The translations under genes were made by a program, and so were the position numbers. DNA of 64,000 nt from Hydrolagus affinis (Eukaryota): contig JAAILG010000195.1 of NCBI GenBank assembly GCA_012026655.1, positions 1-64,000 on the forward strand, given 5' to 3'. Positions 1-64,000 of the stretch are shown one piece after another (position 1 is the first letter of the stretch; each line of letters starts with the position of its first letter). The notes under the pieces are model-generated. The model had not been told where the DNA came from. It ran no database searches and was given only the letters and a program-made list of their open reading frames with translations.

Positions 1-300
1 CCCCCAGCTGTCTCTCTCCCCATCCCACCCCCCAGCCGTCTCTCTCCCCTCACCCATTGCATACCTGTATATTGTATTCTAGAACTATGAATACAATATG
101 GCGGCTTTGCACCTCGGTCTGTGCATTGTGTATAGAGATAAGCATTCTGGGTCTTGTAGTTCAGTGTGCGCGCATTCCGATTTTTTCCCTCGATATATCG
201 ATTTTTTGATATATTGATATTTTTGAAATGCCTATATCAGCGTATCGATATGAAAATTATATCGGGTTTTAGCGATATATCGATATATCGCCGGACCCTA
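1..300. mobile_element. Right end of a non-autonomous hAT-like DNA transposon (left part outside the window)
   Basis: Ends in ...GATATATCGATATATCGCCGGACCCTA (reverse complement TAGGGTCCGGCGATATATCG, the TAGGG-type hAT terminus). CpG-rich CGATAT subterminal repeats at about 178-290 and a roughly 28-bp C-rich repeat at 1-55. Abuts a truncated SINE at 301. Confidence 0.7.
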
Positions 301-595
301 CTTCACAGAATATGTTGTAAATTAAATTGACTAGATTTTGTAGGTGAAATGTGGCAGCCAATTGTGCATAGCAGTATACCACAGCTAGTCGTAGATTGGG
401 TGACAAATTAATCTTTTTAAAAGGAATTGTTATCCCTGGAAAAGCGATCTGTCAATCGATTAACAACCATAATCCTACTTACTGCTGGTAAACACCATCA
501 TGTGGAGTAAGAAAACTTGCCCAACGGTTTGCCATGGGGGGAATCATACCCAGCTCTCTCCCTTGTGAGATGAGTGCTCTCACCACTGAGCTACA
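301..595 (-). mobile_element. tRNA-derived SINE, family A, long variant (3' tail cut by the hAT insertion)
   Basis: Minus strand: GTAGCTCAGTGG A-box head, TTGGGCAAGTTT..TTACTCCAC, the internal TTTACCAGCAGTAAGTAGG segment, and CAATTGGCTGCC body shared with more than 10 copies in the window. Confidence 0.85.
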
Positions 596-960
596 TCTTC
601 ATGTGTACGGTATGCAAATTGGAAACAAATATTCTTATTCTGTTGTGGAATCAGCTCAGACTGAGGTCAGACCCAAAGGTTCAACAATTGACCTGAGAGT
701 GTGACGCAGCACCTCAAATGGGTGGCAATGATAACTTTAGTCTTAATATTAAATATATCAAAAATAAGTCCTGATATTTTAGGGATTATGGGTGATAAGA
801 AAATATTATATTACAGGAAACTTCAGAGAAAATTCAGTACAACATCTAAATGCTGACTTGAAATACTGGCCCACAACTCAATTTGGGTTAATAACCCATT
901 AATAAACCCACACAGCCAGTTTTCTGTGCTAGGTGTGAACCCCAGCTTCTCAGACTTTGT

Positions 961-1115
961 CTGCCTGTTCAGGTGGACATTAAAGATCCCATAGCACTAG
1001 TTAAAAATAGAACAGAGTTTCTCTCTTTGTCCTAGCCAACAATCTGCAAAATACAATTGGTCAATCACTTCATGGCTGTCTGTGAGATATTATTGTGTGT
1101 GCAAATTGGCTGTTT
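961..1115 (+). mobile_element. Deu-domain SINE fragment (SacSINE1/AmnSINE1-like)
   Basis: TTCAGGTGGACATTAAAGATCCCATAGCACTA...GTCCTAGCCAAC...GCAAATTGGCTG matches the recalled DeuSINE central domain. Confidence 0.65.
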
Positions 1116-2211
1116 CATTCACCTATAAAAACTTTCCTGAAGTTTTGACATGAAAAGTGGGGTGGGGGTCAAGTTGATTGGAGGCCAGAAGTGGATGGGG
1201 GTGGGGGAGGGGGAGGGAAAAGGTGACTGAAATTTTGGTCAGAAACTTAAGCGAACTCTTAAGTATGTGCATCATGTGAGAATTAGAAAGGAAAGAGTGA
1301 AGCAGAGTTATCCCCTTATCCACTGCACCTTGTTTCGGGTGAACAGATTGTTATAAGACTAATAGCTGTCACATTAACTGAAACTATTTCATCCACTGGA
1401 ACTGTCAAGGTAATGGTGATAATCAAACTAGTTCATTGTAAGTACAGGAAATTACATGAGTTGAGTAATATCATAAAACAGTGTTTAAATATTTTAATTT
1501 AATTTATCAGGACGGGGCTATCGTTTAATTATACATAGAACCATCTCTCATCAGTGGAATTAGTGCATTATTCATTACTGTTAATTATTTTCACATAATA
1601 GCTGCCCTGATATATTTAACCTCAGCATTATATCAAGGCTAATGTGTCTGCAAAATTGAATTGTGGAAGGAGTGTAGTTGTAAAGCTCATTTGCAGATCA
1701 TCATAGGACAAAAATGGAATTTGAATTGGGACATTTGGCCCATCATGGACAGAACATTTGTTTTTGTCTGATTTTTATGCAGAAACAGATTGTACTAAAT
1801 TGGATTCAGGGTGAGTGGGCTGCCTGCAGCTTTAACAACACTGACATCTTTGTTTTATGCCAAGCAGTTCATGTGCATTTCAAACAGATACAGAATCTGA
1901 GTTTTATTTCACTGTCCTACCCTCTGTCTGACAACATAATTACTACAGCCATTTGCACTGGATTGACTTTCACTCTCAAAATGATTTGAGTTCTTGCATG
2001 TCAAATGTGAGAGACCCCTTTTTGTCTCATTTGAAGAATAATTTCCATATAAATTACCGAGAACTTCTGACCTAGACTTGAGCCATTTCTCTTCTTCCCG
2101 TCCTTTCCAAGGATTCCACAGTTACACTCCGACAGTTAGTTCGGTAGCACTCTACCTTTACTGGAGAAAGGCACTCACTCCACATTTAGCCCAATCTATC
2201 AACCCAAAATT

Positions 2212-2856
2212 GGCTGTCAACGTGACTCAATTGAGTTGGTAGGATTCATTCTCCATTGTCACAATGTGAGGCTTGAACCCACAATCCACATTGTGACCTG
2301 ACTTCCTCATCTAGGTTGACATTCTAGTACAGTACCAGGGGCTCGATTGGGCCTGCCCATCCTCTCCGTTCAGCAGGCTCCGGTCTACTCCATGTTTCCC
2401 ACCCGACCCGCCCTACAATTGGTGGCCGGGCTTTCAGCTTCTCTGCCCCCACACTCTGAAACTCCATCCCACAGACCCTTTGCCTCGCTTCCTCCCTTGC
2501 CTCCTTCAATGCCAGTCTCAAAACCCACCTCTCTCCGACATGAAGGGCGCTCTATAAATGCAATTTGTTGTTGTTGTTGATGATGTATTGCCATCCCTTG
2601 GATAAGATGTAAAAGTGAGATTTCCCAGGTGGATATTAAAGTTTATTCCATAGCAATATAAGAAAAGTGTGCTAGCCAACAATCTTCTTGACTAATCATT
2701 CAACTCTTATGATTGTGAGATTTTGCAATGTACAAAATGGCTGCCATATTTGCCTATTAAAAAAAACAGTCAATATCCTTGACAATAGCTATGTCAAGTA
2801 TTTTGGGACTTCTGGCATATACGATTCTATAGAGATGCGTGGTCTTTCTTTCTTTC
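2212..2856 (+). mobile_element. Old Deu-domain SINE interrupted by an L2 fragment (2341-2579)
   Basis: ATCTAGGTTGACATTCTAGTACAGTAC before the L2; GGATAAGATGTAAAA, CAGGTGGATATTAAAG, AAATGGCTGCC and a (TTTC)n end after it. Confidence 0.55.
2341..2579 (+). mobile_element. L2 LINE 3' fragment
   Basis: Degenerate ORF2 C-terminus (IGGRAFSFSAPTL*NSIP...LKTHL), then GGCGCTCTATAAATGCAA and a (TTG)n tail. Confidence 0.85.
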
Positions 2857-2906
2857 AATCCCTGCAAAGTCTGATCCCTATTTGTTAAAGCTGCTCACTA
2901 CTACTT

Positions 2907-2939
2907 GTGGAGTCCTGTAGCTCAGTGGTTAGAGCACTC
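2907..2939 (+). mobile_element. Isolated tRNA-like head of SINE family A
   Basis: GTGGAGTCCTGTAGCTCAGTGGTTAGAGCACTC matches the 5' end of the family A copies at 16342 and 20817; the body is absent. Confidence 0.7.
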
Positions 2940-2957
2940 AACAATAACAACAAAATT

Positions 2958-3265
2958 ACAATCATGTTTCCGTTTGTGTTCTCAAACTAATTTTCCCATT
3001 TTCATGTTCTCGCACTTGTGTTCTCAATCATATTCTCATTCATGTTTTCACACTTGTGTTCTCATTTGTGTTTGCACATTTTTGTTCTCACAATCACGTT
3101 TCCATTTGTGTTCTCAAACTGATTTTCCCACTTTCATGTTCTCGCACTTGTGTTCTCAGTCATATTCTCACACTAATATTCTCATTCATGTTCTCACACT
3201 CGTGTTCTCAGTTGTGTTTGCACATTTTTGTTCTTACAAATGTTATCACATACATGTTTCACCAC
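2958..3265. repeat. Two-copy higher-order tandem repeat (132 and 146 bp units) made of short GTGTTCTCA-like subunits
   Basis: Unit 1 (2958-3089) and unit 2 (3090-3235) are nearly identical; unit 2 has an extra 14-nt subunit. Confidence 0.85.
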
Positions 3266-4699
3266 CATGAATAATTTAATTGTTCCCATAAATTCAGGCA
3301 AACTTTTATTTTTTTTGTGTCGTGGTCGTTAACACTTGGTTGTCTGTCTCTGGGTAGATGTGCTTGGCAAAAACAGATAGGTTTGTAGCAATCCAAGGCA
3401 TTTATTGATAGTTGACTAAACTGTTTGGCTCATCAAAGGGACTTGGAGATGTAGACACATCCTCAGCTTTGCAAGTCAAAGCCCTATTGGATTGGACTGA
3501 CTGACTGGATATGGACAAATACTATGAAGTGTCGCAATGCTTTGTGCCGTAAGCAGTGCGATTATTATTATTATTATATTTGTCAAACATCACACTGAAC
3601 GTGACAGGTTTCCTATGCTCCCGTATGCCATGTTCTTTTAAAGCAGGTACAACCACTTCTGGACAAGGAACCATGGGAAGCTTTATCCTGTTTTTATTTA
3701 TTCATAAACTTGACATTCACCATCATGCAAAATTTAAATTGTTACCTTGTACCAGCCACATTACTTCACAAAGAGAGTCCTTGAAGTATCCAAAGCCCTG
3801 AGTGTGGACAAGACTCAAGAGCAGTCATTAAAATGTGCGTAACCACGGCTTCCAACTACAGTATATGTTCTTTGCTGAGTAAACAGGTGCATAGAGGAAG
3901 ATCAGAAAGCTCATGTACTCAGTGAAAAAAAATTATGTGACCCACCAGTCAGTTGTATAGTTGTTAGAAATAACATATACATTCATTTGTAATGTTAAAA
4001 ACCTATTCTTCTCTCACTCTCGTGACTTTAGTAAGATTAGTAAGAAAAATAACATATTATGCAAAGTAACTGCTACTCCTGATTGCAGTGCTTGCAGTGC
4101 TCTGACACATTATCCTTCATACTTGAAGGACACAATGTACATGAAAGCTGTTCTTGTTATATTTACTGTAAAAGTGAAAACTCCAAATCAGTCAGTAGTT
4201 AAAACATTTTTCATAATTTTTTTAAATAAAATTATATAGGAAAAAATTATGAGTCATTTGGACACATCTGTCTTCAACCAATGAGCATTATATTTTTCTC
4301 AGCTAAAATAGCTAAAGCAAGGAAATAACATCCACCTGATAATATTGGGACTGAATTTGTTTTTAACTACTTTCAGAATACATGTTCCAATAGGTTATTT
4401 TCTGGAAGCCAAAAAAATCAATGCAAAGTTTTCTATTTTTTCTGCTGCAAACATAACGGACCAAAATTCTTCTGTTAATAATGAACATGGGCATATGGGG
4501 AAGTGGAGTTTCTGAAGTAAGTCTGATAAATTGAAATAGGGAGCAACATTCCTCAATGTCTGTTGTGAGAAATGGGTTTTGCTTATGTTGAAAATCTACG
4601 CAGCCTATAAAGATACACCTTCAGTAAAATAAATGAGCATCTCTGGTAGTAGCAACAGTTGAGCTAATCTAACCATAAAGCATTGAGTGTTTAGAAGCA

Positions 4700-4985
4700 A
4701 CAGAACATGTTATATTCCCTGAAGCTGGGAAGGTGATCTGATTGAGGCCTTCAAAACAGTGAGGGTAATTGACAAGCTAGGTAGAGGGGTGCAAAACAAA
4801 GTGGGGGATAATCTAAAATTCGGGGATAAACAGAATAGAATTGAGCTCAAAAAACATTTCAGCCCATAAAGAATTGTGGAAATGTGGAGCAAAAGGCATC
4901 AATTGTGATGTCTCAAAGAGAGATAGATATGTGGGTAGTACGGGTATTTAAGGGAAATGGCCAACAGAAAAGGAAATTGGATAAA
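4700..4985 (+). mobile_element. Degraded CR1 LINE ORF2 C-terminal fragment
   Basis: GGTGATCTGATTGAGGCCTTCAAA (GDLIEAFK) followed by a GTGGAAATGTGG RVV..WN-like segment typical of the CR1 3' end. Confidence 0.65.
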
Positions 4986-5381
4986 AAGAATTGCCATTAT
5001 CTAATAAAACTCTTGACTGGTTAAGAAAAACTATACAGCATGGAAACAGGCCACTTGGCCTAACCAATACGGGCCAATGTTTATACTCGAGTCTTCACCT
5101 GTTCCTTACTCCCTCTATACCCTTCTATTGTCATCTCCCTCTTGTGAAGGGTGAATGGGTTCCTCTTGTTCCTATGTTCCAAAATTTGAGGAAACCATGG
5201 CACATATACACATGCTAACTTCTAACAATATGCTCTGTATAGTCATAATCACTTTTCAAAGAAATAATGTTTGCAGCAAACATTTGTCTACAAGATACTT
5301 ATAATCAGTTTCCTGCAGTTGGAAGCCAAAGTGAATATTTAGTCATCATTGATCACATTTGCCTGGTGGTGTTTGTAAATG

Positions 5382-5682
5382 TTTCCCCTCCTAATGGAAT
5401 TGATTCACACTGAGATTCCGACCCACGTAGCCATGAATCTGTGATACTAGAGAGTGAGTGCCAGTTAGTTGTTTGATAGTCATCGTCCACACACCTGAAC
5501 TTTACAGTAGCAGTCACTGGATACCTATCAGATGTAGGAATTTTGGCAGAGTTTTCTAATATTTCAGCTCAGGACTCTGGCCAATTGTTGCACCTTAAAC
5601 TGCTGTGATCAACAAACTCAGGATTCGAACCTTCAGCTTCCAGTCAGCACAATTTAGCGTTACACTGAACAGTGCCTTTTTC
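5382..5682 (-). mobile_element. Ancient AmnSINE2-like SINE relic
   Basis: Minus strand: GGTTCGAATCC B-box, CTGAGTTTGTTGATCACAGC, ACAATTGGCC, TATCCAGTGAC..CTACTGTAAAGT, GTGTGTGGACG and AGGAGGGGAAA, in the same order as the recalled AmnSINE2 consensus. Confidence 0.6.
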
Positions 5683-5967
5683 CACAAATATGTTTAAAAA
5701 AAAAGTAAATAAGGTGGTTCTTCAGGGTTTTGTGATTTCTGTTCAGGTGGTAATCATTTGACATTGAGTAGAGATCACTCAACAAAGACAAAAATTGTGT
5801 TTTTCAGGTAAGCACTGAAGATGATAGGATCTAAAATGCAAGAGGAGGTTGTGACCTGAATTTGCTAACACTGGTCCTGCCAGGAGTTGGATATGTGCCA
5901 TATCACCAGCAGGAATTCCACAGTAATAGGGTTTTGTTCTGGCCAGCAATCCTGCAGTTTACAAAAT

Positions 5968-6135
5968 GGTCATTTCGTTCATAGCTGTTTGTGTGGCATA
6001 ACTGTAAGAAACTTAGCAGCTGCATTCACCTACAAATACAATCCCTACATTTTACAGTATATACTGTATTGTGTCAAGCTCTTTTGGACATTTTGACGTA
6101 ACAATGCGCTGTATCAAACCTAAGGATTATTTTTA
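5968..6135 (+). mobile_element. SINE 3' half (Deu/family A-type tail)
   Basis: GGTCATT..CTGTTTGTG..TTTACAGTATA..GCGCTGTATCAAA..GGATTATT. Confidence 0.6.
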
Positions 6136-6501
6136 GTATTAACACTATGCTGTAATTCCTGTAATTGCTAACATTCATCTTATCGAACAAAACAACAAAG
6201 AAGGCATTTATGCAATATGAATATGTACTACAAACTGCAATCCTTGTGCCCTTTTGACATTGGTTTATACCTCACAAATCATCTGAGAGCATTGTAGTGA
6301 TCCTTGATTTTCTGATTAGGCATTCTGTGCTCTAGAAAGCCTAATCTTGTTAAACGCCTGCTCAGAAAACTGAAAGTTAATCTGTTCCCAGAGGTCCAAC
6401 TGGTATGTACAATAAAACAAAATTGTCATTTGCGTAGTGCATTTCAGATTGAGCAAATTTCAAAGCAACTGGCAGGAAGGCTGGAAGTGGGATTTGAGGA
6501 T

Positions 6502-8075
6502 CTATGCCCCTATTTATAAAGCCTAGTGGTCCCAATACTCACCCCTGGGGACATAATTACACACTTCCCTCCAGTCAGAAAAACAACTGTTCACCACCAC
6601 TCTCCAATTTCTGTCTCCCAGCTAGTTCAATATCCATTGTCCCTTCAATACCATGGGCTTCTATTTTGCATATAAGTCCCTTATATGGCACTTTATCAAG
6701 CACCTTTTAAAAATCCACATAAACTGCATCAACTTCATGATCTTCATCCATCCTTTCCCTTACTTCATCAAAAAACTCCATCAAGTTTGTTAGACCAGAT
6801 TTGCCTTTAACAAATCTGTGTTGGCTATCCTTTATTAACCCATATTTTTCTAAGTGAAATATTATTTTATCCTAGATTATAGACTCTACAACATTATTTC
6901 CACCCTTACTTCGCTCAGTAAGCTAGCATGCATCCCATCTGGACCTGGTGACTTACCTACTTTGAGCACCAATAACATTTCAGTTTATTCTTATCTTATC
7001 CAATTTCTCTACCCACTTTTCCAATATTGTGGCATTAGCTGCATCCTCTTCTTTTGTGAAGACAAATGCAATGTTCTCATTCAATATGTCAGCCAGTCCA
7101 TCTGTCTCCACAAGAAGATTTCCTCTTTCGTCCCTAATTGGACCCACCCTACCCTTGACTAACCATTTAGCTGTGTTACCTGCCAATGCTTCTTTCCTGT
7201 CCACCTAGGCTAGGTTCCTTTTTAACTCACCGGTATTAGCCCTCTTCCAGTTGAGCATTTTCACTTTGATTATTCCTTGTCCCTTTCCACAAGCACTCCA
7301 AACCTAATGATGTTGTTCAGATGCGTTCCTCCTGAAACCCCCGTCATGTGCCTCACTTCCTTCCCCAGAACTAGATCCAGAACTGCTTCCATCCTCGTTG
7401 GATGATCCAGAAAGTTATCCTGCACATACGTCAGAAATCCTTTCCCTTCCTTGCCCTGTACACTATTATTTTGCCAATCTATGTTAGGATAATTGAAGTC
7501 CCCCATTAATACTATATTGGTTTTGCATCTTTCTGAAATTTGCTTGCAGATTTGCTCATCACCTCCTTCCCACTATTGTTGACCTATCTAACAGAATAAC
7601 AAGTTTTTTTCTGCTCTTTAATGCTAACTTATAGCATTAAATACAAATAATGCAGATTCTTTTTTGGACCCTCCAGCACATCTTCCCAATCCAGGGCAAT
7701 AACTGGGCCTTTAATTAATAATGCCACCACTCCTTTTTTTTCACTTTCCTATCCCTCTTGAATACATTGTAACCAGGAATATTCAGCTCCATTATTGCCA
7801 CTCATCATAACCCCATGTGGCAACTTCAGCCTGCAGCTCACCAATCTTATTTTTCACACTCTGTGCATTTACGCACATGCACTCCAAGACTGACTGAGTC
7901 TGCTCTCCATGTCTCCCCCGTCCAATCCTTCCTTGTCTGGATGACTCCTTACTACATTGCTATTTGTCTCTCCCAGCCCTCTATGTACAGCAATTCGTTT
8001 GTCCTCCCTGTTGACACATCCTGATTCTCTTCCCCCTCAAAATTAGTTTAAACCCTTCCTCACAGCTTTAGTTAA
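6502..8075 (-). mobile_element. CR1 LINE internal fragment (end of ORF1, endonuclease and part of RT), degraded
   Basis: Minus-strand translations: MGDFNYPNIDW..FL..VQDNFL..PTR.EAVLDLVL (APE domain, 7270-7506); VGPIRDERG...ADILNE..AFVFTKE (6980-7204); an RT VD..Y.DF.K..DKVP-like motif near 6680-6740. Multiple stops and deletions. Confidence 0.9.
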
Positions 8076-11000
8076 TGGTTGTCTGTTGATGGTTAATTAA
8101 ACTGCACCGTTGCCCTTCCTTGATGAACAATTGAAAACCAGCTTCCGACTTCTTTGAAAATCACAGTGTGTAGCATTGGAGTTAGGCAATAGATTGCTAT
8201 TATAGGATGGAGATGCAACATTAATTGAGTTTTCATTGCAACACCTTGTGCCTTCACATCAAAATCCTGTACCTAGTATTAGTGGACATTCATAGTTTTA
8301 TATAGTACCACACACCACTACAAAACATACTTTCAGGCACGAGTAGACTATATGTCCATCTGGCCTACACATTCAATTTTCAAAAGACTCCTTGAATGCA
8401 TCTATTTCATGACCAAATAACCCTGAATCTATTTAATTTAATGTGTGTATTTGTTTTTACTAAAACAAATCCTCCTGCATTTTCGATTCTTTTTCTATTT
8501 GCCTAAGTTTTCCGAGACACTACTATCCCATGTGACAGCGGCTATATAAATGCAGGTTGTTGTTGTAGTTTGAATCTTATATTATAAATTACCCCAAGTA
8601 TCTAAGCCTTTTGTCTCAGAGAATGAAGATAGTTTGGAAGTAACTGAAGCTTGTCGGTCTCGAATACTCTCTCAGATTTAGTAAGTTCCACATTATTTCA
8701 TATAATTTGGTAGGGTTTTGGAAAGAATGGTGCATCTCTGCATTGAGAAAGTTTATATATAAGCATGCTTTCCAAGTCTGGAGTCCACAGGATTTGGATT
8801 GATGTTTCCTGCTTTCTCATTTGTTTAAAGATTTTAGAAGTGAAGGTTATGTGCTGCAGATTATCTCAACCACCCTGTAGTTAAAATTTGTAGTACACTT
8901 TCTATGTTGGAAACATTTATGTGCTCATCAAAGAAAGGAATGGCGGTACTAGCGAATGAAAATGTAATACTCTGCACTTCTAGGTCAGACAGACCATGGG
9001 CAAGTAAAGAGCTAAGCTAACTTATTTTGTCCATAAATATACCATAATCCCAAACACAGAAGAGCACCCTACTTTAACAACATAAACTTTGCACCTCTTT
9101 ATGTCATTTCTGAGTGTGAGTGTCCATTAATATTGAATCATGGACAGTTTTGTGCTCAAACCCTCATTCACTAGGGAACTGGTTTGAAATTTCTCAAACT
9201 CAGTTCACGTCAAACCATATAGCAAAAATGAAGGAGTTTTTCATTCCATCACCTCAATCTATAGTCAAACCCAGAGATAAAATGATAAGATCGTTACCGA
9301 TTGTTTTCTATTGATTGATTTTTGTAGCTTCTATGCCAAATGCATAACTTAGTCTATCTATAATTACAGTTCTAAATATATTTAATTGTGAGCTGCCATG
9401 AGCCTCCGTCCTATTCTCTCCAAATTTATTACTTTAAAAAAAAACTGTGGCATAAATTTGACTATAACCCGCTATACGATTGCTAGCAATTCAAAGAGAA
9501 TTTGTATTACACATTCATTGTGTGACAGAAGACTTGAAGAGCTGCATGGTCACTTGAAATAGATGTGTGGATTGGGTGACAAGTGACCTAATGCATTGTC
9601 TTGGACTTAAGTACTGTACTGGGTATATTGATTTAGGAGGTGAAATATTTCTTCAGTCGGAGCAATCAATTTAAGAAGAGAGTGCTGTGAAGTCTCTATC
9701 TGAAAAGCCACTGCACCATAGATTGCTAGTGTATTCAATAGAATCCAGCAGCATCCAATGATAGAAACAGTGATATCTAGGGAATAAAGTTAGATTTCTT
9801 ATAGAACTAATAGAAATGGTAATTTCACCAGTTGAGGTGTGTCATCCTCTTTATCAGGGAAATAACTATTTCAATTCCCAGTAATACTAAAGTGAATTTG
9901 ATCTTTAGTATACCAGCAGAATACTTCTTATTGGATAGAATGTGTAAGGTAGTACAGTACTGCATTATTTGAATCCATCATGAAATCTAAAGAATGCAAA
10001 CAAATGACTAGATTACTATAAACCTTCTGCATTTTGTGCATACCTTCAGTTTAAATTATGATGATATGGTTGCAAATGTGTCTGAATATAGAAAAAATGG
10101 ATGTATCAAGATGTTATTCTGTTTGTTATCTTTGCCTTTTGTTTTTGAAGATAATACAATAATCATTTGTGAATTTGCCCTAAGGTTATAAAGCAGATCT
10201 ACAATTCCGCTCACATTACCTTTTTGCAACAACAATAGAATTCTATGTAAAACATACATTAATGGTTAAAAAATTAAATCTCTATAAGCACACAATGAAA
10301 TTACTGAAGAGTGATGTCTTTACTTCTAAACCCTTTGGATTGAGCTCTGCAATTTTATGAAAGATGAAGTCAGAAGGCGATAAACCTAGAGTCTTATGCA
10401 TGTTTTTATACATGAGTTCAGATCATATTAATTCTCGAATATTATAATCTTTAAAGGCAATTGCTCAGAAAATATGAGAATTCATTGTAATTGCCATGTA
10501 AATTAGCAGGCACACTTGAAAGCAATTACTTTATGTGTATATTCTTGAAATATATAATGGTCATATTATTGATGTCCTTTGGTTTGTGGAAAACTTGTAT
10601 AGTATCATAACGTGCCTGCTCCCAGAGATGAAGACACTGTATTGTACTGCAAAAAACATTTTGCTGTAATTTTGAATCAGTAGATTCTGTACGAATATAG
10701 GTAATGCATTTTGGGGTTCCTGGCAATACACTATACATATACTTATGGCCACTTAACTCTGTCCAATTATCTTTTATAGCTGCTATTAATATGAATGATT
10801 TCCCTGACTAACATCAGCTCTGAGCTGCACTTTGATAATTCCGTTTTGACAGTCCTTTCCTGTTACAGAAGTTGCACAAGTTTCTCTTTAATGATCTCTA
10901 GGTCTTCTTAAACATATGCTTACAGTGCCTATGATGACCAACCACCATTATCCAGCTCACTATTAAGCTTCGGTGCTTGTAAGCGCTTTGAGATACTACC

Positions 11001-11157
11001 CTAGTTGAAGGGTGCTACACAAATGTGAATTGTCGTTAAGCGCTATTGGGCTTTGCATCTTTACTACAAATGATTTTTTTGCTGACTAATTGGTTTGCAC
11101 ATTCTTTTCAGATTCCATTTGTGTTTCTGCACATGGTTACACTTTTGCAAAAAAAAA

Positions 11158-11700
11158 ACCTCCTCTCCGGTCTCCCCTCCACCACAATCCACAAAATCCA
11201 GCTAATACAAAACTCTGCTGCCCGCATACTCACCCGCTCTAAGCTTCGCTCCCCCATTAGCCCAGTCCTTGCCAGACTTCACTAGCTCCCTATCCCAGAG
11301 AGAATCGACTTCAAGATCCTCACCCTTGTTTTCAAATCCCTCCACTCCTCTGCACCCCCCTATCTCTCTGATCTCCTCTCCCCCCAAACCAGCACCCGCT
11401 GCCTTCGCTCCTCTGGGTCTGGCCTCCTCCATGTCCCCCGAATCCTCTGCTTCACCCTCGGCGGCCGTGTCTTCAGCCACTACGCCCCGAGGCTCTGGAA
11501 CTCCCTTCCTCACTCCCTTCACCTTGCCCCCTCTCTTCCCAGTTTCAGGTCACAGCTGAAGACCTTTCTCTTCGACCGTGCTTTTGGTCTCCTTTCTGCC
11601 CCTGCCCCTGGCTTGGTCCCGGGATCCGCTATTGTAAAGCACTCTGAGACGCCGTCCAGTGTGGAGGACGCTATATAAATCAAAGTTGTTGTTGTTGTTG
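11158..11700 (+). mobile_element. 5'-truncated, relatively young L2 LINE (ORF2 C-terminus plus (GTT)n tail)
   Basis: One frame reads LLSGLP..IHKIQLIQNSAARILT..ISPVLARLH*LPIPERIDFKIL..APPYLSDLL..GGRVFSHYAPRLWNSLP..LKTFLF with a single stop (TGG>TAG at 11283). Ends GCTATATAAATCAAAG(TTG)n. Confidence 0.95.
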
Positions 11701-12174
11701 GTTAGCAGATGAATGAGGCAACTGATTTGTGCATAGTAATGTGCCACAAACAGATACACCTAATTTAACTAAAAAGTCATTTTAACAATCTAAAGAGATC
11801 TAGTTTAGAAGATGAGTAAAGTAAACTCCTGATAACTCAACGCTGGCTTAACTTGCCATGACCACTTAGATCATCTGGCTGTCAATATCTCATATGTATT
11901 TATTTATGTATTAATACCCATGCCTAATTTGCCCCTCCACATAACCCATCATTGAGTCTGTTTCCCTTGCTTTGAAGGATTATCATGGTTTACTATAATG
12001 GATTTCCTATTGCTGATACTTCTGGACCAATTTATTGACACTGATCTCTTTCTAGGAAATGTTAACATTTATCAATTTGTTTTTACTAATCTTGAGATGT
12101 GGATCTGCTGGCAGGATATTTATTGTTCATCCCTAGTTATCCTGATCGAGTGGTCTTTAGACCATTTTTTTAGC

Positions 12175-12505
12175 ATGGAAACTGGATGCTGGAATTGCAC
12201 AGAAAGTCTGATTATTTGTAAGAAAAAATTAGGTTAACATTTTAGGTGTGGAATTTCATCAAAGCTACCATTGTCGCCAAAATGTTAGCCCACCTCTATG
12301 TTATCTACAGGCTAATATAATTGACTGACTTGTATACTTAACAGACCTGCTATACATTTGTTTGATTCCTGTACATTTGATTGGCTTATTGTACATTTGA
12401 CTGACCTGCTGTAAATGTATCTGATTTGGTTTACATTTGACTCTTCTGTTGCATATCATCTGTATATTTCTAGTATTTTCTCTATTTTTTCAGATTTCCA
12501 CATTC
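12175..12505. mobile_element. Highly degraded Penelope-like inverted terminal repeat with an internal roughly 20-bp tandem array
   Basis: ATGCTGGAA..CACAG..GTTAACATTTTAGG on the left and ..TTTCTAGTATTTTCT..TTTTTCAGATTTCCA on the right resemble the two arms of the 33388-33632 element; TTGACTGACCTGCTGTACA-like repeats lie at 12320-12450. Confidence 0.4.
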
Positions 12506-12786
12506 ACACTTCTCTCCACCTCCAGCACCGATTTCCCAGCAGCCTGAGTTAAAATAATGAACAATATAAACTTTAAAACCTCGTCTTGAGTTCCACTCAT
12601 TATTTTTATGACCCATCCTGTTCATTTTGTATGTGCAACAGTTAAAAGTCGTCAGAAATAGAAGTTGATATTACTCAAATATGACATACAAAATTTTAAA
12701 TCAGGAAAAATAATTCTTACCATTGGAGTTTGTGGACTGTGCCCACGTTGTCACTTTGTCTGAATAGTGTTTTAAGTTGTAAAATG

Positions 12787-12950
12787 ATAATTGTAATCCT
12801 TGCTTTTGATATAGTGCCTTATCATACCATTGACATTTCTCAAAGTGCTTCACAGAATTTACTGCACAATGTAGTGAGTGTGAATTTTGCAGGCAAATGT
12901 GACAGCCAACTTGCGCAAGGCAATGTCGCCCAAACAGCAATGAAGTGAAT
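12787..12950 (-). mobile_element. SINE 3' half
   Basis: TAATCCTTGCTTTTGATATAGTGCCTTATCA..CAAAGTGCTTCACAGAA..CAGCCAA is the reverse complement of the family tail. Confidence 0.75.
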
Positions 12951-13769
12951 TAGAGTGGAGGAAGGAATGGTGTATTTACACAACAGGCAATATGTTGTAC
13001 TGTGTTTACCAGTGGGTGCCAACACCAGGCCAAAAGTGGCCCGCAATCCATCAAGATGCAGCCCTGAACATTTGCATTAATCCAGGTAAGTCAGTGTTTA
13101 ATTACTTAATGTCTTTCCAGATTTTTGTCATTGAATTTTGCTTATTTATGGTAAAAAAAATCAAGAAATATTCAATCAACAAAATGTAATTTATGAATTC
13201 TAATTCATAAAGATCTAAAACATAGAGGTTAGCCACCATTGGTGAAAAACAGCTTTCTGCACCTATTCTGAATCCAGTGACATACTGAATCATAGTGACA
13301 TACTTTATTATATATCCCGTGAAAGGCTTTGATACTTCCTCCTGATGTGGAAGGCGCTATACCATAATGGAAGATCTATTATTATTATTATTATAAGCTT
13401 CTAATATCTAAGTTACAAAAACTACCAATGAAAAGTTGTAACCATGTTGAACAAATTAGATGGAACTTTACTGTGTACAATTCTCATTGCCAGTGTACTT
13501 AGACTATTGCAGTGGAAGAACATTTGTTACTTAGTCTCAACTTGTCAGGGTCTATTTGTAGACTTACATTTTGTAATACAAAATGTATTACAGGTAGACC
13601 CCGCTTACTGAACACCCGCTTACCGAAACTTCACCATAACGAGGGTTTCTATTTCTACCACTTCTCCGCTTAACAAAGGCTGCTTTCGCTATAACGAATG
13701 TTTATACACACTTTAAATCTCGCGGGCTACTCGTGCGTAGCTTCTCATGCGCAGCTTCTCTCTGGTTGC

Positions 13770-13869
13770 NNNNNNNNNNNNNNNNNNNNNNNNNNNNNNN
13801 NNNNNNNNNNNNNNNNNNNNNNNNNNNNNNNNNNNNNNNNNNNNNNNNNNNNNNNNNNNNNNNNNNNNN
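13770..13869. other. Assembly gap (100 N)
   Basis: Run of N, followed by a purine-rich low-complexity tract (13870-13995). Confidence 0.99.
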
Positions 13870-13999
13870 AGAGAGGAAGTGGGATAGAGAGAAAGAGAGG
13901 GGGGGATAGAGAGATAGAGAGTGGGGGTGGGGGGTAGAGAGAAAGAGAGGAGGAGCGGGTAGAAGAAAGAGAGGAGGGGGAGGAAGAAAGAAGAGCATC

Positions 14000-14150
14000 A
14001 TGTGTCCTGAAATGCCTGGGTCCAGGTTGCAATATTTCAGTCCGGTGACTGTGCAGACCTGGCCTGGAGCAGGGAGAATTGGCATTTTTATTCCTGCAAT
14101 TTTTGTCACATTCCGGATTCCGGAACTCCGGACTTTGGCTGCTGAACCTG
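14000..14150. mobile_element. Terminus of a second Tigger-like element nested in the first
   Basis: Ends CATTCCGGATTCCGGAACTCCGGACTTTGGCTGCTGAACCTG followed by TA. The reverse complement CAGGTTCAGCAGCC..TCCGGA repeats resembles Tigger4/Zombi-type termini. The partner end is not visible. Confidence 0.5.
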
Positions 14151-14338
14151 TACACTGAAAATGTTAGCGCTAGGAACTGCTAGGAACTAAACTGATTTTA
14201 GTGGGGAGGTTTGGGTCGGGGCGGAGTTTTGGTTGCGGCCAAATACAATAATACAGTTAAACTCTCGCTTAACAAAATTGTCGCTTAACGAAGGGTTTTA
14301 AAGTCTCTCACCCTTTTGTTAAGCGGGATCTACCTGTA

Positions 14339-14619
14339 CAGGTGTGAGACCTGTGTTCGAATTCAGGCAGGGCGAAACCTTGGGCAAGTTTCCTTACTCC
14401 ACATGCTTACTAATAATCCCTTTTTAAAAAAAATTCTAGTAAATTGGTCATTTCAATCCACGACTGTTTGTGGGATACTGCTGTCCGCAACTGGCTGTCA
14501 CATTTTGCCCACAAATGTACACTCAATACACTTTACAGTATATTCTGTGAAGCACTTTTAGACATCTAGAAGACGTGAAAAGTGCTACATCAAATGCAAG
14601 GATTATTATTATTATTATT
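14339..14619 (+). mobile_element. SINE family A, short variant, missing the first part of its head
   Basis: GAGACCTGTGTTCGAATTC B-box, CCTTGGGCAAGTTTCCTTACTCCAC, body, and ATCAAATGCAAGG(ATT)n tail. Confidence 0.9.
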
Positions 14620-15183
14620 TGCACATTACCCAAGATGCTGTTTTCTGAGCAGAGACTCTTTTATCTGTAATTTGTGCTGGAATATTGTACCACCTTCTCT
14701 TGGCTTTATTGCTTTATTCTTTGGAATATGGCATTGCTGTGCAAGAATTCTTGTATTCCCTCAAGCACACACCTCCTGTAGAATAAGAAATCTTAAAGTA
14801 AGTCTGTCTTGCTTCGAATTGTTGACTTTCAAACACTCGATCAGTTATGTTACAAAATAGCACCAACAATAAAAAAAAGTCTAGCTTTTTGGAAACGTAT
14901 CATCCATCTGGCCAATGTGGCGAGTGAAAGGACAAAACCTATACTCGGGTCATGTTAATAGCCACGACCAGTTAACTATAATGGTGATACATGAAGTGTA
15001 CAAACTACAGTACAGTACTAAAATCACTGTTCAGTTTGTTTGCTGACTCCTTAATAATCTCTTTGCAATATTCACCTACAAATACACAGTTATCACACTT
15101 CACAGAAACATTTTGAACTATTTTGAAGTTAGAGGCACTAAACCAAATGTAATCACTGTTTTTCATGTTTTGCACACAAATTA

Positions 15184-15275
15184 TAGTCAATTCACTTCAC
15201 AGTATATTCTATGAAGCGCTTTAAGACATCTCAAAGACATAACAAGGCTCTACATTAAATACAAAGATTATTACT
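15184..15275 (+). mobile_element. SINE family A 3' tail fragment
   Basis: GTCAATTCACTTCACAGTATATTCTATGAAGCGCTTTAAGACATC...GATTATT. Confidence 0.8.
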
Positions 15276-15879
15276 ATATTATTAAGTTCTAATGGTGTAG
15301 CCACATGCAGTGGACAACTGTAGATGAGACAGAAGATGTATAAACACAATGTTGTTATCAATTATTATTGAGAAAACTAAAAGATTTGAGTATAATTTTT
15401 TATCTCTGTGAGTGCATGCACAAAAATGAGGCCAATAGTTTGGCAAATAGTTTATAAAAACAGCTCAGTATTCAAATTAACCATTAATGAATCAGGAGGG
15501 GCATTTCCACCAGTCCCATATTTGCCTGGGAGGAATAACTGAGTGAAGCATGTTACAACTAAATGGTAATTGTTTCATGTATTTCATTTCTGCAAACAAT
15601 TCAGCTGCATAGTTAGGGCACAGGGGACTTTTCTTTATTTTGTGATTTCATCAAACACGAAGGAAGAACAGAACCGGAAAAAAAAACATTGTCTGACTAT
15701 ACAGTTTTTGCCAAAGCAGAATTTAATATGAAAACTATGAGGGATGGACATGTGCCATTACAATTGTGCTTATCTGTTCAGAACCCAGTAACTCCATGCC
15801 TGTGAGCCCTATTTTCCTGCCAGGAATTCAACATATTCTGCAAATACTACTATTTTCACTTTACATGGAGGATAACAAA

Positions 15880-16056
15880 AAATAATAATGATAACAGTCC
15901 TTGTCTTAGATATTGTGCCTTTTACGTCCAGAAGGATATACTATATAATTCAGAAGGATTTACTGTATAGTGACTGAGTATTTTGTCAACTAATGCAACA
16001 GCCAATTTGTGCACAGCAATGCCCCACAAACAACCATAAAGGGAATGACCAATTTT
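15880..16056 (-). mobile_element. Old Deu-type SINE 3' half
   Basis: CAGCCAATTTGTGCACAGCAATGCCCCACAAAC..GAATGACCAATT plus an AAT-repeat tail. Confidence 0.6.
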
Positions 16057-16341
16057 ATTGGAAGTTAAATTTTTGCTCAAAATAGCAATAAAATGATTCC
16101 TACTGAACTAAAATGTCTTGAGGCAATAGCATATCATTACATGGAGCGAACAACATTAATGACATGTGGCCATTGTTACTGGATCAAGACAGACCACAGG
16201 CCACATACTTAACAATACATTTAACAATAGTAGGCATTTTAAATGGAATTAAGTTAGTAACTAGTTGAAAATGGTGTGTTTTTAATATATCACCTCAAAA
16301 TAATTATCATATTTTAAATTGGATACTCATACATTGTTATT

Positions 16342-16595
16342 GGAGCTGTAGCTCAGTGGTTAGAGCACTCGCTTTACAAGCGAGAGACCTGAGCTTGATT
16401 CCCCGCAGGGTGAAACCTTGGACAAGTTTCCTTACTCTACATGCCTGATAATAATCCCTTAAAAAAAAATGTGGTCATTTCAATCCACTACAGTTTGTAC
16501 AGTCAATTCACTTTACAGTATATTCTATGAAGCACTTTGAGATGTTTAAAAGATGTGAAAGTGCTATATCAAATGCAAGGATTATTACTATTATT
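16342..16595 (+). mobile_element. SINE family A, short variant with internal deletion and an intact tRNA-like head
   Basis: GTAGCTCAGTGGTTAGAGCA A-box, anticodon arm CTCGC-TTTACAA-GCGAG, degenerate B-box, and (ATT)n tail. Confidence 0.9.
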
Positions 16596-16796
16596 ACACA
16601 TTTGAAAATGTATTGGATACAACAAATAAGAGAAGTTTTAAAATGGTGTAAAATGGTTTTAAAATAGTGTAAAAAATTGTTTACTGTATTATGGATGCTT
16701 AAAATGTACAAATAGCCATGAGTATATAAATGCAGCATAATTTTATGTTTAAAAAGTAACATGCAAAATGATATTGCGAGTTAAAAATATATAGAT

Positions 16797-17127
16797 TTTC
16801 TGGTCTGGAATGCAGTGCCTGAAAGGCTGATGGAAACAGATTTGATAATGGTTTTCGAAAGGTTATTCAATAGGTATTTCAAAAGGAAAAATATGCAATG
16901 CTATTGGGTAAGAGCGAGGGAGTGGGCCAACAACCACAACTTGTAGTTATATTAGCATCCTTTACACAAGGTAACATCCCAGAGTGTTTGACAGTGACAG
17001 AGTCTGACCCTGAGGGAGGGGGGAGGTACCCTTGAGCACTATTATTTGATAACTCTTTCAAAGCACTGATACAGGCACAATGGGCCAAATAGCCTCCTTT
17101 TGTGCTATAAGATTGTGTGATTCTATG
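16797..17127 (+). mobile_element. CR1 LINE 3' end with a minus-strand L2 tail inserted at about 16928-17035
   Basis: TCTGGAATGCAGTGCCTGAAAGG..GGAAACAG, then GCACAATGGGCCAAATAGCCTCCTTTTGTGCTATAAGATT..GATTCTATG, the CR1 stem-loop and tail. Confidence 0.8.
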
Positions 17128-18227
17128 AAGGGCCAAATCCATAGGGCCAATCAGAAAGCAATTTGCATTTTGTTGCCCGTTTTGATTCCGTCAGTTTGAC
17201 ACATGCATTTTTTTCTCTTGCAAGTTCCTTTTCTGAAACAATGCTTTTTTTAAAAAATATATAAAAACTGCAGTGAGATTGACAAAAAAAAATAGAAATC
17301 CTATTGAAAGTAAGAGGTGAACATGCTGCAAGCAGGAAGTAAAGCTCAGTTTATAAGTTTCCCTCAAGTAACTGCACAAAAGGAGTGTTGAGTTTTTTTA
17401 AAAAAATTGTTCTTTCATAATTAAATTATTCTGGAACACATTGTTCCTAAACATTTACACCAATTCTGGCAGACCTTGCGTACAAACAATTTGATATCTC
17501 ATTTTCTCAAACTCTACATTGGATTACTGATTCTCGAGATTCACATTATGGCTCCATGTATGAGGTGGGGATTAACATGTTGTGCGTAGTATAATGCACT
17601 TGAAGCAACAAATAACAAATATGTCCACTGAAATGTAATTGCAGAAATGATTCTCAAATTCTTTAAACAGTTTGAACCTGATAAACATAAAAGTTAATTT
17701 GTGAGGAGACACGCATCAATATGATGCTTGCATTGGGAATTCTATGTGATGTGGAGGGAATGGGAAAGTTGGATTGAAATTCTATGCTACTATTAAACAA
17801 AGAGATTTAAGGCCTCACGTGCATCCCAACAACAACAACAATCTGGATTTATATAGCACCCTCCACGCCGGACATATCTGAAGAACCATGCAATCTGTCT
17901 CAATTTTGTAAATGGTTTTATTTAGCAAGTTTTTATTTCTACTGTAGATGAAGATTTGTTCAACTTATGGTAGCTTACAAAAAAAGTTAAGTAATTAAAT
18001 GTGTGAAAGTCTACACATTGCCATTAACAGAAATTATCTGTGAAGTTGTTTGAAATGTATTGATGTCATATTGTTTTATATTAAATGGAACAATTACTAT
18101 TACTACTTAGTTAGTTGTAATGCTTAGTGATGTAATTTATTTGTATTTTTTCAGATTCAATACAATCTATTTATACTACAGGCTTTATTGGAAATTTCTG
18201 TAAAGTAAAATGCAATAGCTACTGGAA

Positions 18228-18460
18228 TAGAAATTCCACCTGAGTCAAGATATATTCTAGTTATATAACCTTTAGAGAAGAATTTGGCAAATTCTGAATT
18301 ACACCCTTTATTTTGAAACTGGTTTCCTGTATGCTGATTTTAAAAATCTCTCTTTTTAAAAAAAAATGGCTTCAGCATTGGGGATGATTCAACAATTTGG
18401 CAAATTTTGGGTGCTCTAAAATGCTTTGTAAATAGAGTAAATCTAGATGAAATTTCACCC
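18228..18460. mobile_element. Old palindromic MITE-like element
   Basis: Left arm GAAATTCCA..AGAATTTGGCAAATTCTGAAT mirrors the right arm ATTCAACAATTTGGCAAATTTTGGG..GAGTAAATCTAGATGAAATTTC. Related copies at 36690 and 48245. Confidence 0.5.
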
Positions 18461-18837
18461 TAAGTGTGCATTGAGCATTTAGTGAATTTAGATTTGATAT
18501 ACGTATATTAGTTTGGTGTAATAAAACAATGCATCTAACTCTAAGAGCAATCTTACCCAGTAAGGAGGGACTCTAAGTCACTAGAATAAGTAAGAATATG
18601 GCTGAGCTCCACAATATTGACCTGTTGCAGTTCAGAGTTCTTGAAGAGCAGATAAGTCTGCTTGTTAGAAGAAATGTGTTACTAACTTGAAGAGGCAATA
18701 AAATCCCGATCGTCACCCAGCCTGACTGAGTTAACCAAGTTTGACTTCAAGGATCAATGCCATGTTTACCAGCAAAATTATTCCATTTATTTGTTTTAAT
18801 GTGCTATTTGTTTTAGTATTTAGTCTCCTCTCCAGGT

Positions 18838-18922
18838 TACTCTGCAGTATGCACCACTCAGCACCTTGGGACGTCCTCCCGATGTAAAATAAATGTAATT
18901 GTGTTGTTGTTGTTGTTGTTGT
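18838..18922 (+). mobile_element. L2 3' tail fragment
   Basis: CAGCACCTTGGGACGTCCTCCCGATGTAAAA..AAATGTAATT then (GTT)n. Confidence 0.7.
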
Positions 18923-20512
18923 CGCTGCTGCAGGATGATTGATTAGCCACCAAGTTTCCAACAAAGCTGTTGTGTAATCATCTACAAGGAGGATATGTAT
19001 GTGTAGCCTGGGTAGATAATTCCTCTTACTTCCTTCTCTTTTCCTCTATTATTATAATATTATTATTATTTTCCTCACTCTCACTCTGCATGTGAGGAAC
19101 TACCTAAACGATGGATATAATAATAATTCTTCCAATTGATATAGCACCTTTCACATCTCCTCATTACAAAGATACTAATTAATACTTATCCAGAATGAAC
19201 AAATTTGCTCTCTGGGAATATTTCATAACAATAATAATGTTCCACTGGGATTCTGCAATCACCTAAAAATTATGCTCTAATCGAATACCCACCAAATGAC
19301 ATATGCCTATCCATACCTACAATGAGAATACTAGTCAATTATCAGTAATAAATCATATAGTGTACAAACACTTTTATCATAGGGAAGACAACCAAATCCT
19401 CCAAATTGTGCAAAATACGAGGCGCTGGATTGAATTGAATTGAAAGCAGCAATTATGGTGCTGAAAGACAGCTGAAGAAAACTACAATTTCTGCTGTGTC
19501 TGAAGCTTTCCAGAAAAGGAGGTGTAGTATTTAGTCATCAGTCATGACCTGAGATCAAAATGCAGAGCAAATATTCCGGGCAGAGTGCGTTCAGAATCCA
19601 TTGCCTACACTGCCCAGAATATTTTTCCCCAAATTCAGAACTGATTTTAGAAGCATTCAGTGGTTACTTGTCAGTGATATTGAATGTGCAGTGCTAACAA
19701 GATAAAAATATAATAATTTAGCATCAAATTAATGTCCTTCATTGGTTGAGGTATAATGCTGAAAGTAACTATTTTATAGCAATAATAATCTTATAAACAA
19801 ATTCAACCCACAAACTAACTTTGTGTTGAAAGTGATGAATGAATAAGTGAACGCTCTAACTTTCCTGTCATTTATCATACACATCTCTATCTGCAGGTTA
19901 TACAGATTAAATTAATTAGCATCCACGGTAATCCAATACAACATGTGACTGCAATAATTTAAATGCAACATATCTTTTTGAGTGAGGCTTCTGTTTGCAA
20001 GGGATGAAAGTGCTGTCCTTAGAACTGAAATTACAAGCAGATTGGGGCAAAATCCAACGAAGAATTGTCAGACAGAACAGTTTACTGAATTTAGTGCATT
20101 TTCTGTGTAATAGGAAAAGATAGATATTAAATTGTGATTTTTATAATATATCCATGAAAATAGCATTTGCTTTGAGCATTTCCTGTGTGTTGGAAATTCT
20201 TGTTTTTAGATGGATTCTGTTGAGAAACAGTAAATCAAGACTAGAGGTTGTGTTTCTCAGTGTTTGTTCCAGGAGAGGATTGATAAGATTCTAAGAAAGT
20301 TGTGATTTTTCTGTCCAAATGGTGCAGGCACAGTTTGTTACAGTTGTCATTTTGGTGAGGTCAGTTCAAGTACCAAGGCAACTCTAAAGGCAACTCTTGA
20401 AGCATCTCTAAAAAGGTTGTGGTGTATATTAAATTGATTCTCGCAGCTTGGTGACAGCCTGCGCTACTCCTACTAATATTACTAATAATAATAACAATTG
20501 GTTTCAGTGCAG

Positions 20513-20817
20513 ATAATAATAATAATCCTTGCATTTGTTATAGTGCTTTTCACGTCTTCCAGATGTCTCAAAGTGCTTCACAGAATATCCTATAAAGTGA
20601 ATTGACTGTATATTTGTAGGCAATATGCGGCAGTCAATTGTGCACAATTGTGTCCCACAAACAGTCATGGACTGAAATGACCAATTTCTTTTTGAGGGAT
20701 TATTATCAGGTGTGTGGAGTAAGGAAACTTTCCCAAGGTTTACACCCTGCCAGGAATCGAACCCAGGTTTCTCGGTTGTAAGGTGAGTGCTCTAACCATT
20801 GAGCCAAAGGACTCCAC
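20513..20817 (-). mobile_element. Full-length SINE family A, short variant
   Basis: Complete head (GTGGAGTCC..GGTTAGAGCACTC..GGGTTCGATTCC), body and (ATT)n tail on the minus strand. Confidence 0.92.
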
Positions 20818-21468
20818 AAAAGCACTTTGAGTTACTGTCATGCATGAAGCTTGCAAGCTGTTGTTGTTGATTCATTTATTGTGGGCTCCCATTGCATTTG
20901 TCTCAACATAGAACAAGGGAATTAACTCCTGCAACGATTTTGCACTGAGATACACATACAATCTAGCCAAATTTCACTTAAATAATTTTAAAGAAACAGA
21001 TGTCAAACTCCTTTAAGGCAATTGTAGGTAAGATATCAATTCCGTGTAATGCACAGCTCCTTTGGCAATGTTCAACTACAATGTAGGATGACCATATTTT
21101 GTAATCCAAATCTGGAGACACATGTAAAATAAATTGAACTCACCACAATTCCTAATGCTGGCACTGCTGGAGAAACATGTTGGATTAATGACTGTATTTC
21201 TCAGAATATATTTGTTGTAGAATGTTATTGTTCTTGCTCAATTTGTTGCTGAACTCAAAACAGGGCAAATTTGTCCAGGGACACAATACCTCAACCAGGT
21301 ATTGTATCTGGAATTCAGGAAAGTATGGTCACCCTGTGATAATGGGAAATCTCATTAAAGGTTGGCATCATCTAATGCTGAACTTAATTTTACCACAGAG
21401 CAGACATTGCAGAGTAACTGAACAGTTTTTGACAACCAAGCAGGCAACAGCTCTTCACCAGTTGCCTT

Positions 21469-21684
21469 ATAATAATAATAATAATAATCCTTGCATTTGA
21501 TTTAGCACTTTTCACATTTCTTGATGTCTCAAAGCGCTTCACAGAATATACAGTAAAGTGAATTGACTGTATATTTGTGGGTGAATCGTGGCAGCCAATT
21601 GTGCACAGAAGTGTTCCACAAACAATCATACATTGAAGGACTAATTAGTTATTGTTTTTTTTTGAGGGATTATTATTATTAGGC
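21469..21684 (-). mobile_element. 5'-truncated SINE family A
   Basis: (AAT)n CCTTGCATTTGA..AAGCGCTTCACAGAATATA..GGCAGCCAATTG..GAGGGATTATTA. Confidence 0.88.
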
Positions 21685-22204
21685 TTCTCAAAGTAATATT
21701 AGACAAACTCCAGTAGTTCCTTAGAAAACCATTCCTTCAGGTTTGCTATCTAACTTGGGCAAAATTTTATGACGGCAGATTTTTAAAGTTTGAATGTTTA
21801 ATCACCAGACTCAAAACACCGAGGAGAAATTATGGGATCAAGAAGTGCTCTCTGGCACTGTCAATATGCACCCATACTCTTCTTTTCAAATATTTGATAC
21901 AATTCCATTATTAAAACTCTGCGTTTCCTGTTTCAACCAACCAACTTTTTGGAAGGACATTCTATATCCGAGTAACCCAATGTGTAAACAAATCAATTGT
22001 GTGAGGTTTGCCAGCTGTAATGGTTATAACTGAAATTATATTACATCGCAGATTGGGACAAAACAGGACCTTCTTCATTCCAAACCAATATTGTGATCTT
22101 GTATAATTTAACAATATTCAACTGGTGAAGCCTTGGATTGTTGAAATGCAGATGAAATCATTTTATTTCTTTATAAAATTAAAAATAAACCTGAAACTAA
22201 GGGA

Positions 22205-22298
22205 TTATTTTCACTTTGTTGGTAAATTCACTGACCATTGTCTGTTTCTGGTTGTGAGTGTTAAGCACTGGTCAATTTACCAACAAAGGAAAAAATAA
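22205..22298. repeat. Imperfect inverted repeat (about 30-bp arms)
   Basis: TTATTTTCACTTTGTTGGTAAATTCACTGACCA pairs with TGGTCAATTTACCAACAAAGGAAAAAATAA. Confidence 0.8.
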
Positions 22299-22311
22299 AC
22301 TTTAAAATGTT

Positions 22312-22410
22312 CAACAGCAACAAAATGACATTTGTATACAGCCTTTCACATCAGAGGATGTCTCAAGGTGCTGAATCAGTCTTTGAAGTAACAAATACTT
22401 CAAAGACTGA
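22312..22410 (-). mobile_element. L2 tail fragment with a perfect 15-bp hairpin at its truncation junction
   Basis: CAACAGCAACAAAATGACATTTGTATACAGCCTTTCACATCAGAGGATGTC; hairpin TCAGTCTTTGAAGTA-ACAAA-TACTTCAAAGACTGA at 22376-22410. Confidence 0.7.
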
Positions 22411-24410
22411 GAGAAATAAAGACTGACTTGTTAAAAATTAAGGAAATGCAATCTTACGATTTTTTAAATAATGCAGTGTTTTTACATAAGAAACATTAAG
22501 GTTTAAATATAAATTCTGATTGTTGTAATTTTCAAGCAGACATCTTACACACAACAAAGTCAGCCAGGAATACAATTTCACCTTGAGTTGAACATTGTTA
22601 CTATTTGTTCATTTCAAGTGTGTCCTCTGTGGAAAATGTCATAGACAATGAGTAAATGTCATGATCCAGAAACACAAAAGGTTAACAACGAGTTAAGCCC
22701 ACAGAAATAACTTTAGTGATCAATAAAGATTAAATGTTCTACCTTATGATGGCTCTGCAACTTTTGTTCTGTCATCTGTGTGCTGGAAAATTATCATAAA
22801 ATTTTTAAAGATGTCCTCAGTGCAGAATATGTCTATGAAATATTAAATATTCAATTTTCCTCTATCATGGCTGGAAACATTCATAATTATATGATGATTC
22901 ACATAATAACTCATTCTGAAAAGTCATAAATGGCACTCCCTCTGCGACAAAGTTAATAATTTACTGCCATTCAGGATTTTTCTCTATGCAGTGTTGGTCT
23001 TGTGAACATTTATTAAGCAAATGTTCAGTTGAAGAGGTCACAATCTGAACCACGCTTTCAAGAACAGTAGAGTAAGACTTTAATGAGGACTGACAGACAG
23101 GTGAGGTAAAGTTAGACATTTTTTAGTTTTGTCAATATTTTTTTTGTATACTGCTTGTGCAAAGAATGAGAAACTGTTAGAAAATTATCTGAAGAACATT
23201 AAATTGCAGTGGTTTCACTTTATTTATCATATGTTTCCACTGTATGAAATATATCAGGGAAATGGGTGCATTTAAAATGGCACCTAACAGGAATGAATTA
23301 AAATGAAATATTTGAAAAGAGAATTTTAGTGAAATCTTTCTCTTTTCTGCTGTTCATTGCTGTGGTTGCAATGATTTACTCCTAACAGTACTGTTTCCTG
23401 GTTGCTTTGAAAAGACTTGGAGGGTTTATGGCTCATGAGGTCTATGTATTTTAAAAAAAAACTTTCTTACTCTGGGATTGAACACTGCCAGGCAAAATAC
23501 CATGTGTGAAAAGTTAAGTCATTTACAGAATTCAAAGATTGTTTCAAAGTCAACTTTATTTTGATGTGGAAAATGAATAAAAACACTTTTTCCATGTTTT
23601 TCAAAGGGGAAAATAGTAAGAATATAAGCCATGTTTTATTGCCTCTGATTCAAACGCTTGAGGCGGTGAATTTAACAGAGTCCTTGGTCTGTGAGCAGAA
23701 TGATAAAGTCAGTGTGATACCGCCTTTTTCACAAGACAACATTTACCTGGGATGTGACCACATTTCACACATTAACATTCACACTTTCCTCTAGAATGGA
23801 ATTTCAGTTAAAAACACTAGAAATAAAATTAAAATAAGAACAGCCACCTCAGCATTCAAACACAGCCAATCTAAAACCACTAACTGACGCTTCCCAGTCA
23901 TGTGGTTCACAGTGTGTGCTTTTTGATGAATATGTCACAATTGTCAATACACTGTTAAGAATCATACGACCTGTTATAAACATCCGCATACCACTCCAGC
24001 ACACCTAGTTATAATGGCTCTCAAAGACTCTGTGGTCTACATTCATTTTTTAAAATGGCTAAATTCAAATATTAATTATTTTTCCCACCATCTTTGCATC
24101 ATAAAACAAATAGCAGACACATTTCATATTGCTAGGATTTTAAAGTCTCTTGTTTCTTTCAGCACAATAAAAACAGGCAGATTTATGTATATTCATTAAT
24201 TTCTTAAACACACTTTTATCTTTGCATTGGTTAATGTAATCCTAATGGCTTGGGAGTGTGCGGTAAAAGAGGCAGAAGCAGAACACCATTAAATCATCTC
24301 AAAATGTGTTCACTATTCAAACGATTTGAGGAATTAGAGAACATTAAAACTAATGACTGCTAATTATTATATCAAGTCTGAAATTACTCCTTGTTTTAGC
24401 TTGTGAGTCT

Positions 24411-24531
24411 ATTTTGTCTTAAAATTTTAAGATCATGCAGAATTTTGGAAAATTCTTAACTGTCTTCCAGATGAATGCTGAAGTTAAGAATTTTCCACAA
24501 TTTTGCATAATATTAAATTTTAAGACAAAAT
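24411..24531. repeat. Long imperfect palindrome (about 50-bp arms)
   Basis: ATTTTGTCTTAAAATTTTAAGATCATGCAGAATTTTGGAAAATTCTTAACT mirrors AGTTAAGAATTTTCCACAATTTTGCATAATATTAAATTTTAAGACAAAAT. Confidence 0.85.
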
Positions 24532-24577
24532 GGATAGAATTTTAGGTCTCTAGTTCGTAATTCTGCATCAACTAGCA

Positions 24578-24830
24578 CAGTGGTTCTCAACCTTTTTCGG
24601 TAATGTACCCCTTATTCATTTTCAACATTATCTTGTACCTCCACCCAACCACATACACACACACCACCCACCTCATTCCATGCATTTTATGACCAAGGTT
24701 TTCTTATAAAACAAAATAACTAGCACATACAAATGAGGGGAATAACAATTAAATATACAATGCCACCTGTACCCCCTGGAAGTAATTTTATACCCTCTGG
24801 GGTACATGTACCCCTGGTTGAGAACCGTTG
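24578..24830. mobile_element. hAT (Charlie-like) MITE, 253 bp
   Basis: TIRs CAGTGGTTCTCAACC / GGTTGAGAACCGTTG, perfect 8-bp TSD AACTAGCA (24570-24577, 24831-24838), and repeated GTACCCC subterminal motifs. Confidence 0.95.
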
Positions 24831-25671
24831 AACTAGCATATATTCAAAAAATGAAAAATGGTATGAGGCACAATACAAAAGATAAAGCTGTAGCAAGAAA
24901 CATGATGGCTGTTTATTCTTAGTTAATAGTAAATGTGTAAAATATCAATGTACTTCAAAGCTAATATAGAAAATGTGATACATTTATAATTAGAGTGCTT
25001 GAATTTAGTTCAAAAAGGTCTCCAACTATTCAAAGCGCTGTCCTTAATATACACATTACTGGTTTGTACAGTATTGACCATTTAGCAGAACAAAGAGGAC
25101 AGTAATTGCTTACAGTTGCATTTAAAAGCTCTGCCTCAGTGAAGACCTTGGGGAGATTGTCTTGTTTCATTTTGAGCATTGTATGGGAAAAGGCAGAAAA
25201 ACTTTGTGATTAGAGCTAATAGGTGTACAGCAGTATTCCTGAGCACAAGCTGAGAAATGTCAAATGATAGCATTGTTCATTTTCTTCACATTAAAAATTT
25301 TCAGTCATTCAGTCATGATAATCACACATGGCCACAGCTACACTCTCTGTGCTACCAACTCCTGCAACTATTTGTCCATTATCACTCTTCTAGTGCACAA
25401 CCTTAAGCCTCACCTCTGGCCTTTCATGCAATATTCTCCTACATGGAACCCATTCCATCCATCTCATTATACTGATCTTCAGACTTAGACCACTTTCATA
25501 TCCTTCATCCATGTTCATCCCGTCTATTTTATCAAGCAATACAATATGACCAATTGAGTTTTTGACTACTTCATTAAACTTTAAATGTTCAGTACCTTGT
25601 TATGTATGACAAGTACTGCAGCAGGGTATCCCAAATAATAATTTTATCTTGATTAGAATTTTTGAAATAGA

Positions 25672-25815
25672 ACCAAAGAAGCATAGAAATGAACAGCACA
25701 GAAGAATACCTGTCCTGCTTTTCTGAAAGAGCTATCCATTCAGCATCACTCTCTCTTCCTTTCCCCATACCATGTTACATTTCTCCTTTCCAGAATTTAT
25801 CTAATTCCCTATTGA
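25672..25815 (-). mobile_element. CR1 3' tail fragment
   Basis: CATAGAA..ACAGCACAGAAG..CTGAAAGAGCTATCCA..TTTCCCCATA..TTTATCTAATTCCC is the reverse of a CR1 3' end. Confidence 0.65.
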
Positions 25816-25983
25816 AAAAGGTTATAACAGAGAGAGGTTAAATAAATATCATCTAACCAATAAAAATGCAATTTCTTGCATCCTGTCTAAAAATAAATAT
25901 GTCTTCAGTTTCCATTTCAACTTTACGTGACTGAGCCACACACCATTCTCTCGGTGAGGAAGCAGATGATTGACCTCATCTAG

Positions 25984-26136
25984 ACTTCTGGCAATCTTTT
26001 TCTTGAGCTGATCAAGAGACATATGAGAGGCAGCCGGACTATTCTCCCATCGGATTTCATCAAGAAGTCCATCAAGAAGCAACAGATTTCTTCTCAGTGG
26101 CTCTCTGATGGCACAGAGCTGAGATTCACCATAAAG
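25984..26136 (+). CDS. Candidate exon of an unidentified host gene (TSGNLFLELIKRHMRGSRTILPSDFIKKSIKKQQISSQWLSDGTELRFTIK)
   Basis: Non-repetitive, more GC-balanced than its flanks, 153 nt open in phase 0. Bounded by TTGACCTCATCTAG and a donor AAG/GTAATT; internal ATG at 26023. No protein recognised. Confidence 0.3.
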
Positions 26137-27004
26137 GTAATTACAATAATCATCCTTACATTTCATATTACACCTTTTATTTCAAGAGGCAACTTAAATC
26201 AGTAGCTAGTTAAAGCGCAGTAATGGCCCATAAAGAGATTTTATCTGGAGAACTGTTGGGCCGGACACCAAGAGAAACTCCCCTTTTTTAAAAAAAAATG
26301 CCAATTTGCAAGCAAACCTGTTTAGTGTTGTAGTGTCTTCGTCTCCAATGAACTCAACTATCAAGTAGTTTCCATTATTTAAAACTACTGATAATGAAAT
26401 ATCTGCGTTGTGTAAAGGAAGAGTAGCTGAAGTTATAGAATAGGCAGTTCGGGCAGTACTTCCCCTTGATAATACCAAGTAAACAATTTTTACAAATACT
26501 AGCAGCTTTTAAAAAAAATTATAGAGTGAAACAATCAACCATGATAAAAGAGATCAGACTGACTTAGTAAGTATTTCTGAATCATTGGCAGCATTTTATT
26601 CCTGGTATTAGCATCAATTCAAGTGCTGACACTGACAGTAATGGGGATTTGTAGCACTATGTCACAAAACTTGTATTTTATTCATTGGTGTAACACAGAA
26701 TTATAAACTGACTGAGAAATATCCAATTGAGTGCATCAAGCTGGTAGAGACGATGCTCATGATACTACTTATACATAGAGTGGCCATTCGCTTGCAGAGT
26801 TAAGGTCTATGTAGAAATATAGCATAGAAAGGACATCAAAAAGGTTGGAAGTTTCTCCCTCCATCTAACTCAGTGACATGCATCTTGCATTTCAAACTCT
26901 TCAAAGGTTGGCAGTCAATGTCAGAAAAGGCATCACAGTACCAGGATTGTGCTGCTTCATAGATGATCCAATCAAGAGGAACTGGACCAAAAGCAGCGTG
27001 GCCA

Positions 27005-27411
27005 ATATAACAGCAACTTGCATAGCACCCTGCACCCTGGGGAGAATCTCAGTGTTTAACTGTGGCGGAGCCTGACTCTAAGCTGGAGGTGTGTGTGGGG
27101 GTGGGAGAGTGGGGTGGGCAGGAGGTAGCTGTAAGCATGGTCGAAGAGGAAGGTTTTCAGTCAGCACATGAAAAATGGGAGAGATGGAGGGGGCAAGGTG
27201 GAAGGATTGAAGGAGAGTGTTCCAGAGTTTGGAGGCATAGTGACTGAAAGTGTGACCTCCGATGGTGGGGAGGAGGGTGTGAGGAATGAGCAGGAGGCCG
27301 ATGCCAGTCGAGCTGAGGCACCGGGTGGAGAATGAGCGGGTCGGAGAGGTAGGGATGTTCCAGGAATGAGTGAATTTGAACACGAGAGTGAGGATCTTGA
27401 AGTCAATATCT
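27005..27411 (-). mobile_element. L2 LINE 3' fragment
   Basis: Minus strand encodes IDFKIL..., LSSTGIGLLLIP..TIGGHTFSHYASKLWNTL, followed by the L2 3' end. Confidence 0.9.
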
Positions 27412-29639
27412 AGCTAACAAACAACAAGAGCTTTGATGTCCAATTAATAAAGGTATGCCTATTTTTGACCCTTCTCCAGAGGCAAAGGCTGCAACTTCGG
27501 CTAATGGGGTGGAATTGCAGCATACTGTGTGTGTGGACCATTAAGGAGCATTAAAACTGTGTAGTATGGCTCTGTGGCATTTATTTGCCATCAACAGGAA
27601 TAAAACTTAAATATAAAGTGAACCTTTACAGTTTGCCCCTCCCATTTTCTTACAATGCTGTGATACTTATTAAGTTTGAAATGTTACGAAATCCAAGTAT
27701 TCAAACTATGGTAATATCAACAACAGTCTTTCAGTCTTCGTCAATGAGAACGGAAACTGAGAGGCTGAAAATCCTATTGCCAACATTTAGTAGTAAAATG
27801 CTGTCACGACTGATCTCGATAATTTCATCCTACCTTCCTCATCATTATTTATCTTTGAACTGCACCAGTAATTTATTCACTTTTAAATCTAGCTTAAGTA
27901 AGATCAGAATTATTTGCCATTATTCTGTGTCCTGGATACAGTGACATTCTCCAATATTTTATCCTCATCTGGTCTGCATTTTTTTTTGTTCTGTGTGCAT
28001 GCAAAAAATCATTAAAGAAATATGTGGAAAATGTAAGGAAAAATTATCATGCTGAATATTTTAAAGGAGTAATAAAGTATACAACACATAAAACATGTCA
28101 TATTAACACTAACATTGTGGAAAAAATACATGATTTAAAAAAAATTAACCTTGGCATATTTTGCGATAATGCGTTAATAGAGTGCAATTTTAGCTAACAA
28201 AAGTGGATGTAAAGGATTATTACATTAACTGATTGTTGGATCTGCCTGTTTTTAAGCAAAATACCTGAAAATAGTAGAAACTTATTATTCTGAAGAAATT
28301 GTTGAAACTACTGTATCCTGATATATATTGGAATTTGAAAACCCATCAGACACACTTCAAGAGTTGTTACCGTCACTCAGATGGCCTGAATGGCACCATT
28401 AATCATTCACAAATCCCTCCAAAAAGATGGGAATGTCAGAGATGGAAGAGAATGTCAGAAAATATCAGGAATGATAGTTTAAAAAAAAGGACAAGGGTTA
28501 AAATATTAATGAAAGAATCTATGATGTTTAGCTATAATTGATTACAAAATCATTATGTTTTCACTTATCATATTGATGTAAATCATTTTCATATTTTAAT
28601 ATTCCCTGCTGATGTAAATCATGTCCCTATTGTTAAATACCTTCTACAAATTATGTTAAGTTCAGAAGTATGGTACATCAAATGGTGATACAATATTTAA
28701 CAGCAAGATGCATGTAAATAGCATGAAATATCTGGGGAATTTAAATAATGCCCTCTAAATTTTGTGAATGACATGATTCATACTTTGTGGAAATTACATT
28801 TTTCCTCGAGTAATGTCTCTCCTAACCGCAATCAAACTCTGCCACCCTTTAGCTCCTTCACATAATTTTGCTGTAAATCACCATGAAGGAGATTTTTTTT
28901 CCTAAAACATTCTGCCTGGAGAAGAGTAATTTATATAATCCCTCTCGGCAAGAAATTTTAGAATAAAAATTATGAAGAGTGTAATATTTCATTAGGTACA
29001 GTCAGGCCGACAACACTCCCAAATCCTAGTTACAATATTCAGTTAAATTAGTCTTTTTTTTCCAGAGCTAAAAGAAGGACAAGCATCAGAAGAGAGGCGC
29101 AAGCTAATAACCTTCATCTAAATTGTTTTCACCAAACAAATCAGCCCTCTGCTAATGAACATTCCCCACGGAATAGTCGTGTTCCTGGATCACTGAGCCG
29201 CAGATTGCTTCAGTAAATTCTGTAGTTTAATGTTCCCAGGATCATTAAGACATTCAAAATCAAACACACAGCAACTCACTGAATACAATAGCTGATGAAA
29301 TACAAATATAAAAATGATTGAAAGGCAAAAAGATTTGGAGTTTCTTGAAGGGGCTCCAAATTGTGAGAAATTCCTTCCTATCATTTTAGACAGTTGGTAT
29401 TTTGGAAAAGCTACCAAAAATATGTGGTTAGTGGAATTTAATTGTATATCGCTGAATTTTAAACACCTTTGTGCTTCTATTACCAGAAAGCAGCATTCAC
29501 GTTAAATTTAACCTGCAGGCAATGGCAAAAGTAGAGCTACGATCAGCTTTTAGATTTCCTCCTCTCTTTAATGCCAGCATTGGGAATCTATTGCTGAGAC
29601 TTGCTGAGAGGTGTAGGGGATGAACAGTTTCTGATATTA

Positions 29640-30195
29640 ATATTACTTGCATTTGATACATTGCGCTGCAATATGCTGCAGCACTTTATTCAATGGGCTA
29701 CTGTTGAAATGGAGTGACTGCTTTTATTAGACAATTCTAGACAATCCTAATAACTAAATTTTCTAAGCGCTCTGAGACACCGTCCAGCGTGGAGGGCGCT
29801 ATATAAATCGAAGTTGTTGTTGTTGTTTATTGTTGTAACGGATATGCACCAGTAGCATCTCACGCATCTCAGCAATGAGATGCCAAATTAATGTGTTTAT
29901 AGTAAATTTGGATGATATGGAGAAATATTGGCCAGGACACTGGGAAAACTCGCTGCTCTTCTTTGAAATACTGTCATGGGAACTATGATATCTACCAACT
30001 ACAACTACTAAAACAAGCAGATGGTAGTTCACCACCACCAAATCTAAAAGATGGCACTTCAATAATGCAGGATTTCTTCAGTACTGCAGTAAAGTGTCAG
30101 CTAAATTATGACCTCAAATCCTGTGTTTATGACCTCAAATCCTCAAGCCCACAACCTTCTGACACGAAAGCAAGAGTGTAATCAACTGATTCAAA
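29640..30195 (-). mobile_element. Old Deu-domain SINE with a plus-strand L2 tail inserted at about 29762-29826
   Basis: AAATATTGGCCAGGACACTGGGAAAACTC..GCTCTTCTTTGAAATA..CATGGGA..GATGGCAC..CAGTACTGCA. Insert AAGCGCTCTGAGACACCGTCCAGCGTGGAGGGCGCTATATAAATCGAAG(TTG)n matches the 11158 L2 end. Confidence 0.7.
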
Positions 30196-31135
30196 ATTAC
30201 ACACTTTGGCAACAACCATGGTGAGGATAGGACTATATAGTTAGAATCCCTACCAAATCATGAATGAAATATGGCTAATGTTCTCCTCTAGGGTGTTCCT
30301 ATAATTACCAGTGATCTTCTTTGGTTTGGGTGGCTTAAAGCTGGGGTGCACTCTCTACTGAGGAAGATTTTCCAATGTCCATTCCACCAGCAGCCTAGAA
30401 ACATGTATAGATTTAAATATGGCACTTTTCCATATCAACAGGAAATATTAGGGCATCAGACTCCTAACATTTTAGAAACTTCTTAAATACATAAATTTTG
30501 AAACCTGTTTTTCACATTCTTCAAAATAACTGAGGAACAATGACTTCAAAATTAAGACATTTTTAAAAATGATCTAAAACTCTCCAAATTTTAAGATAGT
30601 GGCCTAAAGATTAAGTTCATCACTAATGGTGTGCCTCTGGTGCAGATAGTGTTCTGCCAATAGCATTAGTGCGCTTGCTACCAGTTACCACCATGGAAAA
30701 AGGCATAAAAGTGTAAGGAATAAAAATGACAGGATTTATTTACAGAAAATAAACACTTAATGTGTATCCCTTGCTCCTACTCAAGTGTACCGATTCAAAC
30801 AAATGAATTCACAACATCTGTTAACTAAATAATTGTTTCAGTTCACATTTTATAGTTACAGCTCTAAATACTATATAGTGAGCATTTATTTAACACAGAG
30901 TCATTAGCTATGTAAACTGGATGAGATCTCACCTATTTTAATGATGGCTTAATAATTATTTATGTGCAGCTGCTTATTAGTAAAAAAAATAGCAACTCCT
31001 CACTGGCTTCTGCTTTACATCAATGCCGTTTCCGATTGCAAACAATAGCCCAAATATGCTGTGCTTTGAGGTTTAATTTAAAGCATAAAAGGTTCATAAA
31101 CCCAATGTATGTGGGAATAAAGATTCTGTTTAGGT

Positions 31136-31560
31136 AATAATAATACTTATATAGCATTATTCATATTGAGAGAATGTCCCAAAGCACTTTACAAAATTGA
31201 GTAAGAGCCAGAACTGGGAGGGACTAAGAAGTTGAGTGAGGCAAATGGCCAAAAGCACTGTCAAAAGATGTAGGTCTTCAGCCTGGATCTGAAGTCAAGA
31301 AGGAAAGAGGTAAGGTATGGGGATTCAGTGAAAGAGTTCTAGGGGAGGAGGAAAAGTGGTTGAAGTGGTTGGTCCAATGATGGAGATGAGTGTACAGTGG
31401 GAATAAACCAAATGAATTTGACAGAGCAGACTATGGGCAGTGTTGCAGGAGATCACATACATAGCTGGGGGAAGGCTATGGAAGCATTTGAAGATATGGA
31501 TCATCAAGTTGATGTGCTGAGGGATAGGGAGCCTGTCGAGCCGATGAGGATAGTAGAGCC
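31136..31560 (-). mobile_element. Degraded L2 3' fragment
   Basis: Purine-rich strand with AAGAGTTCTAG, TGGTCCAATGATGG and GAGGGATAGGGAGCC, corresponding to the WN.L, IG.R and WLPI motifs on the minus strand. Confidence 0.6.
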
Positions 31561-31619
31561 TAGTGATAATAATACTTGCATTTATTACAGATCACACATC
31601 AAATTGTAAGGAGGGAAAC

Positions 31620-31990
31620 TTTTCAGCCAACTGTCGAAATAGCATTTATGAGCAGCAATCATAGAAATGGCAAAATTTAATCTGTTTATGGTGACAGTAG
31701 ATAAGACAGAAATATTAGTCAGGATATCAGGAAACCTCCTTGTTTTCTTTGAAACAACAACAACAACTTCGATTTATTTAGTGCCCTCCATGCCGGATGG
31801 CGTCTCAGAGCTCTTCAAACAGTAGCATGGGATCTTTAATGTCCACCTGAATCATGTGAACAGACAGATGTTCACTACCTTGGCTTAATAGCTCATCCAA
31901 AATTATTGCTAGGGCACTAATGTTCAGTATTCATCTCAACTGCTTTATGAAGCACTACCATCTAACCACCGGACATCTGTAACAAACACA
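31620..31990 (-). mobile_element. Old Deu-domain SINE with an L2 tail inserted at about 31753-31816
   Basis: CATGGGATCTTTAATGTCCACCTGAA Deu motif; insert (AAC)nTTCGATTTATTTAGTGCCCTCCATGCCGGATGGCGTCTCAGAG. Confidence 0.6.
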
Positions 31991-32340
31991 GTAAATTATC
32001 TGAGTGAGTCAGAAAATAGGTTGTGTAAGTTACCACATGGTAATATGGCTGGTAATCGATCAGCGATTACAATAGCAACTTATTTCAGTTGATAGCACTC
32101 TTGCCTCTGGGTGTCGGTTCAAGCTCCATGTTGGATATTCAGAGCACACAATTAAAGTGGATACTCAAATGCAGAACTAGGGGTGGGGGGCAGGAGTGCT
32201 GCATTGTCGGAGATGCTGTTCTTCTGAGATGTGAAAGCCAGGTGCCATTTAGCTGATCAGATGGATAATAAAGAACCTATCACATTATCTGAAAATGGAA
32301 AGGAGTTTCTCCTGGTGTCCTGGCCAACAATTCTCCAGAT

Positions 32341-32700
32341 AATAATCTAATAATAATCTTTGCATTTGATATAGCACCTTATCATGTCTTCGAGACATCT
32401 CAATGCGCTTCACAGAAGGTACTGTAACATGAAATGACTATATTTTGTGGGAAAATCGTAGCAGCCAATTGCACACAGCAGTGTCCCACAAACAGTTGTG
32501 AATTTAGCGACCAATTTTATGATTTTTTTAAAGGAATTATTATCACTGGAAAAGCGATCCACCAATCGACTAACAACAGGGTTCCTACTTACTGCTAGGT
32601 AAACAGAGGAGTGTGGAGTAGGGAAACGTGCTCAACATTTTGCTCTGGCGCTGGGTATAAAACCCAGGTCTCTCACTTGAGAGATACTGAGCTATAGTGG
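32341..32700 (-). mobile_element. SINE family A, long variant, nested in a DeuSINE
   Basis: Tail and body plus the internal segment CTGGAAAAGCGATCCACCAATCGACTAACAACAGGGTTCCTACTTACTGCTAGGTAAACAGAGG, and head CTGAGCTATA. Confidence 0.9.
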
Positions 32701-32749
32701 AGATAAATTGGTCATTCACCCCTTGTTGATTTGGGAACATTACTATGTA

Positions 32750-32810
32750 CAGCACAGACTAGATGGGCCAAATGGCCTCATTTTGTGCCGTTAAAAAAAC
32801 ATTCTATGTA
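32750..32810 (+). mobile_element. CR1 3' terminus nested in a DeuSINE
   Basis: GCACAGACTAGATGGGCCAAATGGCCTCATTTTGTGCCG..ATTCTATG; CTATGTACA occurs on both sides. Confidence 0.75.
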
Positions 32811-33387
32811 CATATTGGCTGCTTTTACAAATGCACAGTTACTATACTTAATAATAATTATTGGAAAGCACTGAAACATCAGATCTAACCTCGTCAAAGA
32901 TCAGGATAGTTCTACAGCTGTAACTAATTATCTAATTTACCTGGTATAGAGGATGCAGCATTATCAGTGGATGAAGGTGAATTACTGACACCTATATAAG
33001 TCAGAGATGATAGAAACCTGAAATTTACATGGAGTAACAAATAGGTGGACACAGATCTCAATGGCAAGGCTTGAACATGTTTCCCTTGGTCAGTTATAGA
33101 ACTCTGCTTCTGTGATTGGAGTGCTGGACTGCAATTGGTCAATATAGAGAGACATCTACCGATATAGTGAATGGAACTGAATGCTCAGTGAAACATGAAA
33201 TCAGTATCATGGATGTAGACATCAAAGAAATCAGAATAAAGCTAATTCTGCACACTCCCGGAACCAGTCAATAATTTAACACATCAATAGATCGTTTTTT
33301 ATTCCATGATGTGTTAATTAGCACTATGGTAATCTGAGTTGATCTATTAGCTCTAGTTGTCTCAATACATAGAATACAGAGATGAGA

Positions 33388-33632
33388 CAACAACAAAAGT
33401 TGCTGGGGAAACTCAGCAGATCAGGCAGCATCCATGGAGAAAAGAAAAAGAGTCAACGTTTCGGGTCTACAACCTTTCGTCAGAACTGGGGCAGTTCTGA
33501 CGAAGGGTTGTAGACCCGAAACGTTGACTCTTTTTCTTTTCTCCATGGATGCTGCCTGATCTGCTGAGTTTCCCCAGCAACTTTTGTTTTTGTTTCAGAT
33601 TCCCAGCATCTGTAATATTTTGTGTTTTGTTT
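33388..33632. mobile_element. Penelope-like retroelement remnant: inverted pair of terminal repeats flanked by a 14-bp TSD
   Basis: Arms 33392-33488 and 33492-33588 are reverse complements (96/97). TSD ATACAGAGATGAGA at 33374-33387 and 33633-33646. The sequence CTGACGAAGGG..CCCGAAACGTT..GATGCTGCCTGATCTGCTGAG is typical of chondrichthyan PLE-type termini. Confidence 0.85.
33493..33529 (+). ncRNA. Minimal type I hammerhead ribozyme motif (mirror copy on the minus strand at 33451-33487)
   Basis: AGTT-CTGACGA-A-GGGT(TGTAG)ACCC-GAAAC-GTT-GACT: conserved CUGANGA and GAAA cores, 4-bp helix II, helix I AGUU:GACU, and a vestigial palindromic helix III (ACGT). Confidence 0.7.
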
Positions 33633-35485
33633 ATACAGAGATGAGAGTTTGTTCAACTCTACCCACAGCGAGCTTGGTACTATAGAGGTGTTGGAATTTA
33701 AAGGTCTGCGGCAACTGCAGTGTGAAGAAGGACAAGGGAATAAAGTCAATCCAGGCAGGAGGGGGAGAGCAACAATTAGAACAATATAAGAATCACAATA
33801 CAATATAGAAGTATAACATACATAATGATGTTACATAGAAGTTTTGGATATGAACAGCAGCTAAACTGCAAGGTTGTATACTTTATTTTCCTTGCTTCCC
33901 AGTCAGCCTTATATTTAACAACAAACAAAACAAATAATCTATGACCCATAAACAAGAGACTCTTATGCCCAAAAGAATTATCCCTTTTTTGTCTACAGCT
34001 TATACATCTTTGAACCACTGTTTTCTGTAATGACCTTCAGGCATTCATTAGCATGCTGATTACCATTAACACAGCTATAACGCAGCAATTTTCTTGCTGT
34101 ATTTGGAGTGCTAGTGCTCATCTGAAGACAGCCAAGGGACAAAATTAACAGCATAAATCTACTGTTGAAACTGGCTTCCATCCAACACTTTGACAGACTG
34201 CTGGATTATCTAGAGTGTGACATGATCACCCAGCTCCCTGCTGATGGTTCATTGAGAGGCCTGTCTCCACACTATGGATTCTGCTACACAGGGGAACTAA
34301 TCTACCAAGAGACTGAACAGTTGATACTATGACACGTCTGCTTCAGATTGCCATCCCTTAACTCTCACGGGTCTTATCTTTTACAGAAATAAGAGCGAGT
34401 TTTTAATAATACTGGACACCTTTCCCGTCAACTCTGTATGACTTGCATAGACTGAAACCTATAGGAAATTATGTGCAAGGCAGTTTCAAAAAGATTTCAT
34501 TTGCCCATCTTACACCTGCTTTATTTCATTCTATTTTGCATATCACTTGCCACCAATAGACAATTATCAAGTACTATACAGAACTGGTGTGTTTTCTAGC
34601 CCCCCACCACCCCACCCACCTCATTCCATTGTAGCAAACAACACTGTTTATTTGAACTAAATTATTAAATCCACATTGAAAAGGAAAAAATATATACATA
34701 GGGCTAATTCTACTTATGATATAGTTAATGTATTTAAGTTTCTGTTAGGTTATAAACCTCATTTCCATTTATTCTGATGATTAATCTGGCTAATTCCAAT
34801 AAAGCAAAGGCTTGATTCAATATTTCTAATGTACTGCATCATAGATTGGTTCCAATAACACTGCTATATATAATGTTGATCCCCAACACATTTAGTTGGC
34901 TTAAATTGCTTAATTTTACATATCTATAGTACTACTTTTCACAACTCCATTTTATACACAAACTAAAGTGTAGATTGCAGTACATTACAAGGCTATCAAC
35001 CTATATTAAGGGATATAGAAAATGCCATAAACTCTTATTTAGAGAAACTGATTCAATTTAACACCATCTCAATGTCTTATACTGTATCTTAAAACACATT
35101 TCTATACATATATTAGTCTTTATCATTGAAAATGAAAGGCATTACTGTTCAGTACAGTGAAATTAGTTCCATTTCAAATGGGAAGCAGGCTCGGGCAATT
35201 TAATCACATGATTCAAGCCAAAGTGATGTTGTGAACCATGAATCATCTATAGTTTCAACGCTTTGTATCACAGTGATATTGAGTTTTGTTTCACACACTG
35301 GGTCTAAAGTATAATATTTGCAAATTGGATGTGTTGCATTAATTCAGGCTTCTGGCTTATGAATATCAGATTGTGGAATTAGTGATGAAATTCCAGAACT
35401 GAAAATTGTAAATCCCAAATTTCAACCAAGTTTAGAGAAAGCAAATCATTGTGTTTTGCTCACTGGATTTTACTCTGCATATAGT

Positions 35486-35815
35486 ATAATAATAATAATG
35501 ACAATCCTTTCATTTGTTATAATGCTTTTCATGTCTTCAAGATGTCTCAAAGCGCTTCACAGAATATACTGCAAATTGAACTGACTGAATATTTGTGGGC
35601 AAAATACTGCAGCCAATTGTACACAGCAGTGTCCTACAAACAGTCGTGGATTTAGTGACCATATTATTACATTCACCCTGCCAAGACTATTTCCCAGGTC
35701 TCTCACTTGCAAGGCGAGTGCTAACAACTAAATCATATTTGTAGAGCACCTTTCACGTCAGGAGGGCATCCCAAGATGCTGGAGGACATCCTTTAACCAC
35801 TGAGCTACATGACTC
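35486..35815 (-). mobile_element. SINE family A with an internal deletion and an L2 tail (35723-35792) inserted in its tRNA head
   Basis: The head is split as GCGAGTGCT | insert | TAACCACTGAGCTACA; the insert is AACAAC..TTTGTAGAGCACCTTTCACGTCAGGAGGGCATCCCAAG. Confidence 0.8.
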
Positions 35816-35899
35816 TATAAGATATACTATTATTATTACAATATAGAAACAAACGATCGCAACATTTGTGTATATATTATGCAGTAATGTGCACAATAA

Positions 35900-36110
35900 A
35901 TAGTTCAGAGAAGAGAGTTTTTCCCAGTGTACTAGACAACTAACACCCAAGTGAAATTGATCATTTGGTTCATGGCTGTTTGCAGGACATTGCTGTGTCT
36001 ACGTTTTCCCCCCACACATAGAGTGATGGCACTTGACAATGTATTTTGTTAAATGCTTTGTGATCTCATCCCAACATGAAAAGTACTACACTAAATGGAA
36101 GGATTATTGG
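35900..36110 (+). mobile_element. Deu-type SINE 3' half
   Basis: GAGTTTTTCCCAGTGTACTAGACAAC..AATTGATCATT..GCTGTTTGCAGGACATTGCTGTG..GGAAGGATTATT. Confidence 0.55.
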
Positions 36111-36689
36111 TAATTTATATTTTGTGGGACAGAATTTTTTTAAAAAAATGCTTTTTCTCTGCTGAGCTTTTATAAGCAATAACATTCACATAACTTTAAT
36201 GCATGTCAGATCAGATTGAAACATTACTGAGCATTATTTTTTAATGAGTCAATGTGTATACAGTACTTTAGCTATAAATACTAATAGTAATTAAATATTT
36301 AATTTACCCGATTTGGATGTCAGGTACAGGAATCCCTAATTATTAGCAAAAGGTTTATTTACACTGATATAGGAAACAAAATAAGGAAACGTTTAATCTG
36401 TGTGGGAAAACCACAACATCAAGCCACACTGCTTTTTTAAGCGCTTTTCGACGTTACTTCTGTGAAGGACACTAAATAGACACAAGTTGTTGTTGCTGTT
36501 GAAAAGGGAGGGAACATCATATCAGATGGTCAGAAATTCTGTGTTGTTCTGACCACCATATACTATAATCTTTGATTAAGATTTAAAATTTTAACTTGAA
36601 AAGTTTAATAGCTCGCTGAGTTGTGGTTAATTCTACAATTCAGCTTTTATTTGCAAAAATGGTTTCCTGCAATTCTTAAAAAGGCCAGA

Positions 36690-36880
36690 CAGTAGAAATC
36701 CCATCTTTGTCTAGATTTACTCAATTTCTGTAGCATAAGGAGCATGCAGAATTTGGCAAGTTCTTAAATCCAACATCAATTTTGAAGCCTGTAAATATTC
36801 CACAAATTTAAAAGAAACAAAAATCCAACTTCAAAGACTGAGTTCAGCAATTTGCTAAATTCTGGATGCTGTGAAATCTA
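36690..36880. mobile_element. Old palindromic MITE-like element (same family as 18228)
   Basis: TCTAGATTTACTCAATTTC..GAGCATGCAGAATTTGGCAAGTTCTTAAATC ... CAATTTGCTAAATTCTGGATGC. Confidence 0.5.
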
Positions 36881-38357
36881 CATTAATACAGTAAAGGTAG
36901 ACAGATGTAGGAATAAATTCTCCCCACAGCTTTCAAATTAAAACTAAATGATTAAAGATGAAATAGAAATTTGGATTCAAAGTGCCTCAATAAGTTATAA
37001 AGCTTTTAGAACCTCGAGATTTCAGGCCATCTGAAATAAAACAGGTGCTATTGAATCAGCAGTTTCTCAAACAATTATTTTCAATACACGGACACACTCG
37101 GAAATGACATGGACTCTTCTATTACTTTATTATTTATAAAATATCAGAACAATTTATTTATACAGGTGTTTCTTAGGACATTCTCAATCTGTGGATCTAC
37201 ATAAAATACAGAAAGAGATGGATAACCCAGAAGAAAATGAAGAAATACCTCATGGGGTCACCCTTTAAACCAGGGAGACCAAGAGCTTTTCAAAAAGCAG
37301 ATGGAATAAATGTGTAGTACTAGACATCATTCAAGATTTGAAGGGGAGATAGGAAATATAATATTTTGAGAAATCAGATTTCATCTTTACAATCAAATTC
37401 CTGTATGTTTAATCTGAGTTCTATATAAGCAACAAGCAATCCAATCCCAAGTTTACATAGTATAGCAAATTACTGTTATATTAAATTTCAGTTATTTGCA
37501 AATCCATTTTCAATGTGAGAATGCCTAAATTAAACTTGTTTTCTAAATAAGACTTGAACAGGAACATGGAATCACAGGGATATCAGCCATTACAGCTCTC
37601 ACAGTTTAACATGAAAGCCACAAGCTCTGAGACCTAATGAGCATGAGAACCATCATTTACTTCAACTCCTAATTGGGTTACCAAGCTAATGTCATCCAAG
37701 CAGGGCAGTTTTCTAAGGAAAATCTGTGACCCATGTCAAAGGACAAATAGTCCTAACAGTCAATGGGGCTGTGGTCATGGTAAAGAATAGGGAGGCTGAA
37801 CCCTCACCCTAGGTATCAGCAATCTTGTGTCACAACAAAAGCTGTGGCTGCTTTTATGGTTATCCTAGACCTCATTAAAGTTCTTCCAATCCAGTCTGCA
37901 GGCCCATTGCCATTCTTTCTAATGATATTGTGGAGGCAATGTCCTGTCCAATTATCTATGCTTACCTATTACCTCCAGTGTGCAATTACTGCTGAGCCTT
38001 TTCATCTTAAAAGTATTGCTTTCCACATCACTAGCAGGAACAGCGACTGGCAGTACATGTATAGTGGTTTGATTTTATGTTCAGGCCAACATATTACAGA
38101 GGGTTTCCCCAGGATGCCAATAGCTAAAATGATTGTAGTGCATATCTTTAAGCTGTATATGACAGATCAACCAAAGCAACCAGAATAAAAAAAGGGCTTT
38201 TTCATAATTAATACTTAATGTTCCCAATTTATGCCAAATATTTGGAGAATCTGAACATTTGATAGAGATATTGATCATATTCCACAATTTTATTATAGTA
38301 AGGTATATAAGTCCCATTTATGATTAGGTATTTTTTCAGAAACAGCGTAATCACACC

Positions 38358-38786
38358 TCTCAGAGGATCGAGTTTGAAATCCTCATTCTCACATTTAAAG
38401 CCCATCCACAGGCTTGCTCCTCCCTACCTCTGCAAACCTATTAACTCTATACAAATCTGTCCACTCCCTCTGCTTATTAAGCACTGGCTTGCTTCATGTT
38501 CCCTACCCTACCTGCCCACGCCCCCTTTGGTGGTTCGGCCTTCAGCTTTTCTATTCCCACTCCATCTAGAATCCCTCTGCCTCAATCCACTCTCTTGTCC
38601 CCTTGCTTTCTTCAAGGTGCATCTCAAGACGTTCATCTTTGATCTTTCTTTTGGCCACCCTCCCCTATCCTCCACCCCTATTTATTCCAACCCACCGCTC
38701 AGGTGCAAATTCTTAACTGTCCAGCGCTTTGAGAACTTCCTTCCGACGTGTAAGGTGTTAAATCAATGTAATTTTGCTGATGTTGT
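38358..38786 (+). mobile_element. Degraded L2 3' fragment
   Basis: RIEF.IL.., IHRLAPPYL and FKVHLKTFIFDLSFG motifs; tail CAGCGCTTTGAGAAC..TGTAAGGTG..AATGTAATTTTGCTG. Confidence 0.85.
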
Positions 38787-41700
38787 AGCACATCCTGTAC
38801 AATAAATAGTAAATTGTATTGTAATCAGTATACAATGAAAATGGTGGAAACTCAAATATGCAGATGCTCCTGCACTCTTGAAGAAACATCTATGTGACAT
38901 TGTTTGTCATTCCATCTGAATTGATATACCTTGATTTAGGTATGAATTAAGCACATTAAGTGCATTTTATAAATGTGGGACATTGAGAGATGTGGGACAT
39001 GTGAGAGAACACAACACATTGAGAATTCCCTTCTGATTTGCCAAGGATAGCAGATACAAATTTATACCCTTGGATTATGGCATGTTGTTGACATACGGCA
39101 AGGTTTCAACTGTCTGTTGCAGCTACCACACAGCAGAATCACTTTGAAGGGACAGTTTGTTCTACTTCTAATCCTAGGCAAGTATGTATGGCAAATAGCT
39201 GACAAGATAAAGTGTCTAAATGGTAAACCAAGGTTTGATTGAGCTGTTTTCAACTTGGTTAAAATATCAATTTTTTTAATAAACAAATAATGACTAAAAG
39301 CAATCCAATTTCTGAATGTTGACTACAATCAGCATCAGATTATTTTCCAATATTACAGCCCCGGTCCATGCACAAATGATTAATGGGTTTCTGTCCATTG
39401 TCTGTCTTCAATACCTTGTAAGGTTCCTTTACTTCAACCATGCTTTGACATATGTTGTTTGCTTATTTCATCCCATTTGGCTTCAGTCAAGTTTAAAATG
39501 AACTTCCTCTGCCTCCAAGGAGTTCATATAAATTCACTTGAATGGTAATAGTAGAGCTGTCTTTGAAGGCTAAAGAGTTGTCTCGCTTATGTTGCATGGC
39601 TGTGATTGACAAACCTGTCTCATCATGTAAACATGAGTATCACTGAACTACTGTACATCACAGCAAAGAAAAGCTCTCCAAATGATCTCTTTGCATCAGT
39701 GAGTTCCTGAAGTTGGATGGGATTTTGATGACTATTTAACAGCTTCCTTTAAAGATAAATAATTCGCATTATCTGATTCAAGAGTAGAAATCTGCTACAC
39801 ACATGCAAACCAGATGTCTTGGTGTTATATCAGAAATTAGTCTGATATGTTAACATGGATTAGAACATAATTATTCAATTGATTGAATCAACTCCTTGAG
39901 ATTGACAAAGGTGAAACACACTGTCAGAAGGAATAGATGTGACAACAGTCAGATTTAAATCAGAACTTGAATGCACATAGGTTGATTGTCAGTTCATGTA
40001 TAGAGGACTCTTTTAAAAATCAGTGCGGCTTGTGGCTATATCATTGCAATTCAACAAGAATTACTAGTTACAATAGAAACCTCTCAGTTGCATTCTGCAT
40101 GATGTTAAACAGATAAACAAAAGATCTTGAGAGGGTAGGGGAGGGGAGAAGGGGGAAGTGAATAGACATGGTCGAAGAGGTTGATAAGGATGGATCTTGA
40201 AGACTTCTAGTGAAGGGTGAGGGGGAAATGCATGGGTCAAGAGATGAAGTTCCAGAGATTAAAATTTAAGATTTTAGGTTACATTTTAAAATAGCAACTG
40301 AGAAGAATAGATTTCCATTGCATTGCTATTACAGTTATTTTTCCTCTTTGTGGCAGAGCAAGATTTTTGTGGCACATCATTGAGGAAGGAATGCTTTGCA
40401 TAAACACTCTTTTATTCTGTGCGGCAAGAATCAGCAGCCCAAAGGTCTTTGGCCTATTAGCACACATATCATCCCACAGGATAAGTAATGGTGGCGCTAC
40501 ACTGCACTTTCTATGGTCCAATGATCAAAAGTGAAAAATGTAAGTGTAGGAACTCTGTCCCCTGACATAGCAGGGAGCCATGAACTTTATTTGGGTCAGT
40601 TTCTAATTATTTCAAACATTGTGTGTGTTCTTGGTTCTTATGCTGGGTATGTGAGGGGCACTCATTAGGTCCTGAACTCTCACATTTGACTACTATCTCC
40701 CTCGCACTCCAGCACAATAATGTTATTAGCAGTGTGCAGGCATATCACCAGCACATTCAAATTAAGATTTCAACATTAATCTGACCACCCACAGTTCTGT
40801 GTCACATCAATGAACGCAAGCGATGTAGATAGCAGTCCCGGAATACTGATTTGAGCTGGTCATGCAGCCAGGAGCCAGCGCTACAGGATCAATATCAGCA
40901 CAGCTTGTAAACACTGGGGATATGAGAACTCTCATCACATGTGCTGAACTCTAATATCTGTGAAGGAGCAGGAGTGGCAACAGTGATACGCATTGGAGAT
41001 CTGAAAAGGGCATTCACCATAGGATTTGTCAAGCTTTCGTAAATATTAAATCCTGTGTGTATCCGACGTGCATCACATTGATAGGCGGAAATTCCATTCT
41101 AAAATGTCCAGATGGAGATCAGATTGGGAGCAGAATTCCCACAAGTTGGTGTGGTACATTTTGGCAGATAAGTGGATTCAAAACTGGCTTTGAATATTGG
41201 ATGTTAAGCCCCGGGCAATCCAAGACAGGTCACTTGATGAGCAGATGCTTCAATACTACAATTTACATTCAGTCAGTTAGGAAATGGTGAGTAATGCAGA
41301 GAGAAGTTGAAGTGGGGCAGGCCAATGTAATATTCAGGTTTGAGTTTCTGATCTAATCATAGAAGAGCTGGCCAATAATATAATATATACATATTAATTT
41401 TAATGAATTATATATATAAAAGCACAATGCAAAAGTATTATCATTGATTGTACTCAAGTGCTCATTCTACATAAAATAGATCATATCTCCAGCCTTCCTT
41501 TGCTTGACCCCTGAGTCAGAGTAATACTCAATGCTTTGATATTCAGGTACTTTATGCCCTGAATCTGCACACAAAGCTCTTCATCAAATGCTCAACAAAC
41601 TCCAACCTCAAGGTTTTACCAGTCAAAACATGTGCGGTTCTGAACTAATACTAAATACTTGCCCATATGGTATCTTTGACAATGGCAATGCACTTCATCG

Positions 41701-43011
41701 GACAATACAGCCATATTGACAAATAACACAATACTTCCTTCTTATCAGCCAGGTTTCCTGCCTGCTTTCATTCCTGTGCACCTAATGTTGTTTTATTTCT
41801 GGTAAGATCATTTCACTGACAGCATTATACTGTATTATACTGTATCACTAATTTAACATTTTAAAAATATAACCCCATACTATTTTAGGTAAGCTATAAT
41901 TGCAAGGAAATGTTGGGTTTTGTTGCTGTTCAAGTGAATCACTATTCAAGATTTGGTAGGATTACATTTCATGGTTTGTTCTGCTTGTGTATATTATAAA
42001 TGTCATAAATGTTTGGGGCTGAATCATTAAGATTCATGAAGAATCCCTTGTTAGTGTCATAATAAACTTGTAGACATTTGGGCGCATAACTTGGGACAGC
42101 TTCACTGAGCTACTAATATATTACATGCAATTTAATGTTTGACACAAAAATACTTAAAATCGGCCAGTGGCATCAGTGGCATGTACTTTATATAATTCTT
42201 TATAGTTCCTATTGGAGACCAAGAAATTGCTGCAGCATAAACTATTGGATAGATAGATTTCTAATCAACCATAAAGTTAAACTCAAGAAACCATGACAAC
42301 TCATAAAAACTGCTCAGTTAAAGCCCATGTGGGCCATAATTTGCTAATATCCCCTGACGCCAAGGAGTTCACATGCACACCTATTAAACCATCTGGTCAG
42401 GAATAGCAGTCTGAAAATGGAAATACCTCAGGAGTCATGACAGTGATGTTGATGTATTGGTGGCATTCCCAAAGTCAATGTGACTTCTTTCATCTCCAAC
42501 ACACATTTCAATTGTTACAGCACAGTAGTGTTTTACTGGGGGGTTTCAGGCAAATCAATGCCGCTGTAAAATTTACTGACTTTTTCCTGAGTTCACTGCT
42601 GAAAGCTCTATTCACAATGGAAATTGAAGTTCAGGCTGATGTCCTGAGGTAAAACTATTCTTTTACTTCAGAATGTCAGTTATTTAAAATGAAAATTCCC
42701 TGCTTGTTGAATATTACCTTTTGTTTCTCAGCCCTTTCAGGATTGAAGCAATTTGTAATCTCAGAGAAAGAAATACATTTTCTGTTCCTTTTTTTCTTAA
42801 AAACATATTTTGTATGAAACACTGTTATAACTATATAAGACATCTGGTCCAATTCTCTCATGGGCTCAGTGCCACAGAAAGCAAATGCCTGACAGCAAAA
42901 ACTGAGTCTTATTGTCCGATTGCTACTCGGTGCATGAGCATTGCACAGAGTGTGTAGTACTGCGGCAATTTGGGATTCAACTTCAGCCTAGTATTAGCTA
43001 TATATTTAACC

Positions 43012-43113
43012 ACTATACAGTCAATTTACTTTACAGTATATTCTATGAAGCGCTTTGAGACATCTCGAAAATATGTAAAGGTGCCATATCAAATGCAAGG
43101 ATTATTATTATTA
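43012..43113 (+). mobile_element. SINE family A 3' tail fragment
   Basis: TACAGTCAATTTACTTTACAGTATATTCTATGAAGCGCTTTGAGACATC..ATCAAATGCAAGG(ATT)n. Confidence 0.85.
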
Positions 43114-43361
43114 ATTACACTTATCCACAACAGACCAGCACTCTTTCAGAATTATTTTATGAAAATGATTTGGAAGAAAGAAAAAACTCTGGCAAGATGG
43201 GAGACAAGATGGCAACAAATATTAACACAGACAAATAGTACTGCTATGTATACCTGACTATGTATCCCATCTTCCCATAAGCAAAACATATTACAGTAAT
43301 TGGTTGTAAAACTCAGTAAAGTCTACCAATGTCCTGTTAACCTTTCCTTCTCTTCTTAACA

Positions 43362-43940
43362 ACATAAGAAATGCTAGATAAAAAAAAACAAGGTACATCT
43401 AGTTAACATGTCCCAAACTACCTATGTCCTATATTGCACAATGTTATTTCCTAAAGGAAAATTATTAATCTGTGTTTGAAAGTATCAAAACTTCCTGCTT
43501 CAACCATCTCCCTCAGGAGCCTATTCCACAGGTTCACGATTTACTCCTTGAAATAATAGTAATTTGTGTAGATTTGTTCTAAATCTATCCACACTTCAAT
43601 TACAGGCAGTATCCTCTGGTTTGACTATCCTGGACAAGTTGAAACAGCCTGTCATGATCTATATTGTCTTGCCCCTTTAGAATCTGAAAGACAGCAATCA
43701 GATCACTTTTCAATCTTTTTTCCAGCTCAATTCACTTAGTCGTTCCTCAAAGTGCATTCCTTCCATTCCCTCAATCATTTTAATTGCCCTCCACTGTGTC
43801 CTCTCAATTTCTGCAACAGCCTTTTTGTACTATGGCGACCAGTACCGTACACAGTAGGCCCCCTGCTCTAAGTATGGTCTCACCAATGATTTATACAGTG
43901 GCAGGATTACCCCACTGTATTGGTTCACTATTGATCTTTT
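43362..43940 (-). mobile_element. CR1 LINE ORF2 C-terminal fragment and 3' end
   Basis: Minus strand: LYKSLVRPYLE..YCVRYWSP..KK, DLIAVFQILKG, and VNLWNRL..EMVEA motifs. Confidence 0.85.
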
Positions 43941-46049
43941 GATAAATTATTGTGCCAGGCAACTGGGTTGCATCTAGATTTTGACACCTGCTGGTTTTCC
44001 AGTTAGTTAAGAAAAATCACTGGCTATTTTTCTTCCAATAGGGGCACAGACTTCAAGTTAACTGGGTCTACATTTTATATCACAAGTTTGAATGATATTA
44101 GTTAAATGTGCTAGAGAAACATCACTTTAAAATTGATAAATAACGGATAAGCTAATACAACACTATTGCAAAAATCTAACCCATCACCAGTCATGTTATC
44201 AGCTTTAAGGTTTATTTACATCACATTATTTAAATAATCAGAACTCTTGTATTTGATCATATCTGGACATCGTCTCAAAGATGTCAAGACATCTTGATAA
44301 TGTAATAAGGCACTATATCAGGTGGAAGCAATATTATAATTATTATTTGCTGCAAATTGTAGTGATTGTGTATTGTGCAGGTGAACTTTATACTTGCAAC
44401 ACACTTACTATGATTATTATTCACAAGAATATTAAGTAAGCATCAGTAATTCATTGGGATTTTACAATTTTCATGAATAAGCATCAAAATTGCATATATT
44501 TAAAGATGAGAGTGAGTTATAGCCAGTATTCTGCATCTTGACTCTTGAGAATCCAGATAGTTGATGTAAAATATCCCCAGGGTCACACTCTTGGTTTAAA
44601 ATTTACTGTGTCTCTTTACCTATCCTTTAATCTTCACACATTTCAGTTAAATTTAAAAAAGTGAACAATCAGAAAAGTGGCCATTTCCTTTCAGGCTAAA
44701 TTAGTGTCCAAACTAAACATTTAAAAATCCCCAAACATTAATAATTAACAGACAAGAAAACGTGTTGTAATTTCTACATTTCACAGCTTCCCTTCCTGCA
44801 TAGTTTGCCATTTCTTGTATCTGTAACTATTTGTGGATGTCATGTGCAGCTCTGCTGTATCAACCTTATGCTTCAATAAACAACACAATCATGACAAATC
44901 ATAAAAGCAAAGCCTCAGTTATGACCCTGATAGGAGAGAGCTGCAATTTAATGAAGACAAAAGCTAGGTGAAAGCTGCTAATATAATTTCCTGATAAACA
45001 CGGTTTCTCATAAGGCATCCAACTCATTCCCTGGAGGACCCATAAACCTGCATAATCCCATTTAAAATATTGTACAATCCACTAAATTAGTCTTAGAACA
45101 TCCTTACTGTCCAATTAGAAAGCATCTCTATACAGAAATAATGATTTTTTTTCAAACAGAAAGCAAGTACGAGGTATTAACCAACTCATACAAACATTGA
45201 AATTAGCTTCACATTTGTGAGTGAAAGCCACATATATCCAAAGGTTCACTAGCCTGTTATAACAAAAACATGATGTGCAGTATGAGGAGATAGCAGGAGA
45301 TTCATCTTAGCCTTAGTTATTTTTACAAGGTAGTTGCTGTGCATTAGCTTTAGGATAAATCATAATGCTGCATTGTTTTGAATATCTAAGCTATTCAGCT
45401 TTTTTTTTAAACCTAGTAATCACTGATCGTATAAACAAAGAATGGAGCAGAAAGGCCATTTAAGCCATTCTTTCACAGGCAGAGAAGGGGAGGTTTAAGG
45501 AAAGAATATTTATCTCTGTTAAGCGTCAAAAGCTGCATTATTAAAGTCATTTGTCATGGTTTGAATATTTGTACCCAATTCACCATTAAATGGGAGCTCT
45601 AATTACCCAACTTTGTCATGGAAAACAGTCAGGCGGCTTCTCTCCTAGTAAACTTTATTTCTTCAATTACAGCAGCTTTATATTTGTCATCACTTCAGCC
45701 AAAGAAGAATCACCAGAGAGCCGCAAATCTGAATATGATAATTATAGCAATGGTGTCCTCTTGTTTGTAATCCTATTTAAGATGCACAGCAACACAAATC
45801 AAAGGTACTCAATGTATCTCTTAACCCACTGGCCCTACTATACTAAATTCATACCATACACAACCACTGGTCTTTGATGTCAACATGAGTCTGGTCAAAG
45901 CAAACATAACATTTATTAAAAGAATATTCCTTTTAAATCTATCTATTTTACTCAGTGAAACGGGATGGGGTCATCAGACAATTGCACAAAGCAGCTGCAA
46001 ATGTGTTATAATACTTAAATTTCACAGTGTATTTCATGACAAAATATTT

Positions 46050-46540
46050 CAAGCCCTCTTACACGTTGAGTTACTTTGAAGTGTAGTGACTCCAGGAGTG
46101 TAAGCAGTGTGGCAGGTAATCAATGGACTTCAACATCAATGAGAAGGGAATGTGATTGGGGAAGAAACTTTTGGCCAAGGTAGCAGCAGAATATTCTGAT
46201 CTCTTTTGAAAAAGTGCCAGGGATATAGGTACACAAGACTTCAGATTAAATTCTCATCTGACACAAGGCAGGTTTAACAACAAAGTTCTACCTCAGAAAT
46301 GCACTGATGTATCAGCCTAGATTTGAAATGCAAGACCTGACGTAGGGCTTGGACACCCAAGTTTCTAATTCAAATGTGAGTGACCCTCAAATGGGGAGGA
46401 CAAATTTTCAAGGCTATTGGGAGAGAGAGGGGAGGGAGATTAATTTGGTTAGCTCTTTCAAGAGACAGCATGGGCACAATGGACCAAATGTGCTGTATAA
46501 TTCTATGATTTTATGAAATGCATCTGAACTAAACTGACAC
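46050..46540 (-). mobile_element. Old Deu-domain SINE with a plus-strand CR1 tail inserted at about 46390-46516
   Basis: TACTTTGAAGTGTAGTGACT, TTGGCCAAGG and TCAGCCTAGATT Deu-type motifs; insert ends AGCTCTTTCAAGAGACAGCATGGGCACAATGGACCAAATG..ATTCTATGATTTTATG. Confidence 0.55.
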
Positions 46541-47052
46541 AGTTTCAAGCAAATGTGTAATTTTATCTTCTAATTATAAGAATGTATTATTAAGTATCCA
46601 CATTTTAACATTATTATGGGTTATTCAAATGAAAGAACTTTTGAAGAGAATATAACTTAATGTTGATCTTACTGCAGAGCAGCACTGTGATCACAACATG
46701 CTGTCAGCTAGCAAGGCTATGCTGGTGATTATAAGGTAGGAAAGGGTTAAGCAAAACACTTCAATTATGCTTGTGTGAAAACTCATATTTCATTACCCTG
46801 GAACCTGTCTATAATGGTTGCCTTTGGGACTGACTTCAGATGGTCATCTAATAAAGGAATTGTGTGCCTGCAATAGGCACGAGTGACTGTAGGAAGCCTT
46901 GAAGAATAATAAACTGGTTAGGTAAAACCTAACTGGTTTCAGTCTCCCGCTGATGCAGACGGGATGTGAATAGTGTAGTGTGGTGCTGTGAGGCACTGTA
47001 TAGCATCATTGCAAACAGCATATTTTACACAGTGTCACTGTGTACATAAACA

Positions 47053-47270
47053 AAAACTTGCATTTACTATGGAGCCTTTCACATCGGAAGGACGTGTCAA
47101 AGTGCTTCACAGGATGTACTGTAAAGTGTAGTGACTGCAAATTTTGAAGGTGAACAATTAGCACACAACATCTCACAAAGACCCATGAAGTGAATGACCA
47201 TTTTTTTATTTGGGAGATTGTTAGCCAAGGCACTGGGAGAAACTCCATTATCTTTTCAAATATTAGCAGA
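47053..47270 (-). mobile_element. Deu-type SINE 3' half
   Basis: CTTGCATTTA..CCTTTCACATC..AAAGTGCTTCACAG..GAATGACCA..TTAGCCAAGGCACTGGGAGAAACTCC. Confidence 0.7.
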
Positions 47271-49399
47271 GAATTGGTCTTTGCATGCATTTGCCTTTCA
47301 AAATGAATTGGTGGTACAGAGAGAAAGGAATTTTCAAGCCCACTGAAGCTTCAGTATTGCTTTAGTATTTTCTGATATTGTGCCTCAAATTCAAGATTTT
47401 CATTGTTTTCCCTGAATGGCATTTGCTTCTGGCCATTGTCTACTACAAGATGTCATAACTCTCATTTTTACTACAGAAACAACAACATTACACTTGTATA
47501 GTGCCTTTCACATCGGGAGGACATCCCAAGGTGCCGGATAGAAGGTATTTTAATCTCTGTTGAATTCTAATTAGCATAATAATGTCTCAGGCAGATTTAA
47601 GTTATTTTTAATAGGGCAAGAGTGGCATGAAAAAGTATTTGACAAACTGTTTTTTTGTTTAGAAGGGAGGTCTGATTTAATAACATTAAAAATTCTTGGG
47701 TAATGAATATAATTTAAGGATTCATTTCTGAATGAATCCTTATAATTTACAGTAATAAACTTTGCATTTGATATAGAGTTTTAGCAAGTCATCGAGACAT
47801 TTCAAAACACTTCATAGGATATTACTCTGAAGTGTGGTGACTGTATATTAGTAGGTAAATAAATATTTATATTGCAGGGATGTGAGCTGATGTGCTGAAC
47901 CAATAGAGCTAAATGTTAGTACCACATCACCACACAAAGTGTATTAGAATGTGTTGTTTCCTATGCTTAATGCCACATACTGTAAGTAGGTAATACTTCA
48001 CAAAGAATGTTTTGTACATCATTGCCATGTCACAAAAAAATTATAGATAAACACTAACATACCTTTTTGTTTGAATTATGCCTGATAAGATAATAAGTAT
48101 TTGTTTTCCAATAATTATTTTCAGTAAATAAATCTCCAAAGGACCAAAGGTGAGTACTGTGAACATAATTAATTAGCGTAACTAATGCCACAATGATCAG
48201 CAAAGTCTTTTTGAAAGCATAAGGATGGTCATTAAACATTTTACTGGGAGAACTTCCCTCTGGATCTAGATTCAAACTATTTATGTAATATTTCAGAACA
48301 TCCAGAAGTTGACAAATTCTTAAATATAGTCTTGATTTTGAACAGACAACCGGCTACAAAGTTAAGACTGAAATCCACAAACAGTCAAATTCAACTAAAA
48401 TAAGGTGCATTTTAAACCTCTAAAATAATCAGCCTATATTTGCAATTGTGGTGGACAATTTGTACTGTCATTTTATCCATCATTTTGTTCCTTTTTTAAA
48501 AAAAAGCTTTGTCTTTGCAGCACTAATATAATCATAATAATCCTTGCATTTGATATAGCATTTTTCAAGTCCTCTAGATCTCTCAAAGTGCACAAAACAA
48601 CTACGGATGTGCTATATGAAATTACTTAAGAGTTTTTATTAATCACTGAAGAAACAGACTTTTTCATCTGTCAGATATGCAGACAGAAGTTTCAATGAAG
48701 TTCTGATGGTCTCATATATAAATGAACCTTTTAGCAACTCCTAATATAAACAACTTTGGTGCAATGAATGGTCTCCTATTTTATGTATATGCTGCACACT
48801 TGGCGACAAAACACTGTAACTTTGACTGCATTCGCTGCAAAGGTGCATTAATTAAAAAAAATGTAATGAAGTTATTGTGTTATGATCCCAGGAGTCCTTA
48901 GCCAGGGACAGATGTATCCTGTAGGAACTGATGTATTGAGAAATGTTAGTGTTCAAATAGATATTATGAGCACAAATGTTAGTTTGGGGTTTTAACCCAT
49001 GTACTTGGTGTCTAGTGGTCAGTTGACTGAGTCAAACAGACACCCAAAAGACATTATGAAACATTGGTTAAGTGCTCTGGAATGCTATCCAGTCTGAGAG
49101 GCACTATATAAATGCAAGTTGTTGTTGTTGGTGTGGGGAAAGTCATGTACCAATTTTTACCAATATATAGTGGAGCAGATATTAAAACCATTCACAATTT
49201 ATTTTATAGCTAACTTTGTACCAGAAGCATATTGGTTGTTCAGTGGTTAATATTTTGAATGGGATAATATCATAATATAGTTACTCAATAGATAAAGAAT
49301 ACCTGGGAAATTAATGTACATGTGAATTTATTATAAGATGCAATGTGGCTAAATTGTAGTGATTGATGATGACAGTGGAACTCTAATATTGTTCTACTA

Positions 49400-49632
49400 T
49401 TGGGCAAGTTTCTTTACTTCACACGCCCAATAATAATCCCTCCAAAAAAAAACACAATAATAAATTGGTCATTTCAATCCATGACTGTTTGCGGGACACT
49501 GCTGTGCGCAATTGGCTGTTGCATTTCGCCCACAAATATACAGTCAATTCAATTTGCATTATATTCTGTGAAGCGCTTTGAGATGTTGAGAAGATGTGAA
49601 AAGCGCTATATCAAATGCAAGGATTATTATTA
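49400..49632 (+). mobile_element. SINE family A, short variant, 5'-truncated
   Basis: TTGGGCAAGTTTC..ACACGCCCAATAATAATCCC..CTGTGCGCAATTGGCTG..AAGCGCTATATCAAATGCAAGGATTATT. Confidence 0.9.
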
Positions 49633-50135
49633 GTATATTACTATCATATATGGTTGTAGAATAATATTGAGGGGGAAAAAAAATATTTTCCAGCTGAACT
49701 TTTATTTAAACTGTACATTCAAGCAATTTGTTAAGTTATTATTTGTATCTGGATTGTTTAAAATGTCTACCGTGGTAAAACAGAATAAAACTGCTATGCT
49801 AAAAATGTTGATACTGTACTTAAATGTTTAACATGATTAAATATCTGTGTTATATAAAATCACTGTGACAATTTTATTGGGTGGGGAAAGGTTTGGAGGG
49901 TTACACAGTTGTGAAGATGGATTCAAGGCATCTTAGGCATCTATATTCTATGGTTCCAACATATGTAAAACGTATAAACATGTTACATTTCACTCAAAAC
50001 CTCAATATTTCTCACACACCTCTGTGGAGAAGAAAATCCACACAGTTCTAGATTTTGTCTATTTGTGTGGCGTTCATTTCAGAGTATCCAGCATTCGACA
50101 AATGTTTGAGTGAAATCTTTAATTTAATTTTAAGG

Positions 50136-50269
50136 TGGTGCACAGAGTTGGCTGTCGTGTTTCACCCACAAATATACAATCAATTCACTTTACAGTATAT
50201 TCTGTGAAACGTTTTGAGATGTCCAGAAAACGTGAAAAGCTCTATATCAAATGTAAGGATTATTATTAT
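50136..50269 (+). mobile_element. SINE family A 3' fragment
   Basis: TTGGCTG..CCCACAAATATACAATCAATTCACTTTACAGTATATTCTGTGAA..(ATT)n. Confidence 0.85.
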
Positions 50270-50489
50270 CAAAGCAATCCAATTCATTTTATAAGTACAA
50301 TAAACGGTCACATATACTGCTGCTGATACACTGGATACCAACATTTCGAATTAGTTAAAAGAAAACTATATAGAACTTCACCTAACTTATTTTATCATTG
50401 AATGAGTTTAAAGTATCTTGATGTTTTTCTTTGACAATTTCCCCATCCTTTGCTCTCCTGTAGGAATTGATTTCTTCCAAAGGTAACAA

Positions 50490-51058
50490 TCAATCTTCAC
50501 ATTTGATATAGCGTTACATCAAACCATCTCGAAGCTCTTCACAGTTTACTGTGAACTGTGAACATGCAATACCATACCTCAATGGTTAGAGCAATTTCCT
50601 TGCAAGTGGAGACCTGGGTTCAATTCCCTGCAGAGTGCAACCTTGGGCAAGTTTCGTTACTCCACACAACTGTTAATAATCCCTCAAGAAAAAAATAAAT
50701 AAATTGATCACTTAAATCCACGACTATTTGCAGGACACTGCTGTGCATAATTCGCTGCCGTGTTCAACCCTCAAATAGACCTTTACAGTATATCCTGTGA
50801 AGCGTTTGAGGTGTTTAAAAGATGTGAAAAGTGCAATATTAACAGCACTGTCCCGCAAACGATCATAAAATGAATGACATGGGAAATTATTGGCAAGGAC
50901 ACCAGGAGAAACTCTTCTTTGAATAGTTTTTTAAAACTCTTAACATCCACTTTGATGGGTAGATGGGACCTGAGTTTAATGCCTCCGCTGAAGGATGGCA
51001 CCTCTGATAAAATACCATTCCCCCAGTACTGCACTGGAATGTCAGCCTAGATCATGAG
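50490..51058 (-). mobile_element. Deu-domain SINE split by a family A insertion (50577-50840)
   Basis: Tail at 50490-50570; body TTGGCAAGGACACCAGGAGAAACTC..GAAGGATGGCACCTCTGA..CAGTACTGCACTGGAATGTCAGCCTAGAT at 50842-51058. Confidence 0.75.
50577..50840 (+). mobile_element. SINE family A, short variant, nested in a DeuSINE
   Basis: CTCAATGGTTAGAGCA..GACCTGGGTTCAATTCCC..CCTTGGGCAAGTTTC..GTGAAAAGTGC. Confidence 0.85.
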
Positions 51059-51185
51059 GCTATGAGGCAAGTTTCTGTTAATGTTTATTGGGGTATGCTA
51101 CAGTTGACTGGTTGGGGTGGGGATGGGGATTAAGGGGTGGAAGGAAAAAACAATTGCAGAGACAAAATTATGGCGGTTGATTAAG

Positions 51186-51464
51186 TAATAAATAATAATA
51201 AAAATCCTTGCATTTGATGTAGTACTTTTCACATCTTCTAGACGTCTCAAAGCGCTTCACAGAATATACTGTAAAGTGAATTGACTATGCATTTGTGGGC
51301 GAAATACGGCAGCCAATTGTGCACAGCAGTGTCCCACAAACAATTGTGGATTGAATTTTTTTTTTTTGCGAGGGATTATTATTAGGCGTGTGGAGTAAGG
51401 AAACTTGCCCAAGGTTTCACCCTGCCTGGAATCAAACCCAGTCTCTCACGAGTGCTCTAACCAC
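51186..51464 (-). mobile_element. Near full-length SINE family A, short variant
   Basis: Close match to the 20513-20817 copy across tail, body and head. Confidence 0.92.
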
Positions 51465-51499
51465 AGATTTACAAGACTCCAATCCTAGTAGGACTAAGG

Positions 51500-51782
51500 A
51501 TTAAGTAGGGTGGGGTCCCATTAAAGTGGATGAGGGAGGAGAGGTGATGGAGAAGGACATCATGGTCGATTGTGTCGAACGCAGTAGAGTGGTCCAGGAG
51601 AACAAGGAGATAGACGGTGCCTTGGTGACAGAGAGAATGCTGTCTCTGTGTTGTGGGCAGGGCTGAATCCAGACTGGAGGGTTTCGAGTGTGGAGTGGAG
51701 GGAGAAATGTGAGAGAAGTTGATTTGCAACAATGAGTTGCAGAACTTTAGCAAGGAACAGTAAGTAAGAAATGGACTGGGAT
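51500..51782 (-). mobile_element. L2 reverse-transcriptase fragment
   Basis: Minus-strand LVLLDHSTAFDTIDHDVLL (L2 RT motif LLDLSAAFDTIDH); upstream QSGF.A.H.TE and RPIS-like segments in other frames. Confidence 0.85.
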
Positions 51783-53486
51783 TTTTCTAAAATTATTCCT
51801 TTCTCTCACCCCACTTAGCAACCCTAACAAATTAATATTGAAACTAGTTGAAAATATATCAAGTGGAAACAAATAGGTTTAATTTATAACAAGTGCATTC
51901 AGGTTAATTAACAGACAGAAGGTTTTGTGTTTAAACAAGGCTCCCTGATGCTATACATGCAGGTGTTGTTAAGGGCCAATTGAGCTCTATAGGATAATTA
52001 CCAAATGCCTTTGCGTTCTTCAATTTGTTAACAAAGTGCAGGCTGTAATTTGCCTAAACCCATAAACCATCATGTGTGATCCGGTGCAGCAATTAAGTGA
52101 AAACATCTTCTCATCAGAGATTCCTGAGAACAAAGATGTACAATAATATTTAAGAAGCCAGATGGATGTTCAGAATGCTGTTTTTTTTGACAGCTGTGAT
52201 GCTGGTTAATTGCGCACAAAGCACAACAAGAACATATAAATGGAGCTTCCCACCACCATATCTACTAAAATGCCTTGTTTTGATTTTCTGTTTTGGATTA
52301 GAATGTAATCTGAAAATCCTGACATATCTGAAATCAAGCATCAGGAAAGATGTTATTGTTATTAACTTGATCAGCGTGACACTACTACAGAGCTTATTTT
52401 ATATTAAGTAATATTTTTGTTCCTATGTTCCTTTCATTTTACTAATTTTTTTTAAAAAATGAGACGGTATAATTCATAATGTATAGTCTCTACTGGTAAA
52501 CAACTGCAAATGGCAAAGTAATAGCAAGAGCTGTGTATACAATTAGAAGCAGGTTTGAATTAAATGAACAGTCTTAAATACAAATGATTTTATTTGCGTT
52601 TTGTCTTTCTGTCAATGTATTTCTGGGCTAAGCCAAATTCTATTCCAGATCGAAAAGTTGGTGAAGCGGAATTGTTTCCCATTCCATTTAAAACATCATT
52701 CAAGCACACCAGTTCAAAATTATATTCCGACTCTGGAATTGCAGATTAGCAGTGTGTTTTTATTTGATAAGTGCTTGGTGCTATTCTACACCTTTAGGTA
52801 AGTTTAAATTTTTTTTCGCTGTGTCTTTACACAGAGTGTAATGCAATTTTAAATTTTAAATTACATACCATTACATTTTTTGAAATTGCATTACATTTAT
52901 TTATAAGTGCATAGGGACATATTTGCTGAACTTCCCGAACAGAGTTTGCCCAGAGGAGCAAATTCACTACATGGAATGCTCGGAGCTGAATAACCCCCTA
53001 CATGCTGTTCATTGAGTAGAATTTCACAACATTAAACACCACCCTGGACACTATTTAATTACTCTTTTTTTAATGAATAATTAAAAAGAAATCACTGCAT
53101 TCTCAAGACATCCAGAAAAATATTTCTGTGAGAATTCCAAGGAGAGGGTGTTTAAATCAAATGTCTATGTGCTTTTAATATATGGATGGATTTATTTGTT
53201 TACTATTGTTTATTGTGCCTTGTGTTAATTTTCTGTTGCTCAATGATGAATAGATCTACAGATTTAGATTTATTTAATCTGTAGTTCACAGCTTCCGAAA
53301 AAGCATTTAAAATCACAGTTGGTCATAGAGGATACGATTTATATCTCATGACATTATGCGTTTTGATGAGTGGCTTAAGTTGAATACAAGCTGACTTCCC
53401 ATCAAATATTCAATTTATACTACACTTTAGCTAAGTAATTCAAATGAGAATGATGAAAGTTAAATGTGAGAACTCTCACATTGCAC

Positions 53487-53843
53487 TGGAATCCGGTAAC
53501 TCAGTGGTTAGAGCACTTACCTCGCAAGCAAAAGAGGACCTATGTTTGATTCCTAGCAGCATAAATGTTGGGCATATTTCCTTACTCTCCTGCCTCTGTT
53601 TACCCAGCAGCAAGTAAGAACCTGGTTGTTCATTGATTGGCAGATCACTTTTCTGAGGGTAATAATCCCTTAAAAAATAACAAATTGGTCACTTCAATCC
53701 ACAACTTTTTTTGGGACACTGCTGGGTGCAGTTGGTGTGGAATAAAATATAAAGTTAATCACTTTACAGTATATTCTGTGAAGCACGTTGAGATATCTCG
53801 AATATGTGATAAGGCACTATATCAAATGCAAGGATTATTATTA
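53487..53843 (+). mobile_element. Full-length SINE family A, long variant
   Basis: Head GTAACTCAGTGGTTAGAGCAC, internal GCCTCTGTTTACCCAGCAGCAAGTAAGAACC..GATTGGCAGATCACTTTTC, tail GATAAGGCACTATATCAAATGCAAGG(ATT)n. Confidence 0.9.
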
Positions 53844-54694
53844 TATATATATTACAAGGGATCTTGGGATTAATTTTGTCCCTATGATGATTTTTTCAAA
53901 GAACTGTTTCAGTCCATCCACCATGATATGTAAGACAAACAGAAACAACATAACTGTAATAAAAGTATTCAAATGTTAGAAATATTTTACCAAAACAGTA
54001 TTTACAAAAATAAATAGCTCAAACATATTTTAATTTATATTTTAAGAATGTATATTTGTATTTGTTCTAATTTTCCTTCTTCCTATTCTTTTCCCATTTT
54101 TTCCATCTCTCTTTTAAACCTTCTTTTAATGTATCAAATTTATATTGTTCTTGTTTAACTTATGATGCACAACTTTAAATCAATTTTCTTACCTTGTTTT
54201 TTTCTTTCTCATCATGAATTTTGCAGAAGCAAATTGTACAAATGTGTGATTTATTTTTTTGGAGGAGAAGGAATCACAAATCCTATGGCCAGCTTCTCAG
54301 CCACTCAAAGGCCATAGAGGTGGTTCTGTTGATAAATAAACTTTCCATTCAAGTAAAGAGAGGTCCTGTACTGCACTAGGATTTCATTTCAATGGATATG
54401 AAGTACAGAACTGAACAAGTTGTGTATCAATTTTGCATTCATTGTGAAACACTTTCACAAACACTGTGAAAGTGTTTTCACTTTATATTTTCACCTTATA
54501 AGTTGCAACATCACCACACATAGTATAATTTAGGATTTCCTATGAGAATATTGTGCCAGTCAATGTGTTTCCATCTCACGCACAGTGGGGAGAATTATGA
54601 GCAGGGTCAGTGTTTAAGCTAAAATATAAGGAAAGAATAATGCAATGTTTGAAAGTAAAGCAGTACTTATTTTCCTTTTTATATTCAATATCAA

Positions 54695-54812
54695 CACATT
54701 TCGCCCACAAACATACAGTCAATTCACTTTACAGTATATTCTGGGAAGCGCTTTAAGACATCAATAAGTTGTGAAAAGCGCTATATCAAATGCAAGAATT
54801 ATTATTATTATT
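54695..54812 (+). mobile_element. SINE family A 3' fragment
   Basis: CATTTCGCCCACAAACATACAGTCAATTCACTTTACAG..AAGCGCTATATCAAATGCAAG(ATT)n. Confidence 0.85.
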
Positions 54813-56200
54813 AGTATGCACTGACAATCATATGACTCAAAAAGATTAGATTTTAAAAACTACCAGAATGAGAGTATACATGTCTTTCAATATTTGTAAA
54901 TGCCTATTCTAACAGCCCCTGAACTGATCAACCAAAAGCACCATCACAAGCTCTCTAGGATTACCGCATCATACACCAAACAATGTCAGATTCATATCCA
55001 ATGTGATGTGTTAGAGAGCTTTGAGAGTACAAACACACAGTGCTGCACCTTGATCACAATCGATAGAGCCATGTTATCTCAACTGAATAAACAAGGCTGC
55101 TTTCCGTAACTAACCTGAAGACTTTACAACTCTCAAGGGTGGATATGCTGTTGGTTTCTAAAGTCTCCATTAGTCTCTGCATTGTGCATGCAGTTTAAGA
55201 AATCCTAATCCAAGAATCACTACAGTAAACCTTTGTTGAACTGGGAAAAAGGAATACTTTCTCTTTTGCAGAGGGCAAAAACTGCCATCTGGATAATGAC
55301 CAAAAGGTGGCAGGCCACTTACATTGATTCTCCTCCATTAGCAAATTCATATGTTAGTCCTGGTGTTAAAAAAAACTTGGCATTTTTCTAATCCCTCTGT
55401 GTGCAGAAAAGTTGCAATGATCTTCCCAAGTAAACACTGTCAAGTTTAATCATTGGTTCTGTATACAAACATGACTGTTACTTGCACCTTCAAAACAAAA
55501 TTAAAAAGCTCTGTGTTGAATTAGCAATTCATCTGAAAGATTATCTCTCAGGACACAAGATCACACGATCACGATCGTGTCAGCATCATAACATATTACT
55601 GAAATCTTCACAGCATTAAGACTCTTGCGCAAATTCAGAAATGTGATTTGTGCTCTTCAGTGGCTGTGATGGTGGTACATAATACATTCAACCCAATTTT
55701 TAAAGTATTTATGTGTTATACAGTTAAATTGAATAATTGATGAACCTTTAAATACTTGTTCTGCACTTTCACTGTTTTATGAATTCCTATGAAATAGCTT
55801 ATCAAATACAAACTAAACCAAGCATACAGCTGACAGTTAGAAACTACATGAGGTTCAAAAACGGTGTATACCTGTGAGCAATCAATATGAACCATGCATT
55901 AAAGTCTTTGTTCCCTCCATAATTGAAAGTTTTTCTCGAATGTAGTGATTTTTTTTTAAATGGATATAGTGTAATCTCATTCTATATTTTGAAGTTCACC
56001 TACCTTATAAGTGAAATGGTAAAGACTAGGATATAATTTTACAAGATTAATCAGCAAAGAATCAGCAAAGAATTAAGACAATTAATAATATAGTGCCTTT
56101 CACATGAGGAGGATGTCTCTCAAAGCATGGCACAGGATTTACAGTGTATTTCACGGGAAAATATTTATTGTTTATTTACCAATGAGAATATTTATTCTAA

Positions 56201-56542
56201 GTAGAGTTGAGCAGCTCAGTGGTTAGACAACTTGTCTTGGAAGTAAGAGGACCTGGGTTTGATTCCAGCAGGGCAAAATGCTGGGCAAGTTTCCTTACTC
56301 CACATGCCTCTGTTTACTTAGCAGCAGTTATTAGACGATTGGCCGGATTGCTTTTCTGAGAAATAAAAATAATAATAATAATTTGATCACTTAATCCACA
56401 ACTATTTGTGGAACACTGCTGCACCAATTTGCTGCCACATTTCGTCCAAAAAATACAGTCAATTCGCTTTACAATATATTCTGTGAAGCACTTTAAGACT
56501 TTTCAAAATCGTGATAAGGCACTAAATCAAATGTAATTATTA
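56201..56542 (+). mobile_element. SINE family A, long variant
   Basis: CAGCTCAGTGGTTAGA..CTGGGCAAGTTTCCTTACTCCACATGCCTCTGTTTACTTAGCAG..GATTGGCCGGATTGCTTTTC..GATAAGGCACTA. Confidence 0.88.
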
Positions 56543-57957
56543 TCTAAGTATTTATGTCTATATTTTTTGTTTAAGTGCCATATTTTGTTCCCAAATGTCC
56601 AGCCTCAATAGTAGAGTAGAGGCTATTTCTTGGTTAACCAGAACTGACAAACAACTGCCTAACAAGGAAATGTGCTTCAGTCTACAAGTCTATGTAATCT
56701 TTATCACAACTGAAGATCACATTATTGGTAAGACTGCCTGCAATGGTAAGATTTCCTAATTTCTCATTGGAAATTAGGAAGACAATCAGTACAATAATAT
56801 AATAATAATCCTTTCATTTGATACAGCACTTTATCACATCTTTGAGACATCCCAAAGTGCTTCACAGGAATTACTGTAGACTGTGGTGACTACTTCCTGG
56901 GGATTTGCCCCTCAAAAAACATGAAGTGAACCTCTTAGATAACTAACAAAATAGAATATAGATATTGAAGTTGTATATAATAGGTGCCTAGAAAAGAGGT
57001 GCAACCTGTAAACCCACCAAATTGAATCATAATCTACGAAACTAAAGCTCAGCTGATTTAGGAAGGGTATATATGAATCTTACGATCGGGATAAGGCCTT
57101 TAACTCCTTTTTTCCACCATGAATGTGCACATTGTAATGCAGAATAATTAATATTTTGAGTAATTATCTGCTTTACAGCATAAAATTCTGACTTTAAATC
57201 TCATTGTACATACATTCTGCTTGAACTGCACCGATGTGCATGACCCTTCCTCCCTCTAGCTCTCGCTACTTGCTGTGCGATCCTGTCATTATAATGTATT
57301 CCAGATGTCAACTAAAATGAAATTGCTGTATACCTGCAAGTTGCTGTTTGGATGAAGAAGAAATATTAACCTGGACACCTTGGGGATAGGATGGGTTTCT
57401 TAACATTAACCTGAATCATAAGACAGACAGGGCCAAAATTTATCACTCCATCCTAAACACCTAAATAATCTGCTCATTTTTTAATGTTATATTTTGTTTG
57501 TTACGTTGTTCATTTAAACAAAATGAACAATTGCACTCTTAAGAAGGCTTGCCATGATTTTTAAAATAGGTTAGCTACTATTCCTGTGTGGGTGTTCCAT
57601 TCATACCTGTGTATATACATAGTCTGGAGTTCTAACATTGTACCATACTGGCATAGCTAACAGATCCCGCTAACAATCCATTCACATTGACACCCATGTT
57701 ACAGTACTTGGAAACTTGCTGTCCTCTGTGAAACTATATAACTTCACAAAGTACTTATAATTAACTATAATATACAGTAATACTAATCTTTGCATTTGAT
57801 ATAGCCCTTTTCACTACATTTAAAAAAAGTGTGCAATTACTTACATGATCAACAGCAACAGAACCAACTCACAGTACAGTACAATGAAAGAGAAGAGAAA
57901 TGTGTAGGTTAGCACCAGTGGAGAGAGAGCCAACTCAAGATTAACATGATGGTAAGA

Positions 57958-58063
57958 CTGAAACAAAAACAGAAATCGCTGGGAACACTCAGTAGGTCAG
58001 GCAGCATCTATGGAGAAAGGAAAAGTGAGTCAATGTTTCGGGTCCACGCCCCTTCGTCAGAAC
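57958..58063 (-). mobile_element. Single Penelope-like terminal repeat with a degenerate hammerhead motif
   Basis: Homologous to the 33388 arms. Minus strand reads GTTCTGACGAAGGGGCGTGGACCCGAAACATTGACTC. Flanking direct repeat ATGATGGTAAGA at 57946-57957 and 58108-58119. Confidence 0.8.
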
Positions 58064-58680
58064 AAGTTTTTGTATGATGGTACACATTTTTGTCTGATTA
58101 TTCTCATATGATGGTAAGATTGCCTGTGCTGAAATGACACAAATTTCTTAATAATAGAATTACCATTAAAAAATGGAGCAGGTAACTCAGGCAATCAAAT
58201 CAACTCCTTCCACAATCCATATATGTACCCACTCAATCACTAAATCTACCCCGCCATTTAATCTTCTGAATGAAAATTTAATGATTTCCAAAGTTTATGC
58301 AAAACACCAGATTATTCATCCATTCTCCCATCTTCACATTTGACCAGTCCTGTTATGTCCCAGCAGACTGGGAATGATTGTATCATGTTGAGCATTTAAT
58401 CATATTAGTCTGCACCTATCCCAATAATCCTTTTCCTAGCAGATATTTAAGTCTCAATTGTATGATCTGTGATCTGTAACCACATGCTTTCTGTTTGAAT
58501 CAGACAAGTTTGTCAGATGAGTTCCACTGCTAACGGTGTAAACACTTGCCTCCTGAAAGAGGAGAACAGCTGTTAGGTGAAAGCATAGTTATACCAATGC
58601 TTTACAGAGTGGTTAGAAAACTGAGAACTAGAGCAAGGACAGCACAACTATCTAGCAATTCATGATTAGAAGCATATATA

Positions 58681-58906
58681 CAACAACAACAAAATTACAT
58701 TTATAGAGCACCTTTCACATCAGGGGACATCCCAAGGCACTGAACAGTCAGGGATTTAGACCTGAGCATGAGCGAGGAGCAGGGTAGGGGGAGGGGCAGT
58801 GGGGAGAGGAGGGAGAGAGGTGGGAGGGCGACTGAAGGCATGATCAAAAAGGAGGGTCTCGAGACCAGTCTTGAAGGAGGCAAGGAAGGAAGCAAGACGG
58901 AGGGAT
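58681..58906 (-). mobile_element. L2 3' end
   Basis: (CAA)n AAATTACATTTATAGAGCACCTTTCACATCAGGGGACATCCCAAGGCAC, then a purine-rich segment encoding the LKT.LF-like end on the minus strand. Confidence 0.8.
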
Positions 58907-60787
58907 TGTACATATACCTATGTATGTGAGTGCAGTGAATTTACAGAAATAGATAGATAATTATGAGATGGATAAATTCATCATAAACCACCATCTTGTT
59001 GCTCTGGCATTGGACATTTTAAGAAATAGCATTTTATCCAATGACAAATATGGTCAAGTGTATTTGTTTCTTAGTGAATGGACTGTGCAGCATTTGTGAA
59101 AATTGCTAGCTTGGTTATTGGCAATGTCACCAAAATATTATGTGCTGTGTTGGAGGTCAATATACAGGTTATACCTTAGCTGATGGAAAGGGAATCCTAG
59201 TACTTTTTAGGTTTCCTGTGTAGAATCACATAAATTACAACACAGAAAAAATTACATTGAGGCCAACAAAATAAACTGCATTACAATCATCTGAAATGTT
59301 TTAAGATGCCCTTCTAACATAAAAGTTGCTATATCAAATGCAAGAATCATTATTGTTGTTGTCAAGACCATGAACATGTTACCTCCTTCTTAATTCCAAT
59401 CCCAATTTTCAGCTCCCTTCCTGTAAATTCTTCTCGTTAAATCTCAGCTCAATTTATTTAAAAATATGTTTATAGTCTTGGCCTCATTACTCACTGACGG
59501 TGTAACATAATTTCTGCTTCCTGCCTCTACTTTATTGGAGACAGAACTCTAAATTGGATGAGTCTAAAATAAGTTAGTTGGCTGAGGGAAACGAACAAGT
59601 TATTGACCGGAAAATACATACTTTGAATTGTTCATGGTTAGCATATAAAGTATAGTTTGTAATTTTTTAATATAAGATTCCTTAAAAAAATTGCACAATT
59701 GGTGACTTCTAGCACTCCAAGGTACAGTACATTGTGATGCTCTCCTCTCCATCATAATGTACTTCCAGAGCAGAGTTTCTATTGATTGACAGGAAATCTA
59801 ATAGGTTTCTGTATTAGGAAATCCTGTTACAAAATGGCACACATTACAACCCATTGCTTCACAAAGTTATTTAGCTGAAATTAATTTCCATGGAAAGCAA
59901 TGATTTTCTTCAGACTGATTCTATTTGCAAACATATTTGAGACATCTACTTATCAATTGATGTACACCCATATATTTTCATCAGGAAATGTGGGCCATGT
60001 GTGTTATAAACCATTTACTGCTAAGCATACTTATCGCATATCACTTTCACACATTTTGTGCTGGTCACCCAGCACTGACTCAGCAATGGTAGCATTCCAC
60101 CAGGGATCTGTACTGTGCAGCTGCAGTTGTTAGCTTCAGTGGCACATTTATAGGGAGCAATGAACCAGCTGTCTCCTACAGTAATACACTGAAGCAATCT
60201 GAACAGTTTGAAGCACTAATGTCCCATCATTTGGCTAACAGTACCAAAATGGACAATAATTCAGGATACAGCGTACTTGCAGTATAATTTGCTAAATCCC
60301 ACACCCATTTCTGTAAATGAGCATCACATCTGTGCAGAATATCCTGGACGTGTAATCTTCTTTACAAGGGACTTTATAACCAATTTTTAGGTTTATAGGT
60401 TTCATTAAATCATTTTTATCAGCTGTTAAGCTATGGTAAAGTGCAAACGACCTGTGATGAAGCAAGTGCTGACAGAATTTAAAAGTTATAGCTGGGAGTC
60501 AATCAAATAGAAATTATAACGCATTGACCTTTTTAATAAGCAATTTACCATTCCATGTTTCCCCTCAGAAATCAACTCTGCTAAATATTTTCTTATTTTG
60601 GGCGTATGCAGACGTGTCATTTCTATGCAAATTAGTTACACATTAACTTGCTTGACATATTTAAAAACTAAATGTCACTTTTCAAATAGTAAAACACAAA
60701 TTTGTTGAAAATTATGTTTTAAACATGAAAAATATGAAAAAAGATGAACTGGATATAAGACAATTTTAACACATAGTTCTAGTAACT

Positions 60788-61113
60788 AGCTTTTCACGTA
60801 AGGAGGACAACTCAAAGTACTTCTCAGAATACAGTATAATGTAAAGTGACTGTGTATTTTGTAGGCCAATGTGGCAGCCAATTTGTGCACAGCAATGATA
60901 CTACAAAAGCCTTGAAGTGAATGGCCAATTTTATTTGGGGATTGTTAAGCAGAATATGTTTCTTTTTTTTGAATAGTGCTGTGGGATCTTTAATGTCCAA
61001 ATCAACAGAGAGACGGAACCTCAGTTTAACATCTCATCCAATGCACATCACCTCCAAACAACACAGCATAAGACCCAGCATTGCATTGGAGTGTCAGTTA
61101 GACTCTAGATTAT
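60788..61113 (-). mobile_element. Deu-domain SINE
   Basis: GGCAGCCAATTTGTGCACAGCAA, GAATAGTGCTGTGGGATCTTTAATGTCCA, CCTCAGTTTAACATCTCATCC, TGCATTGGAGTGTCAG. Confidence 0.75.
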
Positions 61114-63913
61114 AAGAGTTCCAAATTCCTTTGAACTACAAATCGTTAACTCTGAGAAATTCTGGAGGTAAAGAAAGATTTGCTAATTGCTGTCTTCAAA
61201 TCACAATTAATCAGCATGTTTAGCAATTTGTGCTTCGGTACCATTCAGCATTGGAAGTGCTTTGATTTAACTGGAAACCTTGTAAGTGGGTCAGTGGAAG
61301 ACTATCATTCACATGGAACAAAGTAATTAAGTCCCACAGTATATGTATATAAAACAAAATGGCACAATTTTGCAAAGACTCTCAAAATTGTTTTAAGGTA
61401 CAATTTGATTATATGTTTTAATGTTTTTATAAGTATTCCATAGTATTTTTCTTCATTATGCTGTTTAAGGCTCTCTGCAAAGATCAAGTGGTGCAGATAG
61501 CTGATCTGACAGGAGGGACAATGAGTTAGCTCTGCTAATTTACCAGTGTAGAAACACCATAACTCATGATCATGAAAGAATACTCAGAATTCACAAAGTC
61601 CTGCTTATTCTGTGGATCTTCCTTCAGTACTATAAATTACTTAATTAACTTGCAGAGTACCACACATAGGTTGAATGGTCATTTTCTAATCTATTCATCT
61701 ACATTTTCTATCTTTGGGCCTGGCATTAAATTTAGAAATGGTGTCAACAGAATAGTGTATAGTATTTCATAGTATACATTATACAAACATCCCCCTTTTC
61801 CCCCCTAAACACCTTTTTAAAAATAATCTTTTAATTTTTGTCAAAACTATGGTGTTAACCATGGAAATGAAACAAAAAGCTGCATCTAATGTGATAATTA
61901 TCAACAGTGACAATTGTCGCATGAAATCTCAGCATTATTGTCACATGATATCCAGCATATTTGCCCCATTTAGATCACGCATTGCTGACTGGCTGAAAAG
62001 ATGGGGAGGTGACTTGCTCCTAGGCCTCTGCCAATGCTGCTCTGTAATCAGTTGCTAGGAGATTCACAAGCAATGTTTGGTGACTCTCCTGTAATTTTCC
62101 CTCCTTCCCTACAGGGACTTGGCGGGATCCCTCTCAGTGCCTTCCACAAGAACAAAGCCAAGATTTAGAGCAGATTGGACAGGGAATCATGTCCCAATGT
62201 TATCTTAGCATTCTTGAACTGTGCCATTTCACCACTGATAGATCTTTATGCATGATTTATGAAACAGAAAAAATGATCTTCTATTTCATGTACCTTTAAT
62301 CCACTTATAACTTTTTATACCTGTTTGCAGTTATTCCATATCATTTTCACTTTATATGAGCATCATCCTTTGTGTAATACAAACCATCCAATTGCAGGAT
62401 CATTGAAACTAAGTGATTGTGTGTTTTGTAGGCAAATGCAGCAGCCAATTTGTACATAACAATGTCCCACAAATAACCAAATATAGATGTTTGAGAAAAA
62501 CACTGAACTGTACAAAGTGGATTCTGCTGCAGATCTAATTTTCCAAAGTGAACAATATGAGGACAATAAACTGTAGCTATTCCAAATATAATCTCTGTCT
62601 AGCAAACACCCTTGAGCAATGTGTATGCACCTTTATTCCTACAGAAACAAATTTCTTGCATGAATCACGTTTGATGCATAGTGAAGAAAATAATCAACAG
62701 TGTTCAATAGAGCTCAGAATTGGAACACTATGTGGGAACAACTAAAAAAAACATTTATATGAACAAATTATTTGAATAATAATTAATGATGTGTTGCTTT
62801 GCTTTGTGAAACCACTCTATTAAAACAATAAGTGGTTCGCTAAAAGTTGTTATTGGCTATTTCTGATATATCATATTTGCTTTCGTTTTCAAACTTTGCT
62901 TGTTTTCATATTTTCAAAATATTTTTGTTTATACAGCTGTAAAGAATTCTTTCTTTGTAAATCATTTTGCTTCAAAATTAATTATCATGTGGTGACACAA
63001 GAATCACCTCTTGCTTTCCTCTCCTTTGCCATTTCCTTTTATTCACTAATTAAACAATTTCCCCTGTGTGATTATTCAAGTGCAAGTCCCCTTGCAAGAG
63101 CTGAAATCCCATGGGATGTTTTAATTTATATTTCTTACACACACAGAATGCTCGAGAACTCTGAACTACCTCAGTCATAATAATCATCTCTTACCATCCA
63201 CAGACCACATGTCTTAAAAATTGTTGTTCCTAATATTTGAATGAAAGAAACAGACCTGGAGTAAAGGACAGTGAACTTTATAATCCATTACTAATGTTTC
63301 TTGCTTGTTTGGACTGCTCTTGGATGCACATATCATAAATATGTAACAAACCCTTTTATAATAGGCAAACCAGTTTGCATTGACACAGTTTCATTGTACC
63401 AAGCATCTGACTGGCCCCATTTATATTGTAGTGTCTTACAATTATCTTGCTCATGTGAAATTGGTTAGTGTGCTATTTACTAATTTTAGTGAACTATTAT
63501 GTGCTGGGAGATGGCTCTGTTATCACAAAATTATTCTACAGATAGATGTAATTTGAAAAACAGAGAAGGATGTGCAAATTTATTTCATGTGAACAAGTGT
63601 TTTAGAATAATTTCACTAAATCTGATAATTTGATCCATATATGTATATCTATGCAAAATATATATATTTATACAATATATACATCCTCATATATACAATT
63701 TTTACCAAGATTCTGCAACATGACAACTCAAGGCTAAAAAATAAAACCCAGAGATGTTCTGTACAAAAAACATATTTACTTTATTAATGCTACAAGAATC
63801 GATTATTTAACACAAGGAATAATATTGTAAATGGAACCAAAGTATTCTCTTCTGCCGCATTTTTCTGCTCACCCTATCCATTCCCCCATTCAACACTGTA
63901 CCAGTGTTATAAA

Positions 63914-63981
63914 ATAACAACAACAACAAAATTACATTTGTATAGCGCCTTTCACATCAGAAGGACATCCTAAGGCGCTGG
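63914..63981 (-). mobile_element. L2 3' tail fragment
   Basis: (AAC)n AAAATTACATTTGTATAGCGCCTTTCACATCAGAAGGACATCCTAAGGCGCTG. Confidence 0.8.
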
Positions 63982-64000
63982 ATAGTTATTGATTCAGACC

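Follow-up and report, generated by a model that had tools for sequence, protein, structure and literature searches.

According to Craig et al. (2021; PMC8557442), an inverted 5′-truncated copy accompanied by a one-sided tail of 30–40 bp is typical of insertions of Penelope-like elements (PLEs), and Arkhipova et al. (2013; PMC3846280) describe head-to-head inversions with palindromic junctions, a 31-bp tail, and target-site duplications (TSDs) of 8–10 bp, which they read as self-priming; in some of their PLEs the first codons of the ORF sit in the pseudo-LTR (pLTR) and tail. The inverted terminal repeats of Drosophila Penelope are reported to vary in size (Schostak et al. 2008; PMC2377424). For how PLEs prime and how their inverted arm forms, self-priming has been discussed (PMC3846280), and later steps are left unvalidated by Frangieh et al. 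(2024; PMC11167929), who report that a PLE protein acts on both strands, nicking and extending each, that two adjacent internal RT start sites bound the tail, and that uncleaved RNA is the main substrate. The minimal hammerheads of metazoan PLEs are described by Cervera and de la Pena (2014; PMC4209133) as occurring in opposite-strand pairs ~100–700 bp apart, most motifs being probable truncated PLEs; low in vitro activity is reported for them. In the pLTR, such motifs are weakly active, as dimers or with protein help. Non-LTR retrozymes have been reported in the one chondrichthyan sampled by Li et al. (bioRxiv 10.64898/2026.07.22.740005). The reviews PMC6765202 and PMC6155905 agree with this general picture. 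Our literature search, which covered few subscription journals, found no paper on hammerhead-centred PLE palindromes of chondrichthyans.

Here we analyse a window of 64,000 nt (64 kb) of Hydrolagus affinis DNA (contig JAAILG010000195.1, positions 1–64,000). We consider it probable that the unit at 33374–33646 is a dead, heavily 5′-truncated insertion of an endonuclease-bearing PLE, given that a minimal hammerhead combined with a head-to-head inversion, a tail, and a TSD is the published signature of truncated PLE insertions.

Architecture of the insertion at 33374–33646

The unit is composed of the following features.

33374–33387, plus strand: left TSD, 14 bp
33388–33488, minus strand: 101 nt of the element's 3′ end in inverted orientation, shorter than the right arm, lacking the tail and reaching to element position 33592 (the inner end point)
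33489–33491, no strand: junction of 3 nt, GGG on the plus strand, at which two 5′ ends join, one base outside helix I
33492–33592, plus strand: direct copy of the element's 3′ end, the pLTR-like part mirrored in the left arm
33593–33632, plus strand: one-sided extension of 40 nt, read as a PLE tail
33633–33646, plus strand: right TSD, 14 bp

A first-pass annotation had described arms that are 96/97 complementary around a 3-nt loop and a unit of 245 bp within a perfect 14-bp TSD, and our recomputation returned each of these values. The arms at 33392–33488 and 33492–33588 are complementary at 96 of 97 positions (99 of 101 if extended to the left TSD), and the 14-mer at 33374–33387 is identical to that at 33633–33646 and encloses 245 bp; when pieces of 32 and 45 nt were drawn at random from the window, up to 20,000 times, they shared a repeat of this length at a rate of 0.0001. 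The unit consists of copies of one sequence joined 5′-to-5′, one of 141 nt with the tail and one of 101 nt without it, the right arm being longer by the 40 nt at 33593–33632 than the part mirrored on the left. These features support the annotation's proposals that the unit inserted as one TSD-flanked piece and, together with the hammerhead described below, that its origin is Penelope-like; membership in the PLEs rests on structure, not on a linked ORF. Two other regions of the window yielded 17 and 12 inverted pairs, none of them comparable; the longest measures 43 nt (77%).

The sole mismatch between the 97-nt arms lies at position 33475. Since one mismatch in 97 corresponds to a divergence with a 95% interval of 0.03–5.6%, the insertion appears to be either young or homogenised. 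The inner five nucleotides of the left TSD, read outward, match the element's continuation at four of five positions, which may indicate a microhomology join. A protein search with the sense frame of the unit gave one match, P0001, an unnamed 71-aa translation of a relative (E 5.4e-4) that is not an RT; it matches that frame at 12 of 21 residues within the mirrored part and at 9 of 14 residues within the 40-nt extension, and because the relative keeps these 9 residues, the extension is probably element sequence. The antisense frame of the unit has no protein homologue in this search. An ATG-started frame of 28 codons is open through the tail (33549–33632, plus strand), and a polypyrimidine-AG stretch ending at 33598 (plus strand) resembles a splice acceptor.

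Hammerhead motifs and predicted folding of the unit

Each arm carries a hammerhead motif, and the two differ in condition.

33493–33529, plus strand: intact minimal type I hammerhead motif of the right arm, matching the descriptor
33493–33496 and 33526–33529, plus strand: helix I, 4 bp
33497–33503, plus strand: hammerhead core
33504, plus strand: extra A after A9
33505–33508 and 33514–33517, plus strand: helix II, 4–5 bp, first pair G10.1-C11.1
33518–33521, plus strand: GAAA
33520–33525, plus strand: palindrome AACGTT in the place of helix III, a zero-loop ACGU
After 33525, plus strand: predicted cut at a GUU triplet, from hammerhead numbering
33451–33487, minus strand: damaged minimal hammerhead with intact core, A in the place of G10.1 (33475), and helix II without its first pair

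The cut after 33525 that the annotation predicted follows from this numbering. A GUU triplet is cleaved less well than GUC.

Our descriptor was modelled on PMC4209133 and combines a CUGANGA and GAAA core with an extra base after A9, the pair G10.1-C11.1, a short helix I, and a palindromic 15.2-16.2. It matches the 64-kb window twice, at 33497 (plus strand) and 58060 (minus strand). With both thresholds set to 4 bp, a stricter setting that the plus-strand motif passes, 60 random sequences of 64 kb with matched dinucleotide composition gave no match. This motif thus has the features given in PMC4209133 for minimal hammerheads, including the 4-bp helix I, the base between 9 and 10.1, G10.1-C11.1, and the palindromic 15.2-16.2. 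The annotation had quoted one motif for both arms and placed a minimal hammerhead on both strands; the plus-strand half of that claim stands, and the minus-strand half does not, the left arm reading AGGT instead of GGGT on the minus strand and giving no descriptor match. The A opposite C at 33475 costs the minus-strand hammerhead its G10.1-C11.1 pair, so only the plus-strand motif is intact because the single arm mismatch falls on G10.1 of the other. G10.1 is described as quasi-conserved in hammerheads (PMC1636495).

A covariance-model check proposed by the annotation brought no confirmation. At gathering level Rfam has no hammerhead family in the whole window (two matches, both tRNA), and at E up to 10 the region 33300–33720 gives 11 matches, none of them a hammerhead and all under gathering. 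We posit that this negative result reflects the limit of the curated models on motifs without helix III. The miRNA, FasX, and CRISPR matches of Rfam were rejected as hairpin look-alikes below gathering. One Rfam consensus, that of MIR6136, resembles the hairpin at 33452–33528 in sequence and shape (57.8 bits, gathering 99); the MIR6136 family might derive from an inverted repeat that carried a hammerhead, or the two may be alike by chance. Across three copies, the only number available for this comparison, helices I and II show zero two-sided (compensatory) changes.

The annotation had further suggested that a transcript could fold as a hammerhead or as a double-stranded hairpin, and the folding model does not support such a switch. 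The whole unit folds at −193.7 kcal/mol (z = −26, 200 shuffles), and single-arm folds are not more stable than shuffles (z of 0.69, 0.77, 0.71, and −0.77). Forcing helices I and II in the whole unit carries a penalty of 61.2 kcal/mol on the plus strand and 64.8 kcal/mol on the minus strand, and the hammerhead pair probabilities are 0.0000 on both strands; for single arms they are 0.23–0.49 in the right arm and at most 0.03 in the left. The 5′-to-5′ joining of the arms means that, whichever strand is read, transcription would pass through the antisense arm ahead of the ribozyme arm. Given this order and a hairpin that in the model beats the hammerhead fold by 61–65 kcal/mol, it is unlikely that the unit acts as a ribozyme; read-through RNA of either strand would instead form a 97-bp hairpin masking the hammerhead. 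In dimer models of the 39-nt motifs, the double hammerhead reaches −10.7 against −25.9 kcal/mol for the best misfolded dimer (right arm), −3.3 against −16.7 kcal/mol (left arm), and +0.8 against −15.1 kcal/mol (the second copy described below). These modelled energies fit the low in vitro activity of such motifs, yet prove nothing.

A second copy and the origin of the insertion

The second descriptor match belongs to another copy in the window, which aligns at 57937–58063 (minus strand) with 83% identity over 128 nt.

57946–58082, minus strand: second, decayed copy, including the candidate TSD and a stub
58082–58074 and 57954–57946, minus strand: candidate 9-bp TSD, chance rate 0.006
58073–58066, minus strand: inverted stub of 8 nt, reverse complement of element positions 33586–33593

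The direct part of this copy begins 3 nt before the core (C3 at 58060), 2 nt off the junction of the first unit, and its motif has lost the ACGU palindrome and has one broken helix II pair. The stub starts at element position 33593, one base off the end of the first unit's left arm (33592); 63 of 62,592 window 8-mers match equally well. The 21 nt past the conserved end show a likeness to the tail that 5 of 4,990 random pieces equal; they may be either a decayed tail, in which case the right repeat is doubtful, or a template-like target. The stub, tail-like, and microhomology observations were made post hoc and on two copies. The copy, the only other one in the window (1/1), has no long inversion and no shared loop junction.

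We submitted to Pfam the 125 stop-to-stop frames of at least 68 aa in the window, with frames containing N and three frames of the right flank left out. Five of the 125 matched, one of them above the cut-off and none PLE-specific, and GIY-YIG matched none; two matches related to RT, at distances of 18 and 26 kb from the unit, look like LINE pieces. Pattern scans of viral, metagenome, and genome contigs returned no relatives with flanks. Viral contigs gave 0 and 0 loci; the 13 metagenome loci were rejected as chance, all 13 matching only a 21–23-nt pattern in GC-rich DNA, and the single genome-contig locus was rejected as a 22-nt match only. A search of viral contigs with P0001 gave 38 candidates and 0 confirmed. 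In a search of sequencing runs, 17 of the 21 listed rows contain the stretch or part of it, six of them with at least half the words, from eight studies; among the runs listed, none that contains the stretch is an RNA run.

The remainder of the window is rich in other repeats. LINE fragments lie at 7273–7572 (minus strand), 11286–11675 (plus strand), 27081–27413 (minus strand), and 51472–51786 (minus strand). The fragment at 7273 has an AP-endonuclease match that passes the Pfam cut-off, and the one at 51472 matches RVT_1 weakly; the segments 11304–11583 and 27133–27407 are 69% alike. tRNA-derived SINEs, ~70–85% alike, are abundant (14342–14616, 16341–16594, 20513–20816, 49400–49642, 51186–51481, and many more), two of their heads (16346–16408 and 20742–20813) pass the Rfam tRNA threshold, and we take this SINE to be SacSINE1/DeuSINE-like. 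Other features are nested AT-rich, MITE-like inverted repeats at 24408–24534 (40 nt at 88%, 20 nt at 95%), an imperfect tandem repeat with a unit of ~130–150 bp at 2875–3274 (85% alike, with long open frames), and an exon-like open frame of 110 aa at 25849–26181 (minus strand), which at 25852–26181 has no match in PDB, in Pfam, or among longer proteins.

Several observations weigh against the preferred reading of a truncated PLE insertion. No RT or GIY-YIG ORF is linked to the unit among the 125 window frames, Rfam calls no hammerhead, and compensatory change is absent among the three copies. The 14-bp TSD exceeds the 8–10 bp of the rotifer PLEs described in PMC3846280, and helix II, at 4–5 bp, is shorter than the 6–8 bp given for schistosome and Drosophila motifs in PMC4209133. 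In addition, both window copies start at the 5′ edge of the hammerhead, as random truncation would seldom have them do. This last point bears on what we regard as the most interesting rival reading, though a distinctly improbable one. In it the template, or the part of it that is copied, would always begin immediately ahead of helix I, at the edge of the hammerhead, either because the element is a short non-autonomous PLE derivative or because the RT meets a strong stop there, and each insertion would still build its inverted arm anew, to a variable length. Both copies (2/2) start no more than 2 nt apart at the 5′ edge of helix I, though only 83% alike, and their inverted parts measure 101 nt and 8 nt, yet have the same inner start point; against this, there are two copies in all, and the 5′ boundary of the second is set by a 9-bp repeat of a kind that arises by chance at a rate of 0.006. 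Were the end fixed by the hammerhead's own cut, the start would fall 34 nt further downstream. With two copies, the shared start hints at a possible stop or fold-back hotspot near the hammerhead's 5′ edge.

The annotation's larger proposal, a mini-retroelement that comprises all 245 bp of the palindrome, is transcribed and copied in one piece, and alternates between hammerhead and dsRNA hairpin, would account for a single TSD-flanked piece with near-perfect arms in exact symmetry about a 3-nt loop. We consider it very improbable. A fixed palindromic family is disfavoured because the other window copy (1/1) has neither the loop nor the long arm, only an 8-nt stub; moreover, the hammerhead is unpopulated in the unit on either strand of the folding model, the minus-strand motif is damaged, and PMC8557442 and PMC3846280 describe the same layout as a usual by-product of PLE integration. 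Even less credible is a MITE, a miRNA-like hairpin gene, or a fold-back assembly artefact, to which the long, nearly perfect hairpin (z = −26) and the sub-threshold Rfam matches to miRNA precursors could point. A MITE was rejected given that the terminal inverted repeats do not reach both TSDs, a 40-nt unpaired tail preceding the right one. A single-arm relative exists, and the Rfam scores all lie far below gathering. For a read fold-back artefact, a 14-bp TSD, an internal mismatch, and a tail would presumably be unexpected. A non-LTR retrozyme was likewise rejected, the unit having neither head-to-tail tandem units nor two same-strand hammerheads.

Returning to the truncated PLE insertion, we offer a reconstruction of the steps by which it may have arisen. 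An element-encoded RT/GIY-YIG protein would have cut the two target strands at points staggered by 14 bp, and copying of the 3′ pseudo-LTR end of the RNA would have been primed at an outer start site. The template was presumably uncleaved at its hammerhead, because the 34 nt preceding the predicted cut are present in both arms, and copying would have halted just past the hammerhead and helix I. The mirror half would have arisen in the course of this insertion. The simplest route, favoured because both arms end at the same base, is fold-back onto the freshly copied cDNA; alternatively, both nicks may have served for priming, with start sites separated by 40 nt. Joining would then have occurred at the inner end point, perhaps via microhomology. 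The hammerhead in this scheme would be cargo from the parent's pLTR. A more ambitious version, in which the hammerhead fold itself sets both the RT stop and the fold-back, so that a halt on uncleaved RNA at the 5′ edge of helix I yields a stereotyped hammerhead-centred palindrome, strikes us as unlikely; if true, the motif would serve, without catalysis, as a signal for RT stopping or template switching, and this could be read from the junctions of thousands of genomic stumps.

Relation to described elements

The arrangement of this insertion is already described and ordinary; the unit is most likely a clean textbook PLE stump, and a single insertion of this kind matters little. In bulk, the end points and junctions of PLE stumps record priming and inverted-arm formation, and should junctions cluster at the 5′ edge of the hammerhead, this would suggest that a ribozyme with weak in vitro activity, which insertion does not require, plays a structural part.

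With endonuclease-bearing (EN+) PLE insertions, as characterized in the published descriptions, the unit shares the head-to-head inverted 5′-truncated copy, the palindromic junction, the one-sided tail of 30–40 bp, and a TSD; it differs in retaining no ORF and in a TSD of 14 bp rather than 8–10 bp. The likeness to the minimal hammerheads reported from metazoan PLEs extends to the short helix I, the extra base between 9 and 10.1, G10.1-C11.1, and the loop-less palindromic 15.2-16.2, and also to neighbouring opposite-strand pairs and to the mostly solitary, truncated state of the motifs. In contrast to the spacing of ~100–700 bp given for those pairs, the cores here lie 14 nt apart, helix II has 4–5 bp, and the minus-strand copy lacks G10.1. 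The PAc Poseidon element of Anolis, as reported, also has a tail derived from two RT start sites and copies that retain an uncleaved hammerhead; its RT starts in an AC-rich stem-loop inside the ORF, whereas the end points of our unit lie in U-rich tracts. Non-LTR retrozymes, as their authors present them, resemble the unit in being non-coding, related to PLE pLTRs, and equipped with a type I hammerhead, but they are arranged head-to-tail with at least two same-strand hammerheads, whereas this unit is head-to-head with one hammerhead motif per strand.
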